A stretch of 59,835 nt of DNA, counting the filler, from Basidiobolus meristosporus CBS 931.73 (taxonomy: Eukaryota > Fungi > Basidiobolomycota): the NCBI GenBank assembly GCA_002104905.1. It is 3 parts of 3 records of this genome, joined end to end, with 100 filler letters (N's around TTAATTAATTAA, not from the genome) between each part and the next. Parts side by side here need not be neighbours in the genome. Positions count along the whole stretch, not along the records: positions 22,594 to 41,125 come from MCFE01001059.1; 2 more parts are not named here. One strand, written 5' to 3'. A program made the position numbers and the translations under genes. Positions within the stretch are counted from its first letter, which is position 1, and each line of letters starts with the position of its first letter. A model generated the notes under the pieces. That model ran no database searches and had not been told where the DNA came from. It saw nothing but the letters and a program-made list of their open reading frames with translations. Shown here piece by piece: positions 1 through 59,835 of the stretch.

Positions 1-1182
1 ACACATGGTCAACCTGTGTCACCATCCCTATTATATCTATACCATATATGGTATCCCTATGTTACACCAGTTTCAGAGTAATGATTCCTGATTGGTTGGA
101 TATGCTGGCCTCTCAGAACCCTGTGGTACCTACTTAGAATACACTTAGCTCATTCTGATGACATTAAGATTTCTATTGATCTTCAGAACCTTCTGGAACG
201 CCATGATTAGTAATCACTTTGCCAGTGAGAAAAGTCTATAAGGGAGGCAATAGACTTGTTCCGTTGGATAGTGCCACATTGAGCCATGAGGGCCAAATGA
301 TGCCATAGTGTGCCAGAGAGGCCAAATGAGCCTATACTGGGCCACAGAGTATGAAACATAGATCTGCATCTTCATGCAAAGCAGCCCCTGTGTTTCACCT
401 ATGATGCAGGAGAAAATCCATTTTTTGATGTTTTTTTGTGGATCAATGTTGTGCAGGATGTGTAACAACACAGAAGAACCAAACACATGCATCAGGTTCT
501 CAATACCCATGGCACTCTGAATCTAGCTCCTGTGGCTTGTAACATGTCACAACAATGCATGGCACTATCTTGGTCCACTGGTACTATCTGGCACTATATT
601 TAAATATTAGCCCTAAAGTAAGATCAATACAAAGCACTTATAGTGACAGATAGTACCAGTGGACCAAGATAGTGCCATGCATTGTTGTGACATGTTACAA
701 GCCACAGGAGCTAGATTCAGAGTGCCATGGGTATTGAGTACCAAATGCATATTTTCAATCCTTTTGTGCTCTTACACATCCTGCACAACATTGATGTAAA
801 AAAAAAAAGGTCAAAAAATGGATTTTCTCCAACACCATTGGTGAAACACAGGGGCTGCTTTGCATGAAGATGCAGATCTATGTTTCACACTCTGTGGCCA
901 AGTATAGGCTCACTTAGCCTCCCTGGCACACTATGGCATCATTTGGCACTCATGGCTCAATGTGGCACTATCCAACGGAACAAGTCTAATACCTTAACTA
1001 TAATTCTTCATCCCTTTTATCAATATACCAACTTGTTGATTAGTGTGATCACTGCTACCTGCTGCTACCTGAACTTCCAGTCCCTGACCACAGGATACTC
1101 CCAGGTGACCATGCTGACAGCCAACTGACCTTGGAGGCACTACTTGTTAGGAATACTCAGAGTAGGTATCTTTTACTATGTA
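1..1182. mobile_element. Fragment of the ~1.07-kb LTR family ('LTR2'), interrupted by the foldback element at 252-987
   Basis: 1-251 and 988-1182 align colinearly with internal parts of 7551-8622 and 20503-21573 (e.g. GATCACTGCTACCTGCTGCTACCTGAACTTCC); homology stops near 1182. Confidence 0.85.
252..987. mobile_element. Non-autonomous foldback/MITE DNA transposon, 736 bp, whole element is an inverted repeat
   Basis: Termini AGACTTGTTCCGTTGGATAGTGCCACA...TGTGGCACTATCCAACGGAACAAGTCT; ~345-bp arms around a ~40-bp loop; AAT duplicated at 249-251 and 988-990; the empty site GGC-AAT-CCCTTAAC is seen in the LTR2 copy near 9110. Confidence 0.9.
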
Positions 1183-1184
1183 TT

Positions 1185-2200
1185 ACAGGTACTCAATTGC
1201 TTACTTGACTGAGAGCCTGAAGAGTTTGCATTATTACCTTTGGTGGGCTCACTGTCAACATGGCCTTTTTTGGATGTAGCCCTGATTGTTATACTGAAGG
1301 TCAAAGCAAGCTGTTGTCCAACCATTCTTTTGTTGCTGTCAACAGTTGGGTTTAGTTGGGAACCAGACAACTTTGCTTTGTTTTTTGGCTGCATAAATAT
1401 GGAAGTGGGCCAAACCAAAGGGGAAAAAGTGTTATATTCATGTGTATGTGGTGCAACAACTTTATTTATAATGCTTGCTTTGGCAGGTCTTCATGGAATC
1501 TAATTTACACATAGGTGCCATGTCTCAAATACAAGACCATCTTAAATTTACATGAGTATTGACCAAAAAGTAATATAATAGCATTATGTTGTTGAAGGTC
1601 AAACTGTTTGCCCCATGGACATGACTACTTTGATTCAACACCATAAGAGAAGAGAGAAAAGACCATGTGGCTATTGTATCAGGCCTCTCAGCTATGAATC
1701 ATGGAGACTGCATAAGAAGTACAACAAGGATCACAGCCAGTTTTTGCCACACAAGTCATATTTGACCATTTTTTAGTTACTAATGTACCAACATTGTCTT
1801 GCCAGCCAGTTGATACTTCTATATTGGCGCCTGGCCATCTTTGTTACCTTGTGCAAACTGATTCAGGTGAGCTTGTGATGCCTTGAGGCTCACCTCAGCT
1901 GTCTGAACATGGCACACACAATGTTAGCTCTGATAAAGAAAGTTCACTGATGGATTGTGAGCCTATCTCCCCTAACAATAGTACTGCATATGAGCCTGGT
2001 CAAATCCCAATATGCAATGAGACAACACACATTAAAACAAATGCTAAGGATACTTTATGGAGCCAAGTGAGCCCAGTAATCTATCTTCTGGTGAAGGATA
2101 TAATGTTGAGGCTAGAGAACTGGTTCCATGCAATTATCATGAAACATTTTTGATCAAGAACTATAAGTATAGCCACATCAGCTGTAGTTCTGTTATCCAG
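1185..2200. repeat. Truncated direct copy of the repeat at ~5100-6150 (part of the CACTA-like element)
   Basis: Shared strings such as GTTGGGAACCAGACAACTTTGCTTTGTTTTTTGG (~1350 and ~5305) and GGATACTTTATGGAGYCAAGTGAGCCCAGTA (~2048 and ~5998). Confidence 0.85.
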
Positions 2201-3699
2201 CACTGAAATTCCATTATGATGTTAGTATTATAATGATCTTATTACTTTGTTATCTTATAGGTTTGCATTAGGGGACACTGCTCTTGTGCTAGTTTCAATT
2301 GAGAGCATGAACAGTGATTTTCTATGCATGCTGCTTTTGAGCATTCCTTAAGCCTAGAAGTATCAAAAAATCATGCTGGCTTAATGAGACTGCTGAAATA
2401 CTGACCTAGTTGGCATCATCAAACAGCTAAAGATTTACTCAACCAATCAGGAGTAGTAGTCACTGTGGGACTCATTTACAGCCCTTACTCTGCCACTTCT
2501 TTCAGAAGCGTAAACCAATAACTATACTATTCCAGTCAAGATCAAGGTTACACTCTCACCAAGCATAGGTCACTAACCCAGAAACTCCTGAAGTGTGCTC
2601 CTAGATAGTGAGAAACATCCTTAGCTTAGTGATACAACTGGAGTATATCTATAAAAGTGCAGATTTTGAGCTTCTTTAGAAGTAATCAGCAGCTCCTCTA
2701 TTACCACAGATTTGTTCTTAGGTCCTTATATGAATATCTTCTTCAGCTTGCAACAGGTTAAAGCCCAAATATCCTTAAGCCATTTTAGAGATGACTTTTA
2801 TTTGCAAGCAGAGTTATAATGGCATCATTGCTGTAGAGGTGAATTTTGATAGGAAGAACTATAGAATCTGAATAATCAAAGCTCAGATCCACACTGTAGC
2901 AATAAAGCTGTGAAATATAGTGATAGGAAAAGAGGTTGATCCCAGAAGAACTGCAGAAGGAGTTGAGAAACTTCAACAAAAGGAAAGAAGGGCTTAAGTA
3001 CCATATATTTCAGCATACAAGACTCCATTGTTGGTCATATTGATGCTTGTAATAGTACCAAAGCAGCCTGATGATCCTAGAAGATGATCTTTAGACCAAA
3101 AGCAATATCAATCTGGCCATGAGTAATCCCAATGTCAGACTCCTGTTTTAAAGGCTCCGATGTAATGGCTAAGCAAAGAGAAATGAAGACGCCATTTTCT
3201 TCAGAAACTAAGGGAAAGCACAACAACCAAAGAAATCCTGGTTGCCATAACCACTGCTCAACTACTTGGCAAGGGAATGCATTAAGATATAAGAAGGCAA
3301 AAAACAGAAGCTTTATCATACCAGTTATGTACCTTCAGAAGAATGGTTGTTTATAACAGTCTGTAAGAGTGGTAGTGACCTTAATTATTAGTTTTATACC
3401 AACCCTGGATCGTTGCTACATGTGTGCAATATGCAAAAGTGGTTTGGTAACTTGATAATTATTCATATGAACAAGGCTTATTTAGGAGATGACACTGCAA
3501 TTGAAGCCTCTATTGGTGAGCCTTTAAGTCCAAATACTAGTGGCAACTCAGTCACTGAAATAGCAAAATGGATTGATGTACTCATTGTGCTGAGAAAACA
3601 AGAACTTGCCCACATCAAACAATGCAACTACTCAAGCAAGGATCATTGTCATGATCAGCCTAAAATGCTGTAATTAAGATGCATAAATACTGGGCTCAG

Positions 3700-6030
3700 G
3701 AATTAGAGCTCCCATTTTATACAACTTGCAATGTAAAGATACTGTATCTGAGTCTACTGTACTTTTTCAGCAAACTCATCTACCTTGCTGGAGTTTGGCT
3801 CAACTGGCTACACTTCCAACCCTTGTGAAAGCAGCTGTTTCTTCTTGGTACTTTTTCTTGGCTTTGATGGGATTTAGTCTGTTCCAGACTTGTGATATGA
3901 ATTGGCAAGAACTGCAGCTTTTTTCTCTCACTTGCCTGTCTCTAGCTTGGGTTGACTTTTCCCCCTTTACCTCTTCTTTTGTCACTTCCAGGTCTTTCAC
4001 TGCTACTTTATCTGAGTGCTTCTTGTAATGCACTGTGCTTTCTCCTTCATAAATGCTGCTCTGATGCAGCTGTTTTGGCCCGCATGTCCCTTGCTGGCAT
4101 TCTGCAGGCAACCTGATGCTTCCTTCCTGCTTGTTTTGAGCTCTCAGCCCTTGCCATGATGGGCTCCTGAGGTAGCTGCTTGTACTTATCACTGCCAGGT
4201 CCTTCACTACTACTTTAACTGAGTGCTTCTTGAGTAGAGCTATGCTTTTTGCATGGTAAATGTTGTGCTGGTGCATCTGTGTTTGCCTGCTTTTTCCGTA
4301 TTGGCACACTTCCAGCTACCTGATTTCTCTTTGATGCTGTTTGGAGCTTTTGGCCCTGCTGGTAATTGGCTCATGAAGAAGCCATTGGCTTTTAGCTATT
4401 GCACCCTTGTTCTTCTGCATTCAATAATTTCAGCTAATCTTGAGATACTTTAATAACACACCAACGCTGACTCAAAATCCATTTGCTTGTTTGAATCCAG
4501 GATAATGCTTATTAAGCAGGGCAAGTACATTGTGCTTATCATTGAGCTCCTCATGGTCCCATGGTATGCCAATCTTATGATGTTAACGTGCTAGACTTCT
4601 AACAGCCTCTGAATCTTAGCCCACTCTTCACCATTGTGCCCAACAGCTTCACAGATGTTGAATGTCTTTTGGTTTTTAGGCTTCAATATAATCACTATAT
4701 CTTCTCCCGCCCATGCTGTAATATATTTCTCTGTGGGCTTTATCTTAGGGCACTGTTGTTGTGCATTAAAGACTACATGGTGTTCCTTAGCTGTTACATC
4801 AGATAATGGCTCAATTCTTGGCAGCAACATTGAGCTACGTGAGTTCTTTCTTTGCAGCAAAGGTACTGCATTCTCTACCTGGGTTAATGATTGCTCAGCA
4901 CCTTTTATCCTCTCATCCAGTACCGGGACTGTTTCCTAATTTCTCTAGATCATTGCATCTATCCTTGCAGCCACTACACCAAATTGCCTCATTAATACTT
5001 TGGTATGAGCTGACAGCATACTTGCTAATACAAGTGGTGGTAATCTTACAATGGCCACTTGCTGGTCCTTCTCTGAAGGTACAACTTTTGCCACATTCTC
5101 ATCTGCCTCAGCAATATGATCAGTTTGCAGCTTGTCAGAAATTCCAATTGCCTACTCAGCTGAGAGCTTAAGGAGTCTGCATTTTTACCTTCAGTGGCAC
5201 ACTGTCCACAGGACCTTTTTTAGTTGTAGCCCTGCTTGCTGCACAGAATCACAAAGCAAGCTATTGTCTAAACATTCTTCTGCTGCCATCAACAGTGAGG
5301 TTTGGTTGGGAACCAGACAACTTTGCTTTGTTTTTTGGTAGCACATATATGGAAGTGAGCTAAACCAAAGGAGAAATGGTGTTACATATATGTGTGTATG
5401 TGATGCCATAACTCAATTTGTTATGTTTACTATAGCAGGTCATTGTTGAATCCTACATTCATTTTGGTGCAATGTGTCAAATACAAGACTGGCATAAGTT
5501 CACTCAAGTATTGACAAAAAAGTGACATAATACCATTAAGTTGTTGAGTGTAAACTGTTGCCCCATGGACAAGACTATCTTGATTCAGCAACATAAGAGA
5601 AGAGAACAAAGACTATGGGGCTACTTTAGCAAGCCTTTCAGCCATGAAGCAGACAACTGTCTAAGAATTACTAGAAGGATCATGGCCAGTGTTTTGCCAC
5701 ACAAGCCCTATTTTACCATTCACCAGTCACTGCTATATTAATAATATCTTGCCAGCCACTTGATACTTCAATAACAGCATCTAGTGGTGCCTGTCACCTT
5801 GTGCAAACTGAGTTAGGAGAGTTTGTGCTGTCTTTAGGCTCACCCCAGCCTTGTGAATGTGGCACACAAAGTACTAGCTCTGATGAAGCAGGCTCCCTGA
5901 TGGATTGTGAGTCTATCTTCACTAACAACAGTACCCTGCATGAGCCTGGCAAGATCCCAATATGCAAAGAGACAACACCCAGGGAAAAAAATGCCAAGGA
6001 TACTTTATGGAGTCAAGTGAGCCCAGTAGT
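3700..6030 (-). mobile_element. Interspersed repeat with a decayed minus-strand ORF of unknown function, upstream of and divergent from the CACTA-like transposase
   Basis: 4350-5340 aligns with ~52700-53660; peptide QQQCPKIKPT..ITAW.GE..V.ILKPKNQ....EEWA.IQ is conserved in both copies despite stops and frameshifts. Confidence 0.6.
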
Positions 6031-7200
6031 TCATCTACTGGTGAATGATGTAATGTTGTGGCTAGAGAGGTGGTGCATTTCCACTAATATCAATAATGGG
6101 GTCTTTGAGGATTTACTGCTACTTTTTGTCAAAATCATACTGGGATGCAACTTACTATGTAAATGGTACAAATAGAAAACCATTATGTGGATGGCAGCAT
6201 ATGACCCAGAGACTGTGCTGATACCTGCATGTGCTAACATTGCATGGCATCCAACTTGTCTGGAATCCACCTCTACTGGCAGAAAATATTGCTCACATTG
6301 TGGATATAATCTGGTAGTAACCTGTATAAAGAAGCTCATGCAGTCCATCAAATATTGTGGAGCCATAAAGTACTGCATTCAGTAGCAATCAAGCGCAAAC
6401 ATATCAGATATATCTGATGGCAGATATTGCAAACAGCTATGAAGCAAGGGCTACTTTGAAGGTATGCACAATCATGCCTTTGCCTTGGCACTTAATGGAT
6501 ACTCATTAAGCATGTACTCTACCAGCAAATCCTGCTGGTCACTGATTCTCATCAACCTGAATCTGCGGCCTATCATACAGTATCAGAGCCTGTATCAGAT
6601 GATAGTCCTACTGGTATCTGGGCCTAAATCACCGTCAAATCTGGATAGATGCCTGTATCCATTGCTAGATGAGTTTTGTGTGATTTCCAGAAGGATAATA
6701 GTAAATTGCCATCATGTAAAAGCACATTGTATTATCTGGATTGGAGATATCCCAGCCATCAGTAAGATAGCTGGCTTCTCTGGGCACAATGAACAGTATT
6801 GCTGTCGAATGTGTGAGAGCTAGGGAACCTATTACATAACTCACCAACAATATGGTTACCCAACCACTAACACTAAGAACATCATATTTCTGCAGAGATA
6901 GCACACAGAAGTCAAATTGCAGTTGAAGCAAACTTAACATGCTATAAGCCATTGGCATAATATAGCATTAACCAGATACCAGAGATACTCAAGATAAAGG
7001 GCATCTGTTAGAGCAAAAGCTTTCCACTGGGAGCAATGCATTTGCTTTTCAATAGTATCCCTATACTCATGACTAAATTGTATATGTGGCATTTCAAGCT
7101 AAACAAGCCCTTCAAAATACCAGAGCAATGTGAAAGAATTGGCAAGATATTACAGAATATCTGCTACCCTGAGTACTTCTCACTGGCTCCAATCAACATT
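6030..7200 (+). pseudogene. CACTA/EnSpm (CMC, Transposase_21/tnp2-like) transposase relic
   Basis: Fragments in order: ACANIAW..C...KYCSHCG, GYFEGMHNHAFALALNGY, CWSLILINLNL, SGPKSPSNLDRCLYPLLDEF, IGDIPAISKIAGFSGHNEQYCCRMC, matching the motif order I recall for fungal tnp2-like transposases; multiple stops. Confidence 0.7.
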
Positions 7201-7214
7201 CATACACATGCAAT

Positions 7215-9023
7215 CATACAAAAAATTTCTTTGCCTGTACAAGAACAAACTTGGGAAAGAGTAAAATAAAATAAATGAGACCTACTCTGAATATTTCTCA
7301 CAAGTAGTGCCACCAATGTCAGTTGGCTATCAGCGTGGTTACCTGGGAGTGTCCTGTGATCTAAGATTGGAAGCTCAGGTAGCAGCAGGTGGCAGTGATC
7401 ACACTAACAAAAAAGTAGGTATATTGATAAAAGGGATGATGGTTTATTGTTGAGGGATTGGCTCCCTTATATGCTTTTGTTACTGGCTAAGTGATGACCA
7501 ATCACGGTGTTTCAGAAGATTCTGGAGATCAATGGAAATCTTAGTGACGTTGTAGTGGGGTAAGAGTGACACCCACTGACAGATGTGCTCATTCCCATAT
7601 TTTCTACTTCCCTATATCTCTACTACACTTATTTTAGTTTTATCCCATTTGTTGTACCCAATCAGTACTATCCCATAATCCAGTTGACTATCACACCAGC
7701 TTACCTTATTGCATAAGTTTCCCCTTGCTCTATGTAAGATTACTAGCTATAAGTGCTTCTATATTAGGCAAGTATCCACCCCAGTACCTGTGACACATGG
7801 TCAACCCATGTCACTATCCCTACCATTTCCATACCATGTATGGTATCCCTATGTTACACAGGTTTCAGAATACTGATTCCTGATTGGTTGGATGTGCTGT
7901 GCCTCTTGGAAGCTTCTGGCACCTACTTAGAACATTATTAGGTCATTCTGATGTCATTAAGAATTCTATTGATATCTGTAACCTTCTGGAACACCATGAT
8001 TAGTAATCACTTAGCCAGTAAGAAAAGTATATAAGGGAGGCTATCCCTCAACAATAAATCATCATCCCTTTTATCAATATACCAACTTGTTGATTAGTGT
8101 GATCACTGCTACCTGCTGCTACCTGAACTTCCAACCCCAGACTACAGGACACTCCCAGGAAACCACGCTGACAGCCAAATGACCTTGGAGGCACTACTTG
8201 TGAGGAATACTCAGAGTAGGTATATTTTATTATATTTGATTGTTTTCCCAAGTTTGTTCTTGTACAGGCAAAGATACTTTTCTGTCTTTGTAACTATTGA
8301 CCACAGCTGCATTCTTATCAAGTCCCTGCTGGTGGAGTTTACAGTTGATTTGACTTTGGAAGCTTTAGTACATTGTCATCTCAAAGGATGCTGAACCCAG
8401 CACATACTTTTGTTAAGTTGCCAACTAAGTTGGGGATTGTAGCTCAATAGTTTTCCCTTGACAAGCTTGTGGCTTTATTCCCTGTTACATTAGATTAGAG
8501 ACAGAACCCAAGTATTCCTAGCAAGCTTTTGCCAGAGGTTATTGCACCCAGTGAACACTCCACACACAAAACACTTGAGAAGTGTTGGACTTATCTCTGC
8601 CTTGGACCTATACACCACCACAATGTTGGAATGAGCTAAGAAAGTTCCAAATACATACGAGAAGGTTGTAAGAGGCACAGCATATTGAACTAACCAGGGG
8701 CCAGTATTTTGAAACCTGTGAAATACAGAAATACCATTTAAGGAATAAAAGTGGTAGTGATGGTGAAACAGCTTGATCATGTGTCATAGGGCCTGACATG
8801 GGTACTTGCCTAAATTAGAAGCAATTACATCCAATAATCTTACACATATTGGGGATAGCTTATGTAATAAATATGCAGGTATTGTAGCTAGCAGGCTTAT
8901 GGGATGGTACTGATCAGATAAGACACAGAGGAAAAAACTAAGTAAGAATAGTGGAGAAATAGGGAGGAAGAAGCTCTAAGAATGGGCACATCTGTCAGTG
9001 GGTGTCACTGTGACCCCACTACA
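7215..9023. mobile_element. Diverged LTR2 copy in reverse orientation, split by the solo LTR at 7551-8622
   Basis: Ends CACTGTGACCCCACTACA (reverse complement of the TGTAGTGGGG terminus) at 9023; 7215-7550 and 8623-9023 rejoin across ACGT into one colinear LTR2 sequence. Confidence 0.8.
7551..8622. mobile_element. Solo LTR (LTR2 family), 1072 bp, 4-bp TSD ACGT/ATGT
   Basis: TGTAGTGG...CCACCACA termini; flanks ACGT (7547-7550) and ATGT (8623-8626); colinear with 20503-21573. Confidence 0.9.
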
Positions 9024-9295
9024 ATGTCACTAAGATTTCCATTGATCTCCAGAATCTTCTGGAACACCGTGCTTGGTCATCACTTAGCCAGTGACAAAAG
9101 CATATAAGGGGGCAATCCCTTAACAACAAATCATTATCATTTTTGCTTCATGTTCTGAACACCTGGTATTATGGTGATAATACTCAAAGTAGATCTCAAC
9201 AAGAAATCTGGTCAGTATTCTCTAGGATTTGGAGGTAATAATATAAGTGACTAAGTTACGTGAATATTTAGGTGGAATTACAAATTTTTGCAACA
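9024..9295. repeat. LTR2 fragment starting at the same ACGT site (9024-~9140) fused to the end of a copia LTR (~9140-9295)
   Basis: 9024-9140 is the reverse complement of ~7430-7550; 9140-9295 matches the end of the copia LTR at 24261-24592 (…GGTGGAATTACAAATTTTTGCAACA). Confidence 0.75.
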
Positions 9296-10402
9296 GAATG
9301 CTTACCCCAAATGACCTCAAACTCAGCAAAGCTATTATACTCAAATGGAGTAATCAATGGAGTACCTGCCAAGATCATGGTTGTCTCAGGAGTCTCACAT
9401 TAATACATGTCAGAGCAATTTTGGTTGAAAGCTGGAGTCAGCTTGGAATCCACAATATCAACCTGAGTCTCAGCAGCTGATGGGAATTCTGACATAATTG
9501 ACCATATTACTCAGCTAGTAAGAAGGAAGGTCAATGACTATGAAAAAGATCTATAGGCCTATATACTGGGGAACTTCTAGTTTGACCTTGTGCTTAAGAA
9601 AATGTAGCTACTCCACAATAATCTATTAATCACCTGGGGATCCAATGTCACCCAGATCCAAAAAGGCAACCAGACATTTGAGCTCCTACCTGCTAGATGG
9701 GATTTGAACTTGGTCAAATCTAGTGTGTGTGAAACAAGTGAGCTTAGCAAGAAACAGTTCTGTGGGGTACTTTGGAGAGGTACCCATATGTTCCTCATGG
9801 TAGTATTACAGAAGAACTCCTATACCACAGTTCCCCAAAAGGTCAAGGCTCATTGACGGCATATTCAGATGTGTCCAGATGAACTTATAAGTATACTACC
9901 CGTCATAGTTGTGGATCATGCCATTGACACAGGAGATAGCCCTCCAGTGGCCAAGACACATTATAGAATTAGTTCAGTGAAATTGGAAGAGATTAAGAGT
10001 CAAATAGATCAATTATGGAGGCAAGTATATATGAGACCCTGCAAGTTACCATGAGAAGCACCAAAGCTACTTGTGAAAAGCAGCATAGAACACTTAGGAT
10101 GTGCATTGACTACAGAGCCCTTAACTCAGTTACTGTCAACAATAATTATCCCATACCCTGAGTTGAAGAGGTTTTGGACCAACTCAATGAAGCCACCATA
10201 TTCAGAAAGCTTGAACTCATGTGAGGATATAACCAGATTGGGGTGAAACCAGAAGATATCCCTGAAACAGCATTCAGGACCAGATTTGGACATTATAAGT
10301 ACTTGGTCATGAGTTATGTCCACACCATTGCCCCTACAAATTTTATGACTTTCATATAAGCCATCTTGCAGGAGTACTTGGATTGGTTTGTGGTATTCTA
10401 CC

Positions 10403-13324
10403 TGCTGGAATTTAAGAAGTGATTTGGATATAAGGAGCTTATCAGGAAATAGTGATAGTAGTTGAACTGTTGTTTATTAATAAAGAAGCTCGGTATTTAT
10501 ACATTTGTAGAAGTAATATGGCTGTAGCACTAAGTAGGAGGGTTTCTCAATATTCAGGAGCATTCTGTAACAGTTTCAGTGTTAGTACATAATGTTTGGT
10601 AATAGTGCTGATGTGCTCCTGACTATAAGGGAATAATCATAAGATCATAGATCTGATGAAAGTGGCAAAGTTAGAGCTGTAAAATAGTCCCATAGTGACC
10701 AAGACTAGACCAGAATTGTTAAGTAAATTTTTAGCTGCTGAATGATACCAAATAGTTCAATATTTCTACACTCCCCTCACTAAATAATTTTTTAATACTA
10801 ATTCCTCCCTGAGATTCTCAAATTGCCACCTAGCAAGTGGTTTTGTCAATATATCTGCCACCATTTTGTTAGCTGGGCAGTACTCTAACTCTACTAAGTT
10901 ATTTTCCACAGCTTCCCTCACAAAGTGATGCTGTATATCAATGTGCTTAGTTCTGGCATGATTAGTCGGATTTATAGCTAATGAAATACAACTTTGATTA
11001 TCCTTGTAAATACATGTTGGCTCATCTCAATTAAAACCTAGGTCCTTGAGTAGTTTTTGTAGCCATATAGCCTCCTTAGTTGCTTGACATGCAGCCATAT
11101 ATTCAGCTTCAGTTGTAAATAGGGCCACAGTTGGTTGTTTCTTGCAATTCCAAGTATTAGCTGCACCAGCATAAAGAAATACTTATCCTGTGGTAGAGCA
11201 TCTGTTAATCAGATCCCTACCCCAATCTGAATCACTATAACCATCATATTGTTGCCTATTAGCTGATCCAGAGTATTCCAATACCATATTTATGGTTCCT
11301 TGTAGATATCTAAAAATCTGTTCAACTGCTGCAATTTGATCTGATCCATAATTCTGCACAAATTGACTGACTATTCCAACTATCGCTGAGATACCTGGAT
11401 GTGTAGACACCATCAAGGACATCAGGCTACCAACCATTGATTGATAGGGAAAGTTTTGGTCCATATTTGAGCTGTTTTCATCTATAACTGGCTGAGATTT
11501 ACTTAATTTCAGGTTATTGTCCATAGGGATAGCTACAGGTTTGCAATTTTCCATTTTGAAGCATCTAAGAATGTCCCTGATGTAAGTAGACTGATTCAGC
11601 ACAGTTTTATGAGTTGGTATGCCAAATATGACTTTAATTCCAAGAAAATAGCTCAATTGTCCAAGAGCTTTCATCTCAGTCTTGCTGAAGAGATCTGATT
11701 TTGTCTGTTTAGTTGCCTCTTGGTCATTTGTAGCAATAATTAGGTCATCCACATGAAGAACTAAGATGAGCACACCCTTTTTGAGCTGCTTCACATATAT
11801 GCTGTGATCTGCAGTGCTACAAGAGAACCTGACATCCTCTAGATATGTGTCAATCTTGTTATACCGTGCTCTAGGTATCTGCTTAAGCCCATACAGCAAT
11901 TTTCTAGGTTTCCTCACCTTGTGGGGGTCCTTTGGATTGGTAAAACCTTGTGGTTGCTCCATATATTTAGTTTCTTTCAAATCCACATTTAGAAAGGCTG
12001 TTCTGACATCCATCTGATGTAGATCTAGACTGTGCACAGCTGCCAGGGCTAGAACTGTCCCAATAGAGCTAAACTTGGCAACCAGAGCAAATGTACCCTT
12101 AAAGTCTAGTCCCTGGAAATGGGAATAGCCTTTAGCCACCAATCTAGCCTTGTACTTATCAACGGAATCATTTGAGGTTCTCTTGATCTTGTAGACCAAT
12201 CTACATCCTATTGGCTTTCTCCCATTTGGTAAATTTACCAGTTACCACATTTTTGCCTTGATCAGTGATGGGTACTTCTCTGCATGGCTTGTTACCACAT
12301 AGTAGCATCTGGACTTTGCATTGCCTGTTCCAGATTCTATGGTTTAGCACATGAGGCAAGATAAGCTTCTTCATGATCATTGGATCCCTTTTGTACTCTT
12401 TGATTCCAGCTTTGAGCATTTTTTGTCAGGGCTCATTGGTAGGCTGCAAAACATACGGAGTATCTCCTTCATCATCAACACCAGCATCAATACTCTAAAG
12501 CCCTTTAGCAAGTGTCTCTATTCTGGTAATGTGTTGTAGCATGTCATCATCTGGCTTCTTCCTCATGATGAAGAACTTTTGTTTTAAATAAAGATTGCTT
12601 GATACTGACTTAGCTCTAAAGATCTTCTCTAATGATTCCCATGCCGTTTTGGCAGTATTTGAGGCATGGATTTGTCCAATGAAGGAATCTTACACATTGA
12701 TACATATGGCATTAAAGACCTTTCTCTCCTTCTCTTGAACCTTCTCCACTTCTTCTGCTGCTCCTTTGGGCTCAACTTCTTTTCCTGTTGATATATTGCA
12801 AAGATTCCTTACCTCAATGTGGATCTGCATATTAATTCTCCAAAGTCTGCAGTTCTTCCTATCAAACCTCTCCTTTACAGGGAAGATGCTTGTGTTGTTC
12901 TGTTTGCTGATAAAAGTCATTGTTAGAATAGATTAAGGCAATTGGGGCTCATAACCTGTTGCAACTTAAGAAGTGATTTGGATATAAGGAACTTATCAAG
13001 AAATAGTGATAGTAGTCAAACTGTTGTTTATTAATAAAGAAGCTCAGTATTTATACCTTTGTAGAAGTAATATGGCTGTAACACTAAGTAAGGAGGTTTT
13101 CTCAATATTCAGGAGCACTGTGTAACAGTTTCAGTGTTAGCACATAATGTTTGGTAATAGTGCTGATGTGATCCTGACTATAAGGGAATAATCATAAGAT
13201 CATAGATCTGATGAAAGTGGCAAAGTTAGATCTGTAAAATAGTCCCACAGTGACCAAGATTTGACCAGAATTGCTAAGTGAAGTTTTAGCTGCTGAGTGA
13301 CACCAAATAGTTGAATATTTCACA
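10403..13324 (-). mobile_element. Internally deleted Ty1/copia LTR retrotransposon, 5-bp TSD CTACC
   Basis: LTRs 10403-10770 and 12957-13324; PBS GGTTATGAGCCCC (12956-12944); PPT AGGGGAG next to 10770; TSD CTACC at 10398-10402 and 13325-13329; gag jumps to RT with protease/integrase missing. Confidence 0.9.
11183..12199 (-). pseudogene. pol: Copia reverse transcriptase (RVT_2-like) fragment
   Basis: YKARLVAKGYS, LHQMDVRTAFLN, LHVDDLII (YVDD variant), GYSDSDWG. Confidence 0.9.
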
Positions 13325-13574
13325 CTACCTAGATGACATACTGATTTACAGCAATACAGAAGAGGACCACTAGCTGAACATTCAAAGGTCTTGAAGAAGC
13401 TATGTGGGAACATGCTATATGGCAAGCTAGAAAAGGGCAAATTTTTAAAGGAACACAGAAAACATCTGGGACACATAGTTAATAGCACAGGAGTGACTTT
13501 AGAACTCAAGATGGTTGAGGACATCAAGACTCTGATGCAGCCCCATAGTATATGAGTACTTGGATCACTGCTGG

Positions 13575-13943
13575 TATTATGATCTACCGCTTAAATGTTT
13601 AATCTAGATTAGTTTTTAGTCAAATCAATTAGTTATATGCTTAGCCTGTCAGTATATCAGTGTTATCAATCAAATCAGTAGTATTAGACAGCAGATGAAT
13701 CAGCAGATCCTTATCAAACAGGAGTAGATATATTAAGTAAGATCTTATTGGGTGATGATGATGAAATCAAATGAGTCATCAGCCACAACCTACATTAGGA
13801 AATACAATTAGTCAGCAATTGATCTGGCAAAATGTATATTAGGAGCTGCTGGAACCCCAATAAAAATCAGTTCAAGTTTTAGTGAATACAGTATAAGCTA
13901 AACTCCCTATTCCTCTACAACTCTTATACCAAGACTTGTAACA
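13575..13943 (+). mobile_element. Solo LTR of the gypsy family inside copy E, 4-bp TSD CTGG/CTAG
   Basis: T(A)TTATGATCT...GACTTGTAACA, 369 bp, colinear with the LTRs of the intact element; the flanks rejoin the pol sequence. Confidence 0.85.
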
Positions 13944-15867
13944 CTAGGAATGTTTTCCTATTTATGGAGATTTGTCAAGTCCTTTGCAAGTATTGCTGCC
14001 CCTTTCACTGATATCCTCAAGAAAGAAAACACTTACCAGTGTCATAGCATGTGAGACTGACTTTCAGAGGCTTAAGAGTGAACTTGCTACACTGCCAGGT
14101 ATTGCAGCACCTTTGACTCATATCCTCAAGAAAGAGAGAATCTACAAGTGGGACATGGCCTTTGAGACTGCCTTTTAGAGGCTCAAGTATGAACTTGTTA
14201 AGCAGCCAATCTTTAGGATACCTGATTTCAGGAAAGAGGTTACTCTGTGCACAGATGCTTCAGATTATGCAAGTGGTGGAGTATTGAGACAAGGAAATGA
14301 GGAAATGCAATGCCTAGGTACTATTAAATCCTAGAAACTGAGCTCAGAAGCACAAAACTGTCCAGTGCATGAAATGGAGAAGCTTGCTATAATACAGTGA
14401 CTAAAGACATGGAGATGCTACATAGAGGGAGTCTAGTGCACTGTAAAGACTGATCATGACTCATTAAGTATATATTTGCTCAGAATTTGCTACCTACAGA
14501 TATGACAAGATTGAGAGAACACATTCAGCAATCTGATCTGGAAATTGCCTACTGCCCTTACAAAAACAATGTGGTTGTCAATGTTTTATCAGGACTAGAA
14601 CAAATTGCACAACTCAGCTTGATGCATGAGTTTGATTGGGCCAGCTTATTACCAAAGTCCTTCAAAGGCAAAGATATTCCTAATGAGGTGGATGAAGATA
14701 TTAGGAAGATTATCCAAAATGAAGCCAGCAAGTTTGTAGTACAGCATGAAACACTGTATTGAATTCTTGATGGAAGCCCTATGGCCGATTGTCCTTATGT
14801 TGCTATCCTGGAATTAATACATAAGCTACAAGTGGCCCAGAAGAAAACAAGACATTGAGAAGCTGGTAAAACATGCCCAAACTGCCAAATCAACCAGGAC
14901 CAAACATAGAGAATTGCTGAACTCTTCCCTTGGAGCATGTAATACTACTTGAGAGTTGAAAAGTTGACTTTGTTGTGTTATGATCTGCCGCTTGAATGTT
15001 TAAGTTAGATCAGTGTTTAGTCAAATCAATTCGTATATGTTTAGGTTATCAGTAGATCAGTATTATCTATGGAATCAGTAGCATTAGTCAGCAAATGAAT
15101 CAGCAGATCCTTATCAGACAGAAATAGATATATTAAGTAGGATCTTATTGAGTGATGATGAGGCAATCAAATGAGTCATCAGCCACAACCTACATTAGCA
15201 AATACAATTAGTCAGCAATTGATCTGGCAAAATGTATATAAGGAGCTGCTGGAACCTCAATAAAAATCAGTTCAAGTTTTAGTAAATACAATACTAGCTA
15301 AACTCCCTATTCCTCTACAACTCTTATACCAAGACTTGTAACATTGGTAGCAGCAATATCCAGAAACCTCTCTCCTGAAGTAAGAAGAAACCACCCTCAA
15401 GATGTTGGAAAATCAAGAATGGAAGAATGCCATGCAGCAAATCCTGGCCCAACAGCAACAGTTACTCCAGATCCTCAGCCAACAGCAACAAGGATTGACT
15501 GTTACAAGTCTTGGTATAAGAGTTGTAGAGGAATAGGGAGTTTAGCTAGTATTGTATTCACTAAAACTTGAACTGATTTTTATTGAGGTTCCAGCAGCTC
15601 CTTATATACATTTTGCCAGATCAATTGCTGACTAATTGTATTTCCTAATGTAGGTTGCGGCTGATGACTCATTTGATTGCATCATCATCACCCAATAAGA
15701 TCCTACTTAATATATCTATTTCTGTCTGATAAGGATCTGCTGATTCATTTGCTGACTAATGCTACTGATTTCATAGATAATACTGATATACTGATAACCT
15801 AAACATATACTAATTGATTTGACTAAAAACTGATCTAACTTAAACACTCAAGCGGCAGATCATAACA

Positions 15868-15877
15868 TTCTCCCCTA
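15868..15877 (-). promoter_or_regulatory. Polypurine tract TAGGGGAGAA
   Basis: Immediately precedes the 3' LTR on the minus strand. Confidence 0.85.
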
Positions 15878-18800
15878 CTAAGGTTGAGAGGGTTCTCCTG
15901 AATCTCTTTTCTTGTGATACCAATATCTTGATGGTTCAGTATTATCAGCAAGTCTTGCAAGCTTGAGTCTGTCCCTATGCACTAAGTCTTCCCGGATATT
16001 ACCTTGCTTGTCCACCAGTTGGTAAGTTGCAAATGGACATTCTCTGATGATCTTGAATGGTCCTGTCCATTGTGGCTCAAACTTCTTCCGAGTGTTGTTT
16101 CTTAGCAATACAAAGTTCCCAACTGTCAATGCTTCTGGTGCTATAGTCTTATCAAATCTCTGCTTCATCTTTTCTGCACTTTGAGATACTTTGGTCTGTG
16201 CCTCTTGACGTCTTTGTTCCAGTTGCTGGTTTCTACTTGGCTGACTAAGTTCATCTTCTAAGGCATCTGTAAGCTTGGGTTGTGTGAGAACTCCTGGAAT
16301 CCTAGGTTCACATCCATAAACTAAGTAAAATGGTGATTGCTGGGTGGTGTTGTGTACTCTGACTCTGCATGCAAAGAGTGCTTGGTCCATATACTCATCC
16401 CATCTACTGACAACTCCATTTGCATACTTAGTCAGCATTTTTCCAAATAATCCATTAAACCGCTCAGTGACTCCATTAGTTCTGGGGTGATATGCCGAGG
16501 TTTTCAAGTGTCTGATCTGCTGCATTTCCAGGTAAGCCTCTAATGTCTTTGCCATAAAGTTTGCACCTCTATCGGATAAGATCTCCACAGGGCATCCAAA
16601 CTTCATCAGGATCTCATGGTAAATGAAACTTGCAACTTCTTGTTCACTGGCTATTGGTACAGCTTTAGCAACTGGCCATTTAGTGGCATGGTCAATAGCT
16701 ACTAGGATCCAACGGTTACATTTCCTGGTAGTTGGCAGTCTTCCAATAAAGTCAATTCCCCATCTCTCAAATGGTCTGACAGGCTCCAAAGGGAAGAGTT
16801 CGGCAATTCTTTGTGGCTGGCCCTGATTGATTTGGCAGTTTGGGCATGTTTTCACTAGCTTCTCAATATCTTGTTTCATTCTGGGCCACCATGCTCTGGC
16901 TTTCACAAGGCTATAGGTTCCTTCAATCCCAAGATGTCCATATCCATTGTGTAGCTTATGTATTAAATCCAGGCGAGCAACATAAGGACAATAGGCAATA
17001 GGGCTTCCATCAACAATTTGGTAGAGTGTTTCATCCTGTACAACAAATTTGCTGGCTTCATCCCGGATTATCTTCTTGATATCTTCATCCACCTCATTAG
17101 GAATGGCTTGGTCCTCCAAGTACTTTGGTAATAGGCTAGGCCAATCTGATTCATGCACCAAGTTGAGTTGTGCAACTTGATCTAATCTTGATAAGGCATC
17201 AGCAACCGTGTTGTTTTTTCCAGGGCAGTAGACAATCTCCAGGTCAAATTGCTGAATGTATTCACTCCATCTTGTCATTCTTCTAGAGAGTACCTTCTGA
17301 GTAAATATATACTTGAGGGAGGCATGATCAGTCTTCACAGTGCATTTGACTCCTTCAATATAGCATCTCCATGTCTTCAAACAGTGTATTATAGCAAGCA
17401 TCTCCTTCTCATGGACTGGATAGTTTTGTTCTGCTGAGTTCAGTTTCTTGGATTCAAAGGCAACAGGGTAGTCCTTTCCCTTGTGTTCTTGGCTCAGCAC
17501 TCCACCAATTGCATAATCTGAAGCATCTGTGCACAGAGTGAACTCTTTTCTGAAGTCTGGTATTCTTAAGCTTGGCAGCTTAGCAAGTTCATTCTTGAGC
17601 GTCTGGAAGGCAGTCTCACAAGCTATGTCCCACTTGTAGGTATTGTCTTTCTTGAGGATATCAGTTAAAGGGGCTGCAATACTTGCAAATGACTTGACAA
17701 ATCTCCGATAATAGGAAACCATTCCAAGGAATGATCTGAGTTCTGATATGCTATGGGGCTGCTTCAAATTCTTGATAACTTCAACCTTCTTAGGGTCTAA
17801 GGTTACTCCTGTGCTAGTCACTATGTGTCCCAGATATTCAACGTGTTCCTTGAAGAATTCACACTTGGCTAGCTTGCCATATAGCTTGTTCTCTCTTAGT
17901 TTCTTCAAGACCTTTTCAATGTGCACCATGTGATCCTCTTCTGTCTTGCTGTATATCAATATGTCATCCAGGTAGATTATCACAAACTTGTCTAAGTACT
18001 CCTGAAAGACAGTCTGCATCAGCGTCATGAATGTTGCAGGGGCATTAGTGAGGCCAAAACTCATGACTAAGTACTTGTAATGTCCATATCTGGTCCTGAA
18101 TGCTGTCTTAGGGATATCTTCTGGTTTCACCCTAATCTGGTTGTATCCTGACATGAGGTCAATCTTGCTGAAAATAGTGGCTCCATTAAGTTGGTCCAAA
18201 AGCTCATCAATCCGAGGTATGGGGTACTTATTCTTGACGGTAACTGAGTTCAGGGCTCTGTAGTCAATGCACATCCTAAGTGTTCCATCCTTCTTTTTCA
18301 CAAAAAGCACTGGTGCTCCCCAGGGTGACTTGCTGGGCCTGATGTATCCTTGCTCCAATAGCTGATCAATTTGTCTCTTCATTTCCTCCAATTCCAATGG
18401 ACTCATTCTGTAAGGTGTCTTGCTCACTGGAGGGCTATCTCCTGTGTCAATGGCATGATCCACGTCTCTGACTGGTGGTAGGCTTACAAGCTCATCTGGA
18501 AACACGTCTGAATATTTCTTCAAGAGAGTCTGGACCTGCTGGGGTGCTGGGGTAGAGGAATCCTCCTGTAATACCGCCATGAGGAACATCTGGGTACCTT
18601 TTCTAAGTGCTCTACAGAACTGGGTCTTGCTAAGTTCACTTGTCTCACACACACTGGAATTGACCAAGTTGAAATCCAGCCTGGCAGGTAATAGCTCATA
18701 GGTCTTGTTGTCTTTTTGGATCTGAGTAGCATGGGTTCTCCAGTTGATTGATGGATTACAACAAAATAGCCAGGTTTTTCCAAGTACAAGGTCAAACTTG

Positions 18801-20011
18801 CAGTTCCCAAATATATAAGCCTGTAGGTCTTCTTCATAGTCATTGATCTTCATTCTTACTGGCTGGGTAATACGGTTGATTATGTGGGAGTTCCCATCAG
18901 CTGTGGAGACTGAAGTTGATTTGGTAGGTTCCGAGTTGATTCCAGCTTTCAAAGCAAATTGCTCTGACATGTACTCATGCGATGCTCCTGAGTCAATCAT
19001 GATCTTGGCAGGTACTCCATTGATTACTCCATTCAAGTACAATAACTTCCCTGAGTTTGAAGTCATTTGGGACAAGTACTCTTCTGTCATATGGAAGGTG
19101 AGTTCCAAGTCTTCTTCAAGCTCATCTTCCACATTACTGTGTTCATGGGACTCAATATGGTTGAAGGTTCTTGTTGGCTGGTGTCCATTTCTTCTCTGAG
19201 GGCAGTACTTTGCAATATGTCCCTGCTGGTGGCAATTGAAGCAAAGTCCTCTCTTCTTGCATTCTTCTGAGGAGGGATTCTTCTGCATAGCGTCTATTTC
19301 CATTGGTACTGCTTCTGATTGTCTTCTTTCATAATGATTATAGCCTTTCTGATTAGTCACTGTAGGCTTCCCAACTCCAAACATAGCTGAGTCATAGTCA
19401 ATGGCAATCTTGATGGCTTCTTCAATAGTCTGAGGTCTTTGGTAATTGACTTCCTTGCAAGTTCTTTCTTTCAACCCATCAATAAAGTATTCAACTTGAT
19501 CCAAGGGGTCCATTCTTTCAATTTGTCCAAGTAGACATCTGTACTCATAGATGTATTCTTGCACCATTCCTTTCTGTCTGAGTGTCTTTAACTTCCTTCT
19601 TAGTAGTGTCTGCTGGTGTGGAGGTTCAAAAGCATCCTGAATTTCCGACACAAACTCATCCCAGGTAGAGATTGTAGAGCATCCCATCATAGTAGCTGAC
19701 CTGATCTTGTTGTGGTACCACTGTAAAGCTGCATCTGCCAGGTAAGAAGCTGCATAATGCAACTTGCTCTCTGGAGCAATTCCTTTAGCTTTAAAAGCTT
19801 CTTCAATCTGAAAGAGCCAAGTTCCCAGGTTTTCATTGACTCTGCCATGGTACCGGTTGACCTTCACACTAAAGTTGCTCTTGACAGGGCTTTGCTGGCT
19901 CTGAGCCATGGTAGTCATTCCTTGTTGCTGTTGGCTGAGGATCTGGAGTAGCTGTTGCTGTTGGGCCAGGATTTGCTGCATGGCATTCTTCCATTCTTGA
20001 TTGTCCGACAT
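15878..20011 (-). CDS. gag-pol: Single-ORF Gag-Pol polyprotein, 1377 aa
   Basis: Capsid, zinc knuckle [14 protein letters not shown], protease IDSGAS, RT YLDD, RNase H (CTDASD), integrase HNGYGH..CPNC with DDE core, GPF motif; no chromodomain recognisable. Confidence 0.97.
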
Positions 20012-20057
20012 CTTGAGGGTGGTTTCTTCTTTCTTCAGGAGGGAGGTTTCTGGTTAT

Positions 20058-20068
20058 CGCTGCTACCA
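20058..20068 (-). promoter_or_regulatory. Primer-binding site TGGTAGCAGCG, probably for the tRNA-iMet 3' end
   Basis: One base after the 5' LTR; begins TGG (complement of CCA); TGGTAGCAG matches the animal-type tRNA-iMet 3' end as I recall it; the same motif follows the LTRs of B, C and D. Confidence 0.75.
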
Positions 20069-20502
20069 ATGTTACAAGTCTTGGTATAAGAGTTGTAGAG
20101 GAATAGGGAGTTTAGCTAGTATTGTATTCACTAAAACTTGAACTGATTTTTATTGAGGTTCCAGCAGCTCCTTATATACATTTTGCCAGATCAATTGCTG
20201 ACTAATTGTATTTCCTAATGTAGGTTGCGGCTGATGACTCATTTGATTGCATCATCATCACCCAATAAGATCCTACTTAATATATCTATTTCTGTCTGAT
20301 AAGGATCTGCTGATTCATTTGCTGACTAATGCTACTGATTTCATAGATAATACTGATATACTGATAACCTAAACATATACTAATTGATTTGACTAAAAAC
20401 TGATCTAACTTAAACACTCAAGCGGCAGATCATAACATGACTACCATGGCTCAGAACCAGCAAAGCCCTGTTAAGAGCAACCTTAGTGTGAAGGTCAACC
20501 GG

Positions 20503-21573
20503 TGTAGTGGGGTGACAGTGACACCCACTGACAGATGTGCTCATTCCCTTATCTTCTACTTCCCTATATCTCTACTACACTTATTTTAGTTTTATCCCAT
20601 TTGTCTTACCCAATCAGTACTATCCCATAAGCCGGTTGACTATCACACCTGCTTACCTTATTGCATAAGTTACCCCTCACTTTATGTAAGATTACTAGCT
20701 ATAAGTACTTCTATATTAGGCAAGTACCCGCGCCAGTACCTGTGACACATGATCAGCCCGTGTCACCATCCCTACCATTTCCATACCGTATATGGTATCC
20801 CCATGTTACACAGGTTTCAGAATACTGATTCCTGATTGGTTGGATGTGCTGTGCCTCTTAGAACCTTCCGGCACCTACTTAGAACATTTGTAGGTCATTC
20901 TGATGTCATTAAGATTTCTATTGATATCCGGAACCTTCTGGAACACCATGATTAGTAATCACTTAGCCAGTGAGAAAAGTATATAAGGGAGGCTATCCCT
21001 CTACAATAAATCATCATCCCTTTTATCAATATACCGACTTGTTGATTAGTGTGATCACTGCTACCTGCTGCTACCTGAACTTCCAACCCTAGACCACAGG
21101 ACACTCCCAGGAAACTGCGCTGACAGCCAACTGACCTTGGAGGCACTACTTGTGAGGAATACTCAGAGTAGGTATCTTTTATTATATTTGATTCTTTCCC
21201 AAGTTTGTTCTCGTACAGGCAAAGATACTTTTCTGTCTTTGTAACTATTGACCACAGCTGCATTCTTATCAAGTCCCTGCTGGTGGAGTTTACAGTTGTT
21301 TTGACTTTGGAAGCTTTAGTACATTGTCATCTCAAAGGACGCTGAACCCAGCACATACTTTTGTTAAGACGCCAACTAAGTTGGGGATTGTAGCTCAATA
21401 GTTTTCCCTTGACAAGCTTGTGGCTTTATTCCCCTTCACATTAGATTAGAGACAGAACCCAAGTATTCCTAGTAAGCTTTTGCCAGAGGTTATCGCACCC
21501 AGTGAACACCCCACACACAAAACACTTTAGAAGTGTTGCACGTATCTCTCCCTTGGACTTATACACCACCACA
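20503..21573. mobile_element. Solo LTR (LTR2 family), 1071 bp, 4-bp TSD CCGG
   Basis: TGTAGTGG...CCACCACA; CCGG at 20499-20502 and 21574-21577; removing it restores gag AACCGGTAC (N-R-Y). Confidence 0.93.
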
Positions 21574-22493
21574 CCGGTACCATGGCAGAGTCAATGAAAA
21601 CTTGGGAACTTGGCTCTTTCAGATTGAAGAAGCTTTTAAAGCTAAAGGAATTGCTCCAGAAAGCAAGTTGCATTATGCAGCTTCTTACCTGGCAGATGCA
21701 GCTTTACAGTGGTACCACAACAAGATCAGGTTGGCCATTATGATGGGATGCTCTACAATCTCTACCTGGGATGAGTTTGTGTTGGAAATTCAGGATGCTT
21801 TTGAACCTCCACACCAGCAGACACTACTGAGAAGGAAGTTAAGACACTCAGACAGAGAGGCATGGTTCAAGAGTACATCTATGAGTACAGATGTCTACTT
21901 GGACAAATTGAAAGAATGGACCCCATGGATCAAGTTGAATACTTTATTGATAGGTTGAAAGAAAGAACTTGCAAAGCAAGTGAATTATCGAAGACCTCAG
22001 ACTATAGAAGAAGCCATCAAGATTGCCATTGACTATGACTCAGCTATGTTTGGAGTTGGGAAGCCTACAGTGACTAATCAGAAAGGCTACAATCACTATG
22101 AAAAAAGACAGTCAGAAGCAGTGCCAATAGAAATAGGGGCTATGCATAAGAATCCTACCTCAGAAGAATGTAAGAAGAAAGGACTTTGCTTCAATTGCCA
22201 CCAGCAAGGACATATTGCAAAGTACTGCCCTCAGAGAAGAAATGGACACCAGCCAACAAGAACCTTCAACCATATTGAGTCCCATGAATACAGTAATGTG
22301 GAAGATGAGCTTGAAGAAGACTTGGAACTCACCTTCCATATGACAGAAGAGTACTTGTCCTAAATGACCTCAAACTCAGGGAAGTTATTGTACTTAAATG
22401 GAGTAATCAATGGAGTACCTGCCAAAATCATGATTGACTCTGGGGCATCACATGAGTACATGTCAGAGCAATTTGCCTTGAAAGCTGGAATCA

Positions 22494-22593
22494 NNNNNNN
22501 NNNNNNNNNNNNNNNNNNNNNNNNNNNNNNNNNNNNNTTAATTAATTAANNNNNNNNNNNNNNNNNNNNNNNNNNNNNNNNNNNNNNNNNNNN
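22494..22593. other. Artificial contig spacer N44-TTAATTAATTAA-N44
   Basis: The 12-mer places stops in all six frames; an identical spacer lies at 41126-41225. Confidence 0.97.
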
Positions 22594-24260
22594 TGAGGGA
22601 TGATTTGAATACATTCCTGACTAGATGAGAAGCCATGTTTGATCACTCACTGCCTAGTCGCTAGCACCGGGTATATATGGGTGTCATCCAAGAATAGCCA
22701 AGGTGGTGTTGTATCGCCAGCACTGGGTATACATGGGTGCTAATCGAGAATAGCCAAGAGGATCTAATGATTTGGCTGAATGTTCTCCAATCATTCACAG
22801 TCTGCCTATTGAACGATCCAAGGGTAGTTTCATCTTGTTCAAAGCATTCTGGCTTAACCATCACTCGCTCTATTGCCTTGGTTAGTGGCTTAACCATCAC
22901 TATAATACAGAAGACCTGAATTATTATTAACCAAGTGACCGACTTAATAAATCCTTACTGATTGAGTTAGTTGAATAAAATGTAATGACAGGCAATATAC
23001 TATACCATACTGATTAGGTCGACTGACTCCTATCAAGATAATATTCGCCAACCTGATTTCGGTTTTCCATAGGAAGTTAGTGATTATCGGAGTCGGACGT
23101 CATTACCAGGGATTAGAGTTAGATTCCAAATACGTTCCATTCCCACGTGTAGGGAGGCAAAATCCTTCCTTTCTGTAAAACGTGCCAAGAAAGCGGTATT
23201 CGCAACAATCTTCCAAGTAAATACGCACCTGCGAAGCGGTTCATTACATCTAGTCCAACTGGAGCTTAGTACAGATAGTGCAAAATAGGGCCCCACTACC
23301 TATAGATTTGATAAATTGAGTCTCCAAAACATGCAAAGACAAGTGTATCATCTGAGGATACCGAGATCTCCTACCACCAATCCATCAAACCTGTTACCAG
23401 TGAAGCAGATGAAAGCCAAGACTATCACTGATGTTCGCGAGAATGTTGCAATACAAACCATTGTGATCGTAAAACCCACTCGTATCACTGACAATCAAAA
23501 CCATTCATGCCACGGTCACTGAAAATCCCGCGTGCTCATAGCCTCCTCCATTGTACCGAATTCCATGTCTTATATCATACATTGATGTACCTTACTCTGG
23601 GTATGCTATCCTCCATTCCATGTGATTGCATCATTTGGGTAGAGACTTGATTCAAACCTATGGTCTCTTAAGGGAGGGAAGTCACTAGTTTGATGAAATC
23701 TTTATTCTTACAAAGTAGTTATAAAAAACTTGAGCTAAAATAAAGAAGCATAAGAGTTATTGAATCTCTCAAGTAAATAATCTAACTTAAACTTGTTTTT
23801 TTGGAAACACTGTACTCAATGCATTTAAGTGCCTCTTGGGAGAAGATAATATTCAGGGGCTTTGGGGGAATCACAAACTGTAATGGCACTTGCATATTTA
23901 ATGAATATTGCAACAAGAACCGGGAACCATGGTGTCAAGGAAAGGGGTGTGAACTTGTAAGTAACTATGCCAAAGAACAAGAGGGTGATCAATGATGCAT
24001 GTTTAGGCTTTTCTGCCCTCAATGGCCTTGTAGCTTGCTCAGCTACTGGAGGGGAATTGTCAAAGATATGTCAGCAGGAGGACTTGTGGGAGTGCTTCTG
24101 CTGTAACTAATCTTTGACAAGAGGATTACTGGATTGTATGGTCAATTTTGTAATTACAACTTGATATTCACTTGGTTATACTTTGTTGTTGTAACTGGAC
24201 TTTACTTGACAAAATCTTTTAAAAAATATTTGTAAATCTTGGATTAAATTATGCTATAAC

Positions 24261-27200
24261 TGTTGACAGAGTCTTGGAGATATTGGAAGTGGTTGGGAGA
24301 ACAAGTAGATTATGTGGTTTTCACTTAAGGATTTATTGAATGTGAAAGTAGTATTTATACTTTTACATGGTCTTGGCATAGCAAACATGTAGAGTAGGCT
24401 TAGGAAGGCTCCAAGAGCATGTGAGCAAAGTTTGGGGCTGTTTGGGCAACTTTGAGAATTTTCATGTTCTGGGTATATATTCTAAGTAAATCCTGACAAG
24501 GAATTTGGTCAGTATTCACTAGGATTTTGTAGGTAATGATCTAAGTGACCAAGTTAGGTGAGTATTTAGGTGGGATCACAAATTTTACAACACTCCCACT
24601 CAACTAAATGCTCATACTGACTAGTCCTAATTTTGGCCTAAGATATTTAAATTTGTCTCTAGTTCATGGTTTAGTAAATATGTCTGCAATCATTTCATCT
24701 GTAGGACAGTAAACTAGGCTACCTAAGTTATTCTCTATAGCTTCACATATGAGATGATGTCTAATAATATATGTGCTTAGTTCTGGCATGAAAAGTTGGA
24801 TTTCTACCTAATTGTATACATCCTTGATTATCCTGAAATGAAGTGATAGGCATTTTTTGACAAAAGCCAAAGTCTTGAAAAAGCTTCCTTAACCACATTG
24901 CTTTTTGTGTAGTCTCACAGGCTCCCATATACTCTGCTTCTGTGGTGGAAAGAGCTATTGTTGGTTGCTTTCTTGAATTCCATGAAGCTGCTCCTTTACA
25001 GCAAAGAAAGGTGTATCCTGTGGTGGATCTTCTGTCTTCTAAATTTTGTCCCCAATCAGCATCAGAGTATCCCACAAATCCTGTTCTGAATCTATATAGG
25101 TGTACCTTAAGCAGATATCAGCAGTTCCTTTTAGGTATCTAAAATCTGCTTAACTGCTGCAATATGATCAGATCCATAATTCTGATTATGTTGACTGACA
25201 ACTCCCACTGAATATGAGATATCTGGACATGTTCCAAGCATGATATACTTCAGACTGTCAATCATAGATTGATAAGGAAAATTAGGGCTCTCAGATGGAA
25301 CCAAGCTCTCTTGATTTGGTAGAGTTTAGACCAAGTTAAGGTTTGTCTCCATTGGGGTAGCTGCTGGTTTACAGTCTTCCATTTGGTGCTTCTTTAGTAT
25401 TTCTTGAGTATACTTGGACTGGCTTAGAGTGATAGTCTGGGTACTTCTGTCTAAAGAGAACTTTATCCCTAAGTAAGAACTGAGTTCTCCTAGATTGGAC
25501 ATCTTGAACTCCTTAGATAGGCTGGATTTAGTCTCTTCCAATGTATCAAGGTAATTGGTGGCTATAATAAGATCATCCACATAAAGGGCTAATAGAACTG
25601 GACTTGCTCTATCTGGCTTATGGTATATACTATAGTCAGCATTACTTCTTTCAAAACTTCCAGGCTCCTGGTGATTTTTTGCATCCATTTAGGGATTTTT
25701 TAAGCTTGCAGACCAAATTGGGGTTATCTTGGTCACCAAACCCATTAGCATGGTCCATATACATGCCCTCATCAAGTTCTTCATTCAACAATGCAGCTTT
25801 TACATCCATTTGAAGTAAAAGAAACTTATATTTGGCTGCAATAGCCAATATTAATCTGATGGAATTAAACTTGGCTACCAGTGCAAAGGTCTCAGTATAG
25901 TCAAGTACTTCTGTTTGAGAGTATCCTTTGAACACAAGTATTGCTTTGTGTTTTTCAGCTGTACCTTCAGCCTTGTATTTTGTCTAAAGACCCATCTGCA
26001 TCTAATTAACTTTTGGTTGATTAGTAATACAATTAAGTCCCAAGTTTGATTTTCCATCAGGGCCTGATACTCCTTGGTCATTGCAGATCTCCAAAACTTT
26101 GTCTGAGGGCTACTTAGGGCCTCTTTTACAGTCTGGGGTTCATCAATATGAACTGAATAGGCATAGGCTATGTTTGTACCCTCATTGATGTAGTAATTTG
26201 GGCTATTTCTTGTCTGGTTGGATCTCCTGGCATTTGATACTAGAATGATCACTTCTGGGATATTCCGGGGCACTGATTCAGGCTAAACCACAGTTGTGGA
26301 GTCCTCTAAAGTATAAGATCAGATTTTAGTCATCACTTGATATCATTTTTGTGAAAATTTTGAATTTTCATCAAACAACACATCCCAGGACTTGATCAGC
26401 TTCTTTGCTTTAGTATTGTAAATTCTGTATGCCTTACTCTCATTGCAGTAGCCCAAAAATACCCATTTTACACTTTTTGGCTCAAAATTTGATTGATTTC
26501 TGGACAGTTTCTTGGCAAATGCTGTACACCTAGATTTTCTTAGATGTTCTGCACTTGATCTGTATCCATACCATGCTTCAAATGGAGTAGAATCTCAGAG
26601 TGTTCTGCTGTCACTCCTATTTTTGAGATATACAGCTGCAGCAACCAATTCTGCCCAAAAATCAAATGATAATATTTGATCATGGATCATAGATCTTGCC
26701 ATATCCATTATTGATCTGTTTGAATATTCTGCCACTCCATTTTGCAATGCAGAGTATGCTACAGTAATCTCTTGCTTTATCCCATGAATTTTGCAGAAGT
26801 GGATGAAGAGTTTTGAGGTATATTTTCTTCCATTGCCAGAGCGTACTTTCTTGATTTTTTTGCTAGTTTTGATTAACCCAGAGCTCTTGAACAGTTGTCT
26901 GGCTTGGTTCCCATATATGCAGGCTTCACAGTGCTTCAAATTAGCTGGGGGATCAATTTTTACTCCAGAAATTAGCTGATCTTTGATCATTTTGCACAAA
27001 TAATCAAAATTGAGGTGTCCAAATCTCCTGTGCCAAAGCATTGGTGTTTCTTCATTGAAGTTACTTATGTTGGCTTCCAGATATGTTGGAATATAAGTCA
27101 ACCTGTATAGGCTCTCATCTCTGATACCCAAAGCAATATGAGCACCATTTGAATCAGTGATCCTGCATCCAGAATTGTCAAAGCTGAAACTGAGTGCCTC

Positions 27201-28495
27201 TGCTGTGGCCTTACTTACAGATAGTAGGCTCTTGGTTATTTCTAGTACATAGAGTACTTCTTCAAAGGTAAGTGTGTGGCTTCCTTCACTGCTTCTGAGG
27301 TTTACTTGGATAGTTCCTTCCTGTACACCATCAAGTGTTCTATTGTCACCCATGAAAGCCTTCTTAATTGGAATTTCTTGATATTAGACTTGTTCCATCA
27401 TTCCAGCTGATCATAGTGCCCAATAGTGCCATAGCATGCCAGATGGTGCCTGATCATGCCACAGAGTGCCAGAGGGTGCCATACAGTGCCAATTTGAGAT
27501 CAAAATTGACATGCATATGACCCTAAATTATCAGATTAATTACAGAATATACAGCACTTTCTGGCACTATGATCAATGGCACAATGGAACAAGTCTATTG
27601 GGTAAAAAGTTCTTTTTGGTGTTTAAAGTATTGAGATGCTTCAGAGTCAACATACCACATCTGAGAATCCTTGTTTGTGGTCATATTTGGTGCAGATACA
27701 AACAGTCTATCTTCAGTTGTTGCAGCATTTCCATATTTAGGCTTTTTCTACTGCTTGGCAGCATCTTTGTAGTAAGATATTTTTGTCTCAGATACATTTT
27801 CTTAGTAGCTGAACATGCCTGGTAGGTGTGGTCTAATGCCTTCCAGGTATTCTTTGCCATTTTTGCTCTTGAGCATTGAATAAGCAATTTGTCTTTAACA
27901 TTGAGGTAAATGCAATTAAACGCACTTTATTCTTTCTTTGGGTACTTTAAGGCTTCCTCTCCCATGTATTTAGGAGGGCATTCTTCTCCATTGACAATAT
28001 CCCAAAGGTCTCTTTCCCGTAGCAGCATCTTTATCTTCACCTTCCACACTTGGTTGTTAAATCCATCCAACTGTTCAGTAGCGGGAGAGCTCCAGTAATA
28101 GCAGTAATTGACATTGCAGAGAGTGACAGCTCAGGGCTCATAACCTGTTGTAAGAGTCTTGGAGATATTGGAAGTGATTGGGAGAACAAGTAGATTATGT
28201 GGTTTTCACTTAATGATTTATTAAATGTAAAAGTTGTATTTATGCTTTTACATGGTCTTGGCATAGCAAACATATAGGATAGACAAAGGAAGGTCACAAG
28301 AGCATGTGTGCAAAGTCTGGGGCTGTTTGGGCAACTTTGGGAATTTTCATGTTCTGGGTACCTGATGTGTTGGTGAAAATATTACAAATAAGCCCCAACA
28401 AGGAATTTAGTTAGTATTCACTAGGATTTTGTAGGTAATGATCTAAGTGACTGAGTTAGGTGAGTATTTAGGTTGAATTACAAACTTTTACTACT
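24261..28495 (-). mobile_element. Degenerate near-full-length Ty1/copia element
   Basis: LTRs 24261-24592 and 28146-~28495; PBS GGTTATGAGCCCT (28145-28133); fragments CEACIYGNQAR (GAG-pre-integrase), [49 protein letters not shown]. Confidence 0.9.
27386..27596. mobile_element. 211-bp MITE of the AGACTTGTTCC family, TSD ATT
   Basis: AGACTTGTTCCAT...ATGGAACAAGTCT; ATT at 27383-27385 and 27597-27599. Confidence 0.9.
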
Positions 28496-31032
28496 GTAAT
28501 TGCTTTGCACTTGAGGACAAATCTTGCATGGGTCCACACAGATCTTAGTAGATTAGACCTGACTTTCTCTTAGTTTTGATTAGCCCCAAGCTCTTGAATG
28601 GTTATCTGGCTTATTTCCCATATATGCAGGTTTCACAGTGCCCCATATTAGCTGGGATATCCATGTATTCAGTAAATTAGTCAATTTTTGATCATTTTGC
28701 TCAAATAACCAAATTGATATGTCCAAGTCTCCTGTGCCAAAGCATTGATGTCTCTTCATTTAAGTTACTTACATTGGCTTCCTCCTATGATGGAATATGA
28801 GTTAGATTGAATAGATTCTCATCTCTTCTACCTGGGGCAATATGGGTGCTATTTTGATCAGTGATCCTGCAAGCAGAGCCATCAAACTGTAACTAAATCC
28901 TTCTGCAGTGGCCTTGTATACTGATTATAGGTTTCTGCCTATTTCTGGTAGATAGAGTACTTTTTTGAAGGTAAGCATGTTGCTTCCTTCATTACTTATA
29001 AGGTTTACTTGGATAGCTGCCTGTTGTATCCAAGAGAAAGTGTAATAAAGCTCTTGAATGGTTTAACTGAACCAAAGGGACAATTAAGTGCAGAATCTTA
29101 GAATTGTCAGAGAGTGGTGGAAATATTAGCAGAAAGATTCTGATCTTATATTGGTCTTGGATATAGCTGGGTTGGCTATAAAGACAATGATATTTGTTTG
29201 CTAGGCAGGCTAGGCTTGGTGTTCTTTGGAGTGCTAGATATACTAGGCTTGGATAGAAACTAGAACTGAATTGTTGGATTCTTATTTTTGCTGAGACAGA
29301 ATCTTAATTTTGCTGAGACACACTAAACCAAAAGGTTCAGTAAACTTTATTTATACTTTTCTGATCAAGTTGAATTAGTAAGCACCAAGGGACTGGATTG
29401 ATTGAAATCAATTCAGGTGTTCATAGGTGCATAAGATAAATGAAAATTACATCATCAACCAACTGATGTCTTGGCAACTGCACAGTGGTTGGATGGATCT
29501 CAGATGACTAATCACCTGGGAAGGCTTGGTAGATAGGTTGATAACGTAATGACCATTTGAAAATAGATCAGGTGTGATAGCTAAAAATAGATTCTGAGGT
29601 GGGATAAAATAAACTGTAACTGGGATTTGTTATGTTTGGGTTAGGAAAAGCAGTTAGGGTACTAGATTTTCAAACGGAGTAAAATTGGCTAAGTTTTAAA
29701 TGCTGATGCACAACACTGCCTATTAAACTGCATCAAGGGTTTTGTTGCTTCCCATAAAAACCTTATTGATTGGTATTTTTTCACATTAGGTAAAAGTTCT
29801 TTTGGTGCATAAGGTGTTGAGATGCTCCAGAAGTAATGTACCACATCCAAGAATTCCTGTTTAGGGTCATATTAGGTGCAGATGCAAATATTTTATCTTT
29901 AGTGGTTGCAGCAATTCTATATTTAAACTTTTTTGCACATTAGCTGTCATTTTATGCACTGCTCTGATGTGAGCCCTTTCCATTTTCAGTAGCTGTAAGA
30001 AAGATTGATGTTGCCTTTAGAGGGTCTTGGCTACCTTATTTGGTGGTTAGCATTGCTCACAAGGCATTTTCTGTTTCCTTTAAATGGGTGCTTCAATTTC
30101 TTAATTCTTCAGCTAGTAGCCTTCCATATATGTGACATAAGCTCAGATCTGCACTACTGAACCCTAAGGCAGATACAAGGCCCTGATGCTTGTCTTTCAG
30201 GCTATACAAGAGAGTAACTATCACATCTTCATAAGTGGTGTGTATACTTGCTGATTCATCTCATCTACTAACAGAGGTATCTGGTTAATTAGATTTTCAT
30301 TTCTTCTCCTAGGAAAATCTGAGTACTAAGAGATTCTGTATAATATACATCTTCTTAACCACTGAAAATGACTGAGAGGTGTCCTCCCAGCATTTTTTAC
30401 CATTTTTGTTCTACAACATTGAATCAGCAAGTTGTCTTTACCATTAATGCAAATGCAATAAAGGAAATTTCTTCTTTCTTCTGGTACTTTAAGATTTCTT
30501 CACCTGTTGCTTGTGGGGGGGGATTATTCTCTCATGACAATATACTAATGGCTTCTTTCCTGCAGCAACATCTTCATCTTCACCTTCTGAACTTTGTAGT
30601 TTAATCAATCCAACTTTTCAATGGAGGGAAAGATTCCAGTACTAACAGTATTAGCCATTGCAGAGAGAGACAGCAAGGGGCTCATTACATGCTGTAGGAG
30701 CTTGGAGATATAGGAAGTGACTGGGAGGAGAAAGTGACAATGCTATTTTCACTTGATTATATACTGAATGTAAGGTAGTATTCATATTGTGGCATAGTTT
30801 TGGCAGAAAAAAAAATAGAATATTTTGAGGAAAGTCACAACAATATGTGTGTCAAGTTTGAGGCTGTTTGGACAACTTTGAAAAATTTATGCTCTGGATA
30901 CTTGATGATTTGGTAAAAGTACTCCAAGTAAATTCCAATAAGGAATTTGATCAGAGTTTTCCAAGATTTGTAGACAAGATCTAGGTGACTAAGCCCAATG
31001 AGTATATAGGTGTAATTACAAAATTCACAACA
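28496..31032 (-). mobile_element. Truncated degenerate copia copy (gag to integrase start) with 5' LTR 30690-31032
   Basis: Colinear with 26800-28495; DLCGPMQ-like integrase start near 28540; decayed PBS just before 30690. Confidence 0.8.
29022..29715. mobile_element. Solo LTR of a further family, 694 bp, 5-bp TSD CTGCC
   Basis: TGTTG...CAACA termini; CTGCC at 29017-29021 and 29716-29720; the flanks rejoin the copia sequence. Confidence 0.85.
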
Positions 31033-31199
31033 GATACAATAGTCTAGAGAAGCAGAAATTAGTAATGAGACAGGATGGGTTGATAATGCACAGAGAGTAA
31101 TCAATATGCCTAGTAGAAAATTCAATGTCTTTGATGCAACCAAAAAATTTAATCAGCTCTACAAAACAGACCAGGATTAAGCCATAACACAATATGACT

Positions 31200-32760
31200 A
31201 CATGGGAGCAGTGTACAGACTGTGAAATACAATAATAGTACCCAATAATTAAGCCTACAGGAACACCTAAAAAAGCATGGATGGGAGACACTTCAACATA
31301 TACTAAAGCCCAAGAACCAGAGGGTGTGAAGACTGAAGATGCTCTTGAGTGTAATGATGATAGGTGGGCTAACATGCAAGACACCATTAGCACTCTAGTG
31401 TACAATCATCCAGAAGCCAGTACACCTTGGCACCCTCATGAACTAAAAGCCTGGCAGGCTGTACATGGTCTGTTCCAGCAGCAACATCCTGTGCTGAAAC
31501 AAGCAAATAGATTTTAGGACATTATCAGTGAGCTCAGATCTATTTAAGCATACTTGAAGCTATGAGAAACACATGAGAAAGAGTACCACAGCAGGAAAGT
31601 AGTAGGTACCTCAAGAACCTATCACACTTAATGCAGAGAGCTCTAAGCAAAAAGCAAGGAAGTGTCAGGCAGTGGGAAGAGTGCTAGCAAGAGAAAAGCA
31701 GCCAGAAATCACAGCTTAGCTGCAATATATCAAGGAGTAAACAGTCTAATACAAGAGTCACAATGCCTGATTAGCAGTGAAGGTCCTGGCAGTAGTAGAG
31801 GCAAAAGCAATTGAAAGAGAGTTCACCAAAAGCAATGACAGAAAAGCATAAGACAAAAGCTGCAATTTGTAGCAGCTAGTGCTGTCAGCCAAGGTCAGTC
31901 TGAGTCTCATAATAGCCAGGAGCAACTACCAACTAGATAATTGCTGTTTTCACAAGTGACCAAAGTGCAGCCAGTGAAAGAGTTCTCCAAAGAGGCTGAT
32001 GGCTTTTAGAGAGAGGCACTTCTTGTCACACATCCTCCACATCCTCCAATGCAGGTGGAGTGAAAATCCCACTGATGAGGAAAGTACCAATGTCAAGATG
32101 TCTAACATTGATCAAAATCAGTGGTGAGATCTTAAAACAGGAGTTTGCATACCAAGAGTTTGCCACACTTCTTCAAGTAGAGTATCAAAGAAAGTGAACT
32201 TATTGCAATGACAGGCAGATAAAGTGCTAGACTTTGCTCTGCTGGCAGAAGACCAGAATATATGGGAACCTGTGAGCTCACAATGGTATAGATCCAAAAG
32301 GTTATCATCAAAGGGATGCATGAAGGATGTTAAGGTGACAACACTTGTTGAATGGTGCATGTTAATGATTATATTTGTAGAGTGTGGTGTTGGGACCATT
32401 GTTAATATATAGTGAAGGGACTTGTATAGGTTAGTGCATACTTGGATTGAGGTGTGTCTGCTATTTAGTGGCACCCACGCATTCAGGCCAGCAGAGTGAT
32501 TTCTCACAGCCACCTGCACCCTCAATATATACTTCGATTACCCCTGGACCTACCACAAATAGCACCCACAGAATGGCAACCAAAAGCGATATTGATTCCA
32601 AGCATGCTACTTCTATACTCAGGGCAGCAAAGCAAATGCCCACAGCCACCGGTGCCACCAACGCATGCTGCTGAGCATTCCTTAAAAAGCCGTAGTTGGA
32701 GGTCCAGAGCTCTGTGCAGAAAGCTGCATGATTTCAGCCATATGCATCCCAATAGATACT
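31200..32760 (+). pseudogene. Possible DIRS-like (tyrosine-recombinase retrotransposon) relic
   Basis: Frameshifted fragments in the expected order: RLMAFRER (~32003), GVKIP, VSAYLD (~32430), and W-Q-P/K-S-D-I (~32575) resembling the WRPRSDI recombinase motif; recognised from memory only. Confidence 0.4.
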
Positions 32761-32964
32761 TGAATTTGAGTATTAGAATTGTTTACTCCATATAGAGGAC
32801 ATTGGCCCAAGAGTTAGGTGGTTTTCCATTTTAACCATTAGTAATATATCTGTGATAGAATAAGAAATTGTGCAACAGGCTTGTGTTTAGGATTCCAATG
32901 CCCCAATTGTCTAGATATACTATGCAATTACTTTGTAGTGTGAAGAAAATTCATACGGCTTCAG

Positions 32965-32970
32965 TTTATT
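32965..32970 (-). terminator. Candidate polyadenylation signal AATAAA
   Basis: About 110 nt downstream of the TGA of the giant gene. Confidence 0.35.
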
Positions 32971-33080
32971 TAATAAAGAATAGGTTTTCGGTCTATTGGC
33001 TATTGAATAGCTGAATTGTCAACCAGGTTGGCAGTCTATTTGTAGGGTACGAACAAACGTTGACTAAACGTTTATGGGAA

Positions 33081-36000
33081 TCATTCCCAGTCACAAATAA
33101 TAGATTGACCAAGAGTTTTGCAAACTGTGTCACTAGCACAATGGTTCTGAATCAGACGTCCATTGACGCAGACGAAAAAGACTGGTGAAGTACCAGATTC
33201 TAGACAACTATATTGGCCATCGGTGCACACCCCACGTTGAGTGGTCTTCACTTGTTTCTCAGCCCGGGTAACAGTGACGGTATGAACGTTGTGTAAAGTA
33301 ACAGTTTGAATAGCCGTAACTGTAACCGGATTGATATCAGTTACAGAAACAGCCAGAGTAGTAGTAGCACATCCAGGAGCACATGTGGTATCGGAGGAAA
33401 CTGGGAGATCTAAGAATAATTATTATGTCAGAGGGCTGTGAGGATTGAGCCTTGTAAAATGTGCTTACCGCTTGTCGTGGCAGATTTGGTAGTAACTCTG
33501 GAAACTGCATGAGCACCTCCTTTTATGGAAATAGTAGGCTGAGCGGTAACGTCACGAGCATTGCCATTAGTTTCGGTAACAGCAACAGAATGAACACCGC
33601 TTCCAGCCGATACAGTAGACTGTGCAGTAGCAGTGCGGTCAATAACAGCGTGAGTCTTGCCGTTAGTGTCGGTAACACTAAAGGTATAAGCACCACTTCC
33701 GACAGAAATAGTAGGTTGGACAGTGACGGTGCGGTCAATAATAGTATGAAGATTGCCGTTGGCCTCTGTTACAGTAACAACGCGCGCACCACTTCCAAAT
33801 GAAGCAGTAGGCTGCACAATGACGGTGTGAATCTCATCATCAATATCAGTGACAGTTACATTGGGAGCACCTGCTTCAGCAGAAGCCGTGGGTTCGATAC
33901 TAATAGTGCGGTCATTGACAGTTTGACCATTACCATCAGTCTCGGTAACGGTAACAGTACAGAGAGCGCTTTCGACTGATACAGTGGGCTGCACAATGAC
34001 AGCGCGAGCCTTGCCATTAGTCTCAGTAATAGTGACGGTGTAGGCTCCAGTTTCCATGGATACGTAGGGTTGATCAGCGATAGTGAGAGTCTTGACATCA
34101 GTCTCAATAACAGTAACAGTAACAGTGCGAGCGCCACATTCGACAGACATAGGCCTGAGAGTCACACTGCGGTCAATCTCAGTAGGTACTATGCCATCAG
34201 CCGCAGTAATAGTAACAGAACTAGTGCCCTTTTCAATAGACATAGTAGGCTGAACAGTAACGGTACGATCAGTGTGAGCCTTGCCAACTGTCTCAGTAAC
34301 AGTAACAGTGCGATCGCCGCTTTCAATTGACATTGTGGGCTCAACAGTGGCATTGCGGTCAACAACCTTTCCATCAATTTCGGTTGTGATTACCGTGCGA
34401 GCACTGCTTTCGACGGAAACAGTAGACTGCACAGTGACAGTGCGGTCAACGACAGTGTGAGCCTTACCATAAGTCCCGGTAATGGAAACGGTGTGAGCAC
34501 CGCTCTCGACAGAAACAGTAGGCTGAACAGTGACAGTGCGGTCAATGACAGTGTGAACCTTGCCATCAGTCTCAGTAATAATAACGGTGCGAGCACCGCT
34601 TTCGACGGAAACAGTGGGCTGAACGGTAATAGTACGGTCAATGACAGTGTGAACCTTGCCATCAGTCTTGGTAATGGCAATGGTGCGAGCACTGCTCTCG
34701 ACAGAAACAGTAGGCTGAACGGTGACAGTGCGGTCAACGACAGTGTGAACCTTGCCATCAATATCGGTAATGTCAATGGTGTGAGCACCACTTTCGACAG
34801 AAACGGTGGGCTGAACAGTGACAGTGTGAACCTTGTCATCAGTCTCAGTAATGGTAATGGTGTGAGCACCACTTTCGACAGAAACAGTGGGCTGAACGAT
34901 GGTAGTGCGGCCAATGACAGTGTGAACATTGCCATCAGTCTCGGTACTTGTAACAATGTGAACACCACTATCGACAGATACAGTAGGATGCACAGTAACA
35001 GTGCGGTCAATGACAGTGTGAATCTTGCTATCAGTCTTGGTAATGGTAATGGTGTGAGCACCACTTTCGACAGAAACAGTGGGCTGAACGGTGGTAGTGC
35101 GGCCAATGACAGTGTGAACATTGCCATCAGTCTCGGTACTTGAAACAATGTGAGCACCACTATCGACAGAAACAGTAGGATGCACAGTAACAGTGCGGTC
35201 AATGACAGTGTGAATCTTGCCATCAGTCTCGGTAATCGTAACAACGTGAGCACCACTTTCGACAGATACAGCGGGCTTAGCAGTGACAGTACGGCCAACG
35301 ACATTGTGAACCTCAGCGACAGTGTGACCCTTTCCATCAGTCTCAGTAATAATAACGGTGCGAGCACCGCTTTCGACGGAAACAGTGGGCTGAACGGTGA
35401 TAGTACGGTCAATGATAGTGTGAACCTTGCCATCAGTCTTGGTAACGGCAACGGTGCGAGCACTGCTCTCGACAGAAACAGAAGGATGCACAGTGACGGT
35501 GCCATCAACGATAGTGTGAACCTTGCCATCAGTCTCGGTAATGGTGACGGTGCGAGCACTGCTCTCAACAGAAACAGTAGGATGCACAGTAACAGTGCCA
35601 TCAATGACAGTGTGAATCTTGCCATCAGTCTCGGTAATCGTAACAACGTGAGCACCACTTTCGACAGATACAGCGGGCTTAGCAGTGACAGTACGGCCAA
35701 CGACATTGTGAACCTCAGCGACAGTGTGACCCTTTCCATCAGTCTCAGTAATAATAACGGTGCGAGCACCGCTTTCGACGGAAACAGTGGGCTGAACGGT
35801 GATAGTACGGTCAATGACAGTGTGAACCTTGCCATCAGTCTTGGTAACGGCAACGGTGCGAGCACTGCTCTCGACAGAAACAGAAGGATGCACAGTGACG
35901 GTGCTATCAACGATAGTGTGAACCTTGCCATCAGTCTCGGTAATGGTGACGGTGCGAGCACTGCTCTCAACAGAAACAGTAGGTTGCACAGTAACAGTGC

Positions 36001-39000
36001 GGTCAATGACAGTGTGAATCTTGCCATCAGTCTCGGTAATCGTAACAATGTGAGTACCACTTTCGACAGAAACAGTAGGCTGAACAGTGACAGTGTGAAC
36101 CTTGCCATCAGTCTCGGTAATGAAAACAGTGTGAGCACCGCTTTCGACAGAAACGGTGGGCTGAACAGTAGCAGTGCGGCCAACGACAGTATGAATCTTG
36201 CCATCAGTCTCAGTAATGGTATTGATGTGAGCACCACTTTCGACAGAAGCAGTGGGCTGAACGGTGGTAGTGCGGCCAATGACAGTGTGAACATTGTCAT
36301 CAGTCTCGGTACTTGTAACAATGTGAACACCACTATCGACAGAAACAGTAGGATGCACAGTAATAGTGCCATCAACAACAGTGTGAATCTTGCCATCAGT
36401 CTCGGTAATCGTAACGGTGCGAGCACTGCTTTCGACAGAAACAGTAGGTTGCACAGTGACAGTGTGAATCTTGCCATCGGTCTCAGTAATCGTAACAATG
36501 TGAGAACCACTTTCGACAGAAACGGTGGGCTGAACAGTGACAGTGCGGTCAATGACAGTGTGAACCTTGCCATCAGTCTCGGTAATGGTAACGGTGCGAG
36601 CACTGTTTTCGACAGCAACTGTAGGATGCACAGTGATAGTGCCATCAACGACAGTGTGAATCTTGCCATCAGTCTCGGTAATCATAGCAACGTGAGCAAC
36701 GCTTTCGACAGAAACAGTGGGCTGAACAGTGACAGTGCGGTCAACGACAGTGTGAATCTTGCCATCAGTCTTGGTAACGGCAACGGTGCGAGCACTGCTC
36801 TCGACAGAAACAGAAGGATGCGCAGTGACGGTGCCATCAACGATAGTGTGAGCCTTGCCATCAGTCTCGGTAATGGTAACGATGCGAGCACTGCTTTCGA
36901 CAGCAACAGTAGGATGCACAGTGATAGTGCCATCAACGACAGTGTGAATCTTGCCATCAGTCTCGGTAACGGCAACGGTGCGAGCACTGCTCTCAACAGA
37001 AACAGAAGGATGCGCAGTGACGGTGCCATCAACGATAGTGTGAATCTTGCCATCAGTCTTGGTAATGGTAACGGTGTGAGTAGTACTTTGGACAGAAACA
37101 GTAGGCTGAACGGTGATAGTTCGGTCAACAATAGTACGGACTGAGCCCCCGTATTCCGTTATAGTCACTGTCGGTTCCACGATTGTTATATCGACTGAAG
37201 TTCTACGTCGGATTGTTACGTTGCTGGACTTTTTTTCGGTATTAGTATTCTTATAGGTTACTGTTGGTTCTGTGATGGTTGCTGTAAGTTCAGTTACAGT
37301 TGTATCAATGGATTTAAGCCGCTGAATGGTCGCCTGCTTTGAGATATCCTTTTTGTCAGAGTGCTTATAGGTTACTGTAGGCTTGGTAATTGTTAAACTG
37401 CTTGAAAACTTGTGTCGGGTGGTCAGCTCGTTCAGTGACCTTTCAGTTACATAGTGCCTATAGGTTACTGTTGGCTTAGGGATAGTTACTGTTAGCTTAG
37501 CAACAGTGGTTTCTACAATTGTTTCATGTTGAATTGTGACTTCTTTTGAAACCCCCTTTGTAACTGAGTAGTTGAAGGTTATCGTAGGTATAGTTACTGT
37601 GAGAGTTGGTTCGGTAACTGTCACGTCGGCTGAAGTATCCGGTTGAATCGTCACTTTTCTAGGAGGTTTTTCGGTTACCGAATGTATGTATGTCAGAGTT
37701 GACTCAGTCACGGTAACATCAATCGACTTACGGTGTCGAATAGTCACCTTCTTGAGTTCTTCGGACGTAATCGAGTGCGTATAAGCTACTGTGGGTTTAG
37801 TTACAGTAACAGTCGGTTCAGTGATTGTTACATCGACTGAAGTCTCGTGTTGAATGGTCACCACGTCAGATGGTCTAACAGTCACGGAATGTTTGTAAGT
37901 TATTGTTGGCTCAGTGATGGTAACTGTTGGTCCGGCAATGGTAACTTCCATTGAAGTATCATGGTGAACTGTTACTTCTTTCGAATCCTCCTTAGTATCG
38001 GATTGCTTATACGTCACAGTAGGTTCAGTAACAGTTACCGTTGGCTCAGTGATTGTTACATCAACTGAAGTCTCGGGTTGAATGGTCACCACGTCAGATG
38101 GTCCAACAGTCACGGAATGTTTGTAAGTTAATGTTGGCTCAGTGATGGTAACTGTTGGTCCGGCAATGGTAACTTCCATTGAAGTATCATGGTGAACTGT
38201 TACTTCTTTCGAATCCTCCTTAGTATCGGATTGCTTATATGTCACAGTAGGTTCAGTAACAGTTACCGTTGGCTCAGTGATTGTTACATCAACTGAATTC
38301 TCGGGTTGGATGGTCACCACGTCGGATGGTTTGACAGTCACGGAATGTTTGTAAGTTATTGTTGGCTCAGTGACTGTAACTGTCGGTCCGGTAATGGTAA
38401 CCTCCATTGAAGTATCACGCCGAATTGTTACTTCCTTCGAAGCCTCTATAGTAACAGAGTGCTTATTGGTGACTACGGGTTCAGTAACCCTGCCTGTTTC
38501 CTTAGAATTAGCACCATGGTGCTCGCTAGTATGAGGTTTCTCGGTCTTGTTAGACGCAGAGCGGTGATGCTCGTTTGAGTGAGGCTTATAACTTTCCTTA
38601 GACTCTGTGCTATGATGCGTGCTTGAATGAGACTTCTCGGTTTCTTTAGACTCACTGTGATGATGCTTGCTAGAGTGAGGCTTCTTCGTCTCCTTAGACG
38701 ATGTGCGGTGATAATGACTTGGGTGAGGCATCTCGGTTTTTTCAGACAAAGCGTGATGGTGTTCACTTGAGCGAGACTTCCCCGTTTCCTTATACTCGGA
38801 GTGATGGGACTCACTAGTATGAGGCTTCTTAGTCTCCTCAGAATCACTGCGACGGCACTCACTTGAGTGAGCCTTTTCAGCCTCCTTCGACTCAGAGCCA
38901 TGATGCTCGCTAGTATTAGGTTTCTCAGCCTTCTTTGACTCAGAGTGATGCTCACTTGAGTGAGGCTTCCCTGTTTCCTTGGAGTCAGTACGATGATGCT

Positions 39001-41125
39001 CAATTGAATGAGGTTTGTAAGTACCCTTTGAGTCAGTGCGATGATTCTTGCTGGAATGAGTCGTCTCAGATTCCTTGGATTTCTTATGACGTTCGTTGCG
39101 GGAATCTGTGCGATGATGCTCGCTGGAGTGAGGCTTCTCAGTCTTTTTGGATCCTGAGCGGTGATGCTCGATGGAATCAGACTTCGAAGTCACCCTAGAG
39201 CCAGCGTGATGATGGCCACTGGAATGAGACTTCTCAGCTTCTTTGGTCTTAGGGTAGTGATGCTCGCTGGGGTGAGGCTTATTAGTTTGCTTGGAGCCAG
39301 TACGATGATGCTCGCGTGAATGAGGCTTATTAGTCTCCTTATACTTGGAGTGGTAATGATCGCTGGAGTGTGCCTTTACGGTTTGCTTAGAGTCAATGCC
39401 ATGATGCTCGCTAGAGTAAAGCTTCTTGGTTTTCTTTGACTCAGGGTGGTGATGTTGGCTAGAATGCGGCTTCTTAGTATCCTTAGAGTCAGTGTAGTGA
39501 TGTACGCTAGAGTGAAGTGTCTCCGCTTTCTTGGACTCAAGGAGGTGAGACTTGCTGGATTGAATCTTCTCGGTTTCCTTGGTGCCAGTGCGACGGTACT
39601 CGCTAGAATGAGGCTTCTGTGTCTCGTTGGTGTCGCTCGGGTGAGGCTTCTCATCCTTCTTGGACTCTAAGTAATGACGTATGCTGGAACGAAGCATCTC
39701 AGATTCTTTGTTATTGGGGTGATACTGCTCACTGGAATAAGGCTGCTCAGTCGTCTTCGATTTATGATGCTGGTTGCTGGAGGTATGCTTTACAGCGCCA
39801 TGGGATCTTTCGTAGTACTTGCTAGAATGAGACTTCTCAGTTGCTGTAGGCTTTTCATGATGTTCCCTAAAAGTAGTCTTCGCAGGATCTTTCGACTTCT
39901 CTTCATAGGTACTGAAGATATGTTTCTGAGTTTCCTTCGACTTTTCAGTCTTCAGTGACTTCTTATGTTGCTTACTGCGTTCTGGCTTCTTTGTTTCCTT
40001 TGATTTCTTATGATCACTGGCTGACGTACTCTTTTCAGAGTCAGGGTAATGGTGATCGCTGGAATGAGGCTTCTTAGTCTCCTTGGTCTCAGGGTGATAA
40101 GGATCGCTTGTGTGAGGCTTTTTAGTTTCCTGGGAGTCAGTGCGCTGAAGCCCGCTTGAATGCGATATATTAGTCTCCTTGGACTCAGGGTGGTGATGTT
40201 GGCTGAAGTTGGGGTTCTCTGTTTCCTTCGACTCTGAGCTATGATGCATGCTGGAGTGAACCTTGACCGCCTTCCGGGATTCAGGGAGCTGAGGTTTGCT
40301 GGGGTGAGATTTCTCGGTTTGCTTAGAGTCGGTGCGATTGGGCACGCTGGAATTAAGCTTCTCTGTGGCTGTAGAAATTTCATCAGGTTCGCTGGAAGTA
40401 TGCTTTACAGGCCCAGTTTCCTGCGACTTCGCATGGTGTGCGCCAGAAATATGTTTCTCAGTTATCGTAGACCTCTTATGAAGCTCGCTGGATGTAGGCT
40501 GTGCAGGCTCTTTTGCCTTCTTATGATGTAAACTGGAAGTATGCTTCTCAGTTGCTATAGGTTTCTCCTGAGGCTCGCTGGAAGTACGTTTCTCAGTGCC
40601 CTGCGACTTCTCATGAAGTACGCTGGAAGTGTGTTTCTCAGTTGCTGCAGACCTTTCCCGAATTTCACTGGAAGTCGGCTTCACAGGTTCCTTTGACTTC
40701 TCATAATGTGTACTGAAAGTATACTTCGCGGTTTCCCGTGACTTCTCATGATATACGCTAGAAATATTTTTCTCAGTTGCTGTAGACTTTTCATGAACTT
40801 CACCGGAAGTAGGCTTCACAGGTTCCTTCAACTTCTCATGGTATGTGCTAGAGGTACGTTTCTCAGTTCCCTGTGACTTGCCATGATATGTATTGAAAGT
40901 ACGCTTGTTGTTTAATGTTGAATTCTCATGATGCTCGCTGGACATAGGCTTCACAGGCTCCTTTGACTTCTCACGATGTGTACTGGAAGTATGCATCTTA
41001 GTTTCCTGCGACTTCTCATGAAGTATGGTGGAAATGTGGTTCTCAGTAGCTGTGGGCTTTTCTTGGACTTCGCTTGTAGTAGGATTCACAGGTTCCTTTG
41101 ACTTCTCATGATGTGTGCTGAAGGT
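33081..41125 (-). CDS. Giant repetitive, probably cell-surface, protein (at least ~2660 aa, 5'-partial): His-rich repeats, Thr/Val repeats and a C-terminal CBM19-like chitin-binding module; exons 41125-33469 and 33409-33081
   Basis: The frame is open from the gap (TFSTHHEKSKEPV...; the track's 'M' at 41089 is GTG). Splicing the 59-bp intron gives an in-frame final exon DLPVSSDTTCAPGC...GVCTDGQYSCLESGTSPVFFVCVNGRLIQNHCASDTVCKTLGQSIICDWE*, with TGA at 33083-33081. Confidence 0.9.
33084..33227 (-). other. CBM19-like (PF03427) six-cysteine module coding segment
   Basis: C-x2-G-x3-C-x8-F-x-C-x2-G-x6-C-x5-C-x8-C-D-W pattern at the extreme C-terminus, resembling the chitin-binding tail of fungal chitinases such as yeast Cts1. 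Confidence 0.8.
33410..33468 (-). other. 59-bp spliceosomal intron, phase 1
   Basis: GTAAGC donor, CTGAC branch point, TTCTTAG acceptor; removal joins two open frames and ends in a six-cysteine domain. Confidence 0.88.
33500..37155 (-). repeat. Coding tandem repeat, ~96-bp/32-aa units (TVTVQPTVSVESGAHTVTITETDGKVHTVIDR), with a 402-bp higher-order duplication
   Basis: Roughly 35-40 units; the same string recurs at 35241 and 35643 (offset 402 bp = 134 aa). Confidence 0.92.
37155..38490 (-). repeat. Coding tandem repeat, 114-bp/38-aa units (VTEPTVTYKHSVT...), with a 228-bp dimer duplication
   Basis: The same string recurs at 37981 and 38209 (offset 228 bp = 76 aa). Confidence 0.88.
38490..41125 (-). 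repeat. Coding tandem repeat, 48-bp/16-aa His/Ser/Lys/Glu-rich units (KPHSSEHHHSESKETE), grading into EKxTSSxxHEKS units toward the gap
   Basis: Consecutive 16-aa units, e.g. KPHSSKHHHSESKETE KSHSSTHHSTESKESY KPHSNEHHRSASNKTE KPHTSEHHGANSKETG. Confidence 0.88.
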
Positions 41126-41225
41126 NNNNNNNNNNNNNNNNNNNNNNNNNNNNNNNNNNNNNNNNNNNNTTAATTAATTAANNNNNNNNNNNNNNNNNNN
41201 NNNNNNNNNNNNNNNNNNNNNNNNN
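41126..41225. other. Artificial contig spacer N44-TTAATTAATTAA-N44
   Basis: Identical to 22494-22593. Confidence 0.97.
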
Positions 41226-41994
41226 GGCTGTTGATAGACTGTCAAGTTTTCTGCCATATAAGGCAATTGGATGTCCTGGCTGGTTAGATCCATTAAAATT
41301 GCTGTAGAGCGCTACAAGAGCACAACAATGCTATTCAATTATTGTCACAGCACCAATCAAATCACGTCAAGTTTTATAACTTTATTTGGCAGTAAAATCA
41401 GCAATATGCTGTTGTGATCTGGTCAAAAGATTGTGAAGAGGGTAATTAATTCCAAGCTGCCAGTATTATGATGGTCCTCAAGTGGGATCCTGATGGCTGA
41501 TCTGGATTGGATCCACCCATGGGACCAAATTATTTTTCATAGGGGACAACCAGGAACAGTTGGCAAATATGGAGGACAGATGTGTAAATGGAGACACCTA
41601 CACCTTTGACATTGAGAAGCTAAGTGGCCCCTAGCATAGAGATTAGTCAAGTATTACACAAATGGGTTAGACGCAACAGGCAGCCAATTTTTATTTGCAC
41701 AATTTTACCAAAGTATATTGGTTTCTCCTGTCACAAGTCAATTTCTACACCATTCAATATGGAATTTTTACAAACAAGAATCAGAGCGTACCTATAGGGG
41801 GAGCTAGAATCCAGCAGGAAGAAGGAATATATGGGCTAAATATCTAAAGGTTCTATATTAATATTCAGAAGTTATTCATGACAAAGGTGGAGCCAACTAA
41901 GCATATGCTTGGAAGAAGTATTTTCAGCAGTGATACAAAGTTTATGGTAACTTGCAAATACTAAACTGAAGAGACATACAGTGGAGGTGATATA

Positions 41995-44560
41995 TGTTGT
42001 AAGAGTCCTGGAGATATTGAAAGTGATTGGGAGAACAAGTATATTGTGTGGTTTCACTTAATGATTTATTGAATATAAAAGTTGTATTTATACTTTTGCA
42101 TAGTCTTGGCATAACAAGCACATAGACTAGACTAAGGAAGGTCCCAAGTGCATATGTGCAAAGTTTAGGGCTGTTTGGACAACTTTGAGAATTTTTGTGT
42201 TCTGAGTACCTGGTATTTTGGTGAAAATATTCTAGTATATTCTAATAGGGAATTTGGTAAGTATTTGCTAGGATTTGAAGGTAATGATCTAAGTGACTAA
42301 GTTAGGTGAATACTTTGGTGGAACTACAAATTCTTACTACACTCTCACTAAGCTAAATGCTCATACTGACTAGTCCTAATTTTGTCCTAAGATATTCAAA
42401 CTTGTCTCTAGCAAATGGTTTGGTAGATATATCTGCAATCATTTCATCTGAAGGACAGTAAACTAAGCTAGCTAAGTTATTCTCTACAGCTTCATGTATT
42501 AAGTGATGTCTAATATCTATGAGCTTAGTTCTAGCATGAAAAGATGGATTTCTACTTGATTGTATACATCCATAATTATCTTGAAATAAAGTGATAGGCG
42601 TTTTTTAACATAAGCCTAAATCTGTTAAGAGCTTTCCTAAATATGTTGCTTCTTTTGTAGCTTCACAGGCTGCAATAAACGCTGCCACTGTGGTAGAAAG
42701 TGCTACAGTTGATTGCTTTCTTGAGTTCTATTGAAATTGCTGCTTTACAGTAAAGAAAAGTGCATCCTGTGGTGAGTCTTTGGTCTTCCAAGTTTTGTCC
42801 CCAATCAGCATCAGAGTATCCCTCAAGATCCTATTCAGAATCCTTATAGGTGTATCTTATGCAGATATCAGCAGTTGCTCATAGGTATCTAAAAATCCAC
42901 TCTACTGCTGCAATATAAACTGATCCATAGCTCTGATTATGTTGGCTGACAACTCCCTCTGAATATGGGATATCTGGATGTGTTCCAAGCATGGTATTCT
43001 TCAGACTGCCAACCATAGATTGATAAGGAAAGTCAGGCCTTTCAGATGGTACCAAGCTCTCTTGATTTGGTGGAGTTATGACCAAGCTAAGGTTTGTCTC
43101 CATTGGGGTAGATGCTGGTTAACAGTCTTCCATTTGATACTTGTTTAGTATATCTTGAATACACCTGATTTGGCTTGGGGTAATAGTCTGGGCACTTCTG
43201 TCTATGGAGAACTTAATCCCTAGGTAGTAACTGGGTCCTCCAAGATTGGACATTTTGAACTCCTAGATAGGCTGGATTTAGCTGCTTCTAATGTTGATAG
43301 ATTCTTGATGGCTTTAATAAGGTCATCCACATATAGAGCTAATAGAACTTGATTTGCTCTACCTGGCTTATAGTATATAATAAAGTCAGCATTCCTCCTT
43401 TTGAGACTCAGAGATTCCAAATAAGAATATATCTTGCAGTTCCAGGCTCTTGGTGATTGTTTGAGACCATATAGATACTTTTTGAGCTTGCAGACCAAAT
43501 AGGGGTTATCTTGGTCAGCAAACCCATCAGGCTGGTCCATATACATGTATTCATCAAGCTCTCCATTCAAAAATGCTGCTGTTACATGCATTTGATGAAT
43601 TAAAAACACATATTTGGCTGCAATAGCCAAAATTGATCTGATGGAATCAAACTTGGCTACCAGTGCAAAGGTCTCACTATAGTCAAGTCCTTTTGTTTGA
43701 GAGTATCCTTTGGCCACAAGTCTTGCTTTGCATCCTTCAGTTGTACCATCAGCCTTGTGCTTTGTCTTGAGGACCCATCTGCATCCAATTGATTTTTGGT
43801 TGATTGGTAATTTGACTAAGTACCAAGTTTGATTTTCCATCAGGGCCTGATATTCCTCAGTCATTGCAGATCTCCAAAGCTTTGTCTGAGGGCTATTTAG
43901 GGCCTCTTTTACAGTCTGGGGCTCATCAATATGGACTGAATAGGCATAGGCTAAGTTTGTTCCCTCATTGATACAGTAATTTGGGCTATTTCTTGTACAA
44001 TTAGATTTTCAGGCATTTAATACTGGGATGATCACCTCTGGGATATGCCTGGGTACTGATTCAGGCTGAACCATGGTTACAGAGTCCTATCAATTGAAAA
44101 AATATTTATTATTTTGCTCTAATTAAATTCTGACAATTGGAGGACTTGAGACCAAGTTTTGTCATCACCTGATGTCATTTTTTGTGAAAATTTTGAATTT
44201 TCATCAAACAACATGTCCCTGGACTTGATCAGCTTCTTTGCTTTGGTATTATAAGGTCTGTATGCCTTACTTTCAATGCAGTAGCCCAAAAGTATGCATT
44301 TTACACATTTTGGCTCAAATTTTTTACTGATTTCCAGGCAATGTCTTGCCATATGCTGTACACCTAAATATTCTTAGGTGTCTACACTTGGTCTGTACCT
44401 GTAACATGCTTCAAGTGGAGTAGATTCACAAAGTGTTCTGTTATAACTCCTATTTATAAGGTATATAGCAGTGGCACTGATTCCACCCTGAAATTGTAGG
44501 ATAACTTTGATCATGGATCATAGATCTTGCCATATCAATTATTGATCTGTTAGCACAATC
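41995..44560 (-). mobile_element. 3' half of a degenerate copia element (3' LTR 41995-42341, RNase H, RT, integrase C-terminus)
   Basis: KARLVAKGYSQ, IHQMHVTAAFLNG, LYVDDLI; colinear with 24261-26700. Confidence 0.88.
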
Positions 44561-44569
44561 TGCTGAGAC

Positions 44570-46079
44570 ACTGTACCAAATTGTTGATGGAAGCCTTTGC
44601 TTACTATCCTCATGTTACTTGCCTGGATTTGATACATAAGCAACACAATAAATATGGTCATCTTGGAATTGAAGGAATCTATAGACTTGTGAAAGCCAGA
44701 GCATGGTGGCTCCAAATAAAACAAGATATTGAGAAGCTGGTGAAAATCTGCCCAAACTGCCAAATCAACTAAGGCAGCCACAGAGAATTGCTGAGCTCTT
44801 TCCCTTGGAGCCTGTAAGACCACATGATAGATGAAGAATTGACTTTATTGGAAGACTACCAACCACCAGAAAATACAACTGTCAGATCTTGATAGCAATT
44901 GACCATGCCACTAAAGGGCCAGTTGCAAATGCTCCACCTGTAGTCAGTGTTCAAGAGGTTGCAAGTTTCATCCACCATGTGATTCTGATGAAGTTCAGAT
45001 GCCCTGAAGAAATCTTATCTGACAGAGGAGCACTGTTGGTAGCAAAGTCACTAGTAGTTTACCTGGATATGCAGCAGATCAAGCTCTTGAAAACCTTGGT
45101 ATATCACCGTAGAGTTAATGTAGTCTGTGAGCAGTTTAATGGATTATTTGAAAATGCTGACCAAGTATGCAAATAGATCTGTCAGTATGTGGGATGAGTA
45201 TATAAACTAAGCACTATTTGCCCGCAGAGTTAGAGTGCACAACACCACCCAGCAATCATCTTCTACTTGATTTATGGATGTAAGCAAAGGGCTCCAGGAT
45301 ATCTCACCAAACCAAAGCTTATAGGCACCTTAGGAGATAAGCTCAGTTGGCCAAGTAAGCACCAGTAGCTGAAACAAAGGCATCAAGATGCACAGGCCAA
45401 AGTATCTCAAAGTGCAGAAAAGATCAAGCAGAGATTTGATAAGTCTATATCATCAGAAGCACGGACAGTGGGGTACTCTGTATTGCTGAGAAACCACACT
45501 GGAGTAAGTGTCAAGCCACTGGCTGGACCATCCAGGATCATCAGGGAATGTCCATTTGCAATTTACCAACAAGTGGACAAACAAGGGAATATCTGGGAAG
45601 ATTTAGTTTACAGAGAGAGACTCAAGCGTGCAAGACTTGCTGACAACACTGAATCATCAAGTTCACAATAAACAAGGCTCAGGAGAGCCCTCAACATTAA
45701 TAGGGAAGAATGTTATGATCCATTGCTTGATTATTGAAGTTAGATCAGTTTCTGGTTAGAGCAGTTAGTTTTATGCTTAGCCTGTCACTAGATCAATGTT
45801 GTGTATCAAATTAGTGGTATTAGTTAGTAGATGAATCCGCAGATCATTATCTGACAAAAAAATATATATTAAGTAGGATTCAACTGGGTGATGAAGATGC
45901 AATCAAATGAGTCATCAACCACAATTTACATTAGGATATACAATTAGCCAGCAATTGATATGGCCAAGTCTATGTCAGAAGTTGCTCAAACCTCAACAAA
46001 AATCAGTTCAAGCTTTTGTGAATACATTATTAGCTAAGCTCCTTATACCCTTAAAACTCTTATATAAAGACTTGTAATG
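44570..46079 (+). mobile_element. 3' fragment of an old gypsy copy (integrase, PPT, 3' LTR 45711-~46079)
   Basis: [29 protein letters not shown]; PPT TAGGGAAGAA then TGTTATGATC. Confidence 0.88.
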
Positions 46080-46499
46080 CCTGACAAGTATGATCCACAC
46101 ATACTTTCTTTTGAAAGCAAAGAAGGTAATCATACCTTAGACTATGTCAAATGAAGACTCCTCCATAAAGAACTCAGATATAATGACCAAGCAAGGAAAA
46201 TTGACAATAATGCTTTATACAGATTTGAATGCACACAAAAAAGAAGGTAAAGTCACATAACCATCAGAAAAGTTACCAAAGTAATGAATGGTATATTGAG
46301 TCTGAAGCAACATAGCATATTTGCACTATAAATGTGTGGCTCAGCAACTCAAAGACTTTTCCTGTAATAAAGGACTACTTGGGGGACAACTCTCTGCAGT
46401 AAGCCACTGCCAGTGGGTCTATAAAGCTCAATATGAGTGATGTCTATGGGGCAACAACAGCAAAACTGACTGATGCATTTTGTGTACCTGGAATAACTT

Positions 46500-47450
46500 A
46501 GAATCTGCTCTCAGTGAGTACAACTACCACTCAGGGACTGAAACTAGTCTTTACCAAGCTGAGTTGCTCAACATTGTGTAAAAAACAAATAACAGTTAGC
46601 TTTGGAAATCAGAGACCTACATTGCATTGCAAGATCATTGTAACTGAGTATGTCAATATTACTCAAACTGATGAAACCTTTCTGGAGACATGCATAGGAG
46701 GCTGGGACACACTAAGGAATATAAAACTAGCTAATTGGTGAAAATCAACTGGGTTTTGGCCAAGATTATTCCATTCTGATCAAATTGAGTGTCTGTAAGT
46801 GATGTTCATATGACAGACAAGCTAGGCAATGTTTCAGCAGCTCAGGAGGCACTAACACCACCAAAATATTTGCCAATGTGTACCTGGATATACTTGGGCC
46901 TATTGGGATACTGTCCTTTGGAACCAACAGTGACTTGATGTTGCGTACCAATGACAAGAATAGATAGACATGGATGCACCACCTTGATACCAAGAATAAT
47001 GTTGAAAGTATGTTGAAGTACTTCCAGAAAATGAAAGAAATATATACTGCGTGTAAGTTGAGCATACTTTGAAGCAAAAATGAAGCAAAATACTGCTCTA
47101 AGGAGCTTGTAAAGTACTGCTCAACTGCTGGTATACTTTAGCAGACCACTGTTCTACACACTCCACAGTAAAATAGCGTGGCAGAATGTGCAAATAGTAC
47201 CACAGTAGATAGGGGAAAATTTATCCTATATGAACAGGCAGCAAGCTAAATTCACACAGTGTGCTTTGTATTTGCCAGAAAAAAAGTGCCTCTGCCTTCT
47301 AGAAGGTGTATTAATCCTGACTGGGAAGGTATGCAAAATACTCCTGGTATGGAACCTGTTGCTGAGCATTCTGGGATACTGAAATCTATTGGAGCTTCTA
47401 AACCTAGCATTTCAAGTTTGTTTGAAATCATTCATACAGATCTCCTCTAA
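46500..47450 (+). pseudogene. Highly decayed copia pol fragment; a similar piece lies at ~50380-50750
   Basis: Shared ACTGAAACTGATGAAAC and ACAAGCTAGGCAA segments; C..C..GKQARQ-like peptide. Confidence 0.5.
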
Positions 47451-48149
47451 TGTGTCAAATGGAAATCCCGTGATAGTGATGGCAATGGTGAGAATAGACC
47501 ATTCATATGAGCAAGTTATATCAAAATTAGAAGGTGATCAAATGGAGGTGATAAAATGATTCAGCACAATTAGCTTAACATATGCGATTTTCCATGCATT
47601 AAAATTAAATCTCAGTGAACCGTCATGTATCTCATCATTAAGTTGCAAAATCATCCTCAAACAATGAGCAAATCTTTGATTGATGTGATCTGATCTATGT
47701 CTATGTAAGCCTAGATGCATCATGCACAATATGTAGAAAGTTCTACAATCATATTAGTTTTCATATATATTTCACATACAACCAGGTGGATGCCCATATA
47801 CTACTGTAGGAGTATATAAAACTGTCACCATAGTCCCTATACCAAGTCTCAACTCATCTTTAGTAAGCCCAGACAAAACCCATCCTTTAGCTCACAAGTA
47901 CGGTCTGGGCCATTAAAGTCGATGTTGGATCAGTTTGAGTTCCTGCCAAACAATTTTAGTATGACTCAGGTGTCTATGATGAGCCTTTCTACAGTTGCTT
48001 GGGCACTACTCACTAATCTAGCAGAATTGGATACCTCACAAATTCAACGAAGATTGAAGAAGCTGAGTAGTAAGCTGTGGCATGTGTTCAACATCAAGAT
48101 GCCAGCAGATCTACATAAGATATAAAATAAGTCAAGTATTATAATCAAG

Positions 48150-49807
48150 AGAGCTTGTAGTGAGTGGATTTGATGGGGAAGCTGCATAAAAACAGTTCTG
48201 TGCACAATCTATACAGCCCTGGCTGTACACATCTGTTTGTGCCTAAACTTTGGGAACCAAAGAGATTTTGGATGAGTTTTTGCCTCAAATGACTAATATA
48301 ATACATGACACATTAGTAGAGCTAAGTGGCTTCCAAGAGCAATATACACAGGACTCATTAAGGCAACAGTTCCAAAGCATCCAAATGAGGGCAAGTGAAT
48401 ACCTTGAAGAATCACAAGGTGAGCTCCAGGAGGAAGAATACAGACTGCATGCAGCTGTGTCTACGTAGCTCCAGCATATCTTGCTGGATTCCTTACCATC
48501 CCCTACAATGTCAGCATGTCAGCACATGTCAGTCCAGTCTATGCCAACACCCTTCACATGAGTGTCCTCCATCAAGTCAACATGCGTCTGATCAATGCGT
48601 ATGCTTTAGAGCAAAGCTACCAGAACTCACCAAACTGCATATTTACACACAGGTTCATTGGAGCTGACTGTGTTGCATCAACATGTAACATAGCATCAAA
48701 CTCACCCAAGGGCTAGCCAATGTATCAAGTTGCACCTGTGCATGTCAAACACCTGACCAGCAGCAATTCACTTTTAGTGAGCTGACTGACAATGACTACA
48801 TGAAGTGCCTCCACCTCCAGAGCCTTTGGCAAGTAAAAGAATGTGTCAGCATGTGGCACTTCAAGCTGGTTCCATTAAATGGTCTGGAGCAATTCAGCAC
48901 AGCCAAGCTTCAGCATTGCGTTAATTAACTGGGAGGCAAAATACAAACTATAAAGACAGAGGTAATCAAGATGATAGTCAATAAGGAAGTAGATCAGGTG
49001 TACAAAGCAAATTAGTACCAAATGCTGCAGCAGTAATCTCTGTGAGAAAAAAAGTCTAGGAGAAGATGATTCAATCACATTTAATTGCTGCCACTTGTCA
49101 TGATCCAAATAATGCATTTTTTGGCAAACCAATTTGAGCCACTGTAAAACAGTTATCACTAAATATTTTGTTATAAGGAGTGTCAAGATTTTCTCACATT
49201 TGAGACAGTGCCCCTATAATAAACACCCTGCATATGTAAGCATCATCTTTAGCACCAGTAGTACTATCTGATCAGAATTGCACCTATACCATTAGTTGTA
49301 GGCCTGCCATGATACTTTTTCCAGCCACAATGATGAGGGAATTACTTAATCATTGGGCAAAGTGGGATATTTGATAGCAAATCAGGTAGCTGGTGTACTG
49401 GCTGATGAGCTAATTGGGCTAACAGCTTTAGGATACTTTTAGGCCAATCAACCATTGACATATCATCCAAGTTTAGTAATGGTAGCAAAAATGGTAAGTA
49501 TCAGTGTAGCTTATAGTGTGATACGCATATATTTTCAATACAGTAAAGAAACACATCCAAGTACTGGATTTTACCTACTATAACGGTGGCACCAGATTGC
49601 CCTTGTGATGCAAGCATTACAAGATGGTTCAATCACTATGCCAGCCTCATTGTCTCCAATTATGCTACAGTGTGCAAGACTATCCTACAGAATGGAAAAT
49701 GGTCCAAGAGCGATCCTGTCTACTGGCTGCTGCAATATTGCAAACAATTGTTCTTTGCTTCCGCAGATTGCACCACATTCACTCACACAATAAAATGGAA
49801 CAGGTCT
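48150..49807. mobile_element. Long member of the AGACTTGTTCC TIR family, one end visible
   Basis: Ends ATGGAACAGGTCT at 49807; the whole segment is an inverted homologue of 54775-56340; decayed ORF fragments of unrecognised function. Confidence 0.7.
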
Positions 49808-50793
49808 GATGCTTAGTAAAATTGCTAATTTATTCTCGACTATAAGAGAATTCCCATTGTATCAAAAATCTGAAAGTGACAGAGCAAGGGCTGCAAATTA
49901 GCCCTAACGCAACCAAGACTAGTCCAGAATTGTTAAGTATATTTTTTAGCTGCTTATTGATACCAAATATCCTAATATTCTGACAGGAGAAGCCTGAGGC
50001 TGATATTCTACAACTCATCACCAGCATAGAGACACTTGAAGAAGTACTTCACAGTATCAATGCTGGTGTGGCAACAAAATGACACTCTGTTTACTTTGCA
50101 GCTTATCACACAGGCATGTAATGCAATATTCCATGTAAAGCAGAGAAGATAACTTGACTTTGGACTATATCAAAAAAAGACTTCCATATAACGGCTTTAT
50201 GTGCAATACTGAAGTATGGAGAGTTAATAATACTATTTCAGCTCAGACAGAAAGGGAAACCAGCAGAAGCAAAGAAAAACTCTCTGGGGTAAATACAATA
50301 TGAAGCCAGGACACTGGGCAAGAAAATGAAAGTTGAAAGAAACAGACAAAAAGTAGACCCTGGAACTGTAATCCATGTAGCTGTGCATTAAGAGCTCTAT
50401 GTATCAGCACCAGTCAGTGCAAGATACTGTAGTGCAGAGTGACTCTGAAATTAAAGTACATTCAACAGAAAATGCAAGATTGCTTACCTGCATATATAAA
50501 ACTACTGAAACTGATGAAACTGAATGGAGGAAGTGTCATAGGAGGCATAAGCATATTGAGCAATAGAAAATTAGCCAACTAGTGTAAAATTGGCCGGTCT
50601 TAGATTATATCACTCACCTCCAGTCCAATTGAATGTCTGCAATAGATGTTCTAGTGGCAAACAAGCTAGGCAAAGCTTGATGGGCCTAGGAGGCTTTAAT
50701 ACAACCAATGCACTGGCAACTGAGCCCTCAGACATATATTATCACTACACTTTCTTCCAAGGGGCACCTCATAGCCTTTATGAGGTTCAAATA

Positions 50794-52330
50794 TGTAGTT
50801 ACACCTGACTATTTTACTTGCTTAGTCACTTGAATCAATGCCTACAAGTTTTGGTGAATATTAGCTAGATTTCTTGTTGGGAGTTACATCAAATATTTTC
50901 CTTAGGACATCAGATACTCAAAACATCTGATTTTGCAGAGTTGTCCAAATAGCCCCAGACTTTGCGCATGTGTTCTTGGGACCTTCATAATAATATTGTG
51001 TATGCTTGTTTTTCTAACACTATGTATACTATTAGTGCCTCTTTATCATTCACTTAATTGTTGAGTGAAATTAAACAATCAACATATTCTCCCATTCACT
51101 TCCATTATCACTAATACTCTTACTACAAGCTTGGAGTCATGTGCTGCCACTCTCTGCAGTCTCTGCAACTACCTTTACTGGAGTTTTTCCCACTACCAAA
51201 ATGTTGTATGGATCTAGCTACCATTTGTACAAGGTTAGGATGCCAATGCTGCTAGAGGAAAGTGTCCCTGAGGATACTGTTGTACAACAAGAATCCAGCT
51301 CAAGAAATGTTGAATAATACCTAATGGACCAGTAGATAGATGAAGGTGCCTTCAGCTCAAAATGCCTCTTTGTTAGATAAAAATTGCCAACTCAATGCTA
51401 CAGCTCAAAAGCAGCAAAGAAATCCTGGAAGGCATTGTAAGACACCTTCAAGTCATGCTTAGCTGCTAACAAATTGTATCTAGGAAGAAAGTCTTTTGCT
51501 ACAAGGATGCTGCCAGGATAAAAATTTGAAAATCTAATCAACAAAGTCACTCTACTGATTTCTATAGTAATATCATAGAGGATACCAACTACTGATGAAG
51601 ATGAAATAGTTACTCTCCTGACCTGCCTGACCAAGAGGTTCCAGGGCATTATCTCAGCTGTAGGGGCTAGAGATAATCATTCATCTCTGTATTTTATTCT
51701 TAGAAGGCTGCCAGATGAAGAATTGAACACATCAAATGTCACTGGGAAGGTAGAAGACAATTCTTTAATAAGCAATGATAACTAACAAAGGAGGTTCACA
51801 AGGTCCCTTAGAGGCAACAACAACCTCTTTCTCAGCTTCTTCAAAACAAAAGGACACATGTTAGACTGCTATGAAGGTTTTCACGGGTGACAATAGAGTA
51901 CATGAAGTAGTAAGAGAGGGAGCTGTCAAAGTGGACCTCAGAAGCAGAGACAAAAGCTCCACACTCACCTTCAGAGATGAACTATATGAACCATAAATAG
52001 CTAAGAACCTGATGCTTGTAAGCCAGGCCACAGCAGTGGAACTCAGCTTCAGATTCAAAAGTTCTGGATGCAGGATTACCAATCAAATTAGTTGCATAGA
52101 CTGCTTTGGGTGTTGGCTATTAGTATATGGGCAAGATACCTTAGAGTCTGGCATATCCACAAGCCAATATGAGTCAGATGAATCAGGTGACACAAATATT
52201 TTAGCACAGGTGATTGAAACATTTTGATTTTGATTACATACACAAAGGGATCAAATATTAGCCAGTTTCCATAGCAGAGACTGATCACCCACAAAGTTTG
52301 TATTGCTGCACAGTTGGTATGTATCAAGAA
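50794..52330 (+). mobile_element. Decayed copia copy (LTR 50794-51127 and gag-protease remnant)
   Basis: The LTR is a reverse-complement homologue of the copia LTR at 28146-28495; downstream sequence resembles copia gag. Confidence 0.6.
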
Positions 52331-52479
52331 AAGTCCAGACAATCATTTAGTAGCTTTGAATCAATTAATACTATGAAAAAAATGGATCCAATTTACTTAG
52401 AGTAAAGAAAGAATTAAGAAAATATGTTTTGGCAATGGTGGAGATTTTACCTCAGATAAATTTCAAGTTTGAGATTTTT

Positions 52480-53660
52480 CATAGGGTCAGCTCATGCTAT
52501 GAGAGGCTCCTGAGGTTGCTGCAGGCTTTATCACTGTTTAGTCCTTCACTAATACTTTGACTTAGTGCTTCTGGAGTGGGACTACACTTTTTCTCTGATG
52601 AATGTTATGTTGCTGCATCTGTGTCTGCCTACTTTTCCCTGATGGGCATTTTTCCAACTACCTGATGTCTCATTAACACTTGTTGTGAGAATTTGACCCT
52701 GCTTGTAACAAGCTCTTGAGGAAGCTGCCAGTTTTTAGCCATTGCACCCTTGTTCTTCTGCCTTTGATAGCTTCTGCTATTCTTGAGATACTTTCTTAGC
52801 ATACCAATGCTGGCCCAAAATCCATTGGTTTATTTGAATCCAGGATAATGCTCATGGAACAAGTCAAAAACATTCTGCTTGGCCATGAGCTCCTGAGGGT
52901 CCCATGGTATGACATGCTAGACTTCTATTAGCCTCTTGGATATTAGCCCACTCTTCATCATTATACTCAATGGCTTCACCAATCTTCAATGTCTTTGATT
53001 TTTAGGCTTTAGTATGAACACTACATTTTCTCCCTCCCATGCTGTAATAGGTTTCTTGGTGGGCTTTATCTTTGGGCACTGTTGTTGTGCCTCAGAGACT
53101 GTTTGGTGCTCCTCTGCTGTTACATTAGGAAATGGCTCAATTCTTAGCTGTGACATTGGCTAATTGAGTTCCTTCTTTACAGCAAAGATTCTGCTTTTGC
53201 TACCTGGGATATTGATTGCTCTACACTTATTTGCTGCTCATCCTACTTTGGGACTATTTTCATATTTGTCAGGGCCATTGCATCTATCCTGTCAGCCACT
53301 GCACCTTATTGCCTTATTAATGCTTTGGTATGAGCTGACTACATACTTGCTAATATGAGTGGTGGTGATGTTATGACAGACACTTGCTGATCTTCAACTG
53401 CAGGTATTGCTTTTGCTGCATTCCCATCTGCCCCAGCATTATGGTCAGCTAACTGCTCTGCAGAGATGCCTAATTTCCTATTTGACTGAGAGCCTGCGGA
53501 GTCCCCATTATTACCTTCAGTAGGCACACTGTCAACATGGCCTATTTTGGCTGTAGCCCTGCTTGTTGCACTGAATGTCAAAGCAAACTGTTGTCCAACT
53601 GTTCTTCTGCTGCTATCAGTGGTGGGGTTTAGTTGGAAACCTGGTAACTTTGCTTTATTT
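52480..53660 (-). repeat. Further copy of the repeat at ~4350-5340
   Basis: Shared AAAATCCATT.G.TT.TTTGAATCCAGGATAATGCT and CTTTGGTATGAGCTGAC strings. Confidence 0.8.
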
Positions 53661-54774
53661 TTTCTGGAAATCAGTTGAGGGGAGAAATATATGGCAGACT
53701 TAGCTTATACAGGGGAGGATTTTCATATATTAGAATATATTACAGCTTATAGGAAGCCAAGAAATTGGGTGTGTAGTAGGAAGCAAAAGCTGAACCACAA
53801 GATATTCAGTCATCTCAGTGAGTGAGAGTGGAGCCTATATTAGGATATCTCAAGAGATTCAGCATATTAGCAGATAAAAACAGATGAAAGACATATATAG
53901 GAAAAAACAGCAGAATAGGTAAAATAGTGAAGATGCTTATTAATGCATAGTATATTCAAACAAGTAGGAATCCTTTGAGATAAATGTGTGTGGACCAGTG
54001 TGAAGAGTAAGTTAAGTAAAAAAAGCACTATTCTGAGAAATTTAAGTAAGATTAAGTGAAGTTACCTGCAACTATATCCTATGCTTGTTGCAATATTCTG
54101 AGGGGTATTTGAAGTGATGTGGAGGACTAGAGGTCTTACATGCTATTCACTTATAGATTTATTGCTCAAAAGTATGGTATTTATACTTTTGATAAAGTAG
54201 AATAAATGTTCAGGTGACAACTTAGTATATTACAATACTCCCACTCAACAAAATATTCATGAAAATAAATACATATTAAAAGTGTGCAATCTATAATGAG
54301 CATTTCAGATTTAACTATTATGCATACTGGACTAATATACTATCCAACAGTATATGCACTTATGTTCAACTTAATTGAACAGGAAACTTGTAATTTAATG
54401 TGCATATCAACTTAATAGTATGCCTAAAAGTCAGAATGATCTAATCCCCTACAAGAAATTAATGTGATGATCTCATCAAAAGGCCATCACAAATTTAAAG
54501 TCCCATGACTAAGAGGTACTGATCCCATCAGGACACCATGTAGAGACCATTGAGAAATAATTGCACCCCAGATTTCACAAAAAACTTGGTCAAAATTTTT
54601 CATCATAACAATTTATTAGTGGCTTTTGATTAGTTCCTGGCCAATTTGCTCACTTTCTGATCCAGGACACTCAATCACCTCCTATGTTGATGTACATTAA
54701 TTGGCCATTGCTTCTTTATCACACTCCTTACTTCCTGCCTGAACTGTTTCTCTTACTTTTTATACATACATATT

Positions 54775-56340
54775 AGACTTGTTCCATTGTACCATGCCAG
54801 GGCGTGTGGCACAATCCACGGTTGTAAAAAATGATTGGGCGCAATATTATAGCTACCAGTAGGCAGGATTGTTCTTGGACAATTTTGCACTATGTGGGAC
54901 AATCTTGCACACTACGGCACAATCTGACATGATGACATTGGCACAGATGCATGCGACAACTTGTGATGTTTGCATCAGGTGCGTGATTGGATACTGCTAT
55001 TATGGTAGGTAAATCCGGTATTTGGATATGTTTCTTTAATGTAAAGGGAAATAAATGTGTATCACACTATAAACTACACTGATACTGACCATTTTGGTTA
55101 CCATCACTCCAATTGGGCGGTATCTCAGTGGTTAATTGATCCAAAAGTATCCTGAAGCTGGCAGCCCCCAATTGGCTCATTGACTACTAAACAAGCTACC
55201 TGATTTGCCATCAAATATCCCATTTTGCCCATTGAGTAAGTAAATCCCTGATCCTAGTGATTGGACAAGGTGTCATAGCTAGCCTGCAAGTGATTGGGTA
55301 GGTGCAAAACAGATCCAATAGCTGCACTGGTATTACATGTGATGTATATATATGCAGGGTGTTTATTTATAAGGGTTCTCTCTCAAATGTGAAACAACCT
55401 TGATATTACTGATATCAAAAATTTGATGATCACTGATTTGCAATGGTTTGAATTGGATTGCAAAAACAATGGGTTGTTGGGATCATTACAAATAATAGCA
55501 ATTCAAAGTGATTGCATCATCTTCTCCTGTTTTTTTTTCTCACAGGGATTACTACTGAAGCATTTGGTAGTGAATCACTTTGCACACCTATACTACTTCC
55601 TGGCTGACTATCATCTTGGCTACTTGTGTATTTGTAGTCAGAATTTTGCCTCCTAGTTAATGAGTGCAATGCTGCAGCTTGGCCACGCTGAATTGCTCCA
55701 TCTGAACCAACTGAACCGGCCTGGAGTGCCATGCGCTGACACGTTCTTTTACTTGCCAAGGGCTCTGGTGGTTGAGGCACTTCATGTTGGTCATCATCAG
55801 TCAGTTCACCAGAAGTAACTTGCTGATGGTCAGGCAAAACAACATGCACAGGCACAACTTGACGCATTGAGATGGCCCTTGGCTGAGTTCAATGTGATGC
55901 CGCATGTTGATGCAACTTGGTCCGTTCCAATGAACTTGTGTCTAAATGAGCAGTTTGGCAAGTTCTGGTAGTTTTGTTCTGAAATGCATGCATTGACCCA
56001 ACATGGGGCATTCTGGTAAAGGGTGTTGGTATAGTCTGGAATGACATGTGCCGGCGTGCTGTGGTTGCAAGAGATGGTAAGGAATCCTGCAAGGCGTGCT
56101 GGCACAATCTGGACAATGTTGCTTGTGGTCTGTATTCTTACTCCTGAAGCTCACAATCTGATTCCTCAAGGTATTCACTAACCCTCTGTCTGATACTTTG
56201 GAGCTGTTCCCTAGATGAGTCCTGTGTATATTGCTCTCAGAAGCCACTTGGCTCTACTAACATATCACGCAGTACATTAGTCATTTGAGGCAAAAACTCA
56301 TTCAAAATCTCTTTGGTTCCCAAAGTTGAGGCACAAACAA
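54775..56340. mobile_element. Long member of the AGACTTGTTCC TIR family, truncated by gypsy sequence at ~56340
   Basis: ATT|AGACTTGTTCCATTG at 54772-54789; inverted homologue of 48150-49807. Confidence 0.75.
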
Positions 56341-58066
56341 ATCCTCCTGTAAAACCGCCATGAGGAACATCTGAGTACCTTTTCTAAGCGCTCTACAGAA
56401 CTGGTTCTTGCTAAGTTCACTTGTCTCACACACACTGGAATTGACCAAGTTGAAATCCAGCCTGGCAGGTAATAGCTCATAGGTCTTGTTGTCTTTTTGG
56501 ATCTGAGTAGCATGGGTTCCCCTGTTGATTGATGGATTATGACAAAATAGCCAGGTTTTTCCAAGTACAAGGTCAAGCTTGCAGTTCCCAAATATCTAAG
56601 CCTGTAGGTCTTCTTCATAGTCATTGATCTTCATTCTTACTGGCTGGGTAATACAGTTGATTATGTGAGAGTTCCCATCAGCTGTGGAGACTGAAGCTGA
56701 TTTGGTAGGTTCCAAGTTGATTCCAGCTTTCAAGGCAAATTTTGCTCTGACATGTACTCATGCAATGCTCCTGAGTCAATCATGATCTTGGCAGGTACTC
56801 CATTGATTACTCCATTCAAGTACAATAACTTCCCTGAGTTTGAGGTCATTTGGGACAAGTACTCTTCTGTCATATGGAAGGTGAGTTCCAAGTCTTCTTC
56901 AAGCTCATCTTCCACATTACTGTGTTCATGGGACTCAATATGGTTGAAGGTTCTTGTTGGCTGGTGTCCATTTCTTCTCTGAGGGCAGTACTTTGCAATA
57001 TGTCCTTGCTGGTGGCAATTGAAGCAAAGTCCTTTCTTTGTACATTCTTCTGAGGTAGGATTCTTCTGCATAGCATCTATTTCCATTGGCACTGCTTCTG
57101 ACTATCTTTTTTCATAGTGATTGTAGCCTTTCAGATTAGTCACTGTAGGCTTCCCAACTCCAAACATAGCTGAGTCATAGTCAATGGCAATTTTGATGGC
57201 TTCTTCAATTGTGTGAGGTCTTTGGTAATACACTTCCTTGCAAGTTCTTTCTTTCAACCCATCAATAAAGTATTCAACTTGATCCAAGGGGTCCATTCTT
57301 TCAATTTGTCCAAGTAGATATCTGTACTCATAGATGTATTCTTGCACCATTCCTTTCTGTCTGAGTGTCTTTAACTTCCTTCTTAGTAGTGTCTGCTGGT
57401 GTGGAGGTTCAAAAGCATCCTGAATTTCCAACACAAATTCATCCCAGGTAGAGATTGTAGAGCATCCCATCATAGTGGCTGACCTGATCTTGTTGTGGTA
57501 CCACTGTAAAGTGGCATCTGCCAGGTAGGAAGCTGCATAATGCAACTTGCTTTCTGGAGCAATTCCTTTAGCTTTAAAAGCTTCTTCAATCTGAAAGAGC
57601 CAAGTTCCCAGGTTTTCATTGACTCTGCCATGGTACTGGTTGACCTTCACACTAAAGTTGCTCTTGACAGGGCTTTGCTGGCTCTGAGCCATGGTAGTCA
57701 TTCCTTGTTGCTGTTGGCTGAGGATCTGGAGTAACTGTTGCTGTTGGGCCAGGATTTGCTGCATGGCATTCTTCCATTCTTGATTGTCCAACATCTTGAG
57801 GGTGGTTTCTTCTTTCTTCAGGAGGGAGGTTTCTGGTTATCGCTGCTACCAATGTTACAAGTCTTGGTATAAGAGTTGTAGAGGAATAGGGAGTTTAGCT
57901 AGTATTGTATTCACTAAAACTTGAACTGATTTTTATTGAGGTTCCAGCAGCTCCTTATATACATGTTGCCTGATCAATTGCTGACTAATTGTATTTCCTA
58001 ATGTAGGTTGTGGCTGATGACTAATTTGATTGCATCATCATCACCCCATAAGATCCTACTTAATAT
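56340..58066 (-). mobile_element. Ty3/gypsy copy 'C' (partial 5' LTR 57853-58066, PBS, gag-protease), nonsense TAG at 57104-57102
   Basis: Near-identical to 18560-20280 of copy A; LTR cut at ...TAATAT by copy D. Confidence 0.92.
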
Positions 58067-59835
58067 TGTTATGATCTGCCACTTGAATGGTTAAGTTAGA
58101 TCAGTTTTTAGTCAAATCAATTAGTATATGTTTAGGTTATCAGTATAACAGTATTATCTATGAAATCAGTAGCATTAGTCAGCAAATGAATCAGCAGATC
58201 CTTATCAGACAGAAATAGATATATTAAGTAGGATCTTATTGGGTGATGATGATGCAATCAAATGAGTCATCAGCCACAACCTACATTAGGAAATACAATT
58301 AGTCAGCAATTGATCAGGCAACATGTATATAAGGAGCTGCTGGAACCTCAATAAAAATCAGTTCAAGTTTTAGTGAATACAATACTAGCTAAACTCCCTA
58401 TTCCTCTACAACTCTTATACCAAGACTTGTAACATTGGTAGCAGCGATAACCAGAAACCTCCCTCCTGAAGAAAGAAGAAACCACCCTCAAGATGTTGGA
58501 CAATCAAGAATGGAAGAATGCCATGCAGCAAATCCTGGCCCAACAGCAACAGTTACTCCAGATCCTCAGCCAACAGCAACAAGGAATGACTACCATGGCT
58601 CAGAGCCAGCAAAGCCCTGTCAAGAGCAACTTTAGTGTGAAGGTCAACCAGTACCATGGCAGAGTCAATGAAAACCTGGGAACTTGGCTCTTTCAGATTG
58701 AAGAAGCTTTTAAAGCTAAAGGAATTGCTCCAGAAAGCAAGTTGCATTATGCAGCTTCTTACCTGGCAGATGCAGCTTTACAGTGGTACCACAACAAGAT
58801 CAGGTCAGCCACTATGATGGGATGCTCTACAATCTCTACCTGGGATGAGTTTGTGTCGGAAATTCAGGATGCTTTTGAACCTCCACACCAGCAGACACTA
58901 CTAAGAAAGAAGTTAAAGACACTCAGACAGAAAGGAATGGTGCAAGAATACATCTATGAGTACAGATGTCTACTTGGACAAATTGAAAGAATGGACCCCT
59001 TGGATCAAGTTGAATACTTTATTGATGGGTTGAAAGAAAGAACTCGCAAGGAAGTCAATTACCGAAGACCTCAGACTATTGAAGAAGCCATCAAGATTGC
59101 TATTGACTATGACTCAGCTATGTTTGGAGTTGGGAAGCCTACAGTGACTAATCAGAAAGGCTATAATCATTATGAAAGAAGACAATGAGAAGTAGTACCA
59201 ATGGAAATAGACGCTATGCAGAAGAATCCCTCCTCAGAAGAATGCAAGAAGAGAGGACTTTGCTTCAATTGCCACCAGCAGGGACATATTGCAAAGTACT
59301 GCCCTCAGAGAAGAAATGGACACCAGCCAACAAGAACCTTCAACCATATTGAGTCCCATGAGCACAGTAATGTGGAAGATGAGCTTGAAGAAGACTCGGA
59401 ACTCACCTTCCATATGACAGAAGAGTACTTGTCCCAAATGACTTCAAACTCAGGGAAGTTATTGTACTTGAATGGAGTAATCAATGGAGTACCTGCCAAG
59501 ATCATGATTGACTCAGGAGCATCGCATGAGTACATGTCAGAGCAATTTGCTTTGAAAGCTGGAATCAACTCGGAACCTACCAAATCAACTTCAGTTTCCA
59601 CAGCTGATGGGAACTCCCACATAATCAACCGTATTACCCAGCCAGTAAGAATGAAGATCAATGACTGTGAAGAAGACCTACAGGCTTATATATTTGGGAC
59701 CTGCAAGTTTGACCTTGTACTTGGGAAAACCTGGCTATTTTGTCGTAATCCATCAATCAACTGGAGAACCCATGCAACTCAGATCCAAAAAGACAACAAG
59801 ACCTATGAGCTATTACCTGCCAGGCTGGATTTCAA
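58067..59835 (+). mobile_element. Ty3/gypsy copy 'D' (5' LTR 58067-58434, PBS, gag-protease; runs off the window), nonsense TGA at 59186-59188
   Basis: Full 368-bp LTR beginning TGTTATGATC directly inside the LTR of C in opposite orientation; near-identical to A. Confidence 0.93.

Follow-up and report, generated by a model that had tools for sequence, protein, structure and literature searches.

A 5′-truncated repeat gene of Basidiobolus meristosporus encoding a probable secreted protein with a CBM19-like C-terminal module

Introduction

The stretch of DNA analysed in this work (the window) comprises 59,835 nucleotides of Basidiobolus meristosporus CBS 931.73, and between its positions 33081 and 41125 a long array of tandem repeats lies next to a short Cys-rich module. 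This locus raises the question of whether such an array is a protein-coding gene at all and, if so, what a protein of this kind could do with a chitin-binding-type tail.

Gene model and coding evidence

Analysis of the minus strand revealed a gene lacking its 5′ end, in which a single frame was open from the edge of the piece (41125) to 33469. Past this position the frame crosses a predicted phase 1 GT-AG intron of 59 nt (33410..33468, minus strand) and continues in exon 2 (33409-33084, minus strand) as far as a TGA stop codon at 33081..33083, which coincides with the start coordinate given in an earlier note on this DNA. That note had proposed a gene of at least 2660 aa, and the spliced product agreed with it, giving 2,661 codons with zero internal stops. 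The intron has a GTAAGC donor, a TAG acceptor and a CTGAC branch-like motif about 20 nt ahead of the acceptor, and its G+C content is 37% versus 48% in the adjoining exon. It was present in the genomic contigs of runs X1 and X2, the runs containing the locus being genomic only, and the window gene differs in this feature from the four B. ranarum relatives checked, none of which has an intron at the matching place before the module. Decayed retrotransposons adjoin the repeat gene.

The remaining five frames of the same DNA contained 50–284 stops each, and ORFs of 660–760 aa were also present in other frames within the 96-nt array. All the periods obtained with TRF (45, 48, 81, 96, 114, 135, 228 and 402, among others) were divisible by three. 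When 23 of the 32-aa units were aligned, differences at the three codon positions numbered 1352, 898 and 1901, respectively, and the codons with a single change comprised 1191 synonymous and 1772 non-synonymous cases; by codon position, this variation is coding-like and unlike that of a neutral satellite. Higher-order duplications were recent, with 90–93% identity. As the frame runs across four repeat types, both periods and indels are multiples of three, third positions show a bias and the G+C content of the locus is above that of its flanks, we conclude that the locus truly encodes a protein in a fungus of Basidiobolus type (Zoopagomycota), the 5′ end of the gene having been cut by the assembly.

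Repeat zones

Four repeat zones precede a terminal six-Cys module, all of them located as the earlier note had claimed and in the order that it gave. Zone 1 (aa 1–270; 40316..41125, minus strand) consists of six 45-aa units, each of 3 x 15 aa, with a 135-nt period; K, E, S, T and H are abundant in it, and its frame continues off the edge of the piece, so that the true N-terminus is missing. Zone 2 (aa 271–880; 38486..40315, minus strand) contains about 35–38 units of 16 aa (48-nt period) of the type KPHSSEHH.. / KPHSSEHHRTDSKETK and is composed of 14.6% His, 15% Lys and 19% Ser. Zone 3 (aa 881–1323; 37157..38485, minus strand) is formed by about 12 Thr/Val-rich units of 38 aa (31+7), with a 228-nt period of 2 x 114, which showed 36–41% identity with the 38-aa repeats of the B. 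ranarum protein P0001. Zone 4 (aa 1324–2552; 33469..37156, minus strand), also Thr/Val-rich, is made up of about 38 units of 32 aa with the consensus ITETDGK.HTV.DRTVTVQPTVSVESGA.TVT; variants of 27 and 38 aa occur in frame, higher-order repeats of 402 nt are 90% identical, and the units degenerate toward the 3′ end. Apart from those of zone 3, no homologues of the repeat zones were detectable, and the 16-aa and 32-aa units had no detectable counterpart in the B. ranarum proteins. A beta-solenoid-like prediction for the 32-aa repeats had low confidence throughout (pLDDT 66 in the best of five models, 30–42 in the remaining four).

C-terminal linker and six-Cys module

Exon 2 starts with a Thr/Val-rich linker (aa 2553–2610; 33237..33409, minus strand) carrying a Cys pair of the CxxxC type (C-A-P-G-C), and in 12 of 13 Basidiobolus-type sequences a TVTVT-type stretch comes after an upstream Cys. 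The module itself (aa 2611–2661; 33084..33236, minus strand) has the Cys spacing C-x6-C-x11-C-x9-C-x5-C-x8-C and terminates in C-D-W-E, the penultimate residue being a conserved Trp. No hydrophobic C-terminal GPI-attachment signal was present, the protein ending in a polar manner within the Cys module (...SIICDWE, then the stop), as the earlier note had said.

The same note had assigned the module to CBM19. Its score against the Pfam family CBM_19 (PF03427) was 13.1–13.3 bits (E about 0.09) and that against CBM_14 (PF01607) 15.3–17.1 bits, both below the respective gathering cut-offs of 20.1 and 22.1 bits, and the closest relative, B. ranarum P0001, reached 19.7 bits for CBM_19. Among 34 family modules, matches at E up to 0.01 were obtained in 19 for CBM_19 (best 7e-6) and in 21 for CBM_14 (best 1e-4); five Cys are invariant in these modules and the sixth is present in more than 90% of them. 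When the profile of the Basidiobolus family was compared by hhalign with the modules of P0005 and P0037, a match with a probability of 99% (E 2.5e-18) over 51 columns was obtained with all six Cys aligned. P0005, from Massospora, is composed of GH18 plus CBM_19 according to Pfam (30.4 bits for the latter). From these alignments the module is clearly homologous to the modules carried by GH18 chitinases of Zoopagomycota.

Comparison of the family profile with the PDB gave CBM14 domains as its three best matches, the first being the weak one with chitin binding beak protein 3 (E 0.026). The AF2 model of the module (pLDDT 81) has five strands. Foldseek placed 5hbf and 6so0 (CHIT1 CBM14) first for this model, followed by Der p 23, tachycitin and Avr4, all at E 0.14 or worse; VIA gave Z values of 2.8–5.4, weak in absolute terms, for EHEP, Der p 23, Avr4, Blo t 12, CHIT1 and tachycitin, and CBM14-type folds made up most of its top rows. 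The assignment to CBM19 is thus upheld by homology to chitinase modules that Pfam calls CBM_19, but not by the PF03427 cut-off nor by the nearest solved structures, which are CBM14, and the defensible label for this predicted domain is 'CBM14/19-clan, CBM19-like'. In addition, the terminal Trp was invariant in all 13 Basidiobolus-type modules, and the terminal C-x-W-x(end) aligns with C463-T-W465-N466 of CHIT1, the chitin binding of which is abolished when W465-N466 are removed (PMC4844120).

Relatives of the window gene

A phmmer search against 1.84 billion representatives yielded 57 matches at E up to 0.001. The best were B. ranarum proteins with the module at the C-terminus (E 4e-17 to 1e-10, 50–69% identity), module identity being 58% for P0001 (E 4e-17) and 69% for P0002; modules linked to GH18 were more distant (34–39%). 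In 24 of 32 relatives the module ended at most 8 residues from the C-terminus, and about 15 of the 32 had a signal-peptide-like hydrophobic start, the rest being mostly fragments. The ORFs of four close B. ranarum relatives are open to the start of their contigs, which indicates that they are fragments of longer repeat genes. No GH18 match was found in the five Basidiobolus relatives scanned, and distant relatives with intact N-termini have a signal-peptide-like start followed by repeats or by a small Cys-rich domain, with no GH18. Because of both observations, an N-terminal GH18 domain is unlikely in the window gene.

B. ranarum has at least 10 relatives of the window gene. Four of its proteins (KAK9670731, KAK9679752, KAK9759516 and KAK9679742), and others, share with it a C-terminal module ending in C-D-W, which in KAK9679742 is only 34% identical, and most also share the upstream Cys plus TVTVT-type linker. 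These uncharacterised proteins appear in UniRef as 'Chitin-binding type-2 domain-containing protein', one of them being named 'Zonadhesin'. Thr/Val-rich and/or His-rich tandem repeats stand ahead of their module, like in the window gene, the zone order of which is found in KAK9679742, and KAK9670731 has 38-aa repeats that match zone 3. They are, however, much shorter in the databases (63–1,082 aa), largely because contigs end inside the repeats. The earlier note had not recognised the architecture as a characterised family, and it is in fact uncharacterised, but it is not unique, since in P0056 of B. ranarum, too, Thr/Val repeats follow His-rich ones and precede the module. The window gene follows the pattern of the family: tandem repeats, then a Thr/Val linker that has a Cys upstream, then the module at the extreme C-terminus. 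Among the known fragments of this family, which is uncharacterised, expanded in Basidiobolus and predicted to consist of secreted repeat proteins with a chitin-binding-type tail, it is the longest.

Discussion

Several known types of protein resemble parts of the window gene. Yeast Cts1 has a layout of GH18, Ser/Thr linker and CBM19, and in such fungal chitinases, as in KAI0243473 of Massospora cicadina, the homologous six-Cys module is C-terminal after a Ser/Thr-rich region; its expected role there, holding a secreted protein on chitin, may be common to the window module, although no catalytic domain is visible in the window gene and its repeats extend over a region tens of times as long. In comparisons of the predicted beta-rich disulfide fold, CBM14 or peritrophin-A domains (human chitotriosidase ChBD, tachycitin, Der p 23 and Avr4) came first, and the CBM14 core C-x-N-G...C-x-x-G-T-V...C-D-W-P plus the terminal Trp is shared. 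By contrast, the fifth Cys of the window family replaces an aromatic residue (GTVC vs GTVF), the module stops at C-D-W without the last CBM14 Cys, its Cys spacing departs from the canonical peritrophin-A consensus, and it is a single module, below the Pfam cut-off, of a fungal protein. Mucin-like Thr-rich repeats joined to a chitin-binding module are the design of peritrophins and insect intestinal mucin. In GPI-anchored fungal adhesins (Als, Flo and Epa), which work as surface fibres, beta-branched residues alternate along very long tandem repeats rich in Thr; these adhesins and the window gene are alike in their long Thr-rich repeats and in recent changes of repeat number, but the window protein has neither a GPI signal nor sequence homology with them and would anchor non-covalently through its carbohydrate-binding module. 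Squid beak combines chitin binding and His-rich sequences in a chitin-based material; the match with its chitin-binding proteins (DgCBP, PDB 7bwe) is weak and, together with the His-rich beak proteins, serves as an analogy only, these functions being on separate proteins in squid.

The best overall explanation, to which we give a probability of roughly 0.55, is that the locus encodes a secreted repeat protein of an uncharacterised Basidiobolus family which would be held on chitin by a C-terminal disulfide-knotted module of chitin-binding type, the CBM19-type tails of zoopagomycete GH18 chitinases being the closest to this module. Probably the protein is secreted and forms a fibre of the surface or matrix, and a role as a chitin-tethered adhesin or fibre is plausible. 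What was observed is a homologous module at the C-terminus, and the rest we infer from it. After secretion, the C-terminal module would bind chitin non-covalently, most likely that of the fungus's own wall or spore wall, through exposed aromatics, among them the penultimate Trp, the counterpart of Trp465 in human chitotriosidase. The Thr/Val region of about 1,700 residues may carry O-glycans and/or be rich in beta structure, serving as a long spacer or as a stalk that self-associates, and the His/Lys/Glu/Ser region of about 880 residues would be distal, giving pH- or metal-dependent adhesion, cohesion or metal binding. The whole would be like a fungal adhesin or mucin-like fibre retained by a carbohydrate-binding module instead of a GPI remnant. 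A bolder version, which we consider improbable, is that of a possibly micrometre-long fibril and a new class of surface protein, with a CBM19-like chitin anchor rather than GPI or Pir, a beta-solenoid or amyloid-like Thr/Val shaft and a distal His glue switchable by pH or metals, for instance the adhesive on the capilliconidia of Basidiobolus or a cement of the spore wall; the family would in that case have been hidden systematically, because repeats break assemblies.

The target of the module could also be foreign chitin, the protein being then a secreted glue or adhesin that attaches spores or hyphae to the cuticle of arthropods or to chitinous material in the gut. Basidiobolus forms adhesive capilliconidia, and the His-rich repeats recall the His-rich adhesive or cohesive proteins that exist in animals. 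The evidence from the module and for secretion is identical in both cases, and the ecology of the genus, with insect-borne adhesive conidia and chitin-rich diets (PMC9391592; PMC8042737), is also in agreement. Nevertheless, nothing visible would keep such a fibre on the fungus, barring the missing N-terminus or the upstream Cys, and we regard this glue as doubtful. Quite improbable is a masking protein, with the module coating the fungus's own chitin and glycosylated repeats shielding it from the chitinases of hosts or competitors or from immune recognition, in the manner of Avr4. The latter, described in PMC6128652 as a CBM14 effector that binds fungal chitin, is among the fold matches of the module model, and Basidiobolus transits animal guts (PMC9391592), but masking needs many chitin-binding sites per mass, whereas here a single 51-aa module serves more than 2,660 residues, and it leaves the His-rich zone without explanation.

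A further alternative, in which the gene supplies the C-terminal end of an ordinary enzyme (a GH18 chitinase or some other) with a giant repeat linker and a chitin-binding tail, the catalytic domain lying past the edge of the piece, deserves very little credence. This type of module is indeed also C-terminal on the GH18 chitinases P0005 and P0037 (the latter by its source name, 'chitinase') and the Cts1 layout is comparable; against it, the closest relatives are non-catalytic, no GH18 match occurring in the five Basidiobolus proteins scanned, relatives with an intact N-terminus carry repeats or the small Cys-rich domain ahead of the module, GH18 is linked only to modules of lower identity, and no chitinase is known to have a 2,600-residue linker. 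It is likewise very improbable that the locus is a decaying or silent repeat array, or a misassembled one, in which recent amplification keeps the frame open and no such protein is made. The recent higher-order duplications can carry an open frame along, and the long ORFs in other frames, the retrotransposon remains alongside, the intron not common to the relatives and the exclusively genomic runs fit this proposal. However, the frame is open through four unrelated repeat types and through degenerate old units with all indels in frame, differences at third positions and synonymous changes among repeat copies are in excess, the module has lost none of its six Cys nor of the residues that hardly vary within the family, and splicing at canonical intron signals restores the module frame exactly.

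Current Basidiobolus assemblies systematically fragment and mis-model such genes, with ORFs running off contig ends and artificial 5′ mini-exons being annotated, and therefore the size and number of the genes of the family are underestimated. This lineage is early-diverging and poorly studied, and it includes opportunistic animal pathogens. The attachment of the fungal surface fibres and adhesins known so far is covalent and uses GPI remnants or Pir links; if the preferred reading of a protein held on chitin is true, very long secreted repeat proteins on a terminal chitin-binding module would represent a different attachment logic, and the His-rich array beside that module is a concrete candidate for metal- or pH-dependent adhesion.

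Gene structure and coding character

The repeat-protein gene (33081–41125, minus strand) was shown to be coding-like and truncated at its 5' end. ORF listing and translation gave a frame without stops from the edge of the piece at 41125 to 33428. A GTAAGC donor at 33468 lies 14 codons ahead of the stop of this exon-1 frame, and the TTCTTAG acceptor, which ends at 33410, is preceded by a CTGAC branch-like motif at a distance of about 20 nt. The intron predicted from these signals (33468–33410) is of 59 nt and phase 1, with a G+C content of 37%, lower than that of the adjacent exon (48%). Its removal links the frame to a 108-codon exon finishing with a TGA at 33083–33081, which coincides exactly with the coordinate at which an earlier note on this DNA had begun the gene. 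After splicing, the reading frame spans 2,661 codons without a stop, and the remaining five frames of the gene DNA contain 50–284 stops each. An intron at this position was absent in the relatives inspected, whose annotated introns are 5' artefacts located away from the module.

The locus was contained in two sequencing runs, in both cases as genomic contigs and from one sample, and in none of the RNA runs; the intron sequence is present in the contigs of both genomic runs. These contigs disagree in T/C at 32666, in C/T at 33781 (a Val2449Ile change of the repeat protein) and in a 5-nt insertion after 32760; those of one run break precisely at the substitution sites 32666 and 33781. These differences within one sample point to a culture that carried two haplotypes or nuclei.

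Coding character was also compared with that of a satellite. All the repeat periods are multiples of three and their length variants are in frame, and the G+C content of the locus is 46–50% versus 36–42% in the flanks. In 23 aligned 32-aa units, the differences at codon positions 1, 2 and 3 were 1352, 898 and 1901, respectively. Among codons with a single change, 1191 were synonymous versus 1772 non-synonymous, the synonymous ones being far above the neutral level. Two ORFs in other frames, of 759 aa (34390–36669, minus strand) and 664 aa (35150–37144, plus strand), occur only within the 96-nt array; they are most simply explained as repeat by-products and not as overlapping genes, since the 96-nt repeat unit has no stops in those frames.

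Repeat zones

The layout of four repeat zones followed by a terminal six-Cys module was as the earlier note had described it. Zone 1 (aa 1–270) consists of 45-aa units (3 × 15) of K/E/S/T/H, zone 2 (aa 271–880) of 16-aa His-rich units with 14.6% His, zone 3 (aa 881–1323) of a 38-aa Thr/Val unit present about 12 times, and zone 4 (aa 1324–2552) of a 32-aa Thr/Val unit in about 38 copies, with variants of 27 and 38 aa that stay in frame. Exon 2 starts with a Thr/Val linker (33237–33409, aa 2553–2610) carrying a CxxxC motif (C-A-P-G-C), and the 51-aa C-terminal module ends in CDWE; all these elements are encoded on the minus strand. The repeat units closest to the module are degenerate. Higher-order repeats of 402 nt are 90% identical and those of 228 nt are 93% identical, which shows recent unequal exchange.

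In the Thr/Val units, beta-branched residues alternate with polar ones. When six 32-aa units were modelled with AlphaFold2, using other windows of the same array as the alignment, the result was all-beta with four strands per unit, although only one of the five models reached a pLDDT of 66. The only proteins that Foldseek retrieved with this 32-aa-repeat model were beta-solenoids, all with TM below 0.2. The modelling hints that the Thr/Val repeats may form a beta-rich stalk, and no fold is assigned to them. Pfam matches on exon 1 were only noise, and the ESM Atlas clusters obtained for the repeats, unrelated and bacterial with scores under 0.8, were discarded.

The terminal six-Cys module

Sequence comparison showed that the C-terminal module is homologous to modules of chitin-binding type. 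Against Pfam it gave 15–17 bits with CBM_14 (cut-off 22.1) and 13 bits with CBM_19 (cut-off 20.1), both below threshold; EGF_Tenascin and Dickkopf_N matches were rejected as weak Cys-rich noise. When 1.84 billion representatives were searched exhaustively with phmmer, 57 matches were obtained at E up to 0.001, the true ones having one module copy at the extreme C-terminus. Many matches in which query residues 17–36 were covered by several weak stretches were spurious; P0003, the sole one of this type scanned with Pfam, is an ankyrin/STAND protein. In a 34-sequence alignment five Cys are invariant and the sixth is present in more than 90%, the consensus being C-x2-G-x-Y-x-C-x3-G-x-SP-x-F-x2-C-x-N-G-x6-C-A-x-G-T-V-C-K-T-x-G-x-S-I-x-C-D-W-P, a Cys pattern that differs from canonical peritrophin-A. 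Scanned individually, 21 of these 34 modules matched CBM_14 and 19 matched CBM_19 at E up to 0.01.

A profile of 13 Basidiobolus-type modules aligned with the modules of two GH18 chitinases at 99% probability (E 2.5e-18) and with the six Cys all in register. One of these chitinases, KAI0243473 of Massospora cicadina, has a module recognized by Pfam as CBM_19 (30.4 bits). The ESM Atlas look-alike of exon 2, a 'CBM19 domain-containing' cluster, scored only 0.76 and was set aside like those of the repeats, all being under 0.8. In our reading the module belongs to the CBM14/19 clan and is closest to CBM19-type chitinase tails.

The three best matches of the family profile to solved structures were all CBM14 domains (E 0.03–0.06), namely those of squid chitin-binding beak protein 3, human chitotriosidase (CHIT1) and an insect chitinase, and the core C-x-N-G...C-x-x-G-T-V...C-D-W-P is common to the module family and the CBM14 structures. 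The AlphaFold2 model of the module, built on the family alignment, has five strands with a pLDDT of 81. Foldseek placed the CHIT1 CBM14 at the top, with Der p 23, tachycitin and Avr4 also listed, and an exhaustive VIA search gave EHEP, Der p 23, Avr4, Blo t 12, CHIT1 and tachycitin at Z 2.8–5.4. These scores for the modelled module are weak in absolute terms, as is expected at 50 residues, but consistent with one another. The C-D-W-E end of the module corresponds to C463-T-W465-N466 at the end of CHIT1, in which Trp465 is conserved and surface-exposed and deletion of W465-N466 abolishes chitin binding (PMC4844120).

Relatives of the repeat protein

The best module matches were hypothetical proteins of Basidiobolus ranarum (GCA_040143965), and weaker ones came from B. 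meristosporus CBS 931.73, Massospora, Dimargaris, Bifiguratus and Geosiphon. A Basidiobolus-type fungus is hence the most likely source of the window. The relatives are built like the protein studied here: tandem repeats rich in Thr/Val and/or His are followed by a linker containing an upstream Cys and then by the module. KAK9679742 (1,082 aa) has its zones in the same order, with His-rich repeats first, Thr/Val repeats next and the module last, and the 38-aa repeats of KAK9670731 are 36–41% identical to zone 3. Searches of a 5.8-billion-protein index with region 1–2552, the Thr/Val zone (283 aa) and the His zone (330 aa) gave no matches, so within the length ranges searched no homologues of the 16-aa and 32-aa zones could be detected.

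In 12 of the 13 Basidiobolus-type sequences of alignment A3, a Cys is found 35–50 residues before the module, in most cases with a Pro and a TVTVT-type stretch after it. It would be an odd, seventh Cys in most of them, which makes it a candidate for disulfide cross-links between molecules; the protein studied here has two (C-A-P-G-C).

The four close relatives inspected are on B. ranarum contigs of 2–3.4 kb (L001:1–3316, L002:1–1509, L003:1–991 and L004:1–1330), and their database models are 5'-truncated. In L003 and L004 the annotated first exon has 7–8 codons and is followed by an intron, both apparently artefacts introduced to provide a Met. As their repeat ORFs run open up to the start of the contig, the four relatives are fragments of longer genes, and giant size may thus be the rule for the family. 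About 15 of 32 relatives have a signal-peptide-like hydrophobic start, and by their sequences the intact members of the family appear to be secreted. In P0012, P0018, P0020 and P0014 of B. ranarum, a small conserved Cys-rich N-terminal domain, with two copies in P0018, follows the signal peptide and precedes the Thr-rich region; Pfam gave no match to it in P0012, the sole one of the four scanned.

Neighbouring elements

A decayed Ty1/copia-type LTR retrotransposon occupies 24260–28488 on the minus strand. Its direct repeats (24260–24586 and 28145–28488) are 86–91% identical and enclose pol ORFs that frameshifts and stops have broken up and that match gag-pre-integrase, Pol_BBD and RVT_2. The segment 28564–29028 is 76–82% identical to 26857–27325, in the gag/pre-integrase region, and 30516–30700 is 77–80% identical to 27973–28156. 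Both segments are further fragments of the same element family, which suggests that retroelement debris, nested or in tandem, lies "upstream of the gene". No tRNA or Rfam families were found in the piece.

Possible role of the protein

The earlier note's observation of a repeat gene with a C-terminal module was confirmed by the frame, the intron and the zones. Its interpretation was partly supported: the module is homologous to CBM19-type tails of GH18 chitinases, at a score below the Pfam CBM_19 cut-off. The module would bind chitin, most likely that of the fungus's own wall, and so tether the protein, which lacks a GPI-type tail. The Thr/Val region, O-glycosylated and/or beta-rich, would act as a spacer or as a self-associating shaft, and the His/Lys/Glu/Ser arrays would lie at the distal end and mediate interactions that depend on pH or on metals.

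Several rival explanations were considered. The module could bind foreign chitin, making the protein a spore glue; a search of the literature found no study of a Basidiobolus adhesive or of this Basidiobolus repeat-protein family. The protein could be a chitinase with a giant linker, but GH18 had no matches in the five Basidiobolus relatives scanned. It could shield chitin in the manner of Avr4, or the locus could be silent or decaying. The combination of mucin- or adhesin-like repeats with a chitin-binding module is a known design, of which the protein described here is a new and very large version. It belongs to an uncharacterised family expanded in Basidiobolus.
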